IMG/VR virus record: IMGVR_UViG_3300048672_000851 | Location: 1-64,000 of that record | Reading direction: 5' to 3' (one strand) | Length of the DNA stretch: 64,000 nt | Source: a virus | Shown here: in pieces, positions 1-64,000 of the stretch | Layout of the letters: each line of letters opens with the position of its first letter | How positions within the stretch are numbered: position 1 is the stretch's first letter | Program-made: the position numbers and the translations under genes | The notes under the pieces: generated by a model | Seen by the model: only the letters and a program-made list of their open reading frames with translations | Databases searched by the model: none | Told to the model about the DNA's origin: nothing

Positions 1-539
1 TAGTTAATTAATACTTGAGCGTAACTGTGTGGCAAATCAAGTTCTTGATTGAGTACATCAACACCAGTTTTCTCTAAACGTGGGTGTAATGATCTGTAAA
101 TAATAGAAATTCGTGCATCCTGTACTGGATAAGGAATTTGCAGTGTATTTAGTGCAGGAGTGAACAACGAATCTGTATCTGTCATGTCATTCAATGGAAC
201 AGGTAAACCGATTTCATTATAAACTTCTTCCACTTTGACAAGTAAATTATCAAATGGATCTGCCAAATCATCTAAATACTTTACTGGTTCAGTAGAACTT
301 GTGTTTGATTCAGCAAATGCTTTGTCTAATTTATAAAGTGTACGTGTACTTTGCTGTGTTAACAGTACTTCACGAATACGGAGAGGATAACGAGTGTAAA
401 TGTCAGTCAATGCAGAGTTAATGTAAGTAATTACTTTCTCATAATTAAATGGTGTAATCCCTTCTGCATCATTATGACCTAAGTTAGCTGAATTTAGCTC
501 ACTTAAGTTTAGTTCATCAATTAAGTCTTTCAGTAACAT
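1..539 (-). CDS. N4 gp67-like head-tail adaptor (3' end outside window)
   Basis: Not in ORF track. Read by hand from ATG at 539: MLLKDLIDELNLSELNSANLG...YINSALTDIYTRYPLRIREV; open to window edge; directly downstream of terminase as in N4. Confidence 0.7.
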   Translation of the reverse strand, partial: MLLKDLIDELNLSELNSANLGHNDAEGITPFNYEKVITYINSALTDIYTRYPLRIREVLLTQQSTRTLYKLDKAFAESNTSSTEPVKYLDDLADPFDNLLVKVEEVYNEIGLPVPLNDMTDTDSLFTPALNTLQIPYPVQDARISIIYRSLHPRLEKTGVDVLNQELDLPHSYAQVLIN

Positions 540-585
540 GTTGGCTGCTCCTTCTAGTATTCCCAGTATAGAGCAGCCAACCACC

Positions 586-2190
586 TCAAACAAGATAACT
601 ATTTAAAGAGTAGCCATCATCAGAGTCATCTTCATCAGACTCAAATACACCACCGCCAACGTGTTTTAAGTTCCCAGCTTCTTCAGAAGGATAAAATACG
701 TTTAGTAATGCTAATTGTGAAATTGTATCAATAAAATCATCATGCTTAGATTTAAATGAATCCTTAGAAGCAAGAGTTAATTCATTCATACACTCTTTCA
801 TTTCAACACTTTCTCTTAGTTCTTCTGGCCAATACATCTTACCTGCTTTGAACCAAGGAACTACAACGTTAAACCGCTGCATTTTATCTGTTGCTGGTCT
901 AATTCCCGGTGCATTACTGTTATTGCTTGAAGCCAAGTTAAAGAATACATTCCGTTCAACCATTTCTTTATTGAGCCAAGGAACAAAACCACCTTGTTGA
1001 CCCGTAACTTCAACACCAACAGATAATGGATTGTACATTGATACAAATCTGAATAATGCATCAACGTTTTTATCCATAGTATGACGAGCACAAATACCAT
1101 CAACCCAGAACCAGTAACCTTTATTATTAACAGCCCACACAGAAATCACACTAAAGTCAGCAGAGTTCTTAGCAGATGTTGCAAAGTCAGTAGTAATGTA
1201 GAAGTTGTACTTGGATTTATTCTTGAGTAATGTATTTCTTTCATACCAACGAATATCTGCATCAGTAATTAAGCGGTCATCAGAACTCATAATACGTAAC
1301 ATTAACTCTTGGTTAAATGAAGCAATCTCACCAGTTTGCATAGCAAGGTCATACTTCTCTTTAACGAACTCATACGTAAAACGGTCTGGCCAACTACCTC
1401 TGAATTCTTCTTTAGTACAAGGGAAGTGATCACAAACAGGAAATACGTTACTGTTCCATGCACCAGAACTAATTGCTTTATACAGTGGATCACGCTGGTT
1501 AAACGGTGTACCTGACCAGATGATCTTACTTGACTTAGGATGTAATGCGTAAGACACAGCTTTATATACTGTATCTTCAATAGATTTAATAACTGTTTCT
1601 GAACGTGCGTCTTCATCACTTACTAAGTCATCGAGTAATGCTATTGTAGGACGAGTACCCATTTCTTTAGCACCGCGAACACCAGTCTTAGCACCATAAC
1701 CTTTTGCAATAGTTGTTTTGTTATCTATGTTGGTAAACTCCCAACGGATATCAGTAAACCTTGCAGTAGGTACAAACTTCTGTAAGAAATCAGAATTCTC
1801 CCAACGGAACTCTAAGTTCTTACGCATGTTCTTTACACCGTTCTCAATACTATCCGATACATACAACAATAAGCTTGTATCATCAATGTAAGGTAACTCA
1901 TTGTACGTTGCGATATAAAGAATTAAATATTCACCAAATAGTGTAGTCTTTGCAGCACCACGATGAACCATGTTAGCTAATACCTTACTCGGTGTAGCTA
2001 ATTTATCTAACATCTTATAATGCAGGATAGGTGTTAAGTTTTCTTCACCATCACTACCGTTCACCAACTTAATAAAGCTAACAAACTTTAATGCAAACTC
2101 AGTAGGAACATAACTTAGATCATCAGCATAACTAACTTCATTAAGATATTCTTCTACTGTTTTCTTTGTAATGCTCTTAAGAGTTTCCAT
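586..2190 (-). CDS. terL: Terminase large subunit (N4 gp68-like)
   Basis: HRGAAKTT Walker A variant, LLDDL Walker B, SGTP coupling motif, TTDFA and KHDDFID nuclease motifs. Confidence 0.95.
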   Translation of the reverse strand: METLKSITKKTVEEYLNEVSYADDLSYVPTEFALKFVSFIKLVNGSDGEENLTPILHYKMLDKLATPSKVLANMVHRGAAKTTLFGEYLILYIATYNELPYIDDTSLLLYVSDSIENGVKNMRKNLEFRWENSDFLQKFVPTARFTDIRWEFTNIDNKTTIAKGYGAKTGVRGAKEMGTRPTIALLDDLVSDEDARSETVIKSIEDTVYKAVSYALHPKSSKIIWSGTPFNQRDPLYKAISSGAWNSNVFPVCDHFPCTKEEFRGSWPDRFTYEFVKEKYDLAMQTGEIASFNQELMLRIMSSDDRLITDADIRWYERNTLLKNKSKYNFYITTDFATSAKNSADFSVISVWAVNNKGYWFWVDGICARHTMDKNVDALFRFVSMYNPLSVGVEVTGQQGGFVPWLNKEMVERNVFFNLASSNNSNAPGIRPATDKMQRFNVVVPWFKAGKMYWPEELRESVEMKECMNELTLASKDSFKSKHDDFIDTISQLALLNVFYPSEEAGNLKHVGGGVFESDEDDSDDGYSLNSYLV

Positions 2191-2923
2191 TATCCACCTC
2201 GATTACTTCACCATCAATAATCAATCTGGATTCAGCTACATCTTTAGCACTTTGCAAACCTAAACTAATATTCTGTCTTTGTATTGCAGCTAACTCTGCT
2301 GTAGCAGCACGTAACTCTTGAATCATTGAACCTTGTGATTGGCCAATGTTTAATTCAATCTTCGTATCTTTCGGTGGAGCCAAATGAGATAACAATTTAT
2401 CCGCTGCTTCAACTGCTACCTTAGCACTTGTATTTGGATCTGCCATAATTAAAGCAAGCTTATTAATTGCTTCTTGCCTTAAATCATTATTAACAATATG
2501 CAGTGGTACAATACTTTGTTCTGTAATACGAACAACCAACTCATTCTTCGCATAAGCACTTGTATAAGCACTAATCTCTTTAGCTGATTTATTCGCTGCA
2601 ACTAATCTTTGGTATCTATCTGGAAATGTCTTTGCATAAGCCAGTTCATTTGTATCACCCAAAGCTCTGCAAGTAACAAACTGCACTGCATGAACATAAT
2701 CATTAATCTTAAACTTACCACCTGTAAGTACAGAAGTATAAGTAACTAGATTATTGCGATATTCTTCAGCGTATTCATCACTACTCAGAATATTATTCAC
2801 TGTATCAACAATATCTTGTGTAACCCTTACATTCACATTCTTAGGTACACAATGCTTTAACTGATCCAATGTCATTAAATTATTATTCGTTGCAATAACA
2901 TCAGTTGATCCAGTATCACTCAT
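2177..2923 (-). CDS. N4 gp69-like protein (putative terminase small subunit)
   Basis: Overlaps terL start; AYAKTFPDRY and AADKLLSHLAPP motifs recalled from N4-like gp69. Confidence 0.7.
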   Translation of the reverse strand: MSDTGSTDVIATNNNLMTLDQLKHCVPKNVNVRVTQDIVDTVNNILSSDEYAEEYRNNLVTYTSVLTGGKFKINDYVHAVQFVTCRALGDTNELAYAKTFPDRYQRLVAANKSAKEISAYTSAYAKNELVVRITEQSIVPLHIVNNDLRQEAINKLALIMADPNTSAKVAVEAADKLLSHLAPPKDTKIELNIGQSQGSMIQELRAATAELAAIQRQNISLGLQSAKDVAESRLIIDGEVIEVDNGNS

Positions 2924-3344
2924 TATCTTTTACCTCTTGATTCACAGCGTAATCCCAATGCTCTTTACATGCTTGGTAGTTATTAAAGTTAGGTAATATA
3001 AAATCTGGGTTAATAAGAAACACACTCTTATCAATCCTTACTACCAACTTCTTATCTTTTAATTCTTTATAGCCCCTTGCACCCCTCTGCTTCTCTGCAC
3101 TACTAAGATTCTTCAACTCCATCTTCACAACATTATTATTATAATCTCGTTGCGCAATTAAATTCCAAATCAACCAATGTGCAGACACGCTTAATTCCAT
3201 CATTATGTGTGCTGTCTTCTTCACTTCATCTTCATTGTACATAGTCATTCCTAATGCAATAAACTTATGCTTAGTTTTATACTTTTTCCTTTCACTTACA
3301 ACCACTTCCTTATCGTCACTTACCTTAACTGTAATCTCGGCCAT
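2916..3344 (-). CDS. RepL-like winged-helix DNA-binding protein, copy 1
   Basis: C-terminal KELKDKKLVVRIDKSVFLINPDF fits the RepL-type LxxxxlI...Y/FxINP signature; start re-called to ATG 3344 after a GAGGT RBS. Confidence 0.55.
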   Translation of the reverse strand: MAEITVKVSDDKEVVVSERKKYKTKHKFIALGMTMYNEDEVKKTAHIMMELSVSAHWLIWNLIAQRDYNNNVVKMELKNLSSAEKQRGARGYKELKDKKLVVRIDKSVFLINPDFILPNFNNYQACKEHWDYAVNQEVKDNE

Positions 3345-3354
3345 ACCTACCTCG

Positions 3355-3575
3355 AAAATACTGAGGGTATTTTTACACCCTTCCAAAAATACTGTGGGTA
3401 TTTTACACTCGACTTAACCTATTGAAAAATAAAAGGTTTTTTCCATATATATACATATATATCGCTGGATTTCTCATTTTTACTCTTATGCTTCACACTC
3501 GGACAGTCGTTCTTCCGTCTATTGGCTCCGCTATCGCTACGCCAAGACACGAACTTACTTTCCTCGTGTGAAGCT
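3355..3575 (-). promoter_or_regulatory. Origin/operator-like module upstream of RepL-like copy 1
   Basis: Palindromes AAAATAC-N5-GTATTTT at 3355 and 3386; (AT)n tract ~3445-3462; stem GCTTCACAC/GTGTGAAGC 3490-3574. Confidence 0.6.
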
Positions 3576-3630
3576 AACACCCGATAGTTATCGTGTAACA
3601 GGATGCATTATAGGAGCTATTAGAAGTAAC

Positions 3631-3727
3631 TACAAAATGTATTTTCTATAGGTAATTTTTAAAATTTTTTATAGGGAAATTAAGGAGATACAAAACGTAT
3701 TGCTTAAGGTAAATTTTGAAATTTTAG
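3631..3727. repeat. Imperfect ~39 bp direct repeat near the probable genome terminus
   Basis: TACAAAATGTATT..AGGTAATTTTTAAAATTTT at 3631 vs TACAAAACGTATT..AGGTAAATTTTGAAATTTT at 3689. Confidence 0.5.
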
Positions 3728-3824
3728 TATGAGTGCATTACTTGATCACTCAAAGAGAAAAACCGACTATCCCCCCCCATATCAAATATGAATTTGAACT
3801 TTTCCCTTCTACAAAATAACAACC

Positions 3825-3849
3825 TTGCACACATACGTGTGTAATAGGA
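3825..3849 (+). promoter_or_regulatory. Early vRNAP hairpin promoter P1
   Basis: CACAC-ATAC-GTGTG followed by TAATAGGA, upstream of first early gene. Confidence 0.7.
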
Positions 3850-3893
3850 TGTAACGTGCATCCAATCATTAATAACCTTATAAGGAATCTACC

Positions 3894-4124
3894 ATGTCTA
3901 ATACAACTCAAGCTCAAGCAAAGACCAAAGGACCAATCGGTATGATCATGTCAGCTATTGCACGTATGTTTGGTGCTGTAGCTCACACTGCTGGTACTGT
4001 TGAAAAGGCAGCAGCATTAGCCAACATCTACATGGCTAATCAAGTTAAGCTAACTCTGTCTGAAAACAATTTAGACAAATCAAATCTTGATGAAAATCAA
4101 GCCACAATGGACTCTCTGCTGTAA
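3894..4124 (+). CDS. Early hypothetical protein
   Basis: AAGGA RBS; lies between hairpin promoter and terminator. Confidence 0.75.
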   Translation: MSNTTQAQAKTKGPIGMIMSAIARMFGAVAHTAGTVEKAAALANIYMANQVKLTLSENNLDKSNLDENQATMDSLL

Positions 4125-4131
4125 GCACCTT

Positions 4132-4159
4132 AAGCCAACCTTCGGGTTGGCTTTTTTTT
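4132..4159 (+). terminator. Rho-independent terminator
   Basis: AAGCCAACC-TTCG-GGTTGGCTT followed by a T run. Confidence 0.9.
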
Positions 4160-4284
4160 ACCTACGCTTTCACCTAAAAGTAAAAGCATTAAGGGCTTCA
4201 CCTAAGAGCATTCACCTAAATACCTTAGAGATAGTACGTTAAATACAAAGAGTAACCTAATTTACCATTTAGATTTAACTACAT

Positions 4285-4309
4285 TTACCTGCATACGCAG
4301 GTAATAGGA
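4285..4309 (+). promoter_or_regulatory. Early vRNAP hairpin promoter P2
   Basis: TTACCTGC-ATAC-GCAGGTAA then TAGGA. Confidence 0.75.
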
Positions 4310-4352
4310 TTGCTAGAAGAATCTAGCTAAATTAATTAATTAGGAGATACAA

Positions 4353-4661
4353 ATGAAATTATTAACTGAATCGAACAACGTGGCGAAATCAAGCAATGGT
4401 GGCGAATACGCCACTGGGTTTAAACTGAATGCATTAATCAATGGTTATTACCAAGTGACCGTTGACAGAGCTTTTCAATCTGATTATGAAGGCTCTTATC
4501 TTCATGATTGGTACATCAGTGCTGACTCTGAAGATTCAGCAGAACAAGTTGTTCTGTCAAACTCACAAGAGTTTGCAAGACAGGTCAACAACCCAGTTGG
4601 GTTGTCGTTTGCTGAATTGCCTTTCGAGGTAAGGCAGTATATCCATAAACTACCAGAGTAA
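4353..4661 (+). CDS. Early hypothetical protein
   Basis: AGGAG RBS; own promoter and terminator. Confidence 0.75.
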   Translation: MKLLTESNNVAKSSNGGEYATGFKLNALINGYYQVTVDRAFQSDYEGSYLHDWYISADSEDSAEQVVLSNSQEFARQVNNPVGLSFAELPFEVRQYIHKLPE

Positions 4662-4678
4662 TCTGGTAGTTTTTTTTT
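4647..4678 (+). terminator. Rho-independent terminator
   Basis: AACTACCAGA-GTAA-TCTGGTAGTT plus T run. Confidence 0.85.
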
Positions 4679-4833
4679 ATCTATCTAAATAATGCTTGGT
4701 GTCTAGCAACGGACATTTCACTGAAATGTCCTGCCATAGACACCTGCGCTACGAATATTAATTAATCACCTAAAAGATTATTCACCTAAAAGCCTTTGCA
4801 ATAGATAGCACTGTTTGTAATTAGACATTGTTA

Positions 4834-4856
4834 ACATGCATACGCATGTAAATGGA
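4834..4856 (+). promoter_or_regulatory. Early vRNAP hairpin promoter P3
   Basis: ACATGC-ATAC-GCATGT then AAATGGA. Confidence 0.7.
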
Positions 4857-4897
4857 ATAGTTTAGATTAGCTAAACTAAAGATAGAGAGGAACTATC

Positions 4898-5110
4898 ATG
4901 CTTTTACAAGATAACTTAGATACTACAGCAGATGTATTTATTTCATTGTTTGGTACTACGATTCAAAATCATAAGTATGTTGCAGCACGCAACGACTTAG
5001 TAGTGCATGAAACAATTCGGTCATTTGGTGGCCGAGTAGATGGCAATAGTGTTCAATTTCCAGATAACAGCACTGTTGTTTGGGAAAGTGAAGATTGGAA
5101 TTATATGTAA
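4898..5110 (+). CDS. Early hypothetical protein
   Basis: GAGG RBS, downstream of P3. Confidence 0.7.
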   Translation: MLLQDNLDTTADVFISLFGTTIQNHKYVAARNDLVVHETIRSFGGRVDGNSVQFPDNSTVVWESEDWNYM

Positions 5111-5151
5111 GGTAGCCTTGTGCTGCCTTACTTTTAAATTAGGAGATACAC

Positions 5152-5355
5152 ATGTCTACAGAAAATTGGTTAGTAGTTTCATTCATTTATAACTGTATCC
5201 TGATTGCTTATGTAATCTGGAAACGTCCAGAAATTAAGGTAGGTGAAAAGATTATCTTTATTTGTAAGAAAGATAAGCAATTTCATTATCTACTTTCTGG
5301 ATTGGTAGAAACAGCAATCAGAAGATATGTAGAGGGTAAAAATGGACGGAGTTGA
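5152..5355 (+). CDS. Small membrane-anchored early protein
   Basis: AGGAG RBS; N-terminal hydrophobic helix. Confidence 0.65.
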   Translation: MSTENWLVVSFIYNCILIAYVIWKRPEIKVGEKIIFICKKDKQFHYLLSGLVETAIRRYVEGKNGRS

Positions 5356-5416
5356 TTTACTTGTTTTAATACTGGTTGCTATTGGAGCAATCATTGCTTG
5401 GAATAAGGAGTAAGTA

Positions 5417-5629
5417 ATGAGTAAACGTACAGTACATGCGCTAGGTTATGTAGTGCTTATTCTAATTGGTTTGTTAATTGGCTTAAATAAAGCTATTGAA
5501 CAAAACCATGAAATGTACCTGACTGAATCAGCTTGTGTTAAAGAGCTAGTTGAGTCAGGTGTACCACGTAAAGACATTATTCTTAATGGCTTAGGTGGTT
5601 GTTATGTAAAATCAGACCTGTCTAAGTGA
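5417..5629 (+). CDS. Small membrane-anchored early protein
   Basis: AAGGAG RBS; N-terminal hydrophobic helix. Confidence 0.65.
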   Translation: MSKRTVHALGYVVLILIGLLIGLNKAIEQNHEMYLTESACVKELVESGVPRKDIILNGLGGCYVKSDLSK

Positions 5630-5643
5630 CAGGTCTTTTAAAA

Positions 5644-5666
5644 ACAGGCATTCGCCTGTAATGGGA
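5644..5666 (+). promoter_or_regulatory. Early vRNAP hairpin promoter P4
   Basis: ACAGGC-ATTC-GCCTGT then AATGGG. Confidence 0.75.
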
Positions 5667-5713
5667 ACAATTCCGTTCCGTTTCAATAATTTAATTAATA
5701 CTGAGGTGATATT

Positions 5714-6037
5714 ATGGGTTTACAACGTGCTTCGGCAGCAAAGAAACCAGCAGGTAAGAAAGGTAACGAAACTCAGCTTGAAAAGGCTGATGCATGGTTA
5801 AAGATGGCTCTGGTTGATAATAACGGTGGTCGTCACAACCTTCGTCGTGATATGGCAGCTTACATTGATCAAGACAAAGTGCTCAAAGCTATGTATCAAC
5901 GTGAGTTAGCAAATCAAGCTGAGTTTGCCAAGATTCAAGAGCAAAATCCTTCATTGGAATATGCTCCGCGTAAGTTCACATTTGAAGCGTGGTTATACAT
6001 TCCGGTTGAGAAACCTGAAGTAGAAATTCCGCTGTAA
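5714..6037 (+). CDS. N4 gp2/Drc-like ssDNA-binding activator of RNAP II
   Basis: EKADAWLKM resembles gp2 PKAQFWLNI; size and early position upstream of RNAP II genes. Confidence 0.5.
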   Translation: MGLQRASAAKKPAGKKGNETQLEKADAWLKMALVDNNGGRHNLRRDMAAYIDQDKVLKAMYQRELANQAEFAKIQEQNPSLEYAPRKFTFEAWLYIPVEKPEVEIPL

Positions 6038-6043
6038 ACATTT

Positions 6044-6077
6044 AAGCATCTGCCTTCGGGTAGGTGCTTTGTTTTTT
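6044..6077 (+). terminator. Rho-independent terminator
   Basis: AAGCATCTGCC-TTCG-GGTAGGTGCTT plus T-rich tail. Confidence 0.85.
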
Positions 6078-6140
6078 CCATTCACCTATATCACCTAATA
6101 GCTTTTGCATCTCTCACCAAACGCTCTGTATTCACGTAAG

Positions 6141-6162
6141 ACAGGCATTCGCCTGTTACTGG
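6141..6162 (+). promoter_or_regulatory. Early vRNAP hairpin promoter P5
   Basis: ACAGGC-ATTC-GCCTGT, identical to the P4 core, then TACTGG. Confidence 0.7.
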
Positions 6163-6186
6163 TGCAGACGTCTAGGAGGAACCGAC

Positions 6187-6699
6187 ATGCATGATTTGAC
6201 TGGCGTAGGTTTGTTTGAAATTGATGTTGATGCTGTGTGCATCAGCACCAATGGCTTTGTTACCAGCAATGGTAACTGTGTGATGGGTCGTGGTTGTGCC
6301 TTTGAAGCAGCCAATCTATTTCCTGATGTACCACGCACGCTAGGAACCATGATACGCAATCATGGAAATATCGTGCAGGTAGTTAAGGTTATTGATGGAT
6401 GCAGCCTTGTGGCCTTTCCTGTAAAGCATACGAGTGGCATTTGCACTGGTGATAACGTTGTGAGCCATGCTCGATTTAAATATCCCAGAGGAACCACTGT
6501 GCCGGGCTTTCATTTGAAGGCCAGTATGAGCTTGATCATAAAGTCAGCCTTCGAGTTAAAGCAACTGGCTGATATGAAAGGCTGGAAGACTGTGGCATTG
6601 CCACGGGTAGGTTGTGGTGCAGGAGAGCTTGATTGGAATGCTGTGAAACCAGTATTGCAATCCATGCTAGATGACCGATTTATAGCCGTTACAAAATAA
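6187..6699 (+). CDS. Macrodomain ADP-ribosylhydrolase (TARG1/DarG-like)
   Basis: TN..VMGRGCA, AFPVK, ALPRVGCGAGELDW motifs; start re-called to ATG 6187 after AGGAGG. Confidence 0.85.
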   Translation: MHDLTGVGLFEIDVDAVCISTNGFVTSNGNCVMGRGCAFEAANLFPDVPRTLGTMIRNHGNIVQVVKVIDGCSLVAFPVKHTSGICTGDNVVSHARFKYPRGTTVPGFHLKASMSLIIKSAFELKQLADMKGWKTVALPRVGCGAGELDWNAVKPVLQSMLDDRFIAVTK

Positions 6700-6725
6700 C
6701 GGCTTTGTTCTAGTGAGAGGAAGCT

Positions 6726-7652
6726 ATGGACATTAAGCGTTTAAAACAAGAAGTGTTAGAAGACATGTACTCTAGAACCAATAACAAATTGAGAATACTC
6801 AAGGAGATAGAAGGTTCAGAAGAACTCTTAGAACACATTGATAAAGTAACGTTAGAGGTTATTAACTGGCTTAAAGAACCAGCTAGTTATACTTCATTAA
6901 ATATCCTTAAAGAACGTATGGTGAAGTATAAGCCAGATGATATTAAGGAACTGATTATCGAGGTGTTTAGCGTGGTTCTGTTTGATAATAGAGCCAAGAC
7001 TATTCAACAGGTAGCTGGTGCTGGCATACCATTCTTTGCTGATACATTTCTACCATTTGATGCTGTGAAAATTACAGCAGAAATAGTGGGTATTATGTGC
7101 TCATTGGATTTAGTTGATGTTATTCCAGCAATGGAAGGACAGACTGAATATACAATGGTGCAAACTGATTATGAATTGACTCAAGATATTATTGATAAGA
7201 TTCATGAAACTAAGTATATGCCACCAATGATTGTGAAACCAAATCATGTAAGAAAGGTTAAAGATAATGCTTATCTAACCTTTAAATCTAACATGATTCT
7301 AGGAGATAAACACAATCAACATGATATGGGTATTAGCTTGGATGTAGTTAACATTCAAAATAGTATCCCATTACGATTAAATGAGTTTGTACTTGGATTA
7401 AGAGAGGAATCCAGCAAACCATTAGATACACCTGAGAAGATTCATAACTTCACACGTATGACTTCTGCTAGTCGGGATGTTTATAACTTGATTATGGAAA
7501 CAGGTAATGTTTTCTACAATACACATGCATTTGATATGCGTGGAAGATTGTATAGTCAAGGTTATTATGTCCATATTCAATCAACTGAATACAAGAAAGC
7601 TCTGATAGATTTCTACTATCAAGAGGTAATTACACACGAAATTGAGGAATAA
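6726..7652 (+). CDS. RNA polymerase II subunit 1 (N4 gp15-like)
   Basis: YMPPMIVKP and FDMRGRLYSQGY (DxRGR) motifs. Confidence 0.9.
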   Translation: MDIKRLKQEVLEDMYSRTNNKLRILKEIEGSEELLEHIDKVTLEVINWLKEPASYTSLNILKERMVKYKPDDIKELIIEVFSVVLFDNRAKTIQQVAGAGIPFFADTFLPFDAVKITAEIVGIMCSLDLVDVIPAMEGQTEYTMVQTDYELTQDIIDKIHETKYMPPMIVKPNHVRKVKDNAYLTFKSNMILGDKHNQHDMGISLDVVNIQNSIPLRLNEFVLGLREESSKPLDTPEKIHNFTRMTSASRDVYNLIMETGNVFYNTHAFDMRGRLYSQGYYVHIQSTEYKKALIDFYYQEVITHEIEE

Positions 7653-7656
7653 AGTG

Positions 7657-8646
7657 ATGCAATTATTTAGCGGTATTGATTACATTAAGATTGCTGTAGC
7701 AAATGCTTATGGTTTAGACCGTGAGAACTGGGATGTACGATTAGATTGGTTTGACCGTCATATCAATCATTTACCAGCTATGATACCTACAGCAAAAGAA
7801 CCAATTAAATATCAGAAGGCATTAAAGGCATTTGATGATGCTTTGAATTACCGTCCTACTGGTTATTTAATGGAATTAGACGCAACTGCGTCTGGTTTAC
7901 AAGTATTTGCTGCATTAACTGGCTGTCATGATACGGCTCGCAATACAAACTTACTACCTAACTACGACAGGCTATGTCCTTACAACAGCACAGCATTAGC
8001 AATGTCTGCGCTAAGTAATAAAACATTTAGCCGAGATGAAGTTAAGAAACCATTAATGACGGTGTTCTATGGGAGTAAAGAACAACCTAAATTAATATTT
8101 GGTGATGGTACAGATGAATTAAATGCTTTCTATGGTGCATTAAACCAAGAGTTTAAAGGTGCAGTAGAAGCATTGGCTGATATTCAAAGCTGTTGGCAAC
8201 CAGACCAAGATTACCATTCATGGACATTACCTGATGGCCATGTTGCTTATGTTCCTGTTCGTGTTGATGAAACCAAAATCATTGAAGTGGATACACTAGG
8301 TGGTTTGAAGTTTACTCAATCTGCAACTGTAGTGGCTCCAAGTGAATCAGGCATATCACTGGCTGCAAATATCGTTCACTCTGTGGATGGTTACGTATGT
8401 CGTGAAATGATTCGTCGTTGCTATGCCGAGAACTTTCGTATTCTAACTGTTCACGATGCATTCTTTGCATCTCCGAATAAGATGAATCGTGTTCGCTTTC
8501 ACTACAAGGAAATCTTGGCCGAGATTGCAGAATCCAATTTGTTATCTGAAATCTTGTCCGAAATCTGTGATGAACCTCTTGAGTTCACAAAGTTTAGTCT
8601 GGATTTAGGTTCTGCTATCCGTGAATCCAACTATGCCCTGTCATAA
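7657..8646 (+). CDS. RNA polymerase II subunit 2 (N4 gp16-like)
   Basis: LDATASGLQ (motif A), RDEVKKPLMTVFYG (motif B), ANIVHSVDG, VHDAF (motif C), C-terminal YALS. Confidence 0.95.
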   Translation: MQLFSGIDYIKIAVANAYGLDRENWDVRLDWFDRHINHLPAMIPTAKEPIKYQKALKAFDDALNYRPTGYLMELDATASGLQVFAALTGCHDTARNTNLLPNYDRLCPYNSTALAMSALSNKTFSRDEVKKPLMTVFYGSKEQPKLIFGDGTDELNAFYGALNQEFKGAVEALADIQSCWQPDQDYHSWTLPDGHVAYVPVRVDETKIIEVDTLGGLKFTQSATVVAPSESGISLAANIVHSVDGYVCREMIRRCYAENFRILTVHDAFFASPNKMNRVRFHYKEILAEIAESNLLSEILSEICDEPLEFTKFSLDLGSAIRESNYALS

Positions 8647-8682
8647 GTAAAGGCAAGTAAACGATTAAAATATGATCAATTC

Positions 8683-8719
8683 AGTGTGCTCCGCACACTT
8701 GGATTGGTCTATTTTTTTT
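8683..8719 (+). promoter_or_regulatory. GC-TCC-GC hairpin (N4-promoter-like; may also act as terminator)
   Basis: AGTGTGC-TCC-GCACACT inside a longer stem followed by a T run. Confidence 0.55.
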
Positions 8720-8831
8720 CCTAAATGGACTCTAAAGGGGTATAGAAAAAAACCTAAATCCCAAGTCAAACAAAGATAGTGATTTGGCTAAATTCAACCC
8801 AAACACTAACAACTCCCATGAGGAACCCAAA

Positions 8832-9266
8832 ATGTTCGGATCATTCTTTAAAAAAGCTAACCGCACTATTGAAGCGGTAAAGAAATTTGAAAACAAAGAT
8901 CTGGTTGAAGCTACCGTTGCCAGTGCGTTACTGATTGCTGCTGCTGATGGCACTATCGAAGATGAAGAAGTTGCCAAGCTGCAAGAAATCATCGAAGCAT
9001 TACCAGCAATGCAAGGCCACCAAGCAGAAATCGGTAACATTGTTGACCGTTACACCAAACTGCTGAAAGCTGGCTTTATGCTGGGTAAAGTACAACTGAT
9101 GCGTGAAATCAAAGACTGCAAAGGCAGTGAACAAGAATGTGAAGACATTGTTGTTGTTGCACTGACTGTTGCAAGCGCTGATGGTGAAATGGAAGATGCT
9201 GAAGTAGCTGTTCTGAAAGACATCTGCAAAGCATTGAACGTATCTCCAAGCCAATTTGGTTTGTAA
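8832..9266 (+). CDS. TerB-family protein (P1 TciA-like)
   Basis: Two ADG..E..E repeats (IAAADGTIEDEE, VASADGEMEDAE); start re-called to ATG 8832 after GAGGA. Confidence 0.9.
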   Translation: MFGSFFKKANRTIEAVKKFENKDLVEATVASALLIAAADGTIEDEEVAKLQEIIEALPAMQGHQAEIGNIVDRYTKLLKAGFMLGKVQLMREIKDCKGSEQECEDIVVVALTVASADGEMEDAEVAVLKDICKALNVSPSQFGL

Positions 9267-9268
9267 TC

Positions 9269-9454
9269 ATGTTACGCGAAGTGCGTTTACTGTTAGCAGC
9301 TTTATTGCTGATCTTGTCAGTGCTGGTTGACTCAACATTGTACATCATGTCATTTGCTACTGACCTTGTGTTTGTAGTGTTGACAGGCTTGGTTCTATGG
9401 CCTATTTTGAAGCCGAACCAAAAAGAATCATCAACCGATGATAAATCCAATTAA
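9269..9454 (+). CDS. Small two-helix membrane protein (P1 TciB-like)
   Basis: LSVLVD..MSFATD..LVLWP pattern; directly follows the TerB gene. Confidence 0.65.
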   Translation: MLREVRLLLAALLLILSVLVDSTLYIMSFATDLVFVVLTGLVLWPILKPNQKESSTDDKSN

Positions 9455-9528
9455 CTAGCAGTCAGGCAGGCGGATAGTTCTATTGGCCGGAGCTTAGAAA
9501 TAAGCTCCACTCATTAAAAGGGAATACG

Positions 9529-9732
9529 ATGTTACACAAATTAGTAAATCGTGTTCTTAGCTTATTTGGATACTCACTAAAACCTTACACGTTTTATGAA
9601 GCTGGGTATTTAATAGAGGTGTTGCAAAGTATTCACAAACCTTGCAACGAATATCAACCTACATGCAGTGAAATGCCTTTTACTGCATCTGATATTGAAC
9701 TAATTACGCACGTTGTGGGGATGTGTAAGTAA
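9529..9732 (+). CDS. Hypothetical protein
   Basis: ORF with AGGGA RBS. Confidence 0.5.
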   Translation: MLHKLVNRVLSLFGYSLKPYTFYEAGYLIEVLQSIHKPCNEYQPTCSEMPFTASDIELITHVVGMCK

Positions 9733-10960
9733 TTAGCTCTATTCCGAATTGAGCTAGGATAAGATAAAATTACGCCGCATTCTGCGTTTTATTGTTAGTT
9801 TCTTTTTGAACTAACAAGGGTAAGTGGAGACTAGTTCTCCACTAACTCCATTAAAAAGCTTATTAGTTAAGTTCCCATTTTCTCTTGGGTTCCTCAGCTT
9901 AGTTAGTAAGCTTTTTAATGGGGTTTGGTTTCTCCATATTAAAATGGTGTGCTAGTAAATAATGCTAATCCATGCTTTATCGTAAGATAAAGAAGCCGAA
10001 GCTTAGGGAATTTTCATTTATTCACTTAAGACGTTGAAAGGTCGGTAATAATTATTTACAGATTAAGATAGCTACCTCCTTGGTTATGCTTAATCCGTTG
10101 GTTACTACGCTAGTGTAACTAAACTGGATGTAGTGGTTGTGTTTATGGCTTGCAACTAGGGGTAAGCACAATCACTCAGTTTATTAGCTTGGTGTTTCGA
10201 CATTTTGATTAAATAAACGTATGTGCTCATAACTCATAAAGGTTGTTTAGTTAACTTGTTCCGCCAATACTGGTCGGTTATGGGTCTGGTAGAAACACCA
10301 AGACTAATGAGCTGGTAACTCAGAGTGGGTATTAAGGGAATCCCACAATTCGTCAATGTTTGCGATGATAGTTGCATTTAAATATAAATGCTAACGATGA
10401 TATGTTCCGCGCTGTAGCCTAAGAAACTACTCGCCCAAGATAGTAACTTGGTTTAAAAGATAACTCGAAGTCCATCGTTAACGGACACTTAGTTTATTGG
10501 TTTGGTGTTTGGTACCCGACGAAAAGTACACTCGTTGCGGTCGAAGCGGCCAGACACCAAAACCAATAAGCTGATAGCTTAACCGAGCAAATGCTAGAGA
10601 TTATTCTGGCCAACGGTTGTAGGTGACGATGGGTGATATTGGAACCTTCATTTTAGTTTATTGAAGTTGGTTTATAGTTGTAAGAGACTTTGCGGCACCC
10701 TCTGCGTAAAAATCCTATAAATCAACTTCAATAAGCTGAAGGTACAAGTGGTGATTGTACGGAATTTACCTATCGTGTGTGATGAAGCGCCTGTGACCTT
10801 GGTGACAAGGGGATCAGTGACAGGTAGGCGGCCTATAAGCCGGGCAATAACGCCTTAATGTCGTCATCTGGAAAACTCGTAGAATGGCGGTTATATCGCT
10901 ACGAATGAAACACACAAGCCACATAAACTCACCAGTGGCCAGCTTATCTAATCAGAGAAT
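9733..10960 (+). ncRNA. Cluster of structured non-coding RNAs
   Basis: No credible ORF for 1.2 kb; four 22-30 bp stems and many short hairpins; mismatches are mostly G-U compatible on + strand. Confidence 0.75.
10350..10434 (+). ncRNA. tmRNA-like mRNA-like domain (PK1 + tag frame ANDDMFRAVA* + H5)
   Basis: Pseudoknot TCGTC/GATGA + AATGT/GCATT, then ATAAAT|GCT AAC GAT GAT...GCT GTA GCC TAA with the stop in a GTAG/CTAC hairpin loop. Confidence 0.7.
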
Positions 10961-10966
10961 CCAATC

Positions 10967-11272
10967 ATGCTTAATCCCTGTGGCCTTGATAAAGGCACTA
11001 TTAATTATCTACGTAAAATATCTCTATACGGAATGGATAACAGGTATTCAGACTACTTTCAAACAGAAGTAGTTAATTCAACAATTTGTAAGAATATCCA
11101 AATTGATGTTTTAAGAGATAAATCAAATCCTGATAAAATAGTTGTAGTTAAATTAGGTGTTAATTTTAAAGTTTATAAAATAGAACCCTATTTAATCTAT
11201 TCTGTTATAGATGAAATTTTAAAAGAATCCAATCATGGCGCAACTAAGCAAAAATCTTATCCATCAAGTTAA
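10967..11272 (+). CDS. Hypothetical protein
   Basis: First ORF of a coupled gene run. Confidence 0.6.
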   Translation: MLNPCGLDKGTINYLRKISLYGMDNRYSDYFQTEVVNSTICKNIQIDVLRDKSNPDKIVVVKLGVNFKVYKIEPYLIYSVIDEILKESNHGATKQKSYPSS

Positions 11273-11633
11273 AAGAGGATTACCTCTATTTATGGATGAT
11301 GAAGCCAATAGACTTCTTAAAGTTAATGTACTTAAGGATTTCCAAAAAGGTGATGTTATCTATGCCCTTAATAACGGCACTGGATTAATTCAACCAATTG
11401 TCTTTATGCATTACACACATACTTGTGTTTGTTTTAAACATGACATTAAAGACAAAGACAGAGCCAAGTATTTTGCTTACAAGCAATACAGATTTTTTCC
11501 AACTTTAGAAAAAGCAAAAGTTGGTAGAATCTTCTGGTTAAACCAAGAGAAATTAAGATTAGTTACTAAACTAAATTTAATTAATACTGAATTAGCTTCT
11601 TTAATGGGAGAATTAAATGGAACTCCAGATTGA
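11235..11633 (+). CDS. Hypothetical protein
   Basis: Coupled ORF. Confidence 0.65.
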   Translation: MAQLSKNLIHQVKRGLPLFMDDEANRLLKVNVLKDFQKGDVIYALNNGTGLIQPIVFMHYTHTCVCFKHDIKDKDRAKYFAYKQYRFFPTLEKAKVGRIFWLNQEKLRLVTKLNLINTELASLMGELNGTPD

Positions 11634-11823
11634 TGTATCTGATATTCCTCTTTCGTTAAACCAAAAACAAAGACTCATTAATCAAGTCATCGCTGAATTA
11701 AAAATCGAAGCCCATAATAGAAAAGATTACTTATTTAATGAAGGTGATCTTTTCTTTGCTTTAGCTTTTAAGAGTGATCAAGAATTAGTTCGTCTTGCTA
11801 AACTTTGTGGAGTTAAGTTATGA
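11617..11823 (+). CDS. Hypothetical protein
   Basis: GGAG RBS, coupled. Confidence 0.65.
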   Translation: MELQIDVSDIPLSLNQKQRLINQVIAELKIEAHNRKDYLFNEGDLFFALAFKSDQELVRLAKLCGVKL

Positions 11824-12197
11824 GTAAGTTTTACTTTACAACTAATCGTGACGAAGCCCAACAATTTAGTGAAAACTCTATTGTAGTAGAATGGGATTAC
11901 TCAAGTAGCTGTTATTATCAATTAGATTTGTGGTTTAAGGAAGAAGTGACTAAACCAACAACTCAACAAATGAAACAACTAAATGAAATCACAGGTGGAT
12001 GTTATAACCACCCTGTAATGATTTTAAAAACGGCTGAAGAATTGTTTCCACTCTTAACTAAATTTTTTCCTACAACTGATATTGTTCTTGTTGATTCAAT
12101 GACTGAACGTGGTATCCGTTGTTCAAAAGATATTGCTGCCAAACATTGTATACAAATCCTTAAAGAACGATTAGAAAAAGGTGATTGGTATGTCTGA
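11820..12197 (+). CDS. Hypothetical protein
   Basis: ATGA overlap. Confidence 0.65.
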   Translation: MSKFYFTTNRDEAQQFSENSIVVEWDYSSSCYYQLDLWFKEEVTKPTTQQMKQLNEITGGCYNHPVMILKTAEELFPLLTKFFPTTDIVLVDSMTERGIRCSKDIAAKHCIQILKERLEKGDWYV

Positions 12198-12414
12198 TAC
12201 AACAACTGAAGAACTATTAGGCAATGCAGCTTTAGAAGCCATTGCTTACACCTTACAAGCAAATGATGAATTTGATGCTAACAATGCAATTAATTTCTTA
12301 TCTTCTTGGAATGAAGGTGATTGGGAATTCATTGCTGAGCATTATCCAGATTTTGATTTGCAAACTCCTGCTCAACAATTGTTACGTAAAGAATCTGGCT
12401 TCAACGTATTTTAA
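12190..12414 (+). CDS. Acidic hypothetical protein
   Basis: AGGTG RBS before ATG 12190. Confidence 0.65.
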   Translation: MSDTTTEELLGNAALEAIAYTLQANDEFDANNAINFLSSWNEGDWEFIAEHYPDFDLQTPAQQLLRKESGFNVF

Positions 12415-12423
12415 GGTCTAATC

Positions 12424-12690
12424 ATGGGTAAATACTTTGGTTGGGTCAACAAAGAATGCTATGACTTTAAATATAAACCACTTGGTGATGGTATGTTTAC
12501 CAATGTTTATCTTGGTGAACACTTAATCTGTCAAACTGCAAAAAACCATCGTGGTCGTTTTTGTGTTATTGTCCAAGGTAAAGTAGCTGATAACATTCCA
12601 CGTTTAGTTGAAGGTTTTGCTACTCGTTGGGATGCAATCCAATACGCATTAAAGGTTCATCTTTTAACTGCTGATTACTACAATCGTTAG
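12424..12690 (+). CDS. Hypothetical protein
   Basis: AAGGT RBS. Confidence 0.7.
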   Translation: MGKYFGWVNKECYDFKYKPLGDGMFTNVYLGEHLICQTAKNHRGRFCVIVQGKVADNIPRLVEGFATRWDAIQYALKVHLLTADYYNR

Positions 12691-12701
12691 TCCTTTTCAA
12701 T

Positions 12702-12776
12702 GCGCCTATAGTGTAATGGATAGCACACAATCCTTCTAAGTTTGGAGTAAAGGTTCGATTCCTTTTAGGCGTGCCA
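12702..12776 (+). tRNA. tRNA-Arg(TCT)
   Basis: Acceptor GCGCCTA/TAGGCGT, D arm GTGT/GCAC, loop CT-TCT-AA, GGTTCGATTCC T arm, encoded CCA. Confidence 0.93.
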
Positions 12777-12791
12777 TATTCAGAGGTAATC

Positions 12792-13001
12792 ATGGAATTT
12801 TTAAATCAAGATCATATCCCTCCAGAATGGGCTAATTACGTTGCGAGAAATAAAGATGGTTTTCTTTATTATTACTCGCATTCACCTAAGCCAACTTCAA
12901 GTGGCTTTACATCTGGTGGTATCAGTGAACGTGTTAATGATACATGCTATAAGCATGAGAATTGGCATCAATCAACAGTTTATTTTGGATTATCTAAATG
13001 A
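12792..13001 (+). CDS. Hypothetical protein
   Basis: Start re-called to 12792 (GAGGT RBS); track start overlaps the tRNA. Confidence 0.65.
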   Translation: MEFLNQDHIPPEWANYVARNKDGFLYYYSHSPKPTSSGFTSGGISERVNDTCYKHENWHQSTVYFGLSK

Positions 13002-13756
13002 GCTATGTTAAATCAATGATTTATTCAGAAAAAACAGTAAGCTTAGCTGGTGCTTATTTGTTTAATTTGTATAGTCGTGAAGAAGGTAAAAAACTACTTT
13101 ACAAACTTAAGTACAATTTTGTATTTAATCCAGCATTAGCTTGTCCTCCTTCGCGTATTCCTTATCGTGGTGAAAACGACGAGTTCAAACAAGTTTATTT
13201 AGGTTACTATACTAAAGTATCAAATGAACAAGAAAAATCTCTTTTTTCTGCTTTGGTTCGTTTAATGATTTATAACTTAGTTGCTTACAACACTAAGTTT
13301 GAAATCTTCCCAATTCATACTTATTATAAAGGTGAATCTATTAGTTTGGTTAATATACCTCAGTATATGAAAACCACGTTCAATCAAACATTTCACCTTT
13401 TAGACCAAGAAGTAACTGACTTACCAGCATCTAAAGAAACCTTAGATGTATCTGGTTCAGTTAGTTTAAGTGAAATGAAACCCAAATTTGTTACTATCTT
13501 CAAAAAGGAAACTACCATGTCAGAATTACAAACCAAATACGCAAATGTTCCTCATGCTACCGTTGAATTGATTCACGGAATTCCAGTAGAAAACTACAAA
13601 GAACAAGAGTTAGTTGATTTGATCAACAAAGCTCAACATGAACTTGAACAAGCTAAGAAATTAGCTGATGTAAGCACTCGCATGAAAAACAAATGCGAAC
13701 GTCTGGAAACAAACATCAAAGTGTACATCGAAGCTCTGGATAAGTTACCAGAGTAA
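12998..13756 (+). CDS. Hypothetical protein with C-terminal coiled coil (possible internal start at 13518)
   Basis: 252-aa ORF; internal AAGGA-ATG at MSELQTK. Confidence 0.65.
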   Translation: MSYVKSMIYSEKTVSLAGAYLFNLYSREEGKKLLYKLKYNFVFNPALACPPSRIPYRGENDEFKQVYLGYYTKVSNEQEKSLFSALVRLMIYNLVAYNTKFEIFPIHTYYKGESISLVNIPQYMKTTFNQTFHLLDQEVTDLPASKETLDVSGSVSLSEMKPKFVTIFKKETTMSELQTKYANVPHATVELIHGIPVENYKEQELVDLINKAQHELEQAKKLADVSTRMKNKCERLETNIKVYIEALDKLPE

Positions 13757-13858
13757 CCTTTTGTCCTAGGGAGCGAGTAACTACATTAAGCATAAGTTAT
13801 GCATTGTTACTTGGATAGGGAGTATCTCCCATCCTCTCCCTCTTTTATTCCTGCACAA

Positions 13859-13891
13859 AGCCAGTTAGTTAATTCTAACTGGTTTTTTTTT
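13859..13891 (+). terminator. Rho-independent terminator
   Basis: AGCCAGTTAG/CTAACTGGTT plus T run. Confidence 0.8.
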
Positions 13892-13904
13892 AGCTGAGGT
13901 TTAT

Positions 13905-14213
13905 GTGTCTGATGAACCAAAAGTAGTTACCATTGATATTTTACAAGATTACAGAAACCAGAACATTGTTACTTTAAGAGAAAAAATGTTTGCTGAGTTA
14001 GCTACTTTTGGCAATAGTAAAACTAAGTTAAACATAAGTGATTACGTAGTTAGGTCTAAAAGAACCAATAAAGACTTTAGGTTAACTGTTAGCCAAACAA
14101 TAGATTTAATTCAGTTAGCTTTAGATTTATCTGAAAGTGTTTTATTTGAAGACAATGAAAACACAACTGAATTAGCTTCACAAATTCTAGAAAAAATTAA
14201 GGATTCACAATGA
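13905..14213 (+). CDS. Hypothetical protein
   Basis: GAGGT RBS, GTG start. Confidence 0.65.
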   Translation: MSDEPKVVTIDILQDYRNQNIVTLREKMFAELATFGNSKTKLNISDYVVRSKRTNKDFRLTVSQTIDLIQLALDLSESVLFEDNENTTELASQILEKIKDSQ

Positions 14214-14818
14214 ATACTGGTTTTATTAATGGTTATCGTTGGGGTATTGAGTATCCGACGAATGGTAAGAAGCCGGATTTGGCGAATGATGTTTTAGTAG
14301 ACGTTAAATGTAAAAAGGGTAGCGGCGAATGGCAGGGCTGGACAGATATGACGGTTGCAGATACCGCATGGACAGAAGCACAAAATTATATCTCAGCTAC
14401 AAGTTTTAAGATTATCGACGAACGCTACAAACCATCAGATACGAGCTATTTAGACGCGCCAAATGTCAAGGAATCCTTGATGGATGAGTGGTACGACTAC
14501 GACAACCAAAAAGCGATTGCGTTGCCTAAGGCTGGTGAGTATTGCCAAGTTTATTTAAACGGTTGGTATAACTGCTACATCGTCGGGCTTGATGATTTAG
14601 GTGGTTGCGTGTTCAGAAAAGATGGGGAGTATATGCAGCGAATTACGGATGATTCATTCCGCCCGCTTGACCACAACCGCAAATCTGAAGCAGAGAAAAA
14701 GCGGGTTGTTGATGCTGCCATGTCAATAGTTGTTGATGCGCATATGTTAGAGGACATTCTTGGTTCTTTATACGACGCAGGCTATTTGAGACTGCCAGAT
14801 ACAGATAAAGGGGAATAA
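14210..14818 (+). CDS. Hypothetical phage protein
   Basis: 202-aa ORF, visibly richer in GC and CG than flanks. Confidence 0.7.
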   Translation: MNTGFINGYRWGIEYPTNGKKPDLANDVLVDVKCKKGSGEWQGWTDMTVADTAWTEAQNYISATSFKIIDERYKPSDTSYLDAPNVKESLMDEWYDYDNQKAIALPKAGEYCQVYLNGWYNCYIVGLDDLGGCVFRKDGEYMQRITDDSFRPLDHNRKSEAEKKRVVDAAMSIVVDAHMLEDILGSLYDAGYLRLPDTDKGE

Positions 14819-14829
14819 ATCCCCTTTGC

Positions 14830-14979
14830 TTATTCTGTAGTAGGTTCTTCAATCATAACTTCTAGCATTTTAGTACCATGTTTTTGAAACTCATAAAACC
14901 AATACTTTAATGCCATTAGTTCAACTGTATTCTCAGGTGCTACTACCATTGTGCCATCTGGTTTAAATTGAAGTACCAT
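14830..14979 (-). CDS. 49-aa protein coupled to the 14982-15698 gene
   Basis: Read by hand: MVLQFKPDGTMVVAPENTVELMALKYWFYEFQKHGTKMLEVMIEEPTTE*; starts 2 nt after upstream stop. Confidence 0.55.
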   Translation of the reverse strand: MVLQFKPDGTMVVAPENTVELMALKYWFYEFQKHGTKMLEVMIEEPTTE

Positions 14980-14981
14980 AG

Positions 14982-15698
14982 CTAAACACTCACATTAGTA
15001 GGATTAGCAGTTTGTTGAGTACCAACACCTGTTGATCCTACTACAACACTACTGTTAGTTGCTCTCGCAATCTGACCAACACCACCTAACAAATTATTCA
15101 ATTGCCATTGAAGATACTGCATCTGTTGTTGTTGCTGTGATTGCTGTTGGTTCATACCAATAGTAATTGTGTTAGTGTTTACGATTTCACGATTAATACT
15201 ACGTTGTTCACTTTCACGTAGTTGTGCAACAGTTAATTGTTGCTCTAAATCAGCAATACGATTACTTGTAATTAAAGCTCGTGTTGCTTGTCCATCAGCA
15301 TAGATTGCTTGTTGAACAACAGTACTTTGTCTATCAACATTAGTATCTACTGTACCAATTTCACGACTTAAACTTGCTGCTAAATTAGCTTGAGCCAATG
15401 CAAATGCATTTTGATTTTGCATGATGTTTTGAGTACTAGCATTAATGTTTTGGTTCACTGTAGCAGTTGCACCAGCTAATGCTAATTGTACTTGTGCTTC
15501 ATTAAATGGTATTGACGCTTTAATATCACCTAATGTTTGCTGGTTAATTGTTTCATTAGTAACAACATTATCTTGGTTTCCAAATAAACCAACACGACCA
15601 AGTAATAAACCTAATAACAATCCACCACCTAAACCACCGTCCATACCACCACCAGAACCAAGACGACCAACAATATCACCTTCAGTAAAAGTTGCCAT
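14982..15698 (-). CDS. Gly-rich membrane-anchored, Gln/Asn-rich coiled-coil protein
   Basis: GGGLLLGLLLGR hydrophobic segment, GQATRALITSNRIADLEQQL helix, poly-Q; GGAG RBS before ATG 15698. Confidence 0.75.
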   Translation of the reverse strand: MATFTEGDIVGRLGSGGGMDGGLGGGLLLGLLLGRVGLFGNQDNVVTNETINQQTLGDIKASIPFNEAQVQLALAGATATVNQNINASTQNIMQNQNAFALAQANLAASLSREIGTVDTNVDRQSTVVQQAIYADGQATRALITSNRIADLEQQLTVAQLRESEQRSINREIVNTNTITIGMNQQQSQQQQQMQYLQWQLNNLLGGVGQIARATNSSVVVGSTGVGTQQTANPTNVSV

Positions 15699-15776
15699 GA
15701 TTAACTCCATTAATTAGCGCAACACGCGCATGTAAGTTATAGTCTGATTTCACTTCTACATATCAGGCCAACTAAA

Positions 15777-15959
15777 ATGTCACAGCATTACGTTACTAAA
15801 GACGGTTTATGCTCGTACTGTGGTTCTCGATTAACTCAATGTCCTATTTGTCTTGAATGGTTCTTATCTAAAAGTAAAAACCATTTAATCTGTACCAGTC
15901 GGTGCAGGACTAGAAAACATAGGAATAAAATTAACAACTTAGTGGATAAACAAACATGA
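15777..15959 (+). CDS. Small zinc-finger protein
   Basis: CSYC, CPIC, CTSRCR motifs. Confidence 0.6.
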   Translation: MSQHYVTKDGLCSYCGSRLTQCPICLEWFLSKSKNHLICTSRCRTRKHRNKINNLVDKQT

Positions 15960-16330
15960 AAGATTTTAAAAAGTTAGATATGCAACAGCATGTGCGAGTT
16001 AAATTGCAAACCAATACACATTTAGATAAACCATTAGTTATTGGTGATCCACCAAACTTACTTAATGCCCAATGTGCTAATTGGACTGATGTTGTTGTGG
16101 TTGATGGTAAAGCTTATGACAAAGAAGCTGTAGCTCGTTTATTGATGCAGCTTAGTTTAGCTAAAACTAAAAATGAAATTCTTATTGATGCTTTAGATGG
16201 TGCAGCTAAAACAGTTGGCTTCTTGTCTTATCATCTTCGTGGCAGAGTTGCAGAAGAAGCTTTACTTGATATGGCTGCTAAAGCAGACGAATGGGCTAGT
16301 GTTGTAAAATCAGCTTCAGCACAGGAGTAA
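15956..16330 (+). CDS. Hypothetical protein
   Basis: Coupled ORF. Confidence 0.65.
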   Translation: MKDFKKLDMQQHVRVKLQTNTHLDKPLVIGDPPNLLNAQCANWTDVVVVDGKAYDKEAVARLLMQLSLAKTKNEILIDALDGAAKTVGFLSYHLRGRVAEEALLDMAAKADEWASVVKSASAQE

Positions 16331-16333
16331 ATC

Positions 16334-16813
16334 ATGGAACAACATAAACAAATTCAAATGTATATTGGTTTTGAAGAAGGTGGATGCCAAGATATAGCCA
16401 CGATAAAACTAGAAGGCTTCAGCCTAGTCGCAAACAACGAACTAGAAGCACTTAAAGCCGAGCGCGATGCGTTGGTGGCTCAGGTTGAGATTCTTAAAAA
16501 CGCTGGCAATGAAGTCTATGATGAGCTTCAGCAGTGGGCTTTGACTGAAAGTCATAAGGAAACTGATAAAGCATTCCGCTTGTGGCTTAAAGCTAGAAAG
16601 CAATCACCGCAACAACACCTCGCCGAAATCCGCGCTGATGCGTCTGTCAGCGGCTACTACCAAGGTTTTAAAGATGGTCTTGTGATTGAATGTCCACGAC
16701 CAGATGGCACAAATACTGCGTCTCCTATCAATTATCAGCAAGTGGCTATTGAGAATGCAGCTCGAATGAGAACCAGCCAATACGCCGCCAAAGTGCGCCA
16801 AGGCGGCCAGTGA
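16334..16813 (+). CDS. Hypothetical coiled-coil phage protein
   Basis: AGGAG RBS; GC-richer core. Confidence 0.65.
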   Translation: MEQHKQIQMYIGFEEGGCQDIATIKLEGFSLVANNELEALKAERDALVAQVEILKNAGNEVYDELQQWALTESHKETDKAFRLWLKARKQSPQQHLAEIRADASVSGYYQGFKDGLVIECPRPDGTNTASPINYQQVAIENAARMRTSQYAAKVRQGGQ

Positions 16814-17010
16814 TGCTTAATTACCATCAAGCATTAGGTCGTGCATTTCACGAACTTCAATCAACTTTTATTAAATTATTAAGAAGACATTCTTTATCTT
16901 TTATTGAAAAAATTGCTGGAGTTAAGTGCGGTGAAAATTTATTGCTTGTAGATATTCTTCAAGCTCAAAGAAAATTAAACAACTACTTTAAAAGAGAACT
17001 GTCTAAATGA
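16810..17010 (+). CDS. Hypothetical protein
   Basis: Coupled ORF. Confidence 0.55.
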   Translation: MMLNYHQALGRAFHELQSTFIKLLRRHSLSFIEKIAGVKCGENLLLVDILQAQRKLNNYFKRELSK

Positions 17011-17234
17011 ACGGTATGTTAATAGCTTCCACTATTCAAATTGTTCCTTATAAGATTTATGGATTAACCATGTATGCTGTAGAAGGTTTATCTATGAATT
17101 CTTATGAAGACTTTCAATTAGTTCAATTAAAATGGTTTTACAATAGTAATCTTGCTGTTAAGTACGTAGAACGTCATATGCAATTTTACAATATTGTACA
17201 AGACCGTGAAATCAACCAACGTTTAAGGAATTAA
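17007..17234 (+). CDS. Hypothetical protein
   Basis: Coupled ORF. Confidence 0.55.
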   Translation: MNGMLIASTIQIVPYKIYGLTMYAVEGLSMNSYEDFQLVQLKWFYNSNLAVKYVERHMQFYNIVQDREINQRLRN

Positions 17235-17376
17235 TATAATGACAAATATCTACACAAACAATCCAAAAGGTTTCTTACAAACACAACGTACATTAGTTTC
17301 ATTGTGTGTTGAATTAGCAATCATTCAAATGCGTAATGAAAGCTGGAAACGTCCGTTAGTTTAAAAGGTCAATCTT

Positions 17377-17625
17377 ATGTTGAACCAGCAAGACTTGAAA
17401 GAAATTGAAATCCAAGAAAACATTAAGCTAATCAACATGCAGTGGCATCTAGTTAAAAGTAATACTGCTGGCTTAATGTTTGTATGTCCTGTTATTGGTG
17501 GTTGGTTAGTTAAAGAAGTTCAGAATGTAATTACACCTACTGAGCGAAGTAGCTTTAACACAGGCTATAGCTACACATCTTCAATGGTGTTTGTTCCTGA
17601 TCCAAATCATGAATGGTTCTACTAG
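17377..17625 (+). CDS. Hypothetical protein
   Basis: GGWLVK...MVFVPDPNHEW pattern recalled from small phage proteins. Confidence 0.65.
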   Translation: MLNQQDLKEIEIQENIKLINMQWHLVKSNTAGLMFVCPVIGGWLVKEVQNVITPTERSSFNTGYSYTSSMVFVPDPNHEWFY

Positions 17626-17626
17626 T

Positions 17627-18130
17627 ATGAATAACAGACCAGTAATCATTGAGCTTATTGAAAAAGGCTACAACAACGCTGAAATCAAATCAGCTACCCA
17701 TTGTACTTTACGATACATTCGTAATATCCGGTCAGAGTACAATGACAGTTCGCCCATTCCCAAGCTATCCCGTCATAAGGCACCTGCTGAAAATACCCTA
17801 GCCAGAAAAGCCTATGACATGATCAAAGCTAACCCCTTGCTAACAGACAGGGAAATCGCAGATGCTACTGGGATGACTCGTGCAAGCGTATACTGCACCC
17901 GTAGACGGTACTTTGGTATGGTCAACATCAAGCTCAATACCTACCATATTGAGTACGGTACCAACAGTAAAAAAGGTGCTGCCTTAGTCCAAGCAGCCAC
18001 ACAAAAAGAAGCAGAACACAAGCTAGTCAATGCTTTGTCCTTACCCTTATGGGCAGTAGACAAAGTGTCTATGCTTCGTACATTGCCTGCTGTGATGCAA
18101 TTACAGCATACCGACAGTTACCATTTCTGA
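17627..18130 (+). CDS. Tandem helix-turn-helix DNA-binding protein
   Basis: GYNNAEIKSATHCTLRYIRNIR and LTDREIADATGMTRASVYCTRR. Confidence 0.7.
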   Translation: MNNRPVIIELIEKGYNNAEIKSATHCTLRYIRNIRSEYNDSSPIPKLSRHKAPAENTLARKAYDMIKANPLLTDREIADATGMTRASVYCTRRRYFGMVNIKLNTYHIEYGTNSKKGAALVQAATQKEAEHKLVNALSLPLWAVDKVSMLRTLPAVMQLQHTDSYHF

Positions 18131-18138
18131 GGTGTTTT

Positions 18139-18633
18139 ATGAACAAAAGTCCGTTTATTCAAAAAGAACTAGAAATACTACATACTCGACTTCATCAAAT
18201 TGATGAAAACACTTTTATAGATAGCATGTTGCAGATTATCCGCAATGCTACTGGAAAAGTGTACTCACTTCATGTTGATGTAGAAGAAAAGAAAGAAACC
18301 AAACATCCGGTTACTGCTCAAGACTTCTTAGAAGCCATTGCAAAAGTACAAAGTAATCGTGGTGCAGAGTATGAAGAACAAAGTAAAGAAGAACGTAGCT
18401 TTGCTAAGGTTGCTGCTTCATACAATGCTATTCGTGACACTAATTTAGCTGGTTCAGATATTGCTTTGATCCAAGCACAATTAAAGTTCGTTCGCCAATA
18501 CTCTAATCCTGAACGTATTCACCATGATTCATTGTTAGATGCTCCAAGCTACACTGTCTTATGGTCAAGTGAACTCATGGCTGAAGCAGCGGAGAAACAA
18601 CAATGTCTGAAAACAAACCCTTCTTCCGAATAG
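18139..18633 (+). CDS. DUF6378-like protein
   Basis: RGAEY..RSFAKVA..DIALIQAQLKFVR..HDSLLDAPSY pattern; GAGGT RBS before 18139. Confidence 0.65.
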   Translation: MNKSPFIQKELEILHTRLHQIDENTFIDSMLQIIRNATGKVYSLHVDVEEKKETKHPVTAQDFLEAIAKVQSNRGAEYEEQSKEERSFAKVAASYNAIRDTNLAGSDIALIQAQLKFVRQYSNPERIHHDSLLDAPSYTVLWSSELMAEAAEKQQCLKTNPSSE

Positions 18634-18785
18634 AAGAAAAAGATAAGTTTTTTCCTTATCTCAAAATTATGGCTGGTGACAAAGAAATCACGTATACCGA
18701 ACTGGTTCATGCTGCTAATGTCATGCGTGACAAGTTAGCTGGGTTCGGTATTCGAGTTGACTTCACTAAAAAGGATAAACAATGA
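18603..18785 (+). CDS. Hypothetical protein
   Basis: GGAG RBS. Confidence 0.55.
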   Translation: MSENKPFFRIEEKDKFFPYLKIMAGDKEITYTELVHAANVMRDKLAGFGIRVDFTKKDKQ

Positions 18786-19123
18786 CTCCTGAACAGTTTC
18801 AAGAAATGACCGATAAAATGACTGTAGAAGAATTCAAAGAATACTGTGTAACGAATAAAATTTCGTTCATTTTATCTTACGCTTCTGATTCAGATATTAA
18901 TAAAGCTGCTGCTTGTAGCTTCTTTATTAACAGTAAAAACGAAGGAAATCTTCAACACGCTATGTCTAAAGAAGCTGCCAGAATCTCAGCAGCTAGTATG
19001 TGTATTAGTAAAAATTTAAAAGATCAAGAACTAATTGCCTTAGTTCAATTTTTAGGTGAATTGGATTTTCAAAAAGCCTATTTACCTAATGAAGAAGAAG
19101 AAACACCGAAATACTTAAATTAG
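18782..19123 (+). CDS. Hypothetical protein
   Basis: AAGGA RBS, coupled. Confidence 0.65.
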   Translation: MTPEQFQEMTDKMTVEEFKEYCVTNKISFILSYASDSDINKAAACSFFINSKNEGNLQHAMSKEAARISAASMCISKNLKDQELIALVQFLGELDFQKAYLPNEEEETPKYLN

Positions 19124-19143
19124 GTTACAATATGTTTGACATT

Positions 19144-19158
19144 GTACGCTCCGCGTAC
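19144..19158 (+). promoter_or_regulatory. GC-TCC-GC hairpin
   Basis: GTACGC-TCC-GCGTAC, intergenic. Confidence 0.6.
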
Positions 19159-19209
19159 TAATATTGATTAAAGGCTGTTAATTAGCCCTTATCAATAACG
19201 AGGTGTAAC

Positions 19210-19326
19210 ATGGATTATGAATTTCTGAATGATGTTGAAGAAACATCTGAAGTAACTCAAGATAATTCCGACCTGTATACCTTCACTATCGAAGGTGACA
19301 AAGTTGAAACTATCTTTGAAGTTTAA
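19210..19326 (+). CDS. 38-aa highly acidic peptide
   Basis: Read by hand: MDYEFLNDVEETSEVTQDNSDLYTFTIEGDKVETIFEV*; GAGGT RBS; followed by a terminator. Confidence 0.7.
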   Translation: MDYEFLNDVEETSEVTQDNSDLYTFTIEGDKVETIFEV

Positions 19327-19343
19327 CTACCAAACGCTGGTCT

Positions 19344-19376
19344 AAAAGCCCTGACTAGTTCAGGGCTTTTTATTTT
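19344..19376 (+). terminator. Rho-independent terminator
   Basis: AAAAGCCCTGA/TCAGGGCTTTT plus T-rich tail. Confidence 0.85.
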
Positions 19377-19401
19377 GTAGTACCTAAATCAAAGAACTCC
19401 T

Positions 19402-19548
19402 ATGAACGAATTTTTACTTAATAACCCGTGGGTTATCCTAGCTGCTATGGTATTAGCTGGTGCAGCTACTATTATGGCCGCTACTTTAGCAGTCTTTTGG
19501 TTTGGTTATTTAATTACCTATCCATTTCGCACAAAAGACTATCGCTGA
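19402..19548 (+). CDS. Small membrane peptide
   Basis: Read by hand: 48 aa with a long hydrophobic stretch; weak RBS. Confidence 0.45.
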   Translation: MNEFLLNNPWVILAAMVLAGAATIMAATLAVFWFGYLITYPFRTKDYR

Positions 19549-19705
19549 ATACAATCCGTATTTCAATTAAATTACAATCTCAATGACAAACACTTATTTA
19601 GTCTGGTAGCATTACTAGGCCAGACATGGCGTTTTCCCTGTGAGGTTGTGTGTTTACACAAAAGGCTATTCAAATTGAATAGCCTTATTTTTATCGGAAA
19701 CACTA

Positions 19706-19888
19706 ATGGCTTACTCACTTATAGTTGTCTTATTTATTGGTTCCACTCCTGTTCTCTATGAACAACCCAAATCCACTAAAGAACAATGTCTACTTGAAGC
19801 CAAACAAGTTAAACGTACATTCAGACAACTTAAGTTTGTGTTTCCTAACTTATTTGTTCAATCAGCCTACTGCATGGAGATCAAATGA
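19706..19888 (+). CDS. Small hypothetical protein
   Basis: Hydrophobic N-terminus and a Cys pair. Confidence 0.55.
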   Translation: MAYSLIVVLFIGSTPVLYEQPKSTKEQCLLEAKQVKRTFRQLKFVFPNLFVQSAYCMEIK

Positions 19889-20301
19889 ATAAACTTGAAA
19901 AAGGATCTGAGTATGAAATTACAGCTATTATGTTGTTTCCTACTCCAACTCCTAGTTGCAATGTCATTGAAGTAAGTACATCAAAATACACAGTAACAGA
20001 AATGATTAACCCACTTACTTCTGTATACCAACTGGTTTCAGAATGGGGAACTGTTACTGAACGAACTGTATTTGTGTTTGATCCAAAATACTTCAAAAGT
20101 ATCTCTAAAAGCCTTTGTGGTTGTTCTTTCTATGTTCCAGAAGAACATAAGCAAGAGTTTATCAAACTAGTTTATGATTTACTGAAATCTAATAAAATGG
20201 ATTTAATTAAATCTGTTACTGAACAACTCAATGCAGTTAAAAACAACTACAAAGAGTTCTGTAAGAAAAACCCAGAGGAATTATCTATCTATGACCTCTA
20301 A
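19885..20301 (+). CDS. Hypothetical protein
   Basis: GGAG RBS, coupled. Confidence 0.65.
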   Translation: MNKLEKGSEYEITAIMLFPTPTPSCNVIEVSTSKYTVTEMINPLTSVYQLVSEWGTVTERTVFVFDPKYFKSISKSLCGCSFYVPEEHKQEFIKLVYDLLKSNKMDLIKSVTEQLNAVKNNYKEFCKKNPEELSIYDL

Positions 20302-20863
20302 GCCAACAATCATTGTTAAAAAAGCTGAACGTAATACTCAAGCCATGTACAATAAGTGGTGGGAAGAAAAGGCTTTAGTTTTCTTTAGCAATATTAATAC
20401 AGTACCTATGCTTATGCATCTCGGTACTGCATTAACCTATCCTGACTCTAAGGTAAGAGAGCAGTCAATTAATAACGGTGTATTTCCATACCGTATTTAC
20501 ATTGGTTCTACTTTTAGCGAAGATGGACAGGATTATTTCAATTACCAAGAGTTAACTACAGTACCTAAACACTTAACTTATAACCAATTCAAAGATTTGG
20601 TTAAAGATAAACTTCGTGCTTCAGGTGTTGCTTTAGGTAACAAGTTAATCAACCAATTTCACATTGTCATTCCATTAGGTTATGAGTTAACTGAAGAATA
20701 CTTAGGTAAGCTTCTTAATGAATACCGAGTATGGACACCACTAGGAAACATGATCCATGAGTCAACTACACTTCCAACTGTTATCCAAAACATTATCGCC
20801 AGCACAGTTAACCACTATGTTGCAACTTCAACACGAAACCAACTGCGCTCTAATCGACCCTAA
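20291..20863 (+). CDS. Hypothetical protein
   Basis: Likely start MTSKPT at 20291. Confidence 0.6.
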   Translation: MTSKPTIIVKKAERNTQAMYNKWWEEKALVFFSNINTVPMLMHLGTALTYPDSKVREQSINNGVFPYRIYIGSTFSEDGQDYFNYQELTTVPKHLTYNQFKDLVKDKLRASGVALGNKLINQFHIVIPLGYELTEEYLGKLLNEYRVWTPLGNMIHESTTLPTVIQNIIASTVNHYVATSTRNQLRSNRP

Positions 20864-21533
20864 CTATTTAATCACTCGTGATGAAAAAGTAGACTTCCTG
20901 CTTGCAGCAGAACAAGAAGCTTCTGAAGCTATTGATCACTTGGATTGGAAATGGTGGGCTAAAAACCCAGCACCATTAGACTTGTGCCAATTACAATTGG
21001 AATTCATTGATGTAATTCACTTTGCATTATCTCAATGTATGATTGATGGTCATAACTTTATTTTAAGTCGTGGTTCAACTAACGTTGATGAAGTCTTCAA
21101 AGTATTTGAAGAAAAAGTTGCTACACTAATTACATCTCAATTTGGCAACGAAATGACTCAACGAATTACAGAAGATGTAGGCATTGACTCATTTGACACA
21201 ACGATTATTTCAATGCTTCGTCAGATGAAAGTATGTTGTTTAGATTACCAAGCTGCACCTTTGTTGATAAATGCTTTGATTGCCTGTCATATCACTGGCA
21301 TGACACCAGAAGACGTTTACACTACCTATGTCAAAAAGGCTGTGTTAAACCGCTTCCGTCGAGCCAATGGTTACAAAGAAGGCACCTACAACAAGCTGTG
21401 GTCTGGTCTTGAAGATAACGTGTATTTGGACACCGTAGCTTCTACGATTGATCCTAATGACCCCAACTACGTGAATAGCCTGTATTCTCAACTGACTATG
21501 GAATACGCTGCTCACAACCAACAACAACACTAA
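20757..21533 (+). CDS. dut: Dimeric all-alpha dUTPase
   Basis: EASEAIDHLDWKWW, QLEFIDVIHF, LNRFRRANGYKEGTY..W.GLEDN motifs. Confidence 0.9.
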   Translation: MSQLHFQLLSKTLSPAQLTTMLQLQHETNCALIDPNYLITRDEKVDFLLAAEQEASEAIDHLDWKWWAKNPAPLDLCQLQLEFIDVIHFALSQCMIDGHNFILSRGSTNVDEVFKVFEEKVATLITSQFGNEMTQRITEDVGIDSFDTTIISMLRQMKVCCLDYQAAPLLINALIACHITGMTPEDVYTTYVKKAVLNRFRRANGYKEGTYNKLWSGLEDNVYLDTVASTIDPNDPNYVNSLYSQLTMEYAAHNQQQH

Positions 21534-21575
21534 TGTATAGGGGGGCTTAGGCTCCCCTATTTTTTAGGGAATTTT

Positions 21576-21917
21576 ATGATCCTCTACCAAGACAACACCC
21601 CTATTCCTGTAACCGTTAAATCTCCCTCTTCATTCGGCTTTGTACGGCTCTATCACTCATTCTCTGGCAAGTATATTGCTACCCTACCTGCTCGCTTTGT
21701 ACGTCAAAAGGTAGGCTCTATTACGTACAATGACCACGTTTATCGCTGGATGGATTACAACGGTTCTGTTATTGAAAAAGACGGTACGATTTACATTATC
21801 GGACCCCATCATTACGCATTCTATCTCTGCCCTAAAAATACTTGGAAAGAAAGTGCTACTTTCACAAACGAACAATTAAAAATCCAAGCTAGAGAAGACC
21901 GCAAAAATAGAAAGTAA
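21576..21917 (+). CDS. Hypothetical protein
   Basis: AGGGA RBS. Confidence 0.6.
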   Translation: MILYQDNTPIPVTVKSPSSFGFVRLYHSFSGKYIATLPARFVRQKVGSITYNDHVYRWMDYNGSVIEKDGTIYIIGPHHYAFYLCPKNTWKESATFTNEQLKIQAREDRKNRK

Positions 21918-21931
21918 GCTCCGCTTACTTT
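21911..21931 (+). promoter_or_regulatory. GC-TCC-GC hairpin
   Basis: AAAGTAAGC-TCC-GCTTACTTT, close to N4 P2 coding-strand AGAAGCTCCGCTTCTTTT. Confidence 0.6.
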
Positions 21932-22067
21932 TCTGAGATAATAATTATGAAAGATTTACTTTTTGCTTATATTGAGCTTAATTCCGTTTTGGATTACACC
22001 CACACAGATAAATACGTTGAAGTTAGAGAATTGATTATTCAATTTAATCAGGATATGTCCACTAACT

Positions 22068-22460
22068 TTGATCCAGACAATACTACCTTGGAATACCTGT
22101 CTTATGATCACTCCTTTAGATCTTGATCAAGTTACCTTTCTTGCTTCTATTCAATGTCCAGTTGTACTTAAATTAAATCAGTTTCAAGATTTAATTGACA
22201 TCTACAAAGCCAAAAATCTTATCAAGATTGATGTTAAAAAAACTGTAGAAAACAAAGTTACTTCTTATCTTGCTTTAGGTGATATTCAATTCTGCTTTGA
22301 AGAAGAATCACAGTTATTGGGTAAAACAAAAATCCATACCATTAAAGCTACAGAGTATCTAATAGGAAACTATGTTGATGCTATTAAATCTGAATTAGCT
22401 TATTTGGGTTACAAAGAAGAAAGACTTCAAATCTCAGGGGATGACTTGTTTGATGATTGA
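22068..22460 (+). CDS. Hypothetical protein
   Basis: ORF; start uncertain. Confidence 0.55.
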   Translation: MIQTILPWNTCLMITPLDLDQVTFLASIQCPVVLKLNQFQDLIDIYKAKNLIKIDVKKTVENKVTSYLALGDIQFCFEEESQLLGKTKIHTIKATEYLIGNYVDAIKSELAYLGYKEERLQISGDDLFDD

Positions 22461-22470
22461 GGCTTAAATT

Positions 22471-22863
22471 ATGTCTATAGGTGAATATAACTACACTCTT
22501 GTTAAGATGTTTCCTGAGATTTACTGGATTAATGAAAAATCCAGAATCAAATTTAATTCACAAGAAGAAGTAATAGATTTTCTTGCTGCTTATATCTTAG
22601 ATTGTGGCTATAACAATCAATCCGTTTATATTAAGTTTTATGAAAGATACTTAATATATTTTAGATCTTCACTTGGGTATATTCCTGTGTTTTTGTTAAA
22701 AGAACACTCTAAAATTAAAACAAGTAGTTTCTCTGACTTTATTGCTTTAACACTACCTTCAATTAATACTTTTAGTTGTGAAGAAATAAGACATCTTATA
22801 GCTGAAAAAATAAAAGAAAAAGATCGAGCGTTATTTGATTACCTTTTAAGTAGAGGAAATTAA
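22471..22863 (+). CDS. FPxxYW paralog 1
   Basis: YTLVKMFPEIYW. Confidence 0.7.
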   Translation: MSIGEYNYTLVKMFPEIYWINEKSRIKFNSQEEVIDFLAAYILDCGYNNQSVYIKFYERYLIYFRSSLGYIPVFLLKEHSKIKTSSFSDFIALTLPSINTFSCEEIRHLIAEKIKEKDRALFDYLLSRGN

Positions 22864-23226
22864 ATGTCACACAGTTACTATCAACTCACTAAAATGTTTC
22901 CTGATGTTTATTGGAAAGATGGTAAACCAACTATCCCATTTATTTCTGATACAGAATTAGTAGATTTTTTAGTTGAATATGTCCTAGATAACTATGAAGA
23001 AGATTCCGGTATTTATATTTCCAAAAATGAATTGCTATCAAAATACAAAAACACAGGAAACACAAAATTTAATTGTGTCTGGAATGGGCGTACAGCAATA
23101 AACGGTTTTCTTATAGAACTAGGACTCAATAACCCAGTTTTTCTTAGAAAAAGCGCAGCAAATCGAATAAAAGAGTTAAATCCAGTAGTACATGAAATAC
23201 TTTCTATTAGAGAGAAAACAACATAA
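22864..23226 (+). CDS. FPxxYW paralog 2
   Basis: YQLTKMFPDVYW. Confidence 0.7.
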   Translation: MSHSYYQLTKMFPDVYWKDGKPTIPFISDTELVDFLVEYVLDNYEEDSGIYISKNELLSKYKNTGNTKFNCVWNGRTAINGFLIELGLNNPVFLRKSAANRIKELNPVVHEILSIREKTT

Positions 23227-23660
23227 TGACACCTAAACAGTTTTATCAAGCTTCTTGTTTATTTCCAGATATTTACTGGCCTAATGGTAGACCTATAGTT
23301 CAATTTGATAAAAAATCAGAAGTAGGTGAGTTTGTTATTCTTTATTTAAAGGATTGCTATTTAGTAGACACATGGGTAGCTATAGAAGAACTAGCTTCAA
23401 AAAGAAGTTTTTCTATTTATCGAATGTCAGGTACTCATCTTTTACGCAAACAATTGCCTGTGTTCCTGCAAAGCGATAACGGTTATTTCAGTAACTTAAT
23501 TACAGCACTGCTTTCAAATAAAAACATAGATCCAGAAGAAGTTAAAGAAAGTATAGCTATTGATTTAAGAAACAACCACCCAGAAATCTTTAATGTATTA
23601 CATGAAAGATATATATCTATAATGTTAAAGAGTGACAATAAACATGGTTATGGAATCTAA
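23226..23660 (+). CDS. FPxxYW paralog 3
   Basis: FYQASCLFPDIYWP. Confidence 0.7.
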   Translation: MTPKQFYQASCLFPDIYWPNGRPIVQFDKKSEVGEFVILYLKDCYLVDTWVAIEELASKRSFSIYRMSGTHLLRKQLPVFLQSDNGYFSNLITALLSNKNIDPEEVKESIAIDLRNNHPEIFNVLHERYISIMLKSDNKHGYGI

Positions 23661-24003
23661 TCAAGAAATCATTGATAACTTGTATTTTGTATATAAGTTA
23701 ACTAATGATCCAAAGTGTATTGATATTCCAATAGATTTCCCTAAACGCTTTACTGAAGATGAAATGTTTAGTTTTATTAAGCTGCTTGGTATAGCGGGTA
23801 TGGTAGCGCGTAGAATATCTAAAGCTAAACACTTTACCAATACACTTTATCAATTTAACGATAAGTTTAATTTTCAATATCGAGTACAAAATAGTAAATC
23901 TCTTGTTAGCTTTTTAAGTGATAACAATACCGCTGACTTAGATGACAACTACTTAACTGTAAGCGATTCTCTTGTTGAATACTTCTTTAAGGGTAAAGTG
24001 TAA
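23632..24003 (+). CDS. Hypothetical protein within paralog array
   Basis: Coupled ORF. Confidence 0.6.
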   Translation: MTINMVMESNQEIIDNLYFVYKLTNDPKCIDIPIDFPKRFTEDEMFSFIKLLGIAGMVARRISKAKHFTNTLYQFNDKFNFQYRVQNSKSLVSFLSDNNTADLDDNYLTVSDSLVEYFFKGKV

Positions 24004-24452
24004 TGTCTCCTGAGCAATTCTATAAAGCTTCATGCTTATTTCCTGAAATCTATTGGCCAAGCGGTGTACCTATAGTTACGTATGAGCATATGGATGATGT
24101 TCTTGAATTCATGTGTTTATATGTATTGGATTACGGTCAATTAGATCAATCCATTCAAATAAAAACAACTATAGGAAGTGATAAAGTTCATCCTTATGTT
24201 TTTAGAACAAGAAAAGCTTTTAATAAACATGAGTTTTTAGAGCCAGCTTTTATACGGATGAATAAAGCATTAAGTGCATCTTTAATGTACAGTACTATGG
24301 AATTCAATCAGTTGATTTTAAAATTGTACCAACCCAAATCTATAGAAGATGCAGATTACCTCTCCACCTCTAAGTACAGATTAGCTAAATTAATTCAAGA
24401 AAGGGACAGAAACTTATATGACACCCTTGTTGATAGATACTTATTTTCCTAA
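24003..24452 (+). CDS. FPxxYW paralog 4
   Basis: FYKASCLFPEIYWP. Confidence 0.7.
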   Translation: MSPEQFYKASCLFPEIYWPSGVPIVTYEHMDDVLEFMCLYVLDYGQLDQSIQIKTTIGSDKVHPYVFRTRKAFNKHEFLEPAFIRMNKALSASLMYSTMEFNQLILKLYQPKSIEDADYLSTSKYRLAKLIQERDRNLYDTLVDRYLFS

Positions 24453-24861
24453 CTTTGCTTGGTTAAGGAAATTTCATCCAGAAGTGTATGGATTCAATGT
24501 AGTATCTTTTGAGTTATCTCCTGATGATGCTTCCAGAATGATAATTGATTTCATAGTAGAGAAGCTTGAAAATAGTTTAACTGTTGTAATTGCACTATCA
24601 GAAGACGGAAAAAAAGTTATTTCTGCGGAGGTGTACAACGGTATAGTTAAACTTGGTTCAATAAATTATATCTTTGCAAGATTTATTTACACTGAATTTC
24701 CAAAACCACATAGTTTTTTATTTGATGTAGAAAAGGTTAGGAAATTGGTTTTAATTAGTCTTCGTACTGACCCTAGAACAAAAGATCATCCATATATAAC
24801 TTACCAAGAATACCCTAAACCTTTTTCTACATACGTATTAGGCGACTTCCATGACAAATGA
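24418..24861 (+). CDS. Possible divergent FPxxYW paralog
   Basis: FAWLRKFHPEVYG...IIDFI. Confidence 0.6.
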   Translation: MTPLLIDTYFPNFAWLRKFHPEVYGFNVVSFELSPDDASRMIIDFIVEKLENSLTVVIALSEDGKKVISAEVYNGIVKLGSINYIFARFIYTEFPKPHSFLFDVEKVRKLVLISLRTDPRTKDHPYITYQEYPKPFSTYVLGDFHDK

Positions 24862-25174
24862 AGAATTAGAACAAGAGATAGAACATATTAAAATGCTCCT
24901 GTCTCTCAATGTTCCCATTGTGTTTGATCCAGTAAATAAAATTTATGATGCTCTTGCAGCAGCTACTTTATTTGCAGCAATACAAGCTGCAAAATTAGAC
25001 AATAAAAACATTATTGTTGGGTTCAACACAGAAAAAACAGTTAATTATGTTTTTGCTCGTAATTTAACTCTTAATGAATTCACTAACAAATTAAACGTAA
25101 ATTTAAAGGTCACTACAGATGAACTACGCAGAACTACTGTATCGGATTATATTGTCGATGTTGACCTCGGTTGA
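24851..25174 (+). CDS. Hypothetical protein
   Basis: Coupled ORF. Confidence 0.6.
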   Translation: MTNEELEQEIEHIKMLLSLNVPIVFDPVNKIYDALAAATLFAAIQAAKLDNKNIIVGFNTEKTVNYVFARNLTLNEFTNKLNVNLKVTTDELRRTTVSDYIVDVDLG

Positions 25175-25517
25175 GGTCTTGTTAGTTACAGATAGTAACT
25201 TACTCGCTTATTTTACTTTAGGCTTCTTGGCTTTTTATGCGTCTATTGATTTAATCATAGTGCCGTATGAGGCATACCTTTATTCATTGGAATTGGATGA
25301 CTATGAAGATGACGTACAAAGATACAATAAGTGAAATTCAAGTAGCAAAAAATAGAACAGTTGTTTATCAACTACTTTCTAAAGCAGGTATTGAAGCTGG
25401 TGGTATTGGTAATTCTATTTCTCGTTTAATTAGCAAAGCAGTAAGAGATAAAGATTATCAATTAGGTGTTCTATTAAGAACAGCTAAAGCCAGATTAGAC
25501 CAATTGGAGAACATCCA

Positions 25518-25706
25518 ATGACAAAATCAATGCTATCAAATATGAGTGTGGATGAATTAGCTAAACAAATTTTAGGTAATAAAGATCCCACATTCGATTA
25601 CAAAACTGCTGCTGAAATCCTTGCTGCTAAAACCCAAATCCTTTCATTCCATTACAAACAGCTAGAACATGACGTACAAGTTTTAGCTTCTAATACCAAT
25701 CGTTAA
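25518..25706 (+). CDS. Hypothetical protein
   Basis: GGAG RBS. Confidence 0.6.
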   Translation: MTKSMLSNMSVDELAKQILGNKDPTFDYKTAAEILAAKTQILSFHYKQLEHDVQVLASNTNR

Positions 25707-25715
25707 ATAAACAGG

Positions 25716-25730
25716 GTCGGCTCCGCCGAC
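25716..25730 (+). promoter_or_regulatory. GC-TCC-GC hairpin
   Basis: GTCGGC-TCC-GCCGAC upstream of the AAA/replication operon. Confidence 0.6.
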
Positions 25731-25758
25731 TCTTATAAACATCCCAAAGGAAAACACC

Positions 25759-26949
25759 ATGTCTAGTATTAACTTTGATTTAAATTATGATCAGTGCAAA
25801 GAACAAGTAAAAATGGTTCTTAAAGCTGGTTTGGTTCCAATGATTGAATCAGCGCCGGGAATCGGTAAATCTTCAATGATGCGTGAAATCGCTGAAGAAC
25901 TGGATTTATTCCTGATTGACGAACGTATCTCTACTCGTGAACCGTCAGATATGACTGGTTACGTGTTACCTACAGACAGCGTGGATTTAAACGGTAATCC
26001 ATTCAAACAAATCCAAACTGCCCCTCTGGACATTTGGCCACTGGAACACACTCCATTACCAATCAACCCAAAAACAGGCCAACCATATAAAGGCTGGTTG
26101 ATCTTCTTGGATGAATTACGTTCAGCTACTCCTGCTGCACAAGCTGCCTGTTACCGTGTCCTGTTAGACCGTGAAATCGGCAACAAGAAGCTGCATAAGC
26201 GTGTTCTGTTGGCTGCTGCATCTAACCGTATGGAAGACAACGCTGTTGTTCATGACGCTGGTACAGCAATGCAATCACGTTTGACTTGGTTGGGTTTACG
26301 TTCAGATTTAGACATCTGGATCAACAACGTAGCTATTGGCCGTAGTCTGGATGCTCGTGTAACTGCTTTCGTACAGTGGAAAGGCATTCAAGCACTGAAC
26401 AACTTCAACCCAGATCACCAAGAAAAAACATTCACTTGTGAACGTACTTGGGAAATGGCCAGCAAGATTTTGAAGAAAAACTTCCCACAAGTCGGCCCGA
26501 TTCCTAACGAGTATGCTGCTGTATTCGTAGGTACAATCGGTCAAAGCATGGCTTTGGAATTCATCGCATTCACTCAAATTTACTCTAATTTAGTGACATT
26601 TGATGATATTGTACAAAACCCATTAGGTGTAGCAGTTGACGTTAACCGTCCTGACATTATGTTTGCTACCGTGTCTAACATTCAAAGTAATTTGAATGCA
26701 AGCAACATGGGTACTGCGCTTGATCCAGTAATGAAATTCATTAACCGCGTTGGTATTGAATTCCAAGCACTTGTTGTACAACACATTTTACGTACTGACC
26801 CTATGGTTGCACGTACAAACAATGAAGTTGTTACTTGGATTAGCCAGAAACAAACTTTCTTGAACAATAAACGTGCTCAGGTACAGGCAATTCCAATGCC
26901 ACCACAACCATCAACACAAGATGATGACGATGCCCCTGATGCACCGTGA
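25759..26949 (+). CDS. MoxR-like AAA+ ATPase
   Basis: SAPGIGKS Walker A, IFLDE Walker B, AASN, SR finger. Confidence 0.9.
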   Translation: MSSINFDLNYDQCKEQVKMVLKAGLVPMIESAPGIGKSSMMREIAEELDLFLIDERISTREPSDMTGYVLPTDSVDLNGNPFKQIQTAPLDIWPLEHTPLPINPKTGQPYKGWLIFLDELRSATPAAQAACYRVLLDREIGNKKLHKRVLLAAASNRMEDNAVVHDAGTAMQSRLTWLGLRSDLDIWINNVAIGRSLDARVTAFVQWKGIQALNNFNPDHQEKTFTCERTWEMASKILKKNFPQVGPIPNEYAAVFVGTIGQSMALEFIAFTQIYSNLVTFDDIVQNPLGVAVDVNRPDIMFATVSNIQSNLNASNMGTALDPVMKFINRVGIEFQALVVQHILRTDPMVARTNNEVVTWISQKQTFLNNKRAQVQAIPMPPQPSTQDDDDAPDAP

Positions 26950-26957
26950 GGTGAACC

Positions 26958-28097
26958 ATGTCTAAAACAACAATGGACTTAGCTGCACAAGCTTGGGATC
27001 AAACAAAATTCTTCTTTGCGACGGACACTAAATCAGTGTTCGTCTCAACGATTTTGTTTAACATGAATTTCTTTTGGGAACCAAAAATCCCAACTGCATG
27101 TACCAATGGCTTAGATTTATACGTTAATCCAGACTTTCTATTAAGTCTTCAACCGGATGAACGTGTATTCTTAGCAGCACATGAAGTATGGCATGTAGCC
27201 TTCAATCATGTTACTCGACTGGAAACCAGAAATCCTTATTGCTGGAACAGAGCAGCAGACCATGCAATTAACTTAATGTTAAAGCAGCAAGGTTATGCTG
27301 TTCCAGCATTTGCATTGTGTGATCAACAGTTCACTGGTATGCAAGCGGAAGATATTTATGAGATCTTAATTCTTGATCCAGAAAATAGTAAGCCGTTTGA
27401 CCACAGTGACATGCAATACCAAAACCCAAATACGAATCCAGCTAATGTACAGCAAATCAATAACACAATTTTGAAAGCTAGTACTGCTGCTTCGTTAAAA
27501 GGTCAAGGTGGAACAGTCCCAAGCACCATTACATCTACAATCCAAGAAATCATTACACCAGTAATTAACTGGAAAGTGTTGTTTCAACGATTTGTGCAAA
27601 TGGTAGCTAAGGTTGATTACTCATTCAAAAAGTACAACAGACGTTACTTCCCTCATGCAATTTTACCTACTTTGTCAGGTGAAAAAGTTAAAGAAATGGT
27701 TGTAGCTTATGATTCATCTGGTTCAGTATCAGATGATGACTTAAGAGCATTCTTGGGTCAAACCAACAAAGCAAGAACCATTCTACAACCTGAGAAAACA
27801 ACAATGTTAATGTTTGACACTAGTGTCCGTGACGTTAAGGTGTTTCCTCAGAATAAACCAGCGAAGTATGTAGACTTTACTGGCAGAGGTGGTACTGACC
27901 CTAGTTGTGTTTTTGAATACCTCAAAGAAAACAACATCAATCCAGTGTGTTTAGCAATCTTTAGTGATATGGATTTTCAACCATTGGATATTTCATTCAG
28001 ACCAAAATACCCCGTATTGTGGGTTAGTTATAAAGCTTACGGCAAACCAGAAGTTAACTTCGGCCAACTTGTGATTATGCCAGAGGAAAAAAAATGA
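26958..28097 (+). CDS. Metallopeptidase-like + vWA domain protein
   Basis: TACTNG, HEVWH (HExxH), DSSGS MIDAS, GRGGTD; partner of the AAA gene. Confidence 0.9.
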   Translation: MSKTTMDLAAQAWDQTKFFFATDTKSVFVSTILFNMNFFWEPKIPTACTNGLDLYVNPDFLLSLQPDERVFLAAHEVWHVAFNHVTRLETRNPYCWNRAADHAINLMLKQQGYAVPAFALCDQQFTGMQAEDIYEILILDPENSKPFDHSDMQYQNPNTNPANVQQINNTILKASTAASLKGQGGTVPSTITSTIQEIITPVINWKVLFQRFVQMVAKVDYSFKKYNRRYFPHAILPTLSGEKVKEMVVAYDSSGSVSDDDLRAFLGQTNKARTILQPEKTTMLMFDTSVRDVKVFPQNKPAKYVDFTGRGGTDPSCVFEYLKENNINPVCLAIFSDMDFQPLDISFRPKYPVLWVSYKAYGKPEVNFGQLVIMPEEKK

Positions 28098-29401
28098 CAC
28101 TAGTTCTTACCGCAGACCAGCAAAACTTAGTGCAAGAGTTTGAAAAATTCTTGTTAGACCCCGTAAGAAAACGTTTTATTATTAACGGTAAGCCCGGCTG
28201 TGGTAAGACTACTATTCTTCCGATTCTCGAAGAAAGAGCACATGATTTAACCCAGTTTCTGAATAAGTTACTGGGTGAAAATCAACGCATTGCCGTTCAA
28301 TACACAGCTACAACCAATAAAGCTGTAGAAGCCCTGTCTGAAAAGATTCCTGATCCAGCAAATGAAATCTGCACAATCCATTCCTTCTTAGGTTTGATTG
28401 TACGTGATGACTATGCTACTGGTACTTCCAAATTAGTTAAAACCAACAATTACAAAGTACATAGTAATGTACTGTTATTCATTGATGAAATGTCAATGGC
28501 TAATACAGAGTTATTAACTATCATTGATCAATCAACAATTGACTCAAAAGTTGTATTCATTCTTGATCAAAACCAAATTCTCCCAGTATTTGAGAACAGT
28601 ATTCCATTACTGTCTCGTTATCAAGTTGACGTAAACCTAACTCAAATTGTACGTCAAAAGCAATTGTCTTGTGGCTCTATTCATCCAATTGCTAAGTTAA
28701 CTGAAGACCTATGGAATACAGTTAACAACAAAGAAGATTTACCTGATTTAATGCAGTATGTTGATAATCAACACATCTTTCATTTAAAAGGTGCAGCATT
28801 AAAATCAGCAATGGAAACTGAGTTTGATAAACCAGACTCAGAACATAACTGCCGTATCTTGGCTTGGACTAACAAGAAAGTTAACCAATACAATGCATTT
28901 ATTCGTAAATACAAAGGTAAGCCAGTTGAAATTGAGAAAGGCGAATTCCTCATTGCAAATGAAGCAGTAACTAGTAACGATGTAACTATCATCTCTAACC
29001 AAGAAGAAGTTTACATTACTAGTGCCACTGAAGTCTTAACAGATGACTTAGGTATTCAATTCCAAAAGCTATCTGCTAGAACAAAAAGAGGCACTTACCT
29101 CGTAAAACGTGCCTTAGACCAAGATCATCTCAATAAGTGGATTAACTACTATGCCAAACTAAAAGACTGGCCTAAGTATTTTCAACTTAAAAAAGATTAC
29201 TCAGATTTACGTATGGTTTATTCAAGTACCGTGCATAAATCACAAGGGAGTACATACGAAGCTGTATTTCTAGATTTAAGTGATATTTGTTCCAATAACA
29301 AATTGGAAGAAGTAAGACGACTAATCTTGGTTGGTTCATCAAGACCAACACAACGTTTGTACTTAACAGGTGAAATCCCTAAAAAGTATTTAAAGGTGTA
29401 A
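28094..29401 (+). CDS. Dda/RecD-like SF1 DNA helicase
   Basis: GKPGCGKT, ATTNKA, TIHSFL, IDEMSM, QIVRQ, TVHKSQGSTY. Confidence 0.92.
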   Translation: MTLVLTADQQNLVQEFEKFLLDPVRKRFIINGKPGCGKTTILPILEERAHDLTQFLNKLLGENQRIAVQYTATTNKAVEALSEKIPDPANEICTIHSFLGLIVRDDYATGTSKLVKTNNYKVHSNVLLFIDEMSMANTELLTIIDQSTIDSKVVFILDQNQILPVFENSIPLLSRYQVDVNLTQIVRQKQLSCGSIHPIAKLTEDLWNTVNNKEDLPDLMQYVDNQHIFHLKGAALKSAMETEFDKPDSEHNCRILAWTNKKVNQYNAFIRKYKGKPVEIEKGEFLIANEAVTSNDVTIISNQEEVYITSATEVLTDDLGIQFQKLSARTKRGTYLVKRALDQDHLNKWINYYAKLKDWPKYFQLKKDYSDLRMVYSSTVHKSQGSTYEAVFLDLSDICSNNKLEEVRRLILVGSSRPTQRLYLTGEIPKKYLKV

Positions 29402-29402
29402 C

Positions 29403-30050
29403 ATGTCAGTCAAACTAGATTCTATTCTTTGGTATGACGCAAATGCATCAGAGCAACTATCATGCCAATCTGGTGTTATGCTTTATGTAATGGAGTACAT
29501 TAAAAAGCTAGTACGTCCTACAGTTCAGCGATTTGATTTTAGAGTATCAACTGGTTTGTCATTTCATTTTGTTGAATATAACGGTTCATACTACAACGTA
29601 TCTGGAATACATGACTATTATTTTATTTCTAAACATGATTACACTATTTTAGTGTCAAGAAAAGATTCTTGTTCTAGTTCATCTTCTATAGTCAGAATGC
29701 TGTCTGATAAAGACTTTTGGGTTTTACCTTATTCAGAATTAAATCAAGAAGCTAGAAATCTCTTTTTAAAGATTAAAGAGTTAATTGATTTATCTGAAAA
29801 TCTGTATTCTTACTTATGCAGAATAGTGAATCTCTTTAAGAATCAAAATCCAAAGGAAATGCACTACAGGATCAGACAATTAAACTTCCAGCCTGTCATT
29901 CCTTTCAATCTGCCGTATGCTAGTGAAACATTTTCAGAGCAGTTAACCCAACAAGAAATTGAAAAGTTCAACACCCACAAAAAGTTCTTTTTTACTTCTT
30001 CAGAAGAAAATAAACTTGCTCAGGAAATGCTCATTTACCAGCTAATCTGA
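29403..30050 (+). CDS. Hypothetical protein
   Basis: Between helicase and polymerase, as for N4 gp38. Confidence 0.65.
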   Translation: MSVKLDSILWYDANASEQLSCQSGVMLYVMEYIKKLVRPTVQRFDFRVSTGLSFHFVEYNGSYYNVSGIHDYYFISKHDYTILVSRKDSCSSSSSIVRMLSDKDFWVLPYSELNQEARNLFLKIKELIDLSENLYSYLCRIVNLFKNQNPKEMHYRIRQLNFQPVIPFNLPYASETFSEQLTQQEIEKFNTHKKFFFTSSEENKLAQEMLIYQLI

Positions 30051-30060
30051 TGGAGAACAA

Positions 30061-31890
30061 ATGTACCACTTAACCTTTCAGGAAACCTCCGAAAACATAC
30101 CTTACAAGCTTGCAGTGGTACTCCCCTACCCTGCCATCCAGCAGAAAAAGAATGTCGAAGAAGCCTACTGTAAGCCGTTTGGAATAGACCCTAAGGAAGT
30201 GATTTTCTTCGGGTTTATTACTCCCGCCAACGGTAAACAGATGCCAGCAAAAGAGGCCAAAGATGCTGCGGCAAATGTTATGGCAGCCTGTGAACACCTT
30301 GGCATTAAGACCATCTATATCGCTGAAACATCCATCTTTAAAGCTGCTTCAGGGGTTAAGAAGGCTACCCCTTACCTTGGTATTCCCACGCCCTGTAAGG
30401 ACGATACAAAGCCCTTTACACTGGTCTATGGCATTAACCATCAACGGCTATTCTATGATCCAAGTCTTAAAATGGAATTGGAACGAGGCTTTAACATTGC
30501 CTACTCAATTGCCGATGGCCGTAACTACGAAGTCATTCCACCGGATTTAAGAAAAAAAGTAGTTATTGTTGATGATTACTTTGAGATCCAATCAAAATTA
30601 ATTGAATTACTTTCCGAACCCAAGTTATCTCTTGATGCTGAAACATTCAGTTTGAAGTTTTATGAAGCTGGCTTAGGTACGTTTACTTTGTCCCCTTCAG
30701 AAGAATTAGCTTATGCTTTTCCATGCGATGTAATGGAAGAAGATGGACAATCAATTCGTGAAGTTAATATTCCAGTCAGACGTTTATTAAAGACTTTCCT
30801 AGATAATTATCGTGGAACAATGGTTTACCATAATGGTAGCTACGATATGAAAGTTCTTATCTATGTTCTGTACATGGAAGAAAAACTCCACAACTTAAAA
30901 GGTATGTTAACTGGCATAGAAGCCTTAACTACCAAAATGAAGTTTGAAGACACTAAGTTAATTACCTATGTGGCTACAAACAGTACATCAGGCAATGACT
31001 TATCACTTAAACATCAAGCAAGAGAATTTGCAGGTAATTACGGTTTAGGTGATGACATCAAAGACATTCTTAAAATTAAACTAGAAGACCTGTTAATCTA
31101 TAACGGTATTGACGGTTTAAGTACTAATTATGTCTACAACAAACATTGGCCAACAGTTTTATCAGATAATCAAGAATACGTTTATCGTGAAATTCTCCTT
31201 AAATCAGTTAAGTTATTCTTACAAGCAGAACTAACTGGTATTCCTATTTCACTTGAAAAAGTGAAAGAAGTAGAAGAAATTCTTAAACAAGCCAGAAAGG
31301 AACAAACAGATAAGCTTTATGCTAATCCAGCAGTACTTGAATATGTTCCTAAGCTCCAACAAAAGAAAGTTGATCAGCACAATGCTAAGTTAAAAACTAA
31401 GCGTGTTGGTTTAGACTTGTACTCTCATATTACTTATAATCCTGGTTCTGACCAACAAACAGTTGAGTTATTAATTGAACAAGGTCAAATGGTGTATGAA
31501 GATACAACTGATTCTGGAGCACCATCAGTCTCTAAAGATGCATTAATTAAAATTAAAGCACTAAACCAAGATAAACCTATTTATCTAGAAATAGTTGATG
31601 TACTTATTGAATTAAGTCAAATTGACATTCTCTTAGATAACTTCATTGAAGCATTCAAGAATAACTCTGCTTATCGTGAAGGAATGGGTTATTTTTTATT
31701 TGGTTCATTCAACATCGGTGGTACTGTATCTGGTCGATTAAGTTCATCTAAACCAAACTTACAGAATTTACCATCCAAAGGTAACAAGTATGCTTATTTA
31801 ATTAAGTCATGCTTCGTTGCGCCTAAAGCAAGATACATAGTTGACAAGGATAAGTGGCGGAGTATACTGGCTCCTTACAAAGACATTTGA
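30061..31890 (+). CDS. DNA polymerase A, N-terminal fragment (exonuclease and thumb)
   Basis: LDAET ExoI, HNGSYD ExoII, YNGID ExoII/III, GTVSGRLSSSKPNLQN; stops shortly after IKSCFVAP. Confidence 0.92.
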   Translation: MYHLTFQETSENIPYKLAVVLPYPAIQQKKNVEEAYCKPFGIDPKEVIFFGFITPANGKQMPAKEAKDAAANVMAACEHLGIKTIYIAETSIFKAASGVKKATPYLGIPTPCKDDTKPFTLVYGINHQRLFYDPSLKMELERGFNIAYSIADGRNYEVIPPDLRKKVVIVDDYFEIQSKLIELLSEPKLSLDAETFSLKFYEAGLGTFTLSPSEELAYAFPCDVMEEDGQSIREVNIPVRRLLKTFLDNYRGTMVYHNGSYDMKVLIYVLYMEEKLHNLKGMLTGIEALTTKMKFEDTKLITYVATNSTSGNDLSLKHQAREFAGNYGLGDDIKDILKIKLEDLLIYNGIDGLSTNYVYNKHWPTVLSDNQEYVYREILLKSVKLFLQAELTGIPISLEKVKEVEEILKQARKEQTDKLYANPAVLEYVPKLQQKKVDQHNAKLKTKRVGLDLYSHITYNPGSDQQTVELLIEQGQMVYEDTTDSGAPSVSKDALIKIKALNQDKPIYLEIVDVLIELSQIDILLDNFIEAFKNNSAYREGMGYFLFGSFNIGGTVSGRLSSSKPNLQNLPSKGNKYAYLIKSCFVAPKARYIVDKDKWRSILAPYKDI

Positions 31891-31901
31891 GAGGTGCCAG
31901 T

Positions 31902-32405
31902 ATGCAAGAAACTAGTCGTGGAGCAATCACTAAAACAAAGCTGTACCATATCTGGGACAGCATGTATCAACGTTGTTTAAACCCTAATTCGTCCGGCTAC
32001 CATAAATACGGTGCTAAAGGTATCGGTGTTTGCGCTGATTGGCTAGACGCCTATAACTTTATGGGTTGGGCTTTACTTAACGGGTATAGAGATGGTTTAA
32101 CTATAGAACGAGTAGATTTTACTAAAGACTACTCACCACAAAACTGTACTTGGATACCAGCAGAATACCAAGCTCAAAATAGAGGTAAAAGTAGTTTAAA
32201 TACTTCTGGTTTTGTTGGTGTTAATTGGCATAACGAAAAAAAATGCTGGATTGCACGAGTTACAGTTAAGGGTAAAAGAACAGAAATAGGTAAATATGAC
32301 TCTGCTATAGAAGCTCACTTAGCCAGAGGAAAATATTTTAAAGATAACAACTTATTGGATAATTTGAGAACTTATGAATTACAGCACAAAGACATTACTA
32401 TTTGA
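31902..32405 (+). mobile_element. HNH-AP2 homing endonuclease inserted in the DNA polymerase gene
   Basis: IWDSMYQRC..YGAKGIGVC..W..LTIERVD..YSPQNCTW plus AP2 SGFVGVNW..WIAR..IGKYDSAIEA; GAGGT RBS. Confidence 0.88.
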
Positions 32406-33366
32406 ACTGGATGCATTAGTTGAGTCTGATGAAATACATAAACATACCAAAAGAATAACGGAGATAATTAAGCTATTACCAGAACAACTTAGAGATAAAG
32501 TCAAAGAAGCTGTAGTTTATGATGCTGGATGGTTATTTTGTGGCGCAGACTTTGCTTCACTTGAAGATAGAATCTCTGCATTACAAACCAAAGACAAGAA
32601 TAAACTAAAAGTGTACACAGATGGTTATGATGGTCACTGTTTACGTGCGTATGGTTATTTTAGTGAAAACATGCCAGATATAGTTGATACAGTTGATTCT
32701 ATCAACTCCATCAAAAAGTTATACCCTGATGAACGCCAAGACAGCAAAGAACCTACATTCTTATTAACGTATGGTGGTACTTGGCATGGATTGGTTTATA
32801 ACTGTGGCTTTAGTGAACAAAAGGCCAAGTTAATTGAACAGAGATACCATGTTCTTTACAAAGAGTCAGATGAATGGGTAGAAAACCGTATCAAACAAGC
32901 CTGTAAAGACGGCTACGTTGAAGTGGCCTTTGGGCTTAGGGTTCGTACACCCATCCTCAAGCAGACTATTCTGAACACATCCAAGACGCCATACGAAGCC
33001 AAAAAAGAAGCAAGAACCGCTGGTAACGCTTTAGGTCAATCCTACTGTATGCTTAACAACCGCGCTGGTATCGAGGTACAAGAAAAAACCTTAGCATCGG
33101 AGTACGCAATGGACATTTGGCCATCGTGTCATATCCATGATGCTCAGTATTTCTTAGTACGTAACAAGATTGATCCAATTCACTTCTTGAACGAAACTCT
33201 AGTACCAGCAATGGAATGGCAGGATTGGCCTGAAATCCAACACCCGACAGTTAAGTTAGGTGGGGAATTGTCCGTCTTTTACCCATCTTGGAATGATGAA
33301 GTAACTATTCCAAATGGAGCCAGTAAAGATGAAATCAAAGCAATAGCAAAAGGTAACAAACAATGA
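32374..33366 (+). CDS. DNA polymerase A, C-terminal catalytic fragment
   Basis: GADFASLEDR (motif A), RQDSKEPTFLLTYG (motif B), HIHDAQY (motif C). Confidence 0.92.
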   Translation: MNYSTKTLLFELDALVESDEIHKHTKRITEIIKLLPEQLRDKVKEAVVYDAGWLFCGADFASLEDRISALQTKDKNKLKVYTDGYDGHCLRAYGYFSENMPDIVDTVDSINSIKKLYPDERQDSKEPTFLLTYGGTWHGLVYNCGFSEQKAKLIEQRYHVLYKESDEWVENRIKQACKDGYVEVAFGLRVRTPILKQTILNTSKTPYEAKKEARTAGNALGQSYCMLNNRAGIEVQEKTLASEYAMDIWPSCHIHDAQYFLVRNKIDPIHFLNETLVPAMEWQDWPEIQHPTVKLGGELSVFYPSWNDEVTIPNGASKDEIKAIAKGNKQ

Positions 33367-34283
33367 TTAGAGTTGTTCCAGTTCAAGCATCACATAACGT
33401 AGTGACTGACACTAAGTTATTTACCATGCTTGCAACTTATCCTCGTGCAGTTCATGCACAACTTCTGACACATCGAGATAAAAGCAAGAATAGTTCATCT
33501 AGTCGTGCTATTCCGGTGTTAACTGAAATTGAAAACATCAAAGCAGATCCTGTTCAAATCTTTTGGACACAAAACCAAAAAGGTATGCAAGGTAAACGTA
33601 TTACAGACCAAAAACTAATTGATGAATTAGATTCTCTGGTTCTGGAACATCGTGAAGATGCGTTTGAATTCGCTAAAAAACTATCTGATAAAGATGGCTA
33701 CAACATCCACAAACAAAACGTAAACCGTTTCCTCGAACCATTCTCAAACATTACAGTATTAATCTCTGCAACTGAATGGGAAAACTTTGATTGGCTTCGT
33801 ATTGATGAAGCTGCTCAAGGTGAAATCGAAGAACTGGCCAAACAATTACGTGATTGCCGAAATGAAATGGTAGCAATGCCAATTTATGAAGGTGAATATC
33901 ACGTACCATTCGTTGACCGTGTACGTGATGAAGATGGTGTTCTGCGCTATTACAGCATGGATGAAGCACATCAAGAACTTGAATTGCAAGATGCAATTGA
34001 TGTAAGTACTTCATGCGCTGCACAAACAAGCTACCGTAAATTAGATGACAGCTTGGAAAAAGCAGCAGATGTGAAAGCCAAACTGACTCAAGGTGATAAG
34101 TTACATGCTTCTCCATTTGAACATGTTGCTACACCAATTCAGCTACCAATTCACAATCTTAAAGATTTACCTTTAAGTTTGTTTATGGAAAAACTACCAA
34201 AAGGTATTACTCACGTATCTCGTGATTTATCTTTATGGTCTGGTAATTATCGTAACTTCATTCAGTATCGTCATTTAATGTAA
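33363..34283 (+). CDS. thyX: Phage ThyX/Thy1-like flavin-dependent thymidylate synthase
   Basis: QLLTHR..SKNSSSSRAIP, HKQNVNRFLEP, AQGEI, HASPFEH motifs. Confidence 0.75.
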   Translation: MIRVVPVQASHNVVTDTKLFTMLATYPRAVHAQLLTHRDKSKNSSSSRAIPVLTEIENIKADPVQIFWTQNQKGMQGKRITDQKLIDELDSLVLEHREDAFEFAKKLSDKDGYNIHKQNVNRFLEPFSNITVLISATEWENFDWLRIDEAAQGEIEELAKQLRDCRNEMVAMPIYEGEYHVPFVDRVRDEDGVLRYYSMDEAHQELELQDAIDVSTSCAAQTSYRKLDDSLEKAADVKAKLTQGDKLHASPFEHVATPIQLPIHNLKDLPLSLFMEKLPKGITHVSRDLSLWSGNYRNFIQYRHLM

Positions 34284-34292
34284 GGTGAAACA

Positions 34293-34721
34293 ATGCAAAA
34301 CTACATTGGAACCAAATTAGTTAAAGCTATGCCAATGACTCGTCAAGAGTACAATGACTTACGCGGTTGGAAAGTACCTGCTAATGAAAATCCTGAAGAT
34401 GATGGTTATTTAGTTGAATACCCTGATTCTGAAGCTAACCATCAAGACTTTGCTGGTTACATTTCATGGTGTCCTAAAAAACAATTTGAAGAAGCAAATA
34501 TTTGCTATTCATATTACAGAAATAAACCTGACTTCGTTAATCGTATGCTAGCTGAGTACGCTCAGTTAACATACCGTATTAATAAACTACATTCATTCTT
34601 GTCTGGTGAAGCTATGCTTTCTACACAAGAAAGAGATTTAATGGTTTGTCAGCTTGCAGCAATGCGAAATTATGCTGATGCATTAAAAGTACGAATTGTT
34701 GCATCAGGAGTTCAGGTCTAA
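34293..34721 (+). CDS. Conserved phage protein (YIGTK/GYLVEY domain + helical C-terminus)
   Basis: YIGTKLVKAMPM, DGYLVEYPD, YISWCPK..FE; C-terminal QLAAMRNY..ALKVRI. Confidence 0.75.
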   Translation: MQNYIGTKLVKAMPMTRQEYNDLRGWKVPANENPEDDGYLVEYPDSEANHQDFAGYISWCPKKQFEEANICYSYYRNKPDFVNRMLAEYAQLTYRINKLHSFLSGEAMLSTQERDLMVCQLAAMRNYADALKVRIVASGVQV

Positions 34722-34999
34722 TGGAAAATCAACATCGTTTAATCAAAGGTTATCGTGAATTAACTCAAGTCGAAATTGATTTGATGAATCGCATCAAAGC
34801 CAAAGGCCGTGAAATGCTTGAACTTCAAAAAGAAGTTCTTGAATACTTGGATAATCAAGTAAAAAACACGGAATGGAGTGCTGAACTTGAACAACATCTT
34901 GAACATACAACACCTAATCGTTGGGCTGCATTAGCTAAAACCGATATGCAAACTGCAACTATGTTTTTAGTTCGAGCAGTGGCACAACCAACTGATTGA
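34721..34999 (+). CDS. acb2: Anti-CBASS cyclic-oligonucleotide sponge Acb2
   Basis: MENQHRLIKGYRELTQ.EIDLMN.IK...RW.A..KTD.QT..M...RAVAQP closely follows the Acb2 sequence as recalled. Confidence 0.9.
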   Translation: MENQHRLIKGYRELTQVEIDLMNRIKAKGREMLELQKEVLEYLDNQVKNTEWSAELEQHLEHTTPNRWAALAKTDMQTATMFLVRAVAQPTD

Positions 35000-35015
35000 T
35001 CCAAGCACAATTAAC

Positions 35016-35039
35016 AAGCCCCTTCATTGGGGCTTTTTT
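35016..35039 (+). terminator. Rho-independent terminator
   Basis: AAGCCCC/GGGGCTT plus T run. Confidence 0.85.
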
Positions 35040-35189
35040 ATAGGTGATTTATGAAAAAAGGTGATTACTCTTTAAGTCCAGAAGACTTTAAAGCTAAGTA
35101 CGGTTATCCATTGTTTGATCTATTTCAAGATGAAAATATTTTCAAACACGTAGCTCAACAAAAATTAGCTAAACAACAGGAACAAAAAG

Positions 35190-35534
35190 ATGATTCATGT
35201 AACGGAAAAAGTATGTAAATACAAACCTTTTGCTACTTGTGATTCATTAAGTGATTTGCTGGCTTTTGACACAAAAGATGCTTTTACTAAATGTGGTATG
35301 TTTCCAATTTACTTATATGGTAAAAAGAAAGCATTTTACATTACTAATCAATTTGCTGAGTTAATTCAGAGTGTAAATATCTACGGATTACCTAATCCTA
35401 TTAATTTAATACTCAGATATGCTGATGACGGTACATTAGGGTTCCAGTTTCAGTATATTATTGGTGGTTACAAACTCGTTTTGTTATCTCCACAACAGCA
35501 AGTAGAGTTCATTAAGCTCTTTGATTCTCTATAA
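35190..35534 (+). CDS. Hypothetical protein
   Basis: ORF with AGGA RBS. Confidence 0.55.
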   Translation: MIHVTEKVCKYKPFATCDSLSDLLAFDTKDAFTKCGMFPIYLYGKKKAFYITNQFAELIQSVNIYGLPNPINLILRYADDGTLGFQFQYIIGGYKLVLLSPQQQVEFIKLFDSL

Positions 35535-35535
35535 C

Positions 35536-35808
35536 CAAACCTTACGTATACCGCACTCCCTGCGCTCACTGGCGTTCGCTTGGGGCGCTATATACGTAAG
35601 GTTTGTATAGTGACAACGAGAATAGAAAAAGTCTTGAGGACGAGGCCACGCCGAGGACGCTAAGACTTTTGAGATTCGAGTTGGAACGGTGCAAACCTTA
35701 CGTATATATATGGGAGTAGGGGATCAGTATTTACAAGGGTTAGCGGGGAGTTTTACGGAAGAAAATCTTCCTTTTTAAAGCAAAAAAGGAAGAAAATCTT
35801 CCTTTTTT
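35536..35808 (+). promoter_or_regulatory. Origin/operator-like module upstream of RepL-like copy 2
   Basis: 15-mer CAAACCTTACGTATA x3 (35536, inverted 35591, 35692), TATATATATGG, GGAAGA-AAA-TCTTCC at 35757 and 35788. Confidence 0.65.
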
Positions 35809-35832
35809 ACAACTCAGTGATGTATCCTTGAG

Positions 35833-36288
35833 GTGGCAAAATCAGAAGGTACACACATGACTAATAGTAATATAGTCCTTGCAGAATTGCAACGGGATGA
35901 AGCCCTTTCTATCACTAAGATCCGTAAACCTGTTGGTTTATATAGCTGCATAGGCGAATCAGGTCGAGCCAAAGGCAAGCAAAACATGAGCGCTTTTTCA
36001 GTATTCAAAACATTCTCTGCTGTGGAATCCCTAGAGTTTTTCACTATGGCTGAACATAGGAACAGACTCACTAATTTAGTTGATGCTTTCTACATATCTG
36101 ACTATTCAGAATCAGAAGTAAAAAGATTCAGACAAGCAACTAAATCTCTCATTGAAAAAGACTGCATCAAACTAGTTTCTAAGAAAGAAAAAATATACAT
36201 GATTAATCCAAGATTAATTCTTGGTTCTTTTGAATGTATGGATGAGTTAATCAAGCAATACCAATCCTTAGACAGCAAGGAAAAATAA
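35833..36288 (+). CDS. RepL-like winged-helix DNA-binding protein, copy 2
   Basis: KSLIEKDCIKLV..KIYMINPRL signature. Confidence 0.55.
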   Translation: MAKSEGTHMTNSNIVLAELQRDEALSITKIRKPVGLYSCIGESGRAKGKQNMSAFSVFKTFSAVESLEFFTMAEHRNRLTNLVDAFYISDYSESEVKRFRQATKSLIEKDCIKLVSKKEKIYMINPRLILGSFECMDELIKQYQSLDSKEK

Positions 36289-37301
36289 TGAAATACACTA
36301 ACAAAACTAAAATGTCATTACCAATGGCATTATGGTTAGCTACTGAAACCTATGGTGGAAGTAATAACTTCGACAAAAAACAAATCAGCGTAACTACACT
36401 CTTACGTCCTCTTAAACAGTCTATTCTTGGTTTCCATACCAAAGTAACTGAAATTGACGTATTAGGTGTATTGGCTTCTCGCAAAGGTACTGCTGTACAC
36501 GATGCTATTGAGAAAACCCTTAAACAAACCAACATTTATAAAACAATGTTGAATTTGGGTTATTCTGAAGAAGAAGCTGCTGCTATTCGTGTTAACCCTT
36601 CACCAGAAGAACTACGTTTAAATCCAAACATTGTTCCTCTGTATTCTGAAATCCGTACTGATAAATTAGTCGGTGATTGGACAGTTTCAGGTGAATTTGA
36701 CTTAGTGGTTGATGGTGAAGTTCAAGACGTTAAAAATACCAAAGTGTACTCTTACACTAAAGGTAATAACGATGACAAATACATCAAACAGGGTAGTTGT
36801 TATCGTTGGTTAAATCCAACAATCATTACTAAAGACACAATGAAAATCCAATTCATTTTGGATGACTGGTCTTCTGTAATGGCTTTAAATAGCAAAAACT
36901 ATCCACCACATCAGTTAACAGAAAAGACATTTGATTTAATGTCTTATCATGCTACTGATAAGTTTGTACGAGATAAAATTGCAGATATTGAATATTACAT
37001 GCAGTTTGATCCAGATGAAGTAGAAGATCATCTACCACCGTGTACTGACGAAGACTTGTGGCGTTCTGAATCAGAATACAAGTACTACTCTACTATCGGT
37101 GCTATTCGTGCTACTAAAGCTGGATTTGACACTTTAGCTTCTGCAATGCTTTACATGCAGAATGAAAAAGCTGGTAAAGGTGAAGTACGTGAAATTAAAG
37201 GCCAAGTAAAAGGTTGCTTATACTGCAATGGCTTTGCTCGTTGTAAACAGAAGAACCAATACTTATTAGATGGCACTCTCATTCTTAAGGAACCAGTGTA
37301 A
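36288..37301 (+). CDS. PD-(D/E)xK Cas4-like exonuclease (N4 gp42-like)
   Basis: GTAVH, SGEFD..DVK, Q..Y; C-terminal Cys cluster. Confidence 0.85.
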   Translation: MKYTNKTKMSLPMALWLATETYGGSNNFDKKQISVTTLLRPLKQSILGFHTKVTEIDVLGVLASRKGTAVHDAIEKTLKQTNIYKTMLNLGYSEEEAAAIRVNPSPEELRLNPNIVPLYSEIRTDKLVGDWTVSGEFDLVVDGEVQDVKNTKVYSYTKGNNDDKYIKQGSCYRWLNPTIITKDTMKIQFILDDWSSVMALNSKNYPPHQLTEKTFDLMSYHATDKFVRDKIADIEYYMQFDPDEVEDHLPPCTDEDLWRSESEYKYYSTIGAIRATKAGFDTLASAMLYMQNEKAGKGEVREIKGQVKGCLYCNGFARCKQKNQYLLDGTLILKEPV

Positions 37302-37801
37302 TGACTTTATTTGACTACTTTATTGTTGGTGTAACTATCTTTGCTTTAATCGTAGATTTCTATTTCTTAAATAAATGGCACAACGATGCTATTAAAGAAA
37401 AAGAACTTTTACGTAAACATCTACACGATTATCGTGAAGAACACAGAAATGTTTTAAGACGTTTCGCTGAGTTAGAAGAAGTAGTAGATATTCACAGAAA
37501 TGTTATTACTTCTCAAGTAAACCAGAAATTTGCTATTTTACATAGCAAAGTTAATGGGATTGAAAAAGTGTTGTCTCCGACAACTGTTGTTGAAAAAGAC
37601 TCTGAATCAAAACCTCATTCAAAAGCTTCCTTTTCACCATTGCAAAAACGTATCATTAAACAGGCTTACCTAAAGGAAATCGCATCAGCAACACCTGATT
37701 TAGATTTCTTGGTTCGTGAACTTAATAAGCAACTTGGATTGAATAAATCTAAGCGTTCGTACCAAGGTTATTGGAGCCAAATTAAACATGAAAGATCTTA
37801 A
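37301..37801 (+). CDS. Membrane-anchored coiled-coil protein
   Basis: N-terminal transmembrane helix. Confidence 0.65.
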   Translation: MTLFDYFIVGVTIFALIVDFYFLNKWHNDAIKEKELLRKHLHDYREEHRNVLRRFAELEEVVDIHRNVITSQVNQKFAILHSKVNGIEKVLSPTTVVEKDSESKPHSKASFSPLQKRIIKQAYLKEIASATPDLDFLVRELNKQLGLNKSKRSYQGYWSQIKHERS

Positions 37802-39956
37802 AACAGTCCCCTATCATCCAATGTCAGAAATGCTGGTGGATGTCTTGTGTAAAAAAACACAACGACTGAACACCCAATTCTTCAGGGTACAGGTAGCCTA
37901 CTTCCTCGGTAAAATGGCTTCTATGATGCGCTGTAGCGTTCAATCGACTACCCGCAACACTATCCCTGTAAACGTCTATGCCATTAACCTAGCGCCTTCT
38001 GGCTCTGGTAAAGGCCATTCGACAAACATCATTGAACGGGAGATTATCAACGGGTTTCGGGATGCTTTCCTGTCTACGGTATTCGAGGAAATCAAGGATA
38101 TTAACCTTGCTACGATTGCCCTAGACCGTCATTCCAAGACGGGGAAAGACCAAGATGCGATCTTAAAGACTCTGCAAGGTGAGTATGTCAATGCGGGGAA
38201 TATGGCCTTCTCATTCGATAGCGCCACTCCTGCTGCAATCAAGCAACTACGCCATAAATTACTATTGGCTGGTGCTGGATCACTCTGTTTAGAGATTGAC
38301 GAAATTGGTTCTAACTTGATTGGTAACACCGATGTTCTGAACACCTTTATGGAGTTGTATGACATTGGAACCATCAAACAAAAGTTAACCAAAAACACCA
38401 ACGATAACACTCGTTCAGAAGAAATTGTAGGTAGTACACCAGCCAATACATTATGGTTCGGTACACCCGCTAAATTAATGGATGGAGCCAAAGTAGAAGA
38501 AACCTTAATGGAATTCTTTGAAACTGGCTTTGCTCGTCGTTGTATGGTGAGTTACACACGTAAAAACGAACGAATGAGAGATATGAGCAGTCAAGATATT
38601 ATTGACATGCTTAATGACCCTCAGTTAGCAGCATCCATTAGTTTACTTCACAATCACTTCACCAGCTTAGCTACTACAAATAACTTCAACAAAGTAATCA
38701 TTGTTCCTAATGATGTTGAAACTTTGCTAGTTGAGTATCATCAAATGTGCGAAAGCATTGCAGATGATATGAAAGAACATGAAGAAATTCGTAAAGCAGA
38801 AATTGCACATCGTTATTTCAAAGTGTTAAAGCTTGCTGGTATCTATGCATTTATTGATGGATCAAACGTAGTATCTGAAGACAACTTGTATGCAGCTATT
38901 CGTTTAGTTGAAGATTGTGGTGAATCATTTAAAGCATTGTTAAGTCGTGATCGAGCTTACGTTAAATTAGCAAAGTACATTGCTGATGTAGGTACTCAAG
39001 TCACTCATGCTGATATGGTTGAAGAATTACCTTTCTTTAAAGGTTCTCAAGCAGCTAAGCAAGAAATGATGACCTTAGCAATCGCATGGGGGTATAAAAA
39101 CAATATCATTATCAAGAAATCATTTGAAAGTGGTATTGAGTTCCTATCTGGTGAATCAATCAAAGAAACTGACATTAGTAAGATGTTAATTGCTTACAGT
39201 CGTGATTTAGTTGATAAGTATAGTCGTGCTGAAGTTAAATTCTTCGGTATGAAAAAGTTTTTGATGAACAATCATCTTCATTTCGTAAACCATGACTTAA
39301 AAGATGGCTATCGTGACGAAGATCACATCATTCCCGGATTCAACATGCTTATTCTGGATGTTGATGGAACTACTACAATCCAAACAGCACAATTGCTGTT
39401 AAAAGACTTGATGCATGTGATTTATACAACTAAATCGCATACACCTACTGACCATCGTTTCAGAATTCTACTTCCAATGAGCCATGTGTTAAAGCTGGAT
39501 TCAAAAGAGTACAAAGAATTCATGGACAACGTGTTTGAATGGTTGCCATTCCAAGTAGACACTCAAACTTCACAACGTTCGCGTAAGTGGAGAACTTGGA
39601 AAGGTGATTACTATGAAAACAAGCATGGTGAGTTGTTTAACGTATTGCCGTTTATTCCTAAAACAGCACAGAACGAAGAACGTAAGAAAGCAATTCTGGA
39701 TACTCAATCTCTGACTAATTTAGAGCGTTGGTTCATTCAGAAGACTGGTAACGGTAATCGTAACGGTCAATTGCTCAAATACGCTTTACTTTGTGTTGAC
39801 CAAGGGTATGATTACCACTCTACTCTGAAAGCTGTTCAACAGCTTAACGAGAAGTTGCAAGATCCAATTTCTGACCAAGAAATCCTGACTACCGTTATGG
39901 TAACTGCTGGTAAACGCATCTCTGAAAACCAAGATAAGGTAAACGATGAACAATAA
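37788..39956 (+). CDS. DNA primase with P-loop domain (N4 gp43-like)
   Basis: APSGSGKG, IDEIG, ILDVD, TTKSH, FRILLP, GNRN PriCT-type motif. Confidence 0.9.
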   Translation: MKDLKTVPYHPMSEMLVDVLCKKTQRLNTQFFRVQVAYFLGKMASMMRCSVQSTTRNTIPVNVYAINLAPSGSGKGHSTNIIEREIINGFRDAFLSTVFEEIKDINLATIALDRHSKTGKDQDAILKTLQGEYVNAGNMAFSFDSATPAAIKQLRHKLLLAGAGSLCLEIDEIGSNLIGNTDVLNTFMELYDIGTIKQKLTKNTNDNTRSEEIVGSTPANTLWFGTPAKLMDGAKVEETLMEFFETGFARRCMVSYTRKNERMRDMSSQDIIDMLNDPQLAASISLLHNHFTSLATTNNFNKVIIVPNDVETLLVEYHQMCESIADDMKEHEEIRKAEIAHRYFKVLKLAGIYAFIDGSNVVSEDNLYAAIRLVEDCGESFKALLSRDRAYVKLAKYIADVGTQVTHADMVEELPFFKGSQAAKQEMMTLAIAWGYKNNIIIKKSFESGIEFLSGESIKETDISKMLIAYSRDLVDKYSRAEVKFFGMKKFLMNNHLHFVNHDLKDGYRDEDHIIPGFNMLILDVDGTTTIQTAQLLLKDLMHVIYTTKSHTPTDHRFRILLPMSHVLKLDSKEYKEFMDNVFEWLPFQVDTQTSQRSRKWRTWKGDYYENKHGELFNVLPFIPKTAQNEERKKAILDTQSLTNLERWFIQKTGNGNRNGQLLKYALLCVDQGYDYHSTLKAVQQLNEKLQDPISDQEILTTVMVTAGKRISENQDKVNDEQ

Positions 39957-40683
39957 CATTATTCTTGTTAGTGGTTCCTCTGGCACTGGTAAATCCATGT
40001 GTCTTAGGAACTTAGAAGATCCTGAAGGTGTTTTGTATCTAAACTGTGAATCCAATAAAGGCTTGCCCTTCCAACGTGGTTCACTGTTCAAGAGTAAAAC
40101 CATTCAAGATCCATACAAGGTTTACGATTACTTGAACCAAGCTGTTCAACACTCAGGCAAGATTCATACAGTTGCTATTGATACTGTAACTATGCTTATG
40201 GATATGTTTGAATCCAAGTACGTATTAACTTCAGCTAACACTCAAAAAGCTTGGGGCGATTACGCTCAATACTTTATCTCATTAATGCAAGATTTCGTTG
40301 CTGCTATGCCACAACGTGTAATCATGTTAGGACACACTGCTGAAGTTCTTAATGAAGATAAGATTTCTCAAATCGTAGTTAAAGTAAAAGGTTCATTGAT
40401 GAACCGTGGTATTGAAGCTTATTTTTCTAATGTAATTTCAACTAAGCGTATGCCGCTGAAAAAGTTGGAACCATACATGAACAACAATCCGCTTCTTACT
40501 TTATCACCTAAAGAACAAGCTTTAGAGTTCAAACACGTTTTCCAAACCAATTTAACCAAAGATACGATTAATGAGCGTATTCGTGGCCCTGAAGAACCTC
40601 CAATGTGGTCTTTAGAAGAAACGTTCATTAACAACGACATTGAATTAGTCTTACAAAGACTGAAGAAATACTACGCTGTATAA
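39946..40683 (+). CDS. Sak4-like ATPase (N4 gp44-like)
   Basis: GSSGTGKS, AIDT, AWGDYAQY. Confidence 0.85.
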   Translation: MNNNIILVSGSSGTGKSMCLRNLEDPEGVLYLNCESNKGLPFQRGSLFKSKTIQDPYKVYDYLNQAVQHSGKIHTVAIDTVTMLMDMFESKYVLTSANTQKAWGDYAQYFISLMQDFVAAMPQRVIMLGHTAEVLNEDKISQIVVKVKGSLMNRGIEAYFSNVISTKRMPLKKLEPYMNNNPLLTLSPKEQALEFKHVFQTNLTKDTINERIRGPEEPPMWSLEETFINNDIELVLQRLKKYYAV

Positions 40684-40697
40684 CCGGAGATACAAAC

Positions 40698-41462
40698 ATG
40701 TCTTTACTTAAAAAATCTGCTGCCATTGGTAGCGATGTTAAAAACACGAAAGAACAAGACCGCTTAGGTGGTACTTCTGTCAAAGAAACTGATGTTTACG
40801 CTGCTACTATTGACTCCATGTACATGACCCAAGCTAAGTCAGGTGCAGTTGGTGTAGTACTGAACCTCAATTTCAAAGATGGCTCAAAGTTCTCTGAAAC
40901 TATGTATATCACCAACAAAAACGGTGAAAACACATACAAGAACAAAAGCACTGGTGAACTCGAATTACTTCCGGGTTTACTGATGTTGGATTCTCTGTCT
41001 CAGATGTTAATCGGCAAACCACTTGCTGATAATGATTCTGAAGAACGTAAACTGGACATTTACGATTATGAATCTAAAGCAACTCGTCCTACTGCTGTTG
41101 AATGTTTGGTTGATTTCTTCAAAAAAGAAGTTCAAGTTGCACTTGTCAAAGTACGTGCAAACAAACAAGTCAAAGGTGATGGTGGTTATGTTGATTCTCC
41201 TGATGAACGTTTCTTTAACCGTATCGAAAAGTTCTTCAATGCTGATGGTCAAACCAACACTGAACAGCAAGCCAAAGTTCCAGCTAATTTCATTAACCAA
41301 TGGTTAGAAAAGAACAAAGGCAAATTACGTGATGAATACAAGCAAGTTGCTGGTGTTCAATCAGGTGCTCCTGCTCAACGTAAGCCTATCACTCCACCAG
41401 CCACTCCTGCGGCTGCTGGTGCAGCTTCATCTGATGACGATGATCTGTTTGGTGAAGACTAA
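40698..41462 (+). CDS. ssb: Single-stranded DNA-binding protein (N4 gp45-like)
   Basis: DRLGG, SGAVGV, LPG, NRIEKFF, acidic DDDDLF tail; N4 synteny. Confidence 0.85.
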   Translation: MSLLKKSAAIGSDVKNTKEQDRLGGTSVKETDVYAATIDSMYMTQAKSGAVGVVLNLNFKDGSKFSETMYITNKNGENTYKNKSTGELELLPGLLMLDSLSQMLIGKPLADNDSEERKLDIYDYESKATRPTAVECLVDFFKKEVQVALVKVRANKQVKGDGGYVDSPDERFFNRIEKFFNADGQTNTEQQAKVPANFINQWLEKNKGKLRDEYKQVAGVQSGAPAQRKPITPPATPAAAGAASSDDDDLFGED

Positions 41463-41495
41463 TAGAAGGGGCTGTGCCCCTTCCTATGAGGTTCT

Positions 41496-42062
41496 ATGAG
41501 CATTATTAAAGTTGTCGGTCTTGATCCATCCATGAATAACTTTGGCATGGTAAAAGCCGATTTAAATTTAGATACTTTGGATCTAACTAACGTTGAACTT
41601 CTTCTTTCACAACCAGTAATTGAAGAAACTAAAACTGTTAGACAAAACTCCAAAGATTTAGAGAAGGCTAAACAGCATTGGGAGAAGCTACAATCGTTTA
41701 TCCCTGCTGAAGCTATTGTGTTCGTAGAAGTGCCAGTAGGAAGCCAATCAGCTAGAGCTATGGCTTCTTATGGTATGTGTATCGGTGTTCTAGGTTGTAT
41801 TTCTAACAATATGATCCAAGTAACACCACTTGAAGTTAAATTAGCTGCTGTTGGATCAAAAACTGCTACCAAAGCAGAAATGATCGAATGGGCAACTAAT
41901 AAATATTTGTCTGCAAAATGGTTGACTACAAAACGTAATGGTGTAATATCTTTTACAGACAAAAACGAGCATTTAGCTGATGCATTAGGTGCAATCCATG
42001 CAGGGCTAAAAACTCAAGAGTTTAAAACCCAACTATCATTCCGAAGGAAAACATCATGTTGA
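41496..42062 (+). CDS. RuvC-like Holliday junction resolvase
   Basis: GLDPS, VEVPVGSQSARAM, EHLADA. Confidence 0.88.
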   Translation: MSIIKVVGLDPSMNNFGMVKADLNLDTLDLTNVELLLSQPVIEETKTVRQNSKDLEKAKQHWEKLQSFIPAEAIVFVEVPVGSQSARAMASYGMCIGVLGCISNNMIQVTPLEVKLAAVGSKTATKAEMIEWATNKYLSAKWLTTKRNGVISFTDKNEHLADALGAIHAGLKTQEFKTQLSFRRKTSC

Positions 42063-42301
42063 AATTATCTTTAGACAAAACCGCTGTTGAAGTTGCTGTT
42101 CGTGCTCACTTGGCTGCCAAATTCCCAGCACTGGTTACTCCAGAAGCAAACATTGCAATCAAAATCGTTGTTGGCAAAGGCGAAGTAACTGGCGTTGACA
42201 TCGCAGTAGGCGAAACTGACGAAGATCTGTCTGCTTTCAATGCACCGAAGCCAGTTGTTAAGCGTGGCGGTCGTAAAGCGAAAGCCGCTGCTGCTGAGTA
42301 A
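42056..42301 (+). CDS. Hypothetical protein with basic tail
   Basis: AAGGA RBS. Confidence 0.7.
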   Translation: MLKLSLDKTAVEVAVRAHLAAKFPALVTPEANIAIKIVVGKGEVTGVDIAVGETDEDLSAFNAPKPVVKRGGRKAKAAAAE

Positions 42302-42306
42302 TCAGT

Positions 42307-42459
42307 ATGCAACGAATTAAGGCCGCATTTGCGGCCTTTTTTATTGCTATTGCATTTGTAGCTTGGCCTTTGTTCTTAACTGCAACCTGTGTTGGCATTA
42401 TATTTTATGTCATTTACAGATTAATCAGAGAAGAACAAAAGTCAAAAACTGAAGATTAG
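42307..42459 (+). CDS. Small membrane protein
   Basis: Read by hand: MQRIKAAFAAFFIAIAFVAWPLFLTATCVGIIFYVIYRLIREEQKSKTED*. Confidence 0.5.
   Translation: MQRIKAAFAAFFIAIAFVAWPLFLTATCVGIIFYVIYRLIREEQKSKTED
42319..42342 (+). terminator. Rho-independent terminator
   Basis: AAGGCCGC/GCGGCCTT plus T run. Confidence 0.7.
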
Positions 42460-42462
42460 CGG

Positions 42463-45400
42463 CTATTTGATAGCCGCTAGTGTTAGAGTTTCCCCAATTG
42501 CTGACAAGATAATCTCGATAGCATTAGTTAAACGGTTTAGTAAGTTTTCTAATGTCAGCATTGTATCGTATGGATCTTCAATATCCCCTAAACCATACTG
42601 GCTTACAGCAGAGAACAGTACAGTTAATGGTTTATCAATTGCCAATTTCACTAATACTTTCTGAGCACGTAAAATGTACTTAGTAAAGATCATAAAACCA
42701 ATCTTATTAAACATACTTATTAATGGGTGTGTAGCATAGTCATAGTCTACATAAGTTTCCATTACATCATCTAAGTTTTGTTTATCCTCCATCCCTTCCT
42801 CTTTATTGTGCATATAAAGAGCGTATCTAGCAGTAAAATCACCCATCTGAACCATCTTAAACATTAATTTGTAAAGACGAGTATCATGAGTCATTAAACC
42901 AGTCTTAACCAAATCAGTGATTACATCTGGAACTTTATCAGTTACATTTTTGAACTTATCCATCAATTCAGTAGAGTAACTAAACAAGTCATTCTCAGAA
43001 TCCATGTCTTCTACAACAGTCTGGAATACACCATTCTTAATTAAGAAGTGGACTGGATTAGAATGTACTACTCCTTCCAACTCTAGTTTACGTGATATGG
43101 CTTCCTTACGTTCTTCATCACTTAAATTTTTAGCTTCTAATTGTAAGTTTAACTGGTCAATTTCATGAACCATACGCATATACTGGTTCGTGTAGTTAAA
43201 CCCTTCAATCATTCTGGTAATAGTTTTTACTAAGCTGCCTGTTTTCATAGAAGTCAGCAATACGTTTGACATAATGTTTGCTAAACCAGTAACACCAGAT
43301 TTAACTACAATAATGTCTTTGGCCATACGCAACGCTTCATAAGTCATATCTTCGTAGCGCATAAATTTAGAATTACGAGCTAACTTATCCATTGACTCAG
43401 TAAATGCATTATTAAAACGTTTATGCATAGACTCAGTTAAGTCATTAACTCTCAGTTCTCTAAAACCAAATACATCATTAATGCTTCTGGCTCTGACATA
43501 CATACCTTCTTCACCCCAAGTATCTTTAATAGCTAATTGGGTATCGAAAGGTAATTTATGCCATAGTTCACGCATTTTAGGGTCAGTAGACTGTCTACCA
43601 ATAAACACATACTGTTTAAATTCACCTGCTCTATCTTTATACTTATCAAAATCCTTTTTAAGTGAATTAACAGCTAATCTGTTTAACAGTTTAGTGTTTA
43701 CCTTATCTTTAGAGTGAGCCATTGTAACGCCAATGGTTTCCGCAAATGAAGGTTGTAACTTCAATACATCCACTCTTGTTTTGTGCAGCATTTCATAACG
43801 GTAGTTAACTACTTTACCTTTATCAGTGTACACTGGGTTAGCTACGTTAACTTCCTTAGTAAAGTTACCTTTTAACTGTTCTTCAATTTCACGCATGGCA
43901 TTATCTTTGTAAGTTTTAATATCATTTTTACCAGTAATGAAATTTTGTACTGAACCAGTTCCATTTAAGTTAGCTACATCAATTAAATCAGTACCACTTG
44001 CTGTTTCAGAAGTGAACGACATAACACCAGCATTCAAGGTAGCTAAACCACCTACAGGATCAACCAATACATACATTTCTGTAGAATTAGGATCTAACGG
44101 GTCTTTAGGAATTGGATTTTCATAAACCAACTCTTTACCTTGTGCAACTAGTTGATCAACTTCATCCTGATTATGTGCAAAGATTAAGCTACGTTTAGGA
44201 TGCGTAATATCAGTTACATAACCTTTCTTAGTTTGGGTTTTATTATTACCAAACAAGAATTGATTAGAGTACTGAACAGATTTAGCTTGTAAAGCAACTG
44301 AGCCTTCAAAAGCTTCTCTGTTATTAGCAGCCAATTCACTAAGTTCTTTACGTTTACCAGAAAACTTCAGTGCATAAATAGAAGCCAATTCATCAATGAT
44401 TTTCTCAGCTAGCTTCTTATCACCATTAGTTTTACCAATACCCATTGTAGTTTTCAAACTAGCAATCAAGTAAGCATTGTTAGCAGAACAGTTAATTAAA
44501 TGCTTATCTGTTTGCATATAATGACCTAAACTTGAAGCATGTTCCTTGTAGTAATTAGCAATTTCTGGTTCAAAGTTGTCATCTAATTGTTTTTTCAACT
44601 CAACAATACGAGCATTCAAATTTTTATCTGACTCTATTAATTGAACCAGTTGATCAAATGTGTAATCTCCTTCGCGTACAAACCAACTCAAGTCAGATTT
44701 CATAACACCATAGTACAATGCTTCATCTGTAGCTTTGCTCAAGTTACCTTTAAACAAATCTTGTACTACAAACTTTTTAAGGTTAGTTCTTACGTTAATA
44801 CGCATAGCATCAATGTAACGTTGAGATACCTGACGCAAGTTATGCACTACACTAGTACGTTCATTTCTACCCTGAATTTCACGACCAGCAGCAGCTAAAA
44901 TAGCTTGTTCATCGTGAATCAGTTTACTCATTTGAGTATCAATTACTTCGCTAATAGATTTACTGTTAGCATGACCCAAGTGCATTAAAGATTTAGTCAA
45001 CTTATTCAGAATATAAACAGGGAATCCAGTAACAGTGTTTGGATTAGCGTTGTTAGTTGCAATTGCAACCTTTCTCATAGGTTCTGATGTTAAACTTCTC
45101 TTAATTGCATCTTTAGTTTTGTTATTTAAATCAAACTTACCTTCATAAGAAGAAATTGTATTTAACAAGTTCTTTTCTTGTGTTTGGGTCATTTGCTCCA
45201 TTAACTTCATAGCTTTCTGGTGAGCATTACTACCTTTAGGATTAGTAAAGTAATCTTGAATTACATTCATGTATTCAAAGATTCTACTAACTAACTCAAC
45301 TACAAAGTTACCTGCTTGTATTACAAAACTAGACTTAGCATTAGAAGGAGTAGGTTCATACTTCCTGCCTTTATTAAATGCAGCATTCAATTCTTTATTT

Positions 45401-48400
45401 GTTTCTAAGATACGAATAAAGTTTTGATTAGTTGCAACATGAGCTAAGAATTCAGAGAATCCGTTGTGCTTAGTCTCTTTTTCTTTTACACCTGTAATTG
45501 GGTTAGCCACAATACGAGTGCTTGATTCAGTGTTATAAAACACGTAATCATACATCTTTTGTGCATCTTCAATTTGTTCTTGAGTTGGGTTAGCAATCTT
45601 ATTGCCATTAGCATCAAACTCAATTAAGTCTTCTGGCTTAATGTGTTGACGAGCTAACTCATACAGGAAGCGTAAGCGTTCTGTATGCTTGTTCTTAAAG
45701 TCTACAAACGGTTCTAAGATGTGGTGGATCATCTCATGAGCGAATGTCTCAGCATCGCTCATACCACGCCGCATCAACGCTGGTACAGTCTTAAGCTTCA
45801 ATCGAGCCGTCTTAGTTTCTTCGGAGTAATCACCTCTAGTCCGGTCAGTACCCTTGGCCAATAGGACTGTTACTGGCTCCATGACTTTACCTACCTGCTC
45901 TATAACAGCCTTCAATCGCTCCATATGCTCAGTATTAGTTGGGGTAATATCTTGAGCCTGTAAGTCCTCTAAGGTCTGTAAAGTTTGATCTGTAGTGGTA
46001 AGAATCTTTGATCCAATAGTAGTAAATGTACCCATCTTATCCGCAGACGAACCCAGAGAATTCTTGATTTCTTCCTGAATGTTTAAGTAGTTATCTTGAG
46101 TTGAATCTAACTCAGGTCTATCAATTGCATTCTGCTCATACACGACACCAGATAAACCGTATTGACCAAATGAACCAATTTCGTCTATCAGCTTTTGTTT
46201 TACTTCTTTGTTGTCAATTCCTTTACTTGCTCTTGCATCAATGAGTGTCATTACATACTTAAGACCCTTTAAGCCACTAAAAACAACTTCATTGGTGCCA
46301 TAACCTTCCGACATTTCAAAGACGTTTTCTAAGTAATGCTTAGTCTTAGCATCAGCATTCTTTAAGTAATTAGACACAGCAAAACTAAAATCACTGGCCA
46401 TGTCATAAACACTTTCAGAAATACTGAACTTTTCATTCACTTCTTTAAAGATTTGGTTCATGCGAATAATAGCTGCTTCAGCATCTTTAGGAGCTACTAA
46501 TACAGCATCGTTCAAGTTATAGATGTTAAACTCAGCCATCATTTCACTGATAACAGCAGCATCTAAATTATGGATTAATACTGGAGCTACACCAATCTTG
46601 TTATTACCCCAAAACATTAAGTTATCCATTTCAGGAACAATTGGTGCTGATTTAACTTCACCAACAGTACCATTCTTATTAAACACTAATGGATTTAATG
46701 GATTAAAACTAATTTTACCTATGGTGTTTTTACCAAACAGTAATTCTCTTGGGTTAACTACCACATTCTGTAAACTGATGCCTTTACTATTAGCTGCTGC
46801 TTGCATTACGTTGCCAAAGTAACGAGCTAAGTAACCTTCTTTAAAACCATTGTTTTCTGCAATGTTAGCATCATTAACAAAACCAGACTTCTCCATCCAG
46901 TCTTCTCTATCAGAGTAAACTGGTTCAGAAGCGTAACCTTTGAAAGAAGGAACCATTTCTTTTATGGATTCCATAATTTCTTTGTGTGCTTCTTTAGACA
47001 CATGGTAAATACCTTGGTCTTTAACCTTGTTAAGATACTTACGTACTTCTACATGGTAAATAACACCAAATACTTCATTAATTTTATATACAACGTCGTT
47101 TACTGCACTACGAGCATTATGTAATTCAGGGAATGTCTCTTGCATAGTTGTATTAAGCAAGGAACCATAAGTAAACTGAATTGCAACAGCAAACTTATCA
47201 AATTGCTCTTGTGTGAGCATGAAAGTATTAGCGTGGTTAATGTCAGCTTTTAAATTAACATTCAAAATAGCAGACATATTGCTTAAATAAGCTTTGTATT
47301 GCTTACTGATTTCTGCACGTTCTTGCTGTGTATTTACTTCACTGTACTTGTCTTTAAACTTAGCCAGTTCACTATAGAAATTATCTACAGCTTCAGTAGC
47401 AAAGTTACGTGCAATAGAAGCTCTACCAGCATTGTAGTTCCATGTCATTAAAGGAGATTTAGCGTAGTTACGCCCAGCTTTAGTTACTTTACCTTCAGCA
47501 TCAACTAAATCACCTACTAATGTAGAAATTGCTTTTAGTTTTTCTTTGAACTTGTAATTCTTAGTTAGTTCTAAACTAACAAGGATTTCTTCTTCCTTAG
47601 TACGATTAGGTTTCTTGCTGATTTTATAAATGTCTTTAGCCAGCTTATTAATTTGTAAATCATCGCTAACCATATCATTAAGGTTCTTAGCGATTAACTG
47701 ATAACTATCCATTGCACCTTGGCCATAGTATTCAGCCAAATCACGAAATCCAGACAATACGCCAGTTCTGTTAAGCTGCTCTTTATAATCAGCAGTAATA
47801 CCTCTTACGTATTGAATCAAACTGAAAGCAAAACCGTTAGTTTTACCATCCACTTCTAATGTCAAATCAGAAGTAAATTTACCGTTACTACGTAAGCCTT
47901 GACGATAATTAGCTAATGCTTTTAAGCCAGCTAATAAATGTAGTTTGGTTCCATATTTTTCATTTAGAGCCAAAATAGATTTAATATTTACTACTTCGCC
48001 TTTAGACAAAGTATCGACTTCATCAAGAGCTTTTTGAACCAAATCTGATTCATAAATATCTTTAAACTCTTGTTTAATTCTTTCTGGACTCCATACGTCA
48101 ATCTTGCCATCAAAAGCAGCAACAACAGCATGTACAAAGAAGCCTAAGTTATTTACATCGTATTCTGTTTTCCAGTTAGCATTGCTGACTAACCAACGAT
48201 GCACTTTAGACTGCATAGTATCAATCTTGTTTGCAATACCGTATCGACGGTTAGCATAAGTAACATTTTCCAAGAAGAAAGTTTTTAAACCCATCTTCAT
48301 TAGATTTTTAAATGTTTGGATCTCTTGCTTAATACCATCACCAGCAGCTTCAGCACTTTCTTTAGCAGTAATATGACTCTTTTCAAATTTTACACCATGA

Positions 48401-51400
48401 GTACCAGAAGCTAATTGTTGTTGTTGTAATTCATCCATATTCATGAATACATCTGCAACATCAGCAATAGTGTGTGGTTGTTCATTCTGTCTTTGTAGTT
48501 TATTTACCAAATCAGCAGGCAGTTTTTTATTGCTACGTTTAATTTTATTAGTAGCTTTTACTGGTTTACGATGAACAATAGATTTACTTAAGTCTTCACC
48601 AGCAAATAGACTATCAATTATTTCACCATTAACAGCTAAGCCATTAATTGCAATTTGAGTATCTTCATACAACTCAGAACCCGGTTTAATGCGAATAAAG
48701 TTCACATCATCATTACGTGCTCTGTTTTGTTTGTTCTGGCTTGTTTGGTTGGCTTCTTTAACTAAGTATGAATCCAATGAAACCTTATTTACTTCGAACA
48801 AACCCATTTCAACCATAGTGTAAAGAGCAGCTAAGCCTAAACCAGTTACTAACTTCTCTTTACCAAATTCAATTCCTTCCACAGAAATGCCAATCATATC
48901 AACTACACGTTGACCAATTTCATCAGCATACATATAGACAGGAGTGCCTTTATCGCGTAAAGCCTTAGCTACTACTGCATCTACTGGTTTTTTTTCTTTC
49001 TTCTTCTGAATAAGGTTAATTGTTTTGTCATCATTCAAAATAGAAGTTAAAGTTGAATTGTTATTTAATTCAACTAAAGCAGCATAACCTAGAGCAGTAC
49101 TGATATTTTCATTCAGCACTAAATTACCTTTAGTATCTTCTTCTAAGAACATAGCTAATGGATTTTGAGTTCTGAAGTAATCACTCAGCGTATCTTTACC
49201 TGATTTATCTTTAAAAGATAAAGCAATTTTAGCTGATAATGATTTATTGAACTTATTCACAAAATGAACAGCATAAGAAACATCTTCTAGATGTTCTTCT
49301 TTTATCTTGTTCTCACCTAAAATGTAACGTAATACATGACTATCTTTCTTGAGTTCGTCTTTAATAGTACTCAAGAAATTAGGAATGTTAGTTAGGTTAT
49401 TGCTGATCTTTTTGTTGTTAACCTTAAATGCTGAACCAAGCTTATTCAATGTTTCAAACATCTTGTCAAAAACACCTTCAGGCTTAGTAATACCAGCAAG
49501 TAAATTCTCACTGTTATTTTCTTCTTCAAGAATAGAAGTCAATAATGCTTCAGCACTAGAGTTGTTTAATTCAACTAATGCTTTCTCATGTAATAACTGA
49601 GTTTCACTTGAATAGTTAGATACATCTAAATTAGACAGCAGATTTTTCAATTCTAACTTAGTTTGTCTTACTACTTTAGTATCAATACCACCTTTTAAAT
49701 CACCACTCAGATTTTTATATTCTTTAAGGAATTTAAGAGTATTCACATTCTTTGGTTTCAGTCTTGCTCGTTTAGCTTTTTCTTCTGCTTTAATTTCTTC
49801 TTGTTCAGCAGCAATTTTATCAGCTTTACGCTTGTCTACTCGTGCTTTGATTTCATCAAAGTTAACTTTACCAGCAGTTACAGATTTTAATGTAACTGGG
49901 TCTTGTTCTGGCAAATCTACAGTAGGTTCTTCTTGTGTGTCTTCTACTACAGGAGCAGATTCTACTTTTACTGGCTCTTTGGCCACTATAGATTCTACTT
50001 TAGGTTGTTCAACCACTGGACTTACAGAAGCTTCCATTACTGTGTTGTCTTTAACACCTAGAATACCTGACATATATTTATGAGCAGCATCAATAATTGG
50101 TTTTTCAATTACCAAGTTATTGTACATTTCTCTTTGTTTATCGGATGCTCTGTTAGCATCAATAAAAGACTTAACAGAAGCTAATGTAGAATCTGTTCTG
50201 TTCTTTAGCTTAGTTACACGTTCATAAGTATTCTTAGACCAAGTATCATTCTTCTCAGCTAAACTTGTGTTAAAGCTGTTCATCAAGTCTTTAATGCTAC
50301 GAATTTGCTTAGCTCTCCCAGCATCTTCGTTATTACCTAAAATATCTTTACTTACTTCATTTGTACTTCTTTCATCAAATAAAGATTTGTACTCACGATA
50401 AGCATCAACTGTTTCTTGTACTTGTGCTCTGATATTTTCATCAGGAATTTTGTTAATGTCATCATCAGAGAACGAATCAATACTAGAGCCAAGCTTTCTA
50501 AATAAACCTCCTGCAACTTTATCCATTTCTGGATCATTGCTCTTAAAGTTCTGGAATTGTTTTTTCAGAGTTTCAACACTTAAGTCTGAGTTGTTGAATC
50601 GCAAAACAATGTGTTTTACGTTAGCTACAATGTCATCATAATCAGATTTAGCATTAACTAATTCTTCTTCTAGCTTAGCTTTTTCATCTTCAGAAACAGA
50701 AGCATCCTCTAATTGTTTTTGGATTTCTTCTGTTCTAGTTTCTAAATTTGTTTTAGCTTCTTCACGTAATTCAATTGCAGTAGCAGCTAATTCCTCAAAA
50801 TCTTTTTTCTTTGTGATTTCTCTAGACAATACTGTTTTAGAAGATAAAGCTTGGATTTTATCTTTAATTGGAGCATCCAGTTTTACAATAGCTTCCTTGT
50901 CATTTTTATCTAATAATTCAATGACTTTACTAAATACTTCTGGATTAGCGACTTCTGATTTTTCCTTCTCATAAGCCTTACTTTCAGCACGTTTTTCTAA
51001 CTTGTCTGAAACAGCCCCTAAAGCCTTCTTAGCCATTTGTCCGGCTACTGGGGCTTCGGCTAGGGTAGTAGTTGCACCCGCTGTAATACCGCCTGCCAGA
51101 GCACCATAAGCAGCAGCATCACCAGTGCCTTTATATAGGTCTTGATCAGGATTAGTAGTTACTTGTTCAGCCTTGTTCTGGCCAACAGCACCACCGATAC
51201 TTTCAGCAGCTTCCTGAACACCTTCAGCAAGCGTACTACCAGCCACTTTGCCAGTACTACGAAGAAGACCCTTCTCAGTACCTGTATCAACCAATAGACC
51301 GAAGCCTGAGCCTTCCAGCTTGCCTGTACGAGCTAACTTGGTACTGGCCAATGACACTAAGGCAGAGATTGATCCAGCATTAACAAATGCTCTTTCTGCC

Positions 51401-52683
51401 AGTGCATACTTAGCTTCTTCTTCAGTTAAACCATCGCCAAGTAAATCACGGTATTGTTTGCTTTGTTTTAGCTTTTCAATTTCTGTATTTAAGATTCGTT
51501 CTTTAGCATCAATAGCATTAGATAAACCTTCTTGTGCCATGCTTACAGTTAAGCCTGAACCAGCAGTAATTTTAGCTAACTGCTTCATGCCTTCTTCTGT
51601 TTTAAGGAACTCTTTACTTAATTTAGAAACTTTAGCTGCGCTATATGCACCCGGAGCCAAACTAGATAATAGTGATTCACTAATGGTTCGTTGTAATTCA
51701 ACGGGTGAATCTAATAAGTAAGCACCTGCATCAACAAAGGATTGTAATTGAGCAGCAGTTTTATCTGTCCATTCAATTTTTCCTTTCTCTGCCAAGGCTT
51801 GCAAATATTTCGCGTCTACGTTCGCTTGTCGCTCACTTGACGCTTCATTTGCAAGCCTTGCTGAAGCCAACTGAGAATCTGAACTTAGATTATCATTTAC
51901 AATTTCTTTTGTTTTGCCGAAATCAGGACGTAAGCTAACACCAATTGTACTTTTACCTGCTTTATCTAAAGCTAAGCCTAAATCAATTGGTGCAACTTCA
52001 TCTTTAATTTCTGGAATAAAAGAACCATCTGGTACAGTAATACTTGCACCACTAAAAGGCATTGCTGCAACTTCTACAGCAGCATCTAATGCTTGAACGC
52101 CTAAATCAGCAGCACCATAAGCAACTTGGCCTAAACCAATACCACCTTGAATAGCCACATCTTTGATGTTATCTGCTACTGCTTCAGATGTAGTTCTTCC
52201 ATCAACAATGTTTTGTTCAAACTGTGCTGTAGAGTCAGCATTTAGATATTGATCTAATGTAATGCTTGCTGTCTCTTGAGCTTGCTTATCTAATTCAGCT
52301 TGTGCCAATTTCTGAGCAAGAAGCTGCTCCGGTGGAATAACTTCTACTGGCTTAGGGGTTGGATGTAATTGTTCTTTAACTTTAGCTAAGTGATAACCAA
52401 GCACTGAACCAGAATCAATTTCTTTATTAACCCGCTGTTCTTCTTCATAATCAGCCATCAGTTGATTTGGATTAAACGGTGCAGGTTGATCACGTATTGG
52501 CTGCAATTCAGATTTAGGATTAAGCGTAGGTTTAATCGCATTTTGGAATACAGATTTTTCTGCTAAAGCTTGTTTTTTGACTTCAGAAATAGAAGCTACT
52601 TCAGCTTTCTTTTGCTCGGCTGTCTGAGCCAAGACATTGAACATACTGGTTAATGGGTCATTCTGAGTAGGTTTGTCTGACAT
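42463..52683 (-). CDS. Virion-encapsidated RNA polymerase (N4 gp50-like)
   Basis: ~3,400 aa; LEVDGKTNG (motif A), RNYAKSPLMTWNY (motif B), NLNDAV (motif C region), HEMIH; almost no Cys; start re-called to 52683 after AGGAG. Confidence 0.95.
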   Translation of the reverse strand: MSDKPTQNDPLTSMFNVLAQTAEQKKAEVASISEVKKQALAEKSVFQNAIKPTLNPKSELQPIRDQPAPFNPNQLMADYEEEQRVNKEIDSGSVLGYHLAKVKEQLHPTPKPVEVIPPEQLLAQKLAQAELDKQAQETASITLDQYLNADSTAQFEQNIVDGRTTSEAVADNIKDVAIQGGIGLGQVAYGAADLGVQALDAAVEVAAMPFSGASITVPDGSFIPEIKDEVAPIDLGLALDKAGKSTIGVSLRPDFGKTKEIVNDNLSSDSQLASARLANEASSERQANVDAKYLQALAEKGKIEWTDKTAAQLQSFVDAGAYLLDSPVELQRTISESLLSSLAPGAYSAAKVSKLSKEFLKTEEGMKQLAKITAGSGLTVSMAQEGLSNAIDAKERILNTEIEKLKQSKQYRDLLGDGLTEEEAKYALAERAFVNAGSISALVSLASTKLARTGKLEGSGFGLLVDTGTEKGLLRSTGKVAGSTLAEGVQEAAESIGGAVGQNKAEQVTTNPDQDLYKGTGDAAAYGALAGGITAGATTTLAEAPVAGQMAKKALGAVSDKLEKRAESKAYEKEKSEVANPEVFSKVIELLDKNDKEAIVKLDAPIKDKIQALSSKTVLSREITKKKDFEELAATAIELREEAKTNLETRTEEIQKQLEDASVSEDEKAKLEEELVNAKSDYDDIVANVKHIVLRFNNSDLSVETLKKQFQNFKSNDPEMDKVAGGLFRKLGSSIDSFSDDDINKIPDENIRAQVQETVDAYREYKSLFDERSTNEVSKDILGNNEDAGRAKQIRSIKDLMNSFNTSLAEKNDTWSKNTYERVTKLKNRTDSTLASVKSFIDANRASDKQREMYNNLVIEKPIIDAAHKYMSGILGVKDNTVMEASVSPVVEQPKVESIVAKEPVKVESAPVVEDTQEEPTVDLPEQDPVTLKSVTAGKVNFDEIKARVDKRKADKIAAEQEEIKAEEKAKRARLKPKNVNTLKFLKEYKNLSGDLKGGIDTKVVRQTKLELKNLLSNLDVSNYSSETQLLHEKALVELNNSSAEALLTSILEEENNSENLLAGITKPEGVFDKMFETLNKLGSAFKVNNKKISNNLTNIPNFLSTIKDELKKDSHVLRYILGENKIKEEHLEDVSYAVHFVNKFNKSLSAKIALSFKDKSGKDTLSDYFRTQNPLAMFLEEDTKGNLVLNENISTALGYAALVELNNNSTLTSILNDDKTINLIQKKKEKKPVDAVVAKALRDKGTPVYMYADEIGQRVVDMIGISVEGIEFGKEKLVTGLGLAALYTMVEMGLFEVNKVSLDSYLVKEANQTSQNKQNRARNDDVNFIRIKPGSELYEDTQIAINGLAVNGEIIDSLFAGEDLSKSIVHRKPVKATNKIKRSNKKLPADLVNKLQRQNEQPHTIADVADVFMNMDELQQQQLASGTHGVKFEKSHITAKESAEAAGDGIKQEIQTFKNLMKMGLKTFFLENVTYANRRYGIANKIDTMQSKVHRWLVSNANWKTEYDVNNLGFFVHAVVAAFDGKIDVWSPERIKQEFKDIYESDLVQKALDEVDTLSKGEVVNIKSILALNEKYGTKLHLLAGLKALANYRQGLRSNGKFTSDLTLEVDGKTNGFAFSLIQYVRGITADYKEQLNRTGVLSGFRDLAEYYGQGAMDSYQLIAKNLNDMVSDDLQINKLAKDIYKISKKPNRTKEEEILVSLELTKNYKFKEKLKAISTLVGDLVDAEGKVTKAGRNYAKSPLMTWNYNAGRASIARNFATEAVDNFYSELAKFKDKYSEVNTQQERAEISKQYKAYLSNMSAILNVNLKADINHANTFMLTQEQFDKFAVAIQFTYGSLLNTTMQETFPELHNARSAVNDVVYKINEVFGVIYHVEVRKYLNKVKDQGIYHVSKEAHKEIMESIKEMVPSFKGYASEPVYSDREDWMEKSGFVNDANIAENNGFKEGYLARYFGNVMQAAANSKGISLQNVVVNPRELLFGKNTIGKISFNPLNPLVFNKNGTVGEVKSAPIVPEMDNLMFWGNNKIGVAPVLIHNLDAAVISEMMAEFNIYNLNDAVLVAPKDAEAAIIRMNQIFKEVNEKFSISESVYDMASDFSFAVSNYLKNADAKTKHYLENVFEMSEGYGTNEVVFSGLKGLKYVMTLIDARASKGIDNKEVKQKLIDEIGSFGQYGLSGVVYEQNAIDRPELDSTQDNYLNIQEEIKNSLGSSADKMGTFTTIGSKILTTTDQTLQTLEDLQAQDITPTNTEHMERLKAVIEQVGKVMEPVTVLLAKGTDRTRGDYSEETKTARLKLKTVPALMRRGMSDAETFAHEMIHHILEPFVDFKNKHTERLRFLYELARQHIKPEDLIEFDANGNKIANPTQEQIEDAQKMYDYVFYNTESSTRIVANPITGVKEKETKHNGFSEFLAHVATNQNFIRILETNKELNAAFNKGRKYEPTPSNAKSSFVIQAGNFVVELVSRIFEYMNVIQDYFTNPKGSNAHQKAMKLMEQMTQTQEKNLLNTISSYEGKFDLNNKTKDAIKRSLTSEPMRKVAIATNNANPNTVTGFPVYILNKLTKSLMHLGHANSKSISEVIDTQMSKLIHDEQAILAAAGREIQGRNERTSVVHNLRQVSQRYIDAMRINVRTNLKKFVVQDLFKGNLSKATDEALYYGVMKSDLSWFVREGDYTFDQLVQLIESDKNLNARIVELKKQLDDNFEPEIANYYKEHASSLGHYMQTDKHLINCSANNAYLIASLKTTMGIGKTNGDKKLAEKIIDELASIYALKFSGKRKELSELAANNREAFEGSVALQAKSVQYSNQFLFGNNKTQTKKGYVTDITHPKRSLIFAHNQDEVDQLVAQGKELVYENPIPKDPLDPNSTEMYVLVDPVGGLATLNAGVMSFTSETASGTDLIDVANLNGTGSVQNFITGKNDIKTYKDNAMREIEEQLKGNFTKEVNVANPVYTDKGKVVNYRYEMLHKTRVDVLKLQPSFAETIGVTMAHSKDKVNTKLLNRLAVNSLKKDFDKYKDRAGEFKQYVFIGRQSTDPKMRELWHKLPFDTQLAIKDTWGEEGMYVRARSINDVFGFRELRVNDLTESMHKRFNNAFTESMDKLARNSKFMRYEDMTYEALRMAKDIIVVKSGVTGLANIMSNVLLTSMKTGSLVKTITRMIEGFNYTNQYMRMVHEIDQLNLQLEAKNLSDEERKEAISRKLELEGVVHSNPVHFLIKNGVFQTVVEDMDSENDLFSYSTELMDKFKNVTDKVPDVITDLVKTGLMTHDTRLYKLMFKMVQMGDFTARYALYMHNKEEGMEDKQNLDDVMETYVDYDYATHPLISMFNKIGFMIFTKYILRAQKVLVKLAIDKPLTVLFSAVSQYGLGDIEDPYDTMLTLENLLNRLTNAIEIILSAIGETLTLAAIK

Positions 52684-52736
52684 GGTTTTCACTCTCCTAG
52701 ATGATGCATCAAGCATACCCCAAGAGATGATCCAAG

Positions 52737-52766
52737 AAAAGAAAAGCCCCTAAAAATAGGGGCTTT
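52737..52766 (-). terminator. Rho-independent terminator
   Basis: AAAGCCCC/GGGGCTTT with T-rich tail on -. Confidence 0.75.
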
Positions 52767-52769
52767 GTT

Positions 52770-54275
52770 TTAGTTTGTTTTTCCAGCTTGCTTTATCAGT
52801 TCAAACATAGAAGCATCAGCTTCTATTTGACTTCTGTTGATACTGTTTTCTTCATCAGTCTGAAATTTTTGAAGGGCTTTTTTATCTTGAAGAAGTTTTA
52901 ATTTAGCTTTAATTGCATTATTAATATCTTCGCCTGAAATATCTAAGTTAGGGTTATCAACTCCACTAATCCAAGCACTATCAAATTTATTTTTGCCTGC
53001 TTTAAAAATAATATCGTCAGTAATAACAATATTGTCATTAATAAAAGCTTTTAATCTTTCTGAATCAGTTTTACCTGAATATTTATTTAATACTTGTTGA
53101 TACTCGGTGTCGTTAAGTCCAAACATGTCTTTTACAACACCTGCTTTAACATTGCCTTTGTTATCAACTAAGCTTGCATTAAATAATGCAAGTCCTTCTG
53201 TAGTGGCGGTATTTATGTCTTCCATAATAGAAGAAACGCCATCTTGGGTTAGCTTTTCATCTTTACCTGTCACTTTACTGATAAAATCAGTAACAAAAGT
53301 AGCGTCATTATTAAATGGCTGTCCGGTTACACCATTGTAGACACCAAAAGTAGATTCAACATCTTTAATGCGTTGAGCTTTTTCAGCAACAACTTGGTCT
53401 TTTTCTTTTGTTAATTTAGCAATAACAGCATTATTGCCATTTTGAACTTTTTTAAGATTTTCTTTTTCAGCAAAGTCTATATTACTGCCATCAATACCTT
53501 GCTCAACATTTGCATGAGCCAGTAATGTTTTAAGTTCATTACCTTTAAGTCCACTGTTAATAGCAAAGTTATTAATATCATTGGCAGGAACACCTGCACC
53601 AACCATCTTAGTTACTTCAAGCATCTTGTCTTTTAATAACTGACCTTGATTGTAAGCTTGTTGTTGTTGGTTAAAAGTCGTATTTCTTTGTGCTCTGGCT
53701 TCTGCTTCGTTAGCAAGATTTCTTTTTTGATCCACTAAGCTTTGATACTTATTGGTCATAGCAGCCATTAGCTTACCGCCTTGCTGCATAGTTCCAATTT
53801 TTTGTTGGAGTGCAGGCATATCCTTAAGCATGGTTTCAGGATCAACGTAACTTGCAATCTGTTCTTCTAATGGATCAGCAATTAAATTATCTTTGCGGTT
53901 AACTAATTTTTGATCATAGTCAAATTGAGTATTGAGCCTAGTCATTAAGTTATTTGCTGCACTGTCTCTTGCAGCAATAATTGCTTTTGTATCTACTGCA
54001 TTACCGTATTTCTGTCTTAATCCAGCATCGGTAAGAGAAGCAGTAAAAGCTTTTAATTGATCTAAGTCTTGAATAGAGTTTAATGCATCTAACTCAGCAG
54101 CAGTATTTTGATCTACAGCCTTTTTATAATTAGCTTCGTTAGCATCTTTAATTGGATTAAACGCACTACCTAAGTTTTGAAAAGCTTGGCTCAAACTACT
54201 TGAGCCTTGCTGTAATAATCGTGCTGAATCAGTTAAATCTGGTGCAGCAACGTTTTGCCAAGTAATAGGAGCCAT
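52770..54275 (-). CDS. Ejection/internal virion protein (N4 gp51-like)
   Basis: MAPITWQNVAAP N-terminus; position before vRNAP. Confidence 0.8.
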   Translation of the reverse strand: MAPITWQNVAAPDLTDSARLLQQGSSSLSQAFQNLGSAFNPIKDANEANYKKAVDQNTAAELDALNSIQDLDQLKAFTASLTDAGLRQKYGNAVDTKAIIAARDSAANNLMTRLNTQFDYDQKLVNRKDNLIADPLEEQIASYVDPETMLKDMPALQQKIGTMQQGGKLMAAMTNKYQSLVDQKRNLANEAEARAQRNTTFNQQQQAYNQGQLLKDKMLEVTKMVGAGVPANDINNFAINSGLKGNELKTLLAHANVEQGIDGSNIDFAEKENLKKVQNGNNAVIAKLTKEKDQVVAEKAQRIKDVESTFGVYNGVTGQPFNNDATFVTDFISKVTGKDEKLTQDGVSSIMEDINTATTEGLALFNASLVDNKGNVKAGVVKDMFGLNDTEYQQVLNKYSGKTDSERLKAFINDNIVITDDIIFKAGKNKFDSAWISGVDNPNLDISGEDINNAIKAKLKLLQDKKALQKFQTDEENSINRSQIEADASMFELIKQAGKTN

Positions 54276-54285
54276 AACTTACCTC

Positions 54286-54657
54286 TTAACCACCAATTGT
54301 TCCTTTAGCTGCCCATTTGTCCATATAGGAACTGGCAGTACCATACTTAGCAGCATTCAAGCGTTCACGGTTAGCAGCCAGATCATTAATCTGTCTGTTA
54401 TACGCTGATGCTTGGTTTGCTAAGTTAACAGCAGACATTTGTTCATTAAAACGTTGCTGTTGCTTGGCCAGCTTCAATTGTTGAATACCAGCCCAACCTT
54501 GCATCAATGCACTACCTGCATTAGCAGCTACAGGCAGAATACCTGCATTACCTTTTGCTGTATTTCCAATCCAATTATCCCAAGACCAGAAACTAGGATC
54601 AGCGGTGGTACTGCCAACCTGATCTGTCGCCCACTTATTAATAGCGTTACTAAACAT
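54286..54657 (-). CDS. Ejection protein (N4 gp52-like)
   Basis: Gly/Ala/Gln-rich, KLAKQQ..NLANQ..YN pattern, synteny. Confidence 0.8.
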   Translation of the reverse strand: MFSNAINKWATDQVGSTTADPSFWSWDNWIGNTAKGNAGILPVAANAGSALMQGWAGIQQLKLAKQQQRFNEQMSAVNLANQASAYNRQINDLAANRERLNAAKYGTASSYMDKWAAKGTIGG

Positions 54658-54690
54658 ACAAACCCCCTTTAGTTTGTCAATAATATAGCC

Positions 54691-56847
54691 TTAAAACGTT
54701 CCAAAATCACTATTTTTAGGCAACCGAAGCATACGCTCTACGTATGTACTAGGTGCATCTAAACCAAGCACCCCAACGTTCCCTATGTGTGTTAATCGGT
54801 TAAAAAACTCAGTAGGAGTCTCATTTGGGTTAAACTGGAATACGTATCTACGAGACAAAATGTAACTCATATCTGGAGCTATGTTTTTCTGTAGTTCTTT
54901 CAGTTCATCAAACGCTTTCTCATACTCTTTCATTGTTGCTTCGTAAGTGGCAACAGACTCATTGTAATCATCCGTAACTACATTGTTTAGTGCATTCTGA
55001 GCCAGCATTGTTGTTTTAAGTAAGTTCTCAGCCCACTCAGTATTCTTAAATCCATACTCATAAGCAGAGTAAATAGCAGCTAAGATAATTAATATTTCTA
55101 CTGCATCATAACCTAGCAAATCAGCTATTTCTTTAATAGCCAGCTTCATTAACTTAGCAATTATGATCTGCTTAATTGTATCAACAGCCAATTGCTTTAA
55201 AAACTCGTATACGCTCATGCCTTGAGGGTTCATCGAAAACAATGAGATTACTATCATTGTAATTTGAACCAGATTTAAAAAATCCTCTGTTAAATACCAA
55301 GGAATTTCTACTTCGTCCTTAGCGTATACAGTAAGGATTAATGAATCACTAAGTATTCTACTTTGGTCAAATATGCCGATACTTTTAAACAAACCAATAA
55401 TTATTGGAAAATAAATATGGTTTTTACTGCTATCTTGATACTCATTTAAGTAGTATTTAGCTACTACTCCGGGATATGTTTCACCAACCCAGATTAAACC
55501 TCTGATTTCTATTTCTACATAAGAGCCAGTGTTAATTTGCTTACGAACATAGAAAGATGAATCATCAGCTTTAACTAAAAGTGTAAATTCAATAAATGGT
55601 CTTGTTACTATCTCTGTAGTTACTGTGCCAACTTCACCTATAACTCCAGCAATAACTTTCTTTTCAGCATACAAGTATCTCACTGAATGGGCATAGTTGT
55701 TATCTTCACCACCTTTGAGATTAATTATGTTGTATTGATCTTTAAGTAAGAATGTCTGTTCTGGACTATTGTAATTAGCTAAGAAATGTTCCCATGTTGC
55801 TTTAGTTCTGAAGTTATTCACATAAGTAGTCAGATAACCAGCGAATTCAAACAAGTAATCTTTAGTTGCTTGTTGTTCTGTAGCTGGACTAACACCAAAT
55901 CCAACGAAAGCATCATCAATTATTTCTGGATCATTCCCTTGTTCCGTAGACATGATGGCATCAGTAACAGTCTCTAACTTAATACCTAGTAACTTTAATG
56001 CTCTGTATACATCTTTAAAGTTCTCATTTTCTTCATGGTCAATGAGATTTACTTTAGTGTTTCTAATAGATACTGTAGGAATGTATTTGTTAGTTATAGC
56101 TGTATTACCAGCTACTATTTCATCAACAATGTCAGGAACATCTACTTGATCCAATGGCAAATAATAAGCTTCGTCAGTACCATACTCAAATACGACTAAA
56201 CTCTTATTTCTGTCCATCCAACCATTAATATTAATTGGAATGTACGTGTATTCTTGTGTGGTTCCGCCAGTAAAGTGAATAGTTAAGTAAACTTCACAAC
56301 CCCACTCTTTTAATACCACTGTAGTAGGTAAGTCCATCCAAGTAACTTTGCTTACTGAGCCAAGTGCATTTATCTCAGGAGGGTAACTACTTAATTCTTT
56401 AGTAGTGCTATTCCATCCCATAAACTCAGGCATGTAACTCGCCTTTAAGTAATAGAATGGATAAATTCTATCTGTCCAGTAAACTCTGTTATATGTAAGC
56501 CAGTTCTTACCAGATTTATCCCAGAATAGTTTCAATAAGTCTGAATATGGATACACAAAACTTTTAGTGTTGCGCCACAGTACATACTCACCATCTACAG
56601 GTAAGATTTCAGGGAAATCGTATTCAATACTGTTTGTATATGTTTGGTTCTCAGAAATTAAATTGTGATAATTCATAACAGAAGCTTTTAAACCTCTGCT
56701 TAGTGTTTCTTTTAAATTATCAGATAAATTTCTGTTATTAAGTACAGAATCTAAACAAGCATCTCTTAATTCAGTACTTTGATTCTTTAATAGTTTCTGT
56801 GTACTGACACCAACTACTATGACCGTTTCATTGTCTAATCCAAGCAT
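54691..56847 (-). CDS. Structural protein (N4 gp53-like)
   Basis: Synteny; IPWY followed by hydrophobic helices; ETPTEFFNR C-terminus. Confidence 0.75.
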   Translation of the reverse strand: MLGLDNETVIVVGVSTQKLLKNQSTELRDACLDSVLNNRNLSDNLKETLSRGLKASVMNYHNLISENQTYTNSIEYDFPEILPVDGEYVLWRNTKSFVYPYSDLLKLFWDKSGKNWLTYNRVYWTDRIYPFYYLKASYMPEFMGWNSTTKELSSYPPEINALGSVSKVTWMDLPTTVVLKEWGCEVYLTIHFTGGTTQEYTYIPININGWMDRNKSLVVFEYGTDEAYYLPLDQVDVPDIVDEIVAGNTAITNKYIPTVSIRNTKVNLIDHEENENFKDVYRALKLLGIKLETVTDAIMSTEQGNDPEIIDDAFVGFGVSPATEQQATKDYLFEFAGYLTTYVNNFRTKATWEHFLANYNSPEQTFLLKDQYNIINLKGGEDNNYAHSVRYLYAEKKVIAGVIGEVGTVTTEIVTRPFIEFTLLVKADDSSFYVRKQINTGSYVEIEIRGLIWVGETYPGVVAKYYLNEYQDSSKNHIYFPIIIGLFKSIGIFDQSRILSDSLILTVYAKDEVEIPWYLTEDFLNLVQITMIVISLFSMNPQGMSVYEFLKQLAVDTIKQIIIAKLMKLAIKEIADLLGYDAVEILIILAAIYSAYEYGFKNTEWAENLLKTTMLAQNALNNVVTDDYNESVATYEATMKEYEKAFDELKELQKNIAPDMSYILSRRYVFQFNPNETPTEFFNRLTHIGNVGVLGLDAPSTYVERMLRLPKNSDFGTF

Positions 56848-56851
56848 AAAT

Positions 56852-56875
56852 AAAAAAGGACGGTTGCCCGTCCTT
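56852..56875 (-). terminator. Rho-independent terminator
   Basis: AAGGACGG/CCGTCCTT with T6 on -. Confidence 0.8.
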
Positions 56876-56880
56876 CCCTC

Positions 56881-57546
56881 TTAAGGTGTTGCTGGTGGAG
56901 GTGCCACAGGTGTAGCCCCAATCCCTTGAATCGCTTTAAGGGCAACTACATTGATATTACCATCATGCATCCCTGTATCAAGTGGATCAACGTTAGGGTC
57001 AACAGATTTTTGAATTGACCACACATCAGAAAGTATTTTAAGTAGTTTCTGTTCTGCATCACGCAAGAAACCATCACCTTGACGAGTGTACAATTCTTTC
57101 TGTTTACCAATAATACCTGCTACAGCAACACCATCAATTAAGTCTTTAAACTGAGCTTCTTCAGTCTTCACCTTAGCTTCCAATAACAGTTTTTCTGTAT
57201 TGGTTCGAGCTAGTTGTAATTCTAAAATAGCAATTTCTTTATCTGCTTTAATTAGGTTCTTTTCAACTAACTGTTTTTCTACCAGTGATTTCTGTGTTTC
57301 TGCTTCTACTTGTGCCTTTTGAGCCAAGATTAAAGCAGCCTGATTATTGGCTGCTTCTACAGAAGTTACATACTGAATGCTCTGTGCTAAAACTGTATTC
57401 AAAGAACCAAGATAAATTTCAGCATATTCTTTACTACCAATACGCTTAGCTTGAAACTGCTCATTTAACTGAGCGTAAACTCTTGCCATTAGTACATCGA
57501 ATACGCCTGTACTACCATTTGTGATTTGTTCTACAGTAATAGCCAT
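56881..57546 (-). CDS. Structural/tail protein (N4 gp54-like)
   Basis: GVFDVLM..QLNEQF..RI..EYA; GIIGKQKELY..Q..GF.RDAEQK. Confidence 0.85.
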   Translation of the reverse strand: MAITVEQITNGSTGVFDVLMARVYAQLNEQFQAKRIGSKEYAEIYLGSLNTVLAQSIQYVTSVEAANNQAALILAQKAQVEAETQKSLVEKQLVEKNLIKADKEIAILELQLARTNTEKLLLEAKVKTEEAQFKDLIDGVAVAGIIGKQKELYTRQGDGFLRDAEQKLLKILSDVWSIQKSVDPNVDPLDTGMHDGNINVVALKAIQGIGATPVAPPPATP

Positions 57547-57552
57547 AGTTTA

Positions 57553-58176
57553 TTAACCTACACGAGCACGTTGAGTATGAGCCAGTTGAGCTAATTCTTC
57601 TTTGGTCAATGGTGGCAGAATTTCAATAGCAAATTCATTTACCAAGTAACCTTCACGAACTTCAATGCCCTTTTCTTTCTTCATTTTGAATTGTTGGAAC
57701 TTACGTTCACGCAACATATCAAGGAATACACATTCAACATGTGTTTCAACGTTAAATGGAATTGCACGACGAATAGTACCAACTACATCGTTACCAAAAG
57801 TGAAGATCTCAGCTTCGTATTCAGATTTACTTGGATTCATACAAGTAACACGTACACGAATTAATTTATGTGCTTCTTTACGCTTACGAGCTTTGTAAGC
57901 TGTGTCTGATTCATCTGGATAACGATCCAATGATTTAAATTGTAGTTCCAGTTCTTCACCAGTTTCAGATAATTCTTTACCTGCTTCTTCAACAGTGTTT
58001 AATACTTCTTTGGCTTGGAAATGAGCAATGATAAGTTCTTTTAACTTGGCTTCGCCAGATTTATGATGGAAGTGAATATCTTCGGCATCACAAATGTCTT
58101 TTAATTTTTCTAAACGGTCTTCATCTTCCAGACCTTCTAAAAGTGCATCTAATTTTTCTACTGTGTATTGTGACAT
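57553..58176 (-). CDS. N4 gp55-like protein
   Basis: KLIRVRVTCMNPSK, EFAIEILPPLT..EL..LA..Q. Confidence 0.85.
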   Translation of the reverse strand: MSQYTVEKLDALLEGLEDEDRLEKLKDICDAEDIHFHHKSGEAKLKELIIAHFQAKEVLNTVEEAGKELSETGEELELQFKSLDRYPDESDTAYKARKRKEAHKLIRVRVTCMNPSKSEYEAEIFTFGNDVVGTIRRAIPFNVETHVECVFLDMLRERKFQQFKMKKEKGIEVREGYLVNEFAIEILPPLTKEELAQLAHTQRARVG

Positions 58177-58199
58177 GGTTTTTTCCTTATTACTTAGAG

Positions 58200-58224
58200 A
58201 AAAAAGCCCCCATTAAGGGGGCTT
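58200..58224 (-). terminator. Terminator after major capsid gene
   Basis: AAGCCCCC/GGGGGCTT with T run on -. Confidence 0.85.
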
Positions 58225-58238
58225 AATTTAGTAGTACA

Positions 58239-59663
58239 TTACCACTTGGCAACTGTTTTGCAAAGTGCAATACGTTCTGGACGAGTTACCAGAATACCGT
58301 AGTACCATTTGATTGACATGAAGCCAGATTCACCGTATGGATCTGTGCGGTCAGCAGTTTCTTCGCCCGGTTTTTTGTGGAAGATCTTGAACTTAGTTGA
58401 AGAACCACCAGTTTGGAAACCGATTGTAGTAAACGCATCTGAACCAACAACCAACATTGGGAATACATCGTACTTCTCAGTAACACCGTCAGTAGATGAA
58501 CGGTAGCCAGAGTTAGCTGTTACAGTAGCACCAGCACGCGCCCAGTACATCATTTCTGGAACCACGATTACACGGAAGTCTGCAACTTTACCGATTTCAC
58601 CTTCGGCCAGAGTAGTACCAGCAGCGTAGTGTTCAGCAGCAACCCAAGCAGGTTCACCAAAGTAATCAGTCATCTGTTCCAGCATTGGGATCAATTCAGA
58701 ACCAACGTACATGAAACGAGCATTGTTGATTACTTTGGTATCAATCATACGAGTACCAGTAACCATCTTGGTATCACGAGGACAACGGTTGTTATCCAAG
58801 TCAATAGACAGACGTTTCAAACTTGCGTAAGAAATTACTGAAGGAGTACCTTCACCTGTCATTGTACCGTTTGATGTTGCAGTACCACCATAACGAACTA
58901 CACCAGCAGCGTTCAACAAGTCAATTTGCAATGCATCTTCAGTGATTTCGTTAGCACCTAAGATCATTTCACGGTTAACGTGTTGCAGCAAATCTGCATC
59001 AGTATCGAAATCCAGAGATTCTTGCGTGTATTCGGTGAAGAAACCGAACTTAGCAAAAGTACCTTTCAGTTCACGACGTTTGAAACCAACTCGGTTAACA
59101 CGACCACCGTTTTCAGTCAGTGATGGTAATTTACCAGAGATGTAACCAACGTCTTTAGATGAACCATACAGGTTGCCTGCTACTGGTACAGCAGATTCAG
59201 AATCAACAATGATAATGTTGTACGGAGCAACAATAGCATTGGCTTTAGCAGCAGCGTAGTTAGCGCCCGGAATACCTAATTCTTTGCTCAGAATTAAGAA
59301 AGCTTTAGCTTCAGCTTGAGTTGTTGCTTGTGTTGAGTTTGAACCTTCACCAACAGCATATTTAGTGGTGTACAAACCTTCTTTTACCAGAGAGATCTTG
59401 ATGGTCTTTTCTACAGTAGTAGAAGCACCAGCAGCATCAATACCCATGTCGTTGATGTTGGCATCATCTAACAATGGAATGTATTGATAAACTTTGATCT
59501 CCTTACCCATGTTTTTAGGCATGTTGGTAGTGTCTGCCAATTGAGAGAAGTACTGTTGTTTCTTCGCTTCAATCAGTGCCTTTTTGATCCAGTAAAAGGT
59601 ATTAAACTGTGTGCCAACTGTACTTGGAGTACCGCCAGTTGGGTTATTATACTTCATCGTCAT
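58239..59663 (-). CDS. Major capsid protein (N4 gp56-like)
   Basis: [51 protein letters not shown]. Confidence 0.95.
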
Positions 59664-59675
59664 AACTCATTCCTT

Positions 59676-60836
59676 CTAATAGCGATTTGCAGAAAGTTTT
59701 TCAAATTCATCATCTGATAAATCCAATGGATTAAAATCAGACTGTTTACTTGTTGTAGTCTTCGCCTTAACTGGTGAAGCTACTTGCTTTTGTTTTCTTA
59801 CTGTCTGTGGATCAACTACATTAGACGGTTTACTTGCTGGTTTAACTACACGTTTTGGAACTACAGTGGCTTGTTGAGCTTGTTGTTCACGTACATGTTG
59901 TTCGTACAGATCGTTGCCTGTCTGGATGTAAGCTTGATAATCACTTACTGAATTACTAATTTGGCCTAACATTCTCCGTCTTTGTACTTCAGCGGATACA
60001 TGTTCAAATAGCGATTTCCCTGTACTATCTGGAACCATGTGATCATGAAGTTGACGTAAAATTTCAGGATTATTGTAAATCTCTCCGCGACTATCATTAT
60101 CCCACTGTTTAGTGACAACTGTGTTTAACTTAGCAAAATGATTACTGTCTTTCAGTTCATTAATTACTTCATCTAATACCACATCATTATCACTTACAGC
60201 TTTAGCTGTTGGAACATACTTATCACCAAGTGATTTATCTAAGTCCAACGGATCTAAATTACTGTCAGCTAATAGTTTAGCTATTGCTTCTGGATTCTTA
60301 TTCTTAACGTCAATCAAGAAAGCAATTTCATTTTCGTCCAAAAGTTTATTTTGTTCAAGTGTTTTAAGCAATTTCATATGGGGTTTAATGCCAGCCATCT
60401 TCTTATGATAATTGGCACCCATTTGAATTAGCTGAATTGCTTCATCAACACTCTTTAGTTTGATTTCACCACCATTAGCTTTAATTGGTGTATTTAAAAT
60501 ACGATCCAATTCACTTTTATGGTTTAATTCTTCTGGCTTAGCTTCAGGTTTACTTTCTTCTGAATCATCACTTTCTTCTTGTTCTTCTGATTCATCAGTA
60601 TTTTGATCATCTTTAGATTCATCTTCAGATGATTCTTCGTCTTCGATTTGTTCGCCTTCTTCGCCAGAATCTTCGTCATCATCTTGATTCTCTTGTTCTT
60701 CTGAACCAGATTCATCTTGATCTTCAGATTCTTCTTCTACTTCGGCTTCAACTTCTTCTTCATTGTCTGTAACTTCTTCTGGTTCAGACATATTCAGAAT
60801 ATCATCATCAGACATTTCTAGAAAATTTTTAGACAT
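59676..60836 (-). CDS. N4 gp57-like scaffold protein
   Basis: Acidic N-terminus, KANG, QMGANY, NPLDLSDDEF. Confidence 0.85.
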   Translation of the reverse strand: MSKNFLEMSDDDILNMSEPEEVTDNEEEVEAEVEEESEDQDESGSEEQENQDDDEDSGEEGEQIEDEESSEDESKDDQNTDESEEQEESDDSEESKPEAKPEELNHKSELDRILNTPIKANGGEIKLKSVDEAIQLIQMGANYHKKMAGIKPHMKLLKTLEQNKLLDENEIAFLIDVKNKNPEAIAKLLADSNLDPLDLDKSLGDKYVPTAKAVSDNDVVLDEVINELKDSNHFAKLNTVVTKQWDNDSRGEIYNNPEILRQLHDHMVPDSTGKSLFEHVSAEVQRRRMLGQISNSVSDYQAYIQTGNDLYEQHVREQQAQQATVVPKRVVKPASKPSNVVDPQTVRKQKQVASPVKAKTTTSKQSDFNPLDLSDDEFEKLSANRY

Positions 60837-60841
60837 GGTTA

Positions 60842-61177
60842 TTATTCCTCTGTTTCCATTTCAGCCTGTGCTTCTTTTAATTGTTTAAGGTAATCGGCTG
60901 CTTCTACTGCGGGTGAATGAATTGAATTTAAATAACGGTGAAATGCAGTTACACCATCAAGAGATTTTTTAATTGATTCTTGAACCAATGGATTTTTTTC
61001 AACATCTTCTCGTGAAGCTGCTTGAAGTAAGTCAGCAGGAAACTTTTTCAAATAACCTTCAAGAACCAACTCTTGAAAATCTGGATTAGCTTTTAAACGA
61101 TCCAGTTTTTCTTTCTGTTTAACTAACAACTCACATTGCTCAATTAATTCATTAAGATCTTCAGTTGTAACTTCCAT
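60842..61177 (-). CDS. N4 gp58-like protein
   Basis: RL..NPDF..LVLEGY motif; synteny. Confidence 0.8.
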   Translation of the reverse strand: MEVTTEDLNELIEQCELLVKQKEKLDRLKANPDFQELVLEGYLKKFPADLLQAASREDVEKNPLVQESIKKSLDGVTAFHRYLNSIHSPAVEAADYLKQLKEAQAEMETEE

Positions 61178-61227
61178 CGTAATTTCCTCGTGTCCTCCCC
61201 CATATTTCAGGGGGAGATTTCTGTTAA

Positions 61228-63348
61228 TTACTCTTTTGTAGATTTAGCTTTCGCGCTTTCTTTTAAGAGTGTTTCTTGTGCTTTTACCATACCTTGTTCA
61301 CGAATCTTTTGTAATTCGCGTTCTTGGTTAGTTCCTGTTTCCTCTTGAACATAATTCAAGAGACTTTCATCAGCTTCATTGTTATGCTTGCGAGCTTTAG
61401 CAATTTCAGCCTGAGTTTTACCTTCATTTAATCCAACATTACTTAATGCTGCTTGTGCCTTAGCATTTGCTTCATTAATTTGTGCTCTTAACAACTCAAC
61501 TTCCAATTTAGCTTTCTCAACTGCAATTGGATCTGGTTGTGGATTATATTCTTCAATCTTCTTCGCTAACAATGGCATTTTACGTAATTTAGCAATATCA
61601 CTTAACAACATTTTTGTGATATTGAAATCCATATTGTTACCCATTGTTTGCAGCATGTAGGCTAATTCTTCTGCCTTTTGATTGTCAACTTCTGCTGTTG
61701 AAATAGCTAGTTTTAAATCAAAATTACCTGCTAAATCATCTCTACGTACCTGAACAAAACGATTGTTAGTGATACGTACAGTTTCTTCTTCAGATAACCA
61801 CACTGCATTCATTGCAATGATCTTACGGCCAATAGTCTTAAGTCCTTCTGCCAGTCTCCGTAAGATTTCCAAATCACGTTTACTAGTCGCATCCAACGCA
61901 CTACGAACGCCTGTAGCCGTATTCCCTAAAGCCTGACCACTGATACCACCTGAGAAGGATTTAACCCCTGTCAGCGATTCTGCTTCGCTTTGTTGAAGCT
62001 GGAGCATAGTATAAGCCGACTGAGGAATTTCAGGAAATTTATGTACATGGAACGCTTGTTCTGGGTTAACCCCCGGATTGAATGCGTAGTCATCCCCTTC
62101 CTTGAACCGCTTCAAATTTAACGTATCCAGAATGCCCTTGGCGTAACCAATTTGACCATTGGCACTTCTGGCCATCAAATCGACCATACCCCTTGTAACG
62201 GCTCCTATGATCTTCTGGTTGTCTTCTAACAACTCAGCATCACATTCACCATAGTTTTCTTCAAACACAGGTAAGTATTGTGCAATAGAGAATGGCAGTG
62301 ATTTATCTGGAAACGGGTTTTCTTCCAGCAAAATCATTGTATCGCCCACAAACGTAGCTACGATTGGCTTAGTAATACCAGAACCATCAATATCCCAGTA
62401 ACCCCAATACTCGTAACACACTAACTTCTGTCTTGGCTTATCACTGAAGTTAAATTTCTTATCATTGAAATCAATATCTTCAGCAGCTAAGTAATCAACA
62501 TTGATATTATCTAGTTGATCCAGATTCTTATAATTCTTATTGCTTTTCTTTAAGTCAGACAGAGTAGTTGTGTATTTATAAATTACAAATGATGCTTTAG
62601 ATAAATCACCTTTAGCGGTTGGATCAATCATTACATGTTTGTAATTACACACTTCAATCGTAGGGCAGTTCTTAACTACTCTAGATTTCTTAACCATCTC
62701 TGTTCTAACAAAAGAAGGTACAACTGGAATTTGATTTTCCATTGTTAGTTGTAATGCTTCTTTCCATTCTTTTGGAACAGTAGCTTCAAATTGGTGTGGA
62801 TCACCTTGAGATAATTGTTGAACCATTTCTAATTCTGCTAAGTCATCTGGACTAGCAGCTTGAATGTATTCATAAATATCTTCTTCTTCTTCGTATTCTT
62901 CTTCGGCGTATTCCCAACCTACTTTGCATATTACTGTCCCTGTATTTACAGCAGCACGTACATAGTCATTAATAAACTTAACTTTATTAATTTTAGTATT
63001 GAATTGGTTGTTAATTACTAATTGGTTCTGCTCTGCTGCAAATTGATCATCAGCAGCTACAGGTTCAATGTTGAATAAGTCATCAGTACTTAAGAATGGT
63101 TCAGATAAAGATGCATAACGCCATTCAGCTTGTTTACGAATAAGCCGAGGTGTAATTGATGAACGTCCTTTAATCTTCTTTACAGCAGCAGTGTTGGATA
63201 CATTCAATAAATCCATGTAACCATCAATCTTTCTTACTTGCTCGCTATGAATAGACTGGACTTCAGTTAAGTCTTTCTTTAAATCACTAACTTTAGGTTC
63301 ATTAGACCAGCTAGTTAGCTTTACGATTTCTGGCTTATCTTCAATCAT
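61228..63348 (-). CDS. Portal protein (N4 gp59-like)
   Basis: LTSWSNEP, KQAEWRYASLSEPFL, YEYWGYWDIDG, AESLTGVKSFSGG. Confidence 0.95.
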   Translation of the reverse strand: MIEDKPEIVKLTSWSNEPKVSDLKKDLTEVQSIHSEQVRKIDGYMDLLNVSNTAAVKKIKGRSSITPRLIRKQAEWRYASLSEPFLSTDDLFNIEPVAADDQFAAEQNQLVINNQFNTKINKVKFINDYVRAAVNTGTVICKVGWEYAEEEYEEEEDIYEYIQAASPDDLAELEMVQQLSQGDPHQFEATVPKEWKEALQLTMENQIPVVPSFVRTEMVKKSRVVKNCPTIEVCNYKHVMIDPTAKGDLSKASFVIYKYTTTLSDLKKSNKNYKNLDQLDNINVDYLAAEDIDFNDKKFNFSDKPRQKLVCYEYWGYWDIDGSGITKPIVATFVGDTMILLEENPFPDKSLPFSIAQYLPVFEENYGECDAELLEDNQKIIGAVTRGMVDLMARSANGQIGYAKGILDTLNLKRFKEGDDYAFNPGVNPEQAFHVHKFPEIPQSAYTMLQLQQSEAESLTGVKSFSGGISGQALGNTATGVRSALDATSKRDLEILRRLAEGLKTIGRKIIAMNAVWLSEEETVRITNNRFVQVRRDDLAGNFDLKLAISTAEVDNQKAEELAYMLQTMGNNMDFNITKMLLSDIAKLRKMPLLAKKIEEYNPQPDPIAVEKAKLEVELLRAQINEANAKAQAALSNVGLNEGKTQAEIAKARKHNNEADESLLNYVQEETGTNQERELQKIREQGMVKAQETLLKESAKAKSTKE

Positions 63349-63402
63349 AGATGTTCCTTAAAGTGGTCATGTAGCTTAACAGACCAAAGGGGCAAAAGCC
63401 CC

Positions 63403-63729
63403 TTATCTTAACCAAATATTAGACATGTTTTCCACAGCAAGAACAAAAGCTTCCTTGAGTTCGGATACCAGAATGTTAGTAGGTACCCCTGATCCAGTAT
63501 CAGCTAAACTCCACTGAATAGTATCTGAGTCAGCTTTACCGGACAACTCGCAAGCTTTAATAGCTCTGGCCATACGGTCTTGTGCTGCTTCATTAGCATC
63601 AAAGTATAAGCCAGATTGAGTAATTACAACCGCTTTTTCCAGTAAGTTCTTACGAGTAGATACAAATAATTCTACTTCTTTTTCTGCTTGGATCTGAGCA
63701 GTAGTTTTAATAGTTTCAGGCTTGAACAT
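63403..63729 (-). CDS. DUF4376-like tail-fibre-associated protein
   Basis: FDANEAAQDRMARAI..IQWSLAD..ELKEAF pattern. Confidence 0.7.
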   Translation of the reverse strand: MFKPETIKTTAQIQAEKEVELFVSTRKNLLEKAVVITQSGLYFDANEAAQDRMARAIKACELSGKADSDTIQWSLADTGSGVPTNILVSELKEAFVLAVENMSNIWLR

Positions 63730-64000
63730 CTACAATCTCCCATTCAATAGGACAAGGAACTTCACCTTGCTCTACTGTAAATTGATAATCAGCAATATTT
63801 AATGATTGTTCTTTTACTGCTTTAGTTGAATCGTATGGGTAGTGTAGATTCAAATGAATTACACCATTAATACGTTTAACTTCACCTACAGCGGGATACG
63901 TAGCTTCAGCTACGCACCCTTCTTCAATTAAACTTAAATCATACTCAGTACCATTATAAGTAATTGTGTCACCATCAACTTCAATTACTGGATAATCTTG
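63716..64000 (-). CDS. Tail-fibre-associated protein (5' end outside window)
   Basis: Read by hand: ..IEVDGDTITYNGTEYDLSLIEEG..VGEVKRINGVIHLNLHYPY..VQA*. Confidence 0.6.
   Translation of the reverse strand, partial: QDYPVIEVDGDTITYNGTEYDLSLIEEGCVAEATYPAVGEVKRINGVIHLNLHYPYDSTKAVKEQSLNIADYQFTVEQGEVPCPIEWEIVDVQA

Follow-up and report, generated by a model that had tools for sequence, protein, structure and literature searches.

A family of long RNA hairpins with a conserved foot and variable inserts in uncultured freshwater phages

Closing helices of stable RNAs and a non-coding stretch of an N4-like phage

RNase III cuts the leader-trailer helices that enclose 16S and 23S rRNA as well as the early RNA of phage T7, it takes part in the processing of the T4 tRNA cluster, and the E. 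coli-type enzyme does not require a fixed sequence. Phage tRNA clusters and the unexplained RNAs within them are largely uncharted; to our knowledge, the function of the T4 stable RNAs is still not known. We rate the processing or closing helices of stable-RNA operons as the nearest known kind for the hairpin family described here. The family appears to share with the RNase III processing helices the two-turn duplexes formed from sequences that flank the cargo, the polycistronic transcript with tRNAs, the wobbles on the transcribed strand and the use of duplexes to punctuate that transcript. In contrast to those helices it keeps one and the same 8-bp foot in unrelated phages, encloses a short, hypervariable RNA and offers the 3' strand a second conserved partner, and its cleavage is putative.

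A long stem formed by the ends of the RNA, with a conserved protein-binding foot and a variable or tRNA-like module on top, is also the hallmark of the bacterial Y RNAs (YrlA), which act with Ro60/Rsr and are found in some phages (PMC4201824). The phage hairpins resemble them in the long end-formed stem, the conserved foot and the variable or tRNA-like top. Identity with the Y RNAs was nevertheless rejected: the phage record and two Rheinheimera genomes lack TROVE/Ro60 (PF05731), the GNCGAAN0-1G motif does not occur in register, and Rfam gave no hit. CRISPR and integron attC arrays likewise alternate conserved repeats with highly variable segments that turn over among close relatives. In the phage array, however, what is conserved is a set of inverted arms that base-pair across the cargo, in place of direct repeats, and cas and intI genes and the GTTRRRY core are lacking, so that the array was rightly called non-CRISPR in the initial annotation.

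The window, i.e. the whole stretch of DNA that was analysed, consists of the first 64 kb of the 77,494-b IMG/VR virus record IMGVR_UViG_3300048672_000851. It contains an ORF of 3,417 aa (42463-52716), the size of a virion RNA polymerase (vRNAP), and encodes the two N4-type RNAP II subunits at 6726-8646, and the phage is therefore N4-like. A 1.2-kb stretch without credible ORFs, bordered by the ORFs 9529-9732 and 10967-11272, holds the hairpins; the flanking genes all point in the + direction, and tRNA-Arg(tct) is encoded at 12702-12776. The runs in which parts of the window were found are freshwater metagenomes. No RNA run was listed among those that contain the region, and the one wastewater run labelled 'RNA-Seq' is probably DNA. 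The stretch and its four hairpins are the following:

9733-10966, + strand: non-coding stretch with the entire small-RNA array, according to the ORF list; no Rfam family at gathering score and a densely structured fold
9844-9925, + strand: hairpin H1, related to the family but diverged; its stem has 30 bp, and a 13-bp outer extension encloses the boxes AGCTTATT (9857-9864) and AGTAAGCT (9905-9912)
10175-10316, + strand: hairpin H2, which belongs to the family; 23-bp stem with boxes at 10178-10185 and 10306-10313 and a branched insert of ~90 nt
10488-10575, + strand: hairpin H3, whose arms are those of the consensus; boxes at 10491-10498 and 10565-10572, a bulged A past the inner 7 bp and an insert of ~40 nt
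10652-10740, + strand: hairpin H4, a family member whose upper stem has covaried throughout; boxes at 10655-10662 and 10730-10737

Four long stems with conserved boxes on both arms and a different insert in each had been proposed for this stretch, and folding of the + strand bears this out. The outer stems of H1, H2, H3 and H4 comprise 30, 23, 25 and 25 bp, with minimum free energies (MFE) of -41.2, -49.8, -42.5 and -35.5 kcal/mol and z-scores against dinucleotide shuffles of -9.7, -5.5, -7.0 and -7.5, respectively (0 of 200 shuffles equal the native fold). The - strand folds are 11-15 kcal/mol weaker, and the outer stems contain 5, 3, 4 and 3 G.U pairs on the + strand against 0, 0, 2 and 0 on the - strand. 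The 5' box AGYTTATT occurs 29 times in the window, where 12.7 +/- 3.4 copies are expected (0/100 shuffles reach 29), and eight of the 29 lie within 1.24 kb (9499-10737). The 3' boxes of H3 (10565) and H4 (10730) were picked up as - strand matches in the box scan; those of H1 (AGTAAGCT at 9905) and H2 (AATGAGCT at 10306) were read off the sequence. The rest of each stem had been described as variable with pairing kept. The pairing is indeed kept, but H2 and H3 share most of their upper stem (GGUGUUU/AAACACC), which is the commonest variant in the family, and the arms of H2 have two compensated positions relative to the family consensus.

An undescribed hairpin family in freshwater phages

An exact scan of IMG/VR with the 5' arm of H3 (a 17-mer) yielded 27 contigs, ~22 of which have a matching 3' arm and a quite different interior. 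The exact 17- and 20-mer scans also gave chance matches without a hairpin (L015, L020, L027, L032, L035, L038, L043, L058-L066 and L069). A covariance model (R1), built from 24 copies, recovers the copies with a matching 3' arm at 58-77 bits and adds diverged copies in L018, L025, L037 and L039 as well as a three-hairpin array in the metagenome contig L068. Scores on the antisense strand are in all cases lower, by ~20-40 bits, than on the sense strand. In the window, R1 gives 61.4 bits for H2 (27.0 on the - strand), 67.8 for H3 and 49.3 for H4, and misses H1. In total, ~30 further copies of the element, with its conserved end boxes and variable cargo, were found in freshwater viral and metagenome contigs and in one Rheinheimera soli prophage. 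H2, H3 and H4 are thus members of an undescribed family of RNA hairpins that is widespread in uncultured freshwater phages, and H1 is a diverged relative.

The stems match no known family. At the gathering scores of Rfam 15, a check that had been called for at the outset, tRNA is the sole family to pass, both in the window and in the 15 carrier loci scanned, and in E-value mode the region returns only miRNA-type long-hairpin noise and weak tmRNA hits. In blastn searches of the region, of H3 alone and of the non-coding kilobase of L019 against 50,697 GenBank phages the stems were absent; the sole matches were a 46-nt tRNA-cluster motif and one chance hit. A description of the element was found neither in Rfam nor in the GenBank phage annotation, nor in the searchable literature on phage Y RNAs, on structured phage RNAs near tRNAs, on Rheinheimera phages or on RNase III leader-trailer stems.

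The element had been framed in terms of N4-like phages, and this framing did not hold: the family is not a trait of those phages. Only two of the carriers checked are N4-like, the second being a complete genome of 73,253 b with an RNAP II that is 55% identical, and a distant N4-like relative (L003, the sole locus from the search anchored on the RNAP II subunit) is without the hairpin. The other carriers include unrelated phages of 43-59 kb and the Rheinheimera prophage; complete carrier genomes of 53.6, 54.8 and 58.8 kb have no N4-type RNAP II, and one provirus is also among the carriers. The contexts range from lambdoid-type early regions, between a CII-like gene and the replication genes, to sites directly past the large terminase gene. 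Each complete genome checked contains one copy, the four of the window form the largest array seen, and the prophage of the cultured R. soli strain 4138 (L042) has two, which together with a tRNA-Arg gene take up ~975 nt.

A family member consists of three parts: a basal helix of 8 bp, a covarying upper stem of 12-20 bp and an unrelated insert. The basal helix, 5'-AGYUUAUU/AAURAGCU-3', is invariant and includes a conserved U.G pair (27/31 copies). In an alignment of 31 copies, for which we specified the stem, 94.8% of the cells are paired, versus 30-52% when the partner is slid by 1-3 columns. Compensatory two-sided changes occur in 14 of the 22 pairs and 0 of 500 shuffles reach any of five measures, with counts that are inflated by the relatedness among some of the loci. 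Such changes were never seen among the 31 copies in the eight basal pairs, which indicates that in the foot the sequence itself is under constraint and in the upper stem no more than the pairing. The upper stems of H4, L018b, L025b, L037b and L039b have been fully rewritten and are still complementary. The outer stems measure 21-32 bp, mostly 22-25, in the 31 copies, a length in keeping with the at least ~20 bp of double-stranded RNA of an RNase III site.

Selection acts at the RNA level on the + strand, as had been suspected from the wobbles in the window. Over the 31 copies there are 116 G.U pairs in the sense orientation versus 16 in the antisense orientation, and the sense MFE is the lower one in 30. 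The members sit in non-coding stable-RNA stretches beside tRNA genes; the tRNA genes mapped near the hairpins are on the sense strand of the hairpin in 10 of 10 cases, and nearly all of the nearest ORFs are oriented likewise. In L030, L036 and L039 the hairpin, with its 3-nt flank, stops 1-4 nt 5' of a tRNA.

At 70% identity, 31 classes of insert can be told apart in the 35 copies; the inserts are ~10-130 nt long after trimming (median ~54 nt), and no matches to them were detected elsewhere. Their turnover can be followed in near-identical relatives of the window, named X2, X4 and X12, which were obtained by aligning contigs from other freshwater runs to the region. In X12 the flanks and arms of H3 are kept and 10511-10551 is rewritten. 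In X2 positions 10344-10490 are unchanged, after which H3 continues as a hairpin of the L021 type. In X4 a different hairpin replaces H4 (with a loose end at 10729), and in both X2 and X4 75 other letters stand in place of 10761-10914, with conserved edges on both sides. Among the other carriers, L018 and L019a share an insert and have different upstream flanks, and L017 equals L019 minus all sequence between its two hairpins. Read from these alignments, cassette-like exchange occurs at the arms. The few substitutions in the conserved parts respect the structure: in H1 of a relative, 9866 G>A turns a G.U into an A-U pair and 9880 T>C falls in the loop, and position 10601 also lies in a loop.

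Some inserts are conserved across different phages with changes that preserve the pairing (L018/L019a and L040/L068c), and inserts are therefore probably functional rather than filler. The L023 insert together with the inner 7 bp of the arms is a tRNA-Leu(CAA) according to ARAGORN, with the arms as acceptor stem and the bulged A in the discriminator position, whereas Rfam does not call this insert a tRNA. The inserts of L022 and L029 contain D- or T-arm sequences; most inserts are without tRNA features. In the neighbouring tRNA-Lys-type genes the body is constant and only the anticodon arm varies.

A downstream partner of the 3' box and the modules between the stems

Between and beyond the stems the window contains further structured elements:

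10350-10434, + strand: tmRNA-tag-like module between H2 and H3, with a pseudoknot, an A-rich spacer and an ORF at 10390-10422
10470-10486, + strand: small hairpin GTCC-(9-nt loop)-GGAC just 5' of H3
10585-10650, + strand: tRNA-cluster motif between H3 and H4, GAGCAAAT, with a variable hairpin (10593-10610) and a near-invariant 3' part of 40 nt (10611-10650)
10742-10760, + strand: hairpin GTACAA-GTGGTGA-TTGTAC in the D-arm position, 3 nt past the H4 3' box
10761-10914, + strand: variable core of the module between the H4 3' box and the solitary box, with 75 other letters in contigs of two runs and the edges kept
10918-10939, + strand: 5-bp hairpin GCCAC-(12-nt loop)-GTGGC in the T-arm position, directly abutting the solitary box
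10940-10947, + strand: solitary box CAGCTTAT, which matches the 3' box of H4 by perfect Watson-Crick pairing; putative 3' strand of a terminal acceptor-like helix

An unpaired box, CAGCUYAU, is found 30-200 nt 3' of the last hairpin in 16 loci and perfectly complements the 3' box. Its Y tracks the R of the 3' box in 16/16 loci (seven A with U, nine G with C), and the hairpin's own 5' arm always has a U opposite that R. A hairpin of 4-6 bp adjoins the solitary box with a gap of 0 or 1 nt in 14 of the 16 loci. With at least 5 bp and no gap it is present in 11 of the 16, versus 15% at random positions, and the abutting stems covary (GCCAC/GUGGC, GCCUC/GAGGC, GCGCG/CGCGC and GCAGG/CCUGC). The one in L041 is a textbook GGTTCGAATCC T arm. 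On the other side, several loci have a hairpin with the loop GUGGUGA or GGCUGA 2-3 nt 3' of the 3' box; the GUGGUGA-loop hairpin of L022 and L031 has the stem GCGCAA/TTGCGC where the window has GUACAA, so that two pairs covary.

Since the 3' box is complementary to a covarying downstream box that is abutted by a hairpin in the T-arm position, it is a single strand that is shared by the hairpin and by the closing helix of the next module. The 3' box, the variable core and the solitary box thus make up a module that is closed by its ends in the manner of a tRNA or tmRNA. The likeness lies in the closing helix of 7-9 bp formed by 3' box and solitary box, in the hairpins at the two ends of the module, one 2-3 nt past the 5' strand and one directly against the 3' strand, in the canonical T arm of L041 and in the tmRNA-like tag frame of one window module. 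Unlike tRNA and tmRNA, the phage modules have neither a CCA end nor a cloverleaf, a variable core of 30-200 nt takes the place of the anticodon arm, tRNA and tmRNA models give no score, and aminoacylation is unsupported. The closed modules of 10 loci gave no Rfam tRNA score at E<=1.

Forcing the terminal helix raises the folding energy by 0-7.5 kcal/mol, on totals of -42 to -103, and by 2.5 in the window. As modelled, the hairpin fold and the terminal-helix fold differ within the error of the energy model. The full hairpin remains the predicted MFE structure in 15 of the 16 units, which counts against the role proposed below for the stems. In the window's array the next 5' arm can serve each 3' box as a partner, and every segment, insert or linker, is thereby bracketed by complementary boxes. 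For H1 to H3 this next partner is a wobble-type 5' arm and not a perfect box, which likewise speaks against the proposed role.

The module at 10350-10434 has the order of a tmRNA tag region (pseudoknot, A-rich spacer, Ala resume codon and a frame of ~10 codons with non-polar residues at its end), with sub-threshold scores and without significant nucleotide similarity to the host tmRNA. Its ORF (10390-10422) encodes ANDDMFRAVA, with the stop codon in a hairpin loop; the tag is ANDETFRAVA in the X12 relative, and that of the tmRNA of R. soli, of the host genus, is ANDETYALAA. Rfam scores the module at 14.1 bits for tmRNA (gathering 47; model positions 82-140 only) and at 19.5 for the permuted tmRNA, both below gathering. 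ARAGORN finds no tRNA or tmRNA in 9733-10966, a tRNA-like domain of tmRNA, with an acceptor stem bearing G3.U70, a T arm and a 3' ACCA, is detectable in the region neither by ARAGORN nor by Rfam, and a Smith-Waterman alignment of the region with the R. soli tmRNA does not rise above shuffles. A resemblance of the H3 insert to the tag region of the host tmRNA is eye-catching, but was discarded because the Smith-Waterman score here, too, was not above shuffles.

Two smaller linker elements recur elsewhere. In X12 the changes 10471 T>C and 10485 A>G convert a U-A pair of the hairpin at 10470-10486 to C-G, and the same hairpin is found with GCCC/GGGC in L040 and L041. The tRNA-cluster motif, in general GCAAAY followed by a variable hairpin and the near-invariant 40-nt part, is spread far wider than the stems: it reaches 93.8% identity over 48 nt in Xanthomonas phage JGB6 and 92.7% over 41 nt in Pseudomonas phage HU1, and it occurs in 8 IMG/VR contigs, mostly in tRNA clusters. 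Four of the occurrences are directly past a tRNA CCA.

Proposed role of the stems and competing explanations

We give about an even chance to the reading in which the stems act in cis to punctuate a polycistronic stable-RNA transcript and to promote its maturation. During transcription the 5' arm, weakened by its U.G wobbles, would hold the basal strand until the true 3' partner has been made, and/or a double-strand RNase of the host, with RNase III as the likeliest candidate, would cut the duplex of about two turns. RNase P and exonucleases could then finish the RNA ends, and the inter-stem modules, perhaps the inserts too, would be released as separate stable RNAs with paired ends. In the window these products would be the tmRNA-tag-like module, the tRNA-cluster motif and the closed module of ~200 nt. 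Cleavage by RNase III is suggested by the two-turn length of the stems and the precedents in rRNA, T7 and T4, and it is the most economical guess for the enzyme; the phage record contains neither an RNase III nor an RtcB gene. Since RNase III of the E. coli type does not depend on a fixed sequence, the invariant 8-bp foot with its U.G is left unexplained, and the foot may have a sequence-specific partner.

That phages which differ in their backbone have identical arms could also point to the DNA. The arms would then bound a small MITE-like or attC-like cassette that moves or recombines, as its terminal inverted repeats, or would simply be recombination hot spots, and the RNA hairpin would be a by-product of transcription. 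Inserts and modules are replaced exactly at the arms, L017 looks like L019 from which the inter-hairpin sequence has been lost, and the strict Watson-Crick covariation of 3' box and solitary box fits DNA symmetry as well. MITEs such as Correia and ERIC, moreover, are known to give transcribed hairpins. Those of Neisseria (Correia) and of the enterobacteria (ERIC) have inverted repeats of 20-26 bp whose RNA hairpins are cut by RNases. Nevertheless, we regard a main role at the DNA level as unlikely. MITE copies share their interior and insert both ways with target duplications, whereas the hairpins have unrelated interiors and usually occur once per genome in a non-random orientation that follows the genes and all ten tRNAs. 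A target-site duplication is not visible at H3 or H4, a transposase or integrase is not linked to the hairpins, and we know of none in N4-like phages. The mismatches are G.U far more often in the sense orientation (116 versus 16), and the diverged copies keep their pairing by two-sided change, for which a terminal repeat recognised by a protein would have no need. In an N4-like phage one could further think of transcription signals, since the early promoters of N4 are DNA hairpins. That the stems are vRNAP promoters of the N4 type, terminators or antiterminators is very improbable: the N4 promoter hairpins have a stem of 5-7 bp and a 3-nt loop, against 23-30 bp and inserts of 30-130 nt here, the window has no U tract 3' of any of the four stems, scans for sigma-70/consensus promoters and terminators stay at background, and the same hairpins are found in phages without N4 polymerases.

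Closer to the punctuation reading, with which it overlaps and from which it differs in the product, is the idea that the stem and its insert are themselves what is made. One host or phage protein would bind the foot of this scaffold, the top would display interchangeable small RNAs, such as tRNA-like decoys or aptamers, aimed at host systems whose targets are tRNA or translation, and the turnover of the inserts would result from an arms race. An invariant foot with a conserved U.G is a typical protein determinant, the inserts form structures and in some cases have been kept with compensatory changes, those of L023, L022 and L029 are tRNA-like, and 31 classes among 35 copies, replaced even between near-identical phages, as well as adjacent tRNA-Lys-type genes that vary only in the anticodon arm, are what such a contest would leave behind. 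We still consider it doubtful. Genes for TROVE/Ro60, RtcB and RNase III are missing from the phage, a binding protein was not found and no gene is consistently linked to the hairpins; the one protein family that is common to 6 loci varies in distance and strand and has no match in Pfam or the protein atlas. Tops of a tRNA-like kind are the exception, with most inserts devoid of tRNA features and that of L023 rejected by Rfam, and in X12 it is the inter-stem modules that are far better conserved than the H3 insert.

Under the punctuation reading the occurrence of the same arms in every phage of the community suggests that they also act as recombination joints for the exchange of inserts and modules. 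A plug-and-play system of RNA cassettes can tentatively be proposed on this basis, as a possibility that we place clearly below an even chance. One universal 8-bp helix (AGYUUAUU/AAURAGCU) would bracket every segment of a stable-RNA operon, and unrelated small RNAs (tRNA-like, tmRNA-tag-like or decoys) would pass, through recombination at the arms, from phage to unrelated phage within one host community and be matured by the same machinery, the hypervariability of the inserts reflecting an arms race with host defences aimed at tRNA or translation. The locus shows that phage tRNA-cluster regions can be exchangeable modules of structured RNA joined by one conserved helix, and this helix is common to lytic N4-like phages, to unrelated phages and to a prophage, all from the same freshwater host community. 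Should the stems be maturation signals, they constitute a new and easily recognised grammar for the discovery of small RNAs in metagenomic phages; if the inserts are the products, the locus is a hypervariable RNA locus with a logic comparable to that of protein anti-defence islands. The cultured R. soli strain, with its two-hairpin prophage copy, opens the system to testing.

In the host genomes no copies of the hairpin were found outside the prophage. A true CRISPR array, of type I-F, was seen only in a host genome locus (L044). In the type I-F array of Rheinheimera sp. A13L one spacer is identical to a 5' arm with its flanks, and several other spacers are directed against phages of the L019/L036 type.

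tRNA-associated building blocks of the RNA stretches

The segment between the third and fourth hairpins of the window (H3 and H4) belongs to an RNA motif of ~65-110 nt, in which GCAAAY is followed by a variable hairpin and a nearly invariant 3' part of 40 nt. Copies were found at the following positions (L-numbers denote the other loci compared):

window 10585-10650, between H3 and H4
L004:2459-2545
L005:2478-2543
L006-L013

The motif is carried by unrelated phages (Xanthomonas JGB6, Pseudomonas HU1 and eight IMG/VR contigs), mostly within tRNA clusters, and in four cases the encoded CCA of a tRNA lies directly 5' of it. It has no entry in Rfam and is annotated in neither of the two GenBank records (JGB6 and HU1). 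A second, degenerate copy stands in tandem in L013.

Several tRNAs were identified in the window and in the other loci:

L040:5068-5140, tRNA with a common body
L030:667-740, the same body
L023:13090-13164, the same body
L028 (sense 8451-8530), the same body
window 12702-12776, tRNA-Arg(tct), the sole tRNA of the window
L042:2528-2604, tRNA-Arg(tct) of a Rheinheimera soli prophage, directly after its second hairpin

The first four are identical in acceptor stem and T arm; their anticodon arms differ between the phages, being Lys(UUU) twice, an ochre suppressor with a UUA anticodon once, and in the remaining case an arm with an enlarged loop and, according to ARAGORN, a 4-base anticodon. Directly 3' of tRNAs in L023, L030 and L039, all three of them different, lies a conserved module of ~85 nt that starts with CCACCAGCAGATGTGAGCC and is a further building block common to these RNA stretches.

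The tag module and the region upstream of H1

Between H2 and H3, window 10350-10434 is a tmRNA-like tag module, encoding the tag ANDDMFRAVA, for which no tRNA-like domain could be detected. In a relative, two substitutions (10401 T>A and 10403 T>C) change the tag to ANDETFRAVA, which is nearer to the tag of the R. soli tmRNA, ANDETYALAA. Part of the H3 insert (10516-10538) resembles the tag-coding stretch of that tmRNA, agreeing at 20 of 24 positions when a single gap is allowed; since the score is no higher than that of shuffles, this likeness may be due to chance.

In relatives from two freshwater runs window 9479-9817 is absent and 9478 abuts 9818, so that these relatives have neither the 67-aa ORF (9529-9732) nor the small hairpins that precede H1.

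A common protein family and the host link

Six hairpin-bearing loci of differing phage types encode members of one protein family (31-45% identity):

window 14210-14818
L021:1818-2534
L029:4308-5237
L014:5690-6592
L030:8141-9097
L040:8365-8904

The family corresponds to PHROG 3483, with function unassigned, and has no match in Pfam. In L021 and L029 its gene is the first after the RNA stretch.

The type I-F CRISPR array of Rheinheimera sp. A13L (L044:2706-7928) contains 87 spacers, one of which is identical to the 5' arm of a hairpin together with the sequence flanking it. Spacer sp41 has matches within the non-coding RNA stretches of three loci (L019, L022 and L026), and several others match phages of the L017/L019/L036 type; these matches therefore tie phages of that type to Rheinheimera.

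Follow-up and report, generated by a model that had tools for sequence, protein, structure and literature searches.

tmRNA is universal in bacteria and is not known to act other than as a single molecule or a pair of base-paired pieces, in either case joining tRNA-like and message parts. Recognition of the ssrA tag is divided between SspB, which reads the AANDxxY part, and ClpX, which reads the C-terminal LAA. About 2.3% of phage genomes encode tmRNAs of their own, often in two-piece form in aquatic phages (PMC9004378), and a tmRNA remnant consisting of only the tRNA domain is known in phage DS6A (PMC4131195). Here we describe a phage locus that appears to hold the opposite half. Its identity as a tmRNA-derived tag RNA, and as a diverged copy within a large family of tag RNAs with AVA or LAVA endings, is well supported by sequence comparison, on which it is also more than a chance resemblance or a decayed remnant. 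A literature search with LAVA-type tag strings and the 45-nt element of this family found no paper that describes it.

The window (the whole stretch of 64,000 nucleotides that was analyzed) takes up positions 1-64,000 of IMG/VR virus record IMGVR_UViG_3300048672_000851, which is 77,494 bp long. On its genes, the phage classifies as an N4-like podovirus (Schitoviridae), with two subunit genes of RNAP II at 6726-8646 (PHROGs) and a virion RNA polymerase ORF of 3417 aa. N4-like relatives were found with tblastn, and the nearest of them in IMG/VR, L221, has an RNAP2 that is 52% identical. Closer relatives at the protein level are represented by proteins P0002-P0011 (RNAP2 61-72% identical); single-protein searches with RNAP2 in phages, IMG/VR, and JGI metagenomes gave at best only 38-45% identity. 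The runs that hold the sequence are freshwater, sediment, and wastewater metagenomes. Among the listed runs that hold the region, none is on record as RNA, and the variant contig X12, although labeled RNA-Seq, probably has a DNA source.

Between 9733 and ~10883, no credible ORF is present, the G+C content is higher than in the surroundings, and the RNA folds as a series of long hairpins. The neighboring genes all lie on the plus strand, the same strand as the tag-RNA module. Promoter and terminator scans yielded nothing above shuffled background, and the phage genome has no SmpB gene. The phage encodes a tRNA-Arg(TCT) at 12702-12776 (ARAGORN at default settings, whole 77.5-kb genome). Identification of the flanking stems as attC sites was ruled out by the lack of a GTTRRRY core, and an AlaRS-type G3-U70 reading was ruled out by the wrong orientation of the wobble pair. 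A hairpin resembling the downstream stem 3 also occurs in the unrelated contigs L163 and L091.

Table 1. Features of the tag-RNA locus, in window coordinates.
Feature	Position	Strand	Remarks
Whole tag-RNA module	10315..10488	+	Non-coding; between the long hairpins stem 2 and stem 3
5′ hairpin GUGGG/CCCAC, loop UAUUAAGGGAAU	10322..10349	+	Own fold -7.8 kcal/mol, z -1.87
Candidate anti-tmRNA arm, UUCGUC - AAU - GUUUGCGAUGAU	10347..10369	+	Overlaps the PK1 of the sequence-only reading; from R2 alignment and duplex search
A/U-rich spacer UUAAAUAUAAAU	10378..10389	+	Directly before the resume codon
Tag frame ANDDMFRAVA + UAA	10390..10422	+	No start codon; resume codon GCU
Stop-in-loop hairpin GCG..GUAG / CUAC..CGC, helix 5 equivalent	10409..10434	+	Aligned to helix 5 of RF00023
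Hairpin CCAAG/CUUGG	10435..10451	+	In every predicted fold; single sequence, prediction only
Hairpin GUCC/GGAC	10470..10486	+	One compensatory event in X12
Flanking long hairpin stem 2	10177..10314	+	Inverted repeats and fold; context, outside the tag RNA proper
Flanking long hairpin stem 3	10489..10574	+	Inverted repeats and fold; context

The locus had been picked out in a sequence-only reading as a stand-alone tmRNA tag module, and each element placed there checks against the sequence: the strands TCGTC (10350-54), AATGT (10355-59), GATGA (10364-68), and GCATT (10374-78), the spacer end ATAAAT (10384-89), the tag at 10390-10422, and GTAG/CTAC around the stop. The tag is written GCT AAC GAT GAT ATG TTC CGC GCT GTA GCC TAA. 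Thermodynamic support for the fold of the module as a whole is weak (z -1.1). Rfam recovers part of the module: the one-piece tmRNA model RF00023 matches locally at 10379-10434, corresponding to model positions 82-140 of 374, with 14.1 bits (E 0.013 over 6 kb and all families; E 3.9e-5 for one family over the whole genome). The aligned parts are the A-rich lead-in, the resume codon, the tag, and helix 5, and the spacer fits the Rfam tmRNA consensus AAAAAUAAuU before GCa. The score is low but specific; together with the 19.5 bits obtained on RF04321, it misses the gathering threshold of 47 bits. The module thus resembles bacterial one-piece tmRNA (SsrA) in its A/U-rich lead-in, its GCN resume codon, its 10-residue AND tag, and a resume-codon frame that ends in the helix-5 loop. 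Unlike one-piece tmRNA, it has no acceptor stem with the G3-U70 pair, no T-arm, no 3′ (A)CCA, and no PK2-PK4; its tag ends in AVA rather than LAA; and upstream of the tag lies a candidate arm that would be antisense to the tmRNA resume region.

The spacer is also part of a 17-mer common to true tmRNAs. In 596 Gbp of bacterial genomes, the corresponding motif, ATAAATGCTAACGAYGA(N)A, was counted 58 times, and in no fewer than 29 of these places it forms the resume region of a tmRNA called by ARAGORN; tmRNAs with the motif belong to SAR11, Noviherbaspirillum, Taylorella, candidate-phyla bacteria, and Clostridium. Within IMG/VR, phage two-piece tmRNAs account for 12 of 17 occurrences. By these counts, the 17-mer at the resume codon reads as a tmRNA hallmark in bacteria and phages alike. 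The two-piece tmRNAs (RF04321, RF01850; Melnitz, PMC9004378; and the phage loci L168 and L174) share with the window the identical 17-mer, a CAAYUCGUC upstream of it, a tag of equal length, a loop of similar kind around the stop codon, and an aquatic, phage-borne setting. Against the template of L174, a bona fide phage tmRNA with the tag ANDEKYALAA, the window tag has the same length and 23 of 33 nucleotides identical, with the CCUAA loop in both and a compensating change in the helix-5 pairs (GCAG/CUGC in L174, GUAG/CUAC in the window). Exact-pattern scans of IMG/VR with the tag region of the window itself gave one chance coding match (L003) or none.

A family with the same layout emerged when IMG/VR was scanned for the resume motif with GTAGCYTAA placed 12-18 nt behind it. 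The scan returned 54 contigs with AND..[FY]LAVA-type tags, most commonly ANDEQFLAVA (25), ANDDQFLAVA (9), ANDNVFLAVA (6), and ANDNTFLAVA (5); rarer forms include ANDNAYLAVA, ANDNQYLAVA, ANDQTFLAVA, ANDSVYLAAVA, and ANDSEMRMVA. Only 2 of the 54 contigs receive a tmRNA call from ARAGORN. The element of one contig, L262, is found in 219 public phage records, the majority of them from phages of Salmonella, Klebsiella, and Escherichia, and is almost never annotated there; its holders include Vi01, HK633, BUCT541, and pYD38-A. Among 5426 complete E. coli genomes, 895 also contain it, for the most part on phage-plasmids, and in a P1-like plasmid it stands directly before tRNA-Asn and tRNA-Thr. The conserved core of this enterobacterial element spans ~200 nt. 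Its 5′ strand AGUGCUCUU can pair with a 3′ AAGAGCAYU, with variation among G-U, G-C, and A-U pairs; its arm contains AGUUUUCGU; and its tag leads into a small hairpin, GCC/GGC or GCU/AGC, that holds the stop codon. Synonymous variants run through the family (GAA/GAG, TTC/TTT, AAC/AAT, CTG/CTA, GCT/GCA), and much of the third-position excess in a family-wide codon count is imposed by the search patterns.

The window, whose tag was compared with 17 distinct family templates, fits the family pattern AND-x-x-[F/Y]-x-A-V-A of about 10 codons with the stop in GUAGCYUAA (ANDDMFRAVA, GUAGCCUAA). It shares with the enterobacterial LAVA tag RNAs (Vi01, HK633, BUCT541, P1-like plasmids) the succession of arm (putative in the window), spacer, AND..[FY].AVA tag, and stop-in-loop hairpin, the lack of a tRNA-like end, and a location in a tRNA or small-RNA island. 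The linkage to TerB genes seen in P1-like plasmids is not common to the window. Unlike the enterobacterial copies, the window is much diverged, ends in ...FRAVA rather than ...FLAVA, has a shorter gap between arm and tag, carries different 3′ hairpins, has no equivalent of the closing helix AGUGCUC (5′) / GAGCAYU (3′), and has long hairpins on either side, in the genome of a freshwater N4-like phage.

An independent measure of the relationship came from a covariance model, R2, for which 13 enterobacterial copies were the sole input. With E-values that are to be taken as rough, R2 scored 39.8 bits (E 1.4e-6) over 10330-10429 of the window and 44 bits in L221. All true tmRNAs tested fell below these scores, with 26 bits for Taylorella, 18-19 for the phage two-piece tmRNAs, and at most 10 for SAR11, and the model found no match in E. 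coli ssrA or the Noviherbaspirillum tmRNA.

L221 carries its own copy in the same gap after RNAP II. There, UAUAAAU is followed by GCA AAU GAU AGC CAA UAU CUA GCA GUA GCU UAA, encoding ANDSQYLAVA*, with the length and the AVA* end of the window tag. The inner helix GUAG/CUAC is kept, and the outer pairs change from GCG/CGC in the window to CUAGC/GCUAG in L221. Codons 8-10 differ between the two phages only at synonymous third bases, a stretch that the search pattern left unconstrained. L221 also has a GCGGG/CCCGU hairpin at the place matching the 5′ hairpin of the window; its RNA elements follow one another in a different order from those of the window. The sequence-only reading had made its proposal depend on conservation of the tag frame in relatives, and the frame recurs both here and in the 54 family contigs. 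Searched with a model of the tag region, 88 N4-like loci (1.02 Mb) gave matches only in the window and L221, so the RNA is confined to a small clade within the N4-like phages.

What the segment upstream of the tag may do is suggested by the enterobacterial copies. In L262, the arm AGUUUUCGUC is a perfect complement of nucleotides 96-105 of E. coli K-12 ssrA (GACGAAAACU, tag codons 3-6), the pairing extends into ssrA GUCGCAAACG, and CGUUAGCGACU, next after AGUUUUCGUC, pairs with ssrA AGUCGCAAACG. R2 aligns this AGUUUUCGUC..GCGAC arm with the stretch of the window that the sequence-only reading had drawn as the pseudoknot PK1. That pairing can indeed be drawn; it folds no better than shuffled sequences (z -0.23) and shows no covariation. 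The bases at 10350-10378 more probably belong to an arm complementary to the resume region of a proteobacterial tmRNA. Set against AUCGUCGCAAAC, GUUUGCGAUGAU would form 12 of 12 pairs with the tmRNA of the bacterial genome G774 and 11 of 12 with that of E. coli; UUCGUC complements GACGAA, leaving a 3-nt bulge between the two paired blocks. The best predicted duplexes with the resume region reach -24.1 kcal/mol (z -2.4) for E. coli ssrA and -30.3 kcal/mol (z -2.7) for G774 tmRNA, both taken as stand-ins for the tmRNA of the host, and the z-scores, taken relative to shuffled arms, are modest. The arm is predicted to form such a duplex only with tmRNAs of the ...UCGCAAACGACGAA type; with tmRNAs that read GCU AAC GAU GA, like the template of the phage itself, pairing is no better than for shuffles. 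The exact arm-complement pattern was found in 1 of 401 genomes (G774), and a BLAST search with the module in 400 Pseudomonadota-class genomes returned noise-level matches only; no conclusion here draws on genomes G145 and G044, which are flagged as unpublished. For the window, pairing of the arm with host tmRNA is suggestive.

We propose, with a probability of roughly 0.6, that the window encodes a tag RNA devoid of a tRNA-like part that docks on host tmRNA and so blocks or rewrites tagging. The RNA of 10315-10488 would be transcribed with the early/middle RNA cluster and probably processed at the flanking long hairpins. Its arm would pair with the tag template of host tmRNA, masking the resume codon and the first tag codons, and trans-translation on the masked tmRNA would be blocked. 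Since it has no aminoacylatable end, the tag RNA should be unable to enter the ribosome as tmRNA does. Once docked, the phage template would adjoin the host tmRNA, and rescued ribosomes may add ...AVA in place of the ClpXP degron ...LAA. We infer the docking, the use of the frame by ribosomes, and what becomes of the tagged proteins. The arm, the lead-in with its resume codon, and a translatable AVA frame are all conserved, and docking is the simplest model that uses all three. This reading stands close to one of the roles that the sequence-only reading had listed, a decoy that interferes with tmRNA; another of its suggestions, excision as a spare part for a cut host tmRNA, found no support.

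The arm could also be the whole story. As a pure antisense inhibitor or sponge of host tmRNA, the RNA would have inherited and kept a frame that is never translated, and the complementarity of the arm is indeed its best-defined interaction surface. A precedent exists in mycobacteriophage DS6A, whose tRNA-domain-only tmRNA has been discussed as an inhibitor (PMC4131195); there, as here, half a tmRNA is kept and interference with trans-translation is suspected, although DS6A keeps the tRNA-like half and the phage of the window the message half. The frame, its length, the stop in the loop, and the C-terminal A-V-A are nevertheless kept across very different phages. An untranslated frame would not be expected to persist in this way, with synonymous variants, and we regard a sponge with a silent frame as improbable, if still the best placed of the alternatives to docking.

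Slightly less probable still is that the module is the coding piece of a two-piece tmRNA, completed by a separate tRNA-like piece of phage or host into an AVA-tagging rescue RNA. Permuted two-piece tmRNAs are frequent in aquatic phages (PMC9004378), and 10272-10422 aligns weakly, over full length, to the Rfam permuted tmRNA model (19.5 bits). In L221, a T-loop, GGUUCGAAUCC, followed by CAGAGCU-G-CCA lies 245 nt after the tag, and a T-loop also lies near some enterobacterial copies. The phage genome argues against such a partner. A regular-expression search of the whole 77.5 kb for T-arms (5-bp stems around a T-loop) found no credible candidate beyond tRNA-Arg, nor is there an acceptor strand or CCA beyond that tRNA, and no GGGG...UUCGAC 5′ strand precedes the tag. 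ARAGORN with -ps80 did call a permuted pseudo-tmRNA with the window tag, a false positive with AT-rich, non-credible tRNA halves; at this setting the program makes dozens of false tmRNA calls in the phage genome. In L221, the perfect partner of CAGAGCU, AGCUCUG at 7970, also lies downstream of the tag, so that the two strands close a separate downstream tRNA-like unit, ~190 nt in size, which lacks the G3-U70 pair; nothing similar is found in the window. Family T-loops are present downstream in a minority of copies, at offsets varying from 92 to 548 nt. The described two-piece tmRNAs, unlike the window, keep both tRNA-like halves, have LAA tags, and are called by ARAGORN. A tag module without a tRNA-like domain, as the sequence-only reading had it, is thus what ARAGORN at default settings, Rfam, and the T-arm scan of the whole genome also find.

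Variants of the locus bear on whether the module is a functionless leftover, that is, a decaying remnant of a complete phage tmRNA or a captured ssrA fragment. The lack of a tRNA-like domain would fit decay, and the differing element order of the window and L221 points to rearrangement in the region. The X3 contig, however, is identical over 10344-10490 and then enters a different stem-3 interior. X12, which spans 10335-10653, has 4 changes in the 154 nt of the module that it covers (10335-10488), as opposed to ~13 substitutions and many indels in the interior of stem 3, whose base is conserved in both variants. Two of the four changes alter tag codons 4 and 5 (D>E, M>T), where tags of the AVA/LAVA family vary, and give ANDETFRAVA; the remaining two, 10471 U>C and 10485 A>G, replace U-A by C-G in the GUCC/GGAC hairpin. 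The module is thus near-invariant where the neighboring hairpin cargo is rewritten, and it has one compensatory pair. With the frame intact in L221 and 54 other contigs and the family present in 219 phage records, decay is very unlikely, and the truncated tmRNA that the sequence-only reading had entertained gives way to a conserved module of a large family. Least probable of all is a chance resemblance in a structured non-coding region or a tiny ORF or leader peptide (TTG 10372...TAA 10422, 16 aa), for which the Rfam score far under its gathering threshold, the in-frame TTG 18 nt upstream, and the many false ARAGORN calls at relaxed thresholds might speak, but against which stand the independent R2 match, the tag conserved at the syntenic spot in L221, the lack of a Shine–Dalgarno sequence before the TTG, and upstream in-frame codons that are not conserved in L221 or the family.

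Together, these comparisons suggest that the AVA/LAVA tag-RNA family probably tampers with host ribosome rescue. To it the window contributes a diverged copy, from a freshwater N4-like phage, that is backed by a syntenic relative, by variant sequences, and by an independent test with a profile; it shows the family reaching beyond enterobacterial phages, with the AVA end kept over large evolutionary distances, in an RNA that standard annotators (ARAGORN, Rfam) miss. The family would keep the SspB-binding AANDxx[Y/F] part and alter the ClpX-binding end, which would fit re-tagging to escape or redirect proteolysis. A wider proposal, that phages of many lineages use a tmRNA-pairing RNA to redirect rescued ribosomes to a phage template and thereby exchange ...LAA for ...AVA, is tentative, and we hold it to be rather doubtful at present. 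If true, a message-only tmRNA derivative with an anti-tmRNA arm, carried by hundreds of phages, would be a new form of viral takeover of translation quality control, in which the phage, beyond blocking rescue, rewrites the fate of proteins made from broken messages.

Among the structured non-coding stretches around the tag RNA (the tRNA-less, tmRNA-derived module of the window), a short element between stems 3 and 4 is itself conserved. It consists of GAGCAAA, a variable hairpin whose stem shows covariation, and the sequence CAACGGUUGUAGGUGACGAUGGGUGAUAUYGGAACYUUCA, in that order; its 3′ part folds into a hairpin that contains G-A pairs in tandem and shows a single covariation (G-C to A-U). 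Xanthomonas phage JGB6 and Pseudomonas phage HU1 carry copies, as do 16 IMG/VR contigs; the majority of the copies lie directly 3′ of a tRNA CCA end within a tRNA array. No Rfam family matched the element at E ≤ 1, a search of 596 Gbp of bacterial genomes gave no exact copy, and its sequence was not found in the literature. Its role may lie in tRNA-trailer processing, or it may be a candidate ribozyme.

In the four long hairpins of the window, the bases (AGYUUAUU ... AAUAAGCU) are conserved and the interiors vary; these hairpins occupy sites where other phages' arrays have tRNAs. Unrelated viral contigs of higher GC content (L163, 8726-8810; L091) also carry a stem-3-like hairpin, in single copy. 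Stem 4 is homologous to positions 7598-7697 of L221, the closest N4-like relative in IMG/VR, but there it is placed upstream of the tag, unlike the order in the window.

Features of the window and of the compared viral contigs
Sequence	Positions	Feature	Remarks
Window	8784-9454	TerB-like and DUF3927 genes	just upstream of RNA island
Window	9844-9925, 10177-10314, 10489-10574, 10652-10740	long hairpins	four, 22-28 bp
Window	10579-10652	conserved element	about 75 nt
L221	7970-8161	tRNA-like unit	downstream of tag
L262	5271-5532	tag RNA with flanking repeats	other enterobacterial copies likewise
L271	912-1298	two-piece phage tmRNA	complete; ARAGORN-called

Two weak Rfam matches were seen in the window. 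A manA RNA motif match (RF01745; 10190-10351; 21.6 bits, with E 0.0045 over 1.25 kb) spans the stem-2 interior and the GUGGG/CCCAC hairpin. Positions 13777-13892, within an intergenic gap (+ strand), match the full length of Qrr (RF00378), a quorum-sensing small RNA of Vibrio, with 30.7 bits (E 0.012), where the gathering score is 50.

The TerB-like gene matches PHROG "tellurite resistance" (E 1e-44). Because Dam methylase and SPFH genes instead surround the tag RNA of the one P1-like plasmid examined, linkage of TerB/DUF3927 to the tag RNA is not common to the two.

The tRNA-like unit of L221 has an encoded GCCA end, T-loop GGUUCGAAUCC and a 7-bp acceptor-type helix (AGCUCUG/CAGAGCU); a structured insert of about 170 nt replaces the D and anticodon arms. 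ARAGORN missed the unit even when introns were permitted. The complete tmRNA of the IMG/VR contig L271 carries the tag ANDESYALVA, whose ...ALVA end may be intermediate between LAA-type and AVA-type tags. Enterobacterial tag RNAs are flanked on both sides by the direct repeat CAGUGCUCU; counting G-U pairs, AGUGCU is complementary to itself. Since in some contigs the T-arm GGUUCGAAUCCCUAC immediately precedes CAGUGCUCU, the 3′ trailer of a tRNA-like gene may be where the enterobacterial tag RNA begins.

Follow-up and report, generated by a model that had tools for sequence, protein, structure and literature searches.

A divergent phage genome related to N4 carries two small genes, A and B, whose products are predicted to be paralogous winged-helix proteins. 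Each gene is preceded by a pair of palindromes, 31 bp apart in both copies and different in sequence. The reading we favor, to which we give about an even chance, is that A and B are MarR-like autoregulators, each binding its own operators.

Genomic setting of the two genes

The stretch of DNA analysed here (the window) covers the initial 64 kb of an IMG/VR virus record that is 77,494 bp long (G+C 36.6%). Positions 1-168 of the record are repeated at 77327-77494 with at least one mismatch, and since the contig ends overlap by these 168 bases we take the assembly to be circular, with the true terminal repeat collapsed in its 77.5 kb. Conserved proteins share 42-48% identity with their counterparts in cultured Schitoviridae and, judged by its sequence, the genome is that of a divergent, uncultured N4-like (Schitoviridae) phage. 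The rightward genes (3894-42301) comprise the early, middle and replication genes, and the leftward genes, which run from 3344 across the contig ends and round to 42463, comprise those for packaging, structural proteins and the virion RNA polymerase (3417 aa). With the rightward block starting at 3894 and the leftward block at 3344, the 549-bp gap between them (3345-3893) is a divergent junction, which is where the physical ends of N4-type genomes lie. The two genes of interest are:

35857-36288, plus strand: gene A, 143 aa, predicted winged-helix protein with the motif YMINP
3344-2916, minus strand: gene B, 142 aa, predicted winged-helix protein with the motif FLINP

The stop codon of gene A overlaps the ATG of a gp42-type exonuclease gene (36288-37301), downstream of which follow a gp43-type primase, a Sak4-like gene and an SSB-like gene. 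Gene A occupies the slot of gp41 in N4 and CB1, and the gp41-like protein is unrelated to A. Gene B opens the leftward block and overlaps the start of a gp69-like gene (2923-2177), which in turn overlaps the large terminase gene (2190-586). Given the overlaps with the exonuclease and gp69-like genes, A and B are the first, translationally coupled genes of their operons.

Kinship and predicted fold of proteins A and B

A BLASTP comparison of A with B gave nothing useful, and the relationship is visible by profile comparison only: hhalign, run on profiles built from few close homologues each, aligned the two with 89% probability and an E-value of 2e-6 over columns 59-138 of A and 57-133 of B (~77 columns). 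A merged alignment of both groups has the common pattern R..N...R..K.L..K...NP..L..F. Judged from these profiles, A and B are remote homologues, which bears out the kinship assumed in a first-pass annotation of this DNA. A profile search of 1.8 billion cluster representatives returned 298 proteins at E <= 0.001, nearly all of 85-230 aa. Within this family the A-type proteins form a well-supported clade of their own (100/99), and the deeper branches lack resolution. Searches of Pfam, PHROG and NCBIfam gave no family for A or B and recognised few among 98 relatives.

The first-pass annotation had described both genes as RepL-like. Neither protein matches Pfam RepL (PF05732) at E <= 1, and 4 of the 98 relatives match it weakly, the best at 4.4e-4 and all below the Pfam cut-off; there is no match of A or B to the Pfam MarR families, and a single relative of the 98 matches MarR_2 (E 0.008). 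In the ESM Atlas both proteins fall closest to RepL clusters (PF05732; cosine 0.94), and the Atlas model of B can be superposed on clusters of the RepL and MarR types with TM up to 0.70. AF2 models, built on shallow alignments and with pLDDT of 42 and 50, place three helices before a beta hairpin bearing Y/F-x-I-N-P. Structure searches with modest scores (Z 5-6.5; Foldseek E about 0.1) return winged-helix domains only, among them CodY, MarR, RepA WH1, Pi, RepE, ORC/Cdc6 and TubR, which would suit a winged helix in both proteins. A profile search of PDB sequences matched no solved structure. Longer fused forms were sought and none was found, which is weak evidence for a one-domain family. Of the label RepL-like, the winged helix and the proximity to RepL clusters therefore stand and membership of the Pfam family does not; we conclude that A and B are, on the modelled folds, single-domain winged-helix DNA-binding proteins, loosely RepL-like and outside any curated family.

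These affinities bear on a different reading, close to the paired origin/initiator modules of the first-pass annotation, in which the cassettes are the replication origins of this branch of N4-like phages, each with a single-domain winged-helix initiator of its own; a genome would then have two origins, at its end and within the replication cluster. We hold this to be unlikely. It would account for the fact that plasmid replication proteins of the RepL type come nearest, among named relatives, in embedding and structure, that RepA WH1, Pi and RepE are among the fold matches, that one relative weakly matches the PHROG family 'replication initiation protein', and that A heads the replication genes. 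Speaking against it are the lack of a Pfam RepL match in A and B together with the weakness of the four matches among relatives, the one winged-helix domain as against two in RepA, RepE and Pi, and the two palindromes before each gene where three or more direct iterons would be expected. Cumulative GC and AT skew has no feature at 35.7 kb, although it is uninformative in this genome, where skew tracks the direction of transcription.

Each gene is preceded by a private pair of palindromes

The control region of copy A, upstream of gene A, contains the following elements:

35536-35550 and 35692-35706 (direct) and 35590-35604 (inverted), plus strand: 15-mer CAAACCTTACGTATA
35536-35604, plus strand: hairpin 1, with a 14-15 bp stem CAAACCTTACGTATA / TATACGTAAGGTTTG and a G+C-rich insert of 39 nt
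35589-35708, plus strand: alternative long hairpin of 120 nt, with a perfect 20-bp foot that uses the third 15-mer copy
35626-35670, plus strand: inner hairpin, with G/A-rich arms around GGC-CAC-GCC
35702-35713, plus strand: TA tract GTATATATATGG, with TATATATATGG at 35703-35713
35728-35742, plus strand: box TATTTACAAGGGTTA, a degenerate counterpart of the box TATAAATCAATAACTTACAA of relatives
35757-35771 and 35788-35802, plus strand: palindromes GGAAGA-AAA-TCTTCC, 31 bp apart

The two palindromes are part of an exact direct repeat of 20 nt, GGAAGAAAATCTTCC, which starts at 35757 and again 31 bp later at 35788, and the second extends to AAAAAAGGAAGAAAATCTTCCTTTTTT (site region 35757-35807). 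There is no other good copy of them within the 64-kb window. A search of copy A for sigma-70 promoters gave no convincing candidate.

The control region of copy B, upstream of gene B, is organised as follows:

3574-3490, minus strand: long hairpin with the foot GCTTCACAC
3464-3443, minus strand: TA tract GATATATATGTATATATATGG, with TATATATATGG at 3453-3443
3431-3415, minus strand: box TATTTTTCAATAGGTTA
3404-3386 and 3373-3355, minus strand: palindromes AAAATAC-N5-GTATTTT, 31 bp apart
3627-3645, plus strand: weak third B-type site TAACTACAAAATGTATTTT, with 2 mismatches, beyond the hairpin on the early-gene side
within 3627-3655, plus strand: inverted copy of the B box, TTTTCTATAGGT, fused to the third B-type site

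The weak third site apart, no other good copy of the B palindromes was found in the 64-kb window. The box of B includes TTTCAATAGGTTA, which differs by one mismatch from the IHF consensus WATCAANNNNTTR, and overlaps the -35-like TTTTCA of a TTTTCA-17-TAAAAT match that is promoter-like, whichever host and polymerase read it. The first palindrome overlaps the -10-like TAAAAT, and the second stops where the GAGG ribosome-binding site starts. The B sites thus span the region from promoter-like hexamers to ribosome-binding site, as fits an autoregulated operator. On the early-gene side of the B hairpin (3627-3725) lie two AT-rich direct repeats, TTTCTATAGGTAATTTTTAAAATTTT, 57 bp apart; a similar sequence, ATTTTTCTATAG, occurs at the matching place in loci L062, L074 and L075. 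Between these repeats and the first early gene there is a run of eight C at 3773-3780 (eight G on the minus strand).

All elements that the first-pass annotation listed for the two copies, including the 31-bp spacing, are present. The longest word common to the upstream regions of A and B is the 12-mer GTATATATATGG, a length reached in 1% of dinucleotide shuffles, and the same order of elements is also found in N4-like phages from metagenomes that are unrelated to this one. A search for a regulon turned up no other good copies of either palindrome; within the 64 kb analysed, each pair is confined to its cassette. When TATATATATGG and the box were sought as a general promoter motif, no further copies were found in this genome or in the relative G001; the box and the sites, being unique in this genome and in G001 (91% complete), are thus not general promoter motifs. 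One short overlap between the copies was seen: CAGTATTT, at 35726-35733 in the box of A, recurs as the right half of each B palindrome (3381-3388 and 3350-3357), which could hint at cross-talk of B on the control region of A or be chance (8 nt).

A conserved layout with lineage-specific sites

An IMG/VR scan with the gp69-like protein yielded 80 N4-like loci, 69 of which had enough upstream DNA, and the family HMM detects a family member upstream of gp69, on the same strand, in 28 of the 69. In the 10 loci that were mapped, the family gene heads the gp69-terminase block and faces opposite-strand genes across about 250-730 bp. The first-pass annotation had suggested a small mobile cassette as one possible identity of the module. 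Its presence at syntenic sites in related phages is confirmed for the B-type module, which is fixed at the head of the gp69-terminase block in these 28 loci, and because of this conserved synteny we reject the mobile cassette.

Upstream of the B-type genes the elements are ordered as long hairpin, TA-rich purine-pyrimidine tract, box and two sites, and this layout, conserved across lineages, is that of B-type loci at the gp69-terminase block. The TA tract and the conserved box are kept in the strongest lineages. Six lineages have the box TATAAATCAATAACTTACAA, whose core is an exact match to the IHF consensus WATCAANNNNTTR and which lies after the TA tract and before the protein sites; in three of the six it can alternatively be read as an extended -10, TGTTATAAA. 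Repeated or palindromic sites are found in all distinct upstream regions of related B-type loci but one, and the pairs are 31-33 bp apart wherever this could be measured. The sequence of the site is different in every B-type lineage and the paired layout is retained, as in these examples:

lineage sites, palindromic or repeated: AAAGGTACT-N4-AGTACCTTT; ATTACATA-N-TATGTAAT; AGTTAACTTTT
further lineage sites: AGTTATA-N-TATAACT; TAAGGGTA-N6-TACCCTTA

L027 has no clear pair, and L078, a short-contig locus of the L075 group, has lost one repeat. In the near-complete relative G001 no other copies of the relatives' sites were found. That the site sequence co-varies with the protein is the best available support for the view that the protein binds the sites. 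The first-pass annotation had proposed that each protein binds its own sites, and the private 31-bp pair before each gene and the different palindromes at 31-33 bp in relatives are in keeping with this proposal. We infer from these patterns that the proteins bind the adjacent palindromes, that the effect of binding is repression, and that the TA tract and box act as promoter or bending site.

Could the palindromes instead be leader RNA structures, that is, attenuators or tandem small terminators, and not protein sites at all? Both A palindromes were scored as terminator-like, with a 6-bp stem and a T run, and flanking A and T runs lengthen the second A stem to 12 bp. The palindromes of B and of most relatives, however, have A+T-rich stems with no T run, and a spacing kept at 31-33 bp while the sequence changes completely points to a co-varying, sequence-specific partner. 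We consider an RNA role very unlikely indeed.

The position of the B-type module raises a further reading, in which it is a packaging-recognition device like lambda cosB/Nu1 and A is a paralogue with another role; we rate this as decidedly improbable. The winged-helix protein would here bind repeated sites by a bending-protein site next to the genome end, for which we see a slim chance. In its favor, the gene lies directly before the gp69-like and large terminase genes at a divergent junction in the 28 IMG/VR loci and in this genome, an IHF-consensus box stands beside the sites, and the sites are unique per genome. Yet copy A, 32 kb off, has the same layout amid the replication genes, a place in which a packaging site would do harm; at least one record (H63) gives the gp69-like gene itself the annotation small terminase; 41 of the 69 loci, like the cultured N4-like phages examined, do their packaging with no family gene; and, the assembly being circular, the genome end beside the sites is a predicted one.

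The same elements can be placed in an origin, in which the protein would bind the palindromes, the TA tract would melt, and IHF or some other bending protein would occupy the box, a scheme we find doubtful. The order of TA tract, exact IHF-consensus box AATCAATAACTTA (in six lineages), sites and own gene resembles that of iteron-plasmid origins, and the cis elements are unique in each genome. The module can be no general requirement of N4-type replication, since the cultured N4-like phages examined have no family member: a profile search of N4 and CB1 found none, and a tblastn search of 50,697 phage records, with A, B and two relatives as queries, came back without a match.

As to copy A, A-type homologues with 59-74% identity occur on contigs of 74.8-77.5 kb. 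One A-type protein (P0003) and one B-type protein (P0013) are recorded on a contig of 74,835 bp, and close relatives therefore probably keep both copies. G001, which is near-complete, and four fragments have the B-type only.

The long hairpins probably belong to other devices

The first-pass annotation had counted stems among the elements common to both copies; the stems of A and B are not homologous to each other. In copy A, hairpin 1 begins 2 nt past the stop codon of the upstream gene, the middle copy of CAAACCTTACGTATA can pair with either neighbour to form two mutually exclusive long hairpins, and the third copy runs into the TA tract. Against shuffles the region folds as RNA with z -7.0 and as DNA with z -4 to -7.6, the latter value being that of the long hairpin at 35589-35708. 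For the hairpin of copy B the RNA fold has z -5.6, and in both copies the values for either DNA strand are similar to those for RNA. Rfam has nothing near any family cut-off for the hairpin region of either copy, and there is no tRNA there.

The tip of the B hairpin reads GGC-GTA-GCGATAGC-GGA-GCC and contains GCGGAGC, which lies on the strand that the rightward early genes have as template. The loop has just 2 bp on its flanks, against an inverted repeat of 5-7 bp in an N4-type promoter, and the hairpin around it is far longer and imperfect. The B-type stems are wholly different between lineages with the pairing kept, four pairs having double compensatory changes (five sequences). The tips are conserved in relatives as GTA-GCGAAGC-GGGA, GGA-GCGATAGC-GGAA and GTA-GCGGAGC-GAGA, against GTA-GCGATAGC-GGA in B, and in every locus the heptamer motif is on the template strand for the divergent early genes. 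In relatives of the L075 group the stem is a clean one of 6 bp, closed by a GTA loop (pyrimidine at the centre). In L013 the upstream hairpin is a plain terminator-like stem with no GCGRAGC tip, and the family gene is separated from gp69 by six small ORFs of 54-87 aa (L013:1212-3020).

We take the heptamers of N4 itself to be GCGGAGC and GCGAAGC. The virion-polymerase promoter element of N4 is a G+C-rich heptamer with a sheared G:A triloop, and both sequences fit this published description (PMC4496689). Further hairpins with a GCGGAGC heptamer and GGA loop are found in this genome:

8683-8699, 19144-19158, 21911-21931 and 25716-25730, minus strand: clean hairpins with perfect stems of 6-9 bp
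37570-37584, minus strand: weaker hairpin

The four strong hairpins lie in intergenic gaps of the rightward block, in the same orientation as the tip of B, and the GGA hairpins of G001 are likewise oriented. By their sequence, the four resemble virion-polymerase promoters of the N4 type, which here would be scattered across 17 kb and not confined to the left end. Based on its heptamer tip, its strand and the orientation shared with the four clean hairpins, the hairpin of B is probably the leftmost early promoter of the N4 type, or a relative of one, and not part of the cassette. In copy A (35536-35708), neither strand has a stem of at least 5 bp with a GNA loop or a GCGRAGC; our guess is that the A hairpins mark the boundary of a transcript or serve in its processing. 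In both copies the large hairpins are probably devices separate from the regulator cassettes.

In an origin the hairpin would provide for priming, for example by the virion RNA polymerase, next to initiators that do not cross-react, which we regard as improbable. The virion RNA polymerase gene is listed with those that N4 needs to replicate its DNA in vivo (PMC2784036), in line with such priming, but the hairpins of A lack the virion-polymerase heptamer.

Autoregulation as the favored reading

Under autoregulation, A and B, two small paralogues with a winged-helix fold, would bind DNA and act in the manner of MarR-type autoregulators. Each protein is envisaged to bind, as a dimer, the two palindromes before its own gene, and since the palindromes are three helical turns apart the two dimers would be on one side of the double helix. 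Dimer binding would set the level and timing of the protein's own operon (exonuclease, primase and SSB for A; gp69-like protein and large terminase for B). As for MarR-like regulators, palindromic sites lie before each protein's own gene (35757/35788 for A; 3386/3355 for B), and two dimer-type palindromes before the first, translationally coupled gene of an operon have the anatomy of an autoregulated operator and not that of iterons.

Counting against autoregulation are the low confidence of both AF2 models and the lack of a convincing sigma-70 promoter in copy A. The position of the operator relative to candidate promoters, moreover, varies by lineage: the L075 group has a sigma-70-like promoter with an extended -10, TTTACT-17-TGTTATACT (-10 TATACT), whichever host and polymerase it serves, about 80-35 nt before the family gene (e.g. 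L075:2210-2260). This match lies downstream of the repeated AGTTAACTTTT, so that the L075 sites, unlike those of copy B, are upstream of the promoter. In addition, the TA tract and box are unique per genome, which would suit an origin or a packaging site too. A first-gene repressor of its own operon is plausible for homeostasis, and the retention of the module at the genome end is unexplained by that alone.

N4-like phages have been studied for their three-polymerase transcription programme, and little is known about the switching of replication and late/packaging operons outside coliphage N4 or about where replication starts in vivo. Here, a winged-helix family with no annotation in Pfam, PHROG or NCBIfam is defined, and in many uncultured Schitoviridae its gene is accompanied by a conserved control region where early and packaging genes meet. 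Because the two copies have different palindromes, they offer a natural specificity-swap pair for which tests of binding, regulation and origin function are easily designed.

Comparison with known systems

The resemblance to N4 virion-polymerase promoters concerns the tips of the hairpins of B and its relatives, with GCGGAGC or GCGAAGC, a GNA loop and a place on the early-gene template strand; unlike those promoters, B has 2 bp flanking the loop, some relatives have a GTA loop, and A has no such tip. Lambda cosB/gpNu1 offers a parallel for the B-type only, in a winged-helix gene that immediately precedes those for terminase and in repeated sites with an IHF site between the gene and the presumed genome end. 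The likeness is one of layout, not of sequence or profile, and copy A, in contrast to the lambda arrangement, is inside the replication genes.

Among replication proteins, RepL (PF05732) of small Firmicute plasmids is similar in size, is nearest in the ESM Atlas and shares a Y/F-hydrophobic-I-N-P wing motif, but A and B have no HMM match to it and the RepL-like role in phages is putative. RepA (pPS10), RepE (F) and Pi (R6K) are winged-helix fold matches at Z 5.2-6.1, and their dimers bind an inverted repeat before their own gene, with an AT-rich region and an IHF site nearby, in a similar layout. They have two winged-helix domains, however, and act as monomers on several direct iterons, whereas here there is one domain and there are two palindromes.

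The closest textbook case, by analogy, would be MarR/marO of E. coli, where the MarR autorepressor has two operator sites, marO sites I and II. Unlike MarR, A and B lack a Pfam MarR match and any evident ligand or sensing logic, and their module stands in a lytic phage at the head of replication and packaging operons. As in the MarR system, a small winged-helix protein is encoded by the first gene of an operon behind two palindromic sites; these are spaced by about three helical turns, the first lying at the promoter hexamers and the other by the ribosome-binding site.
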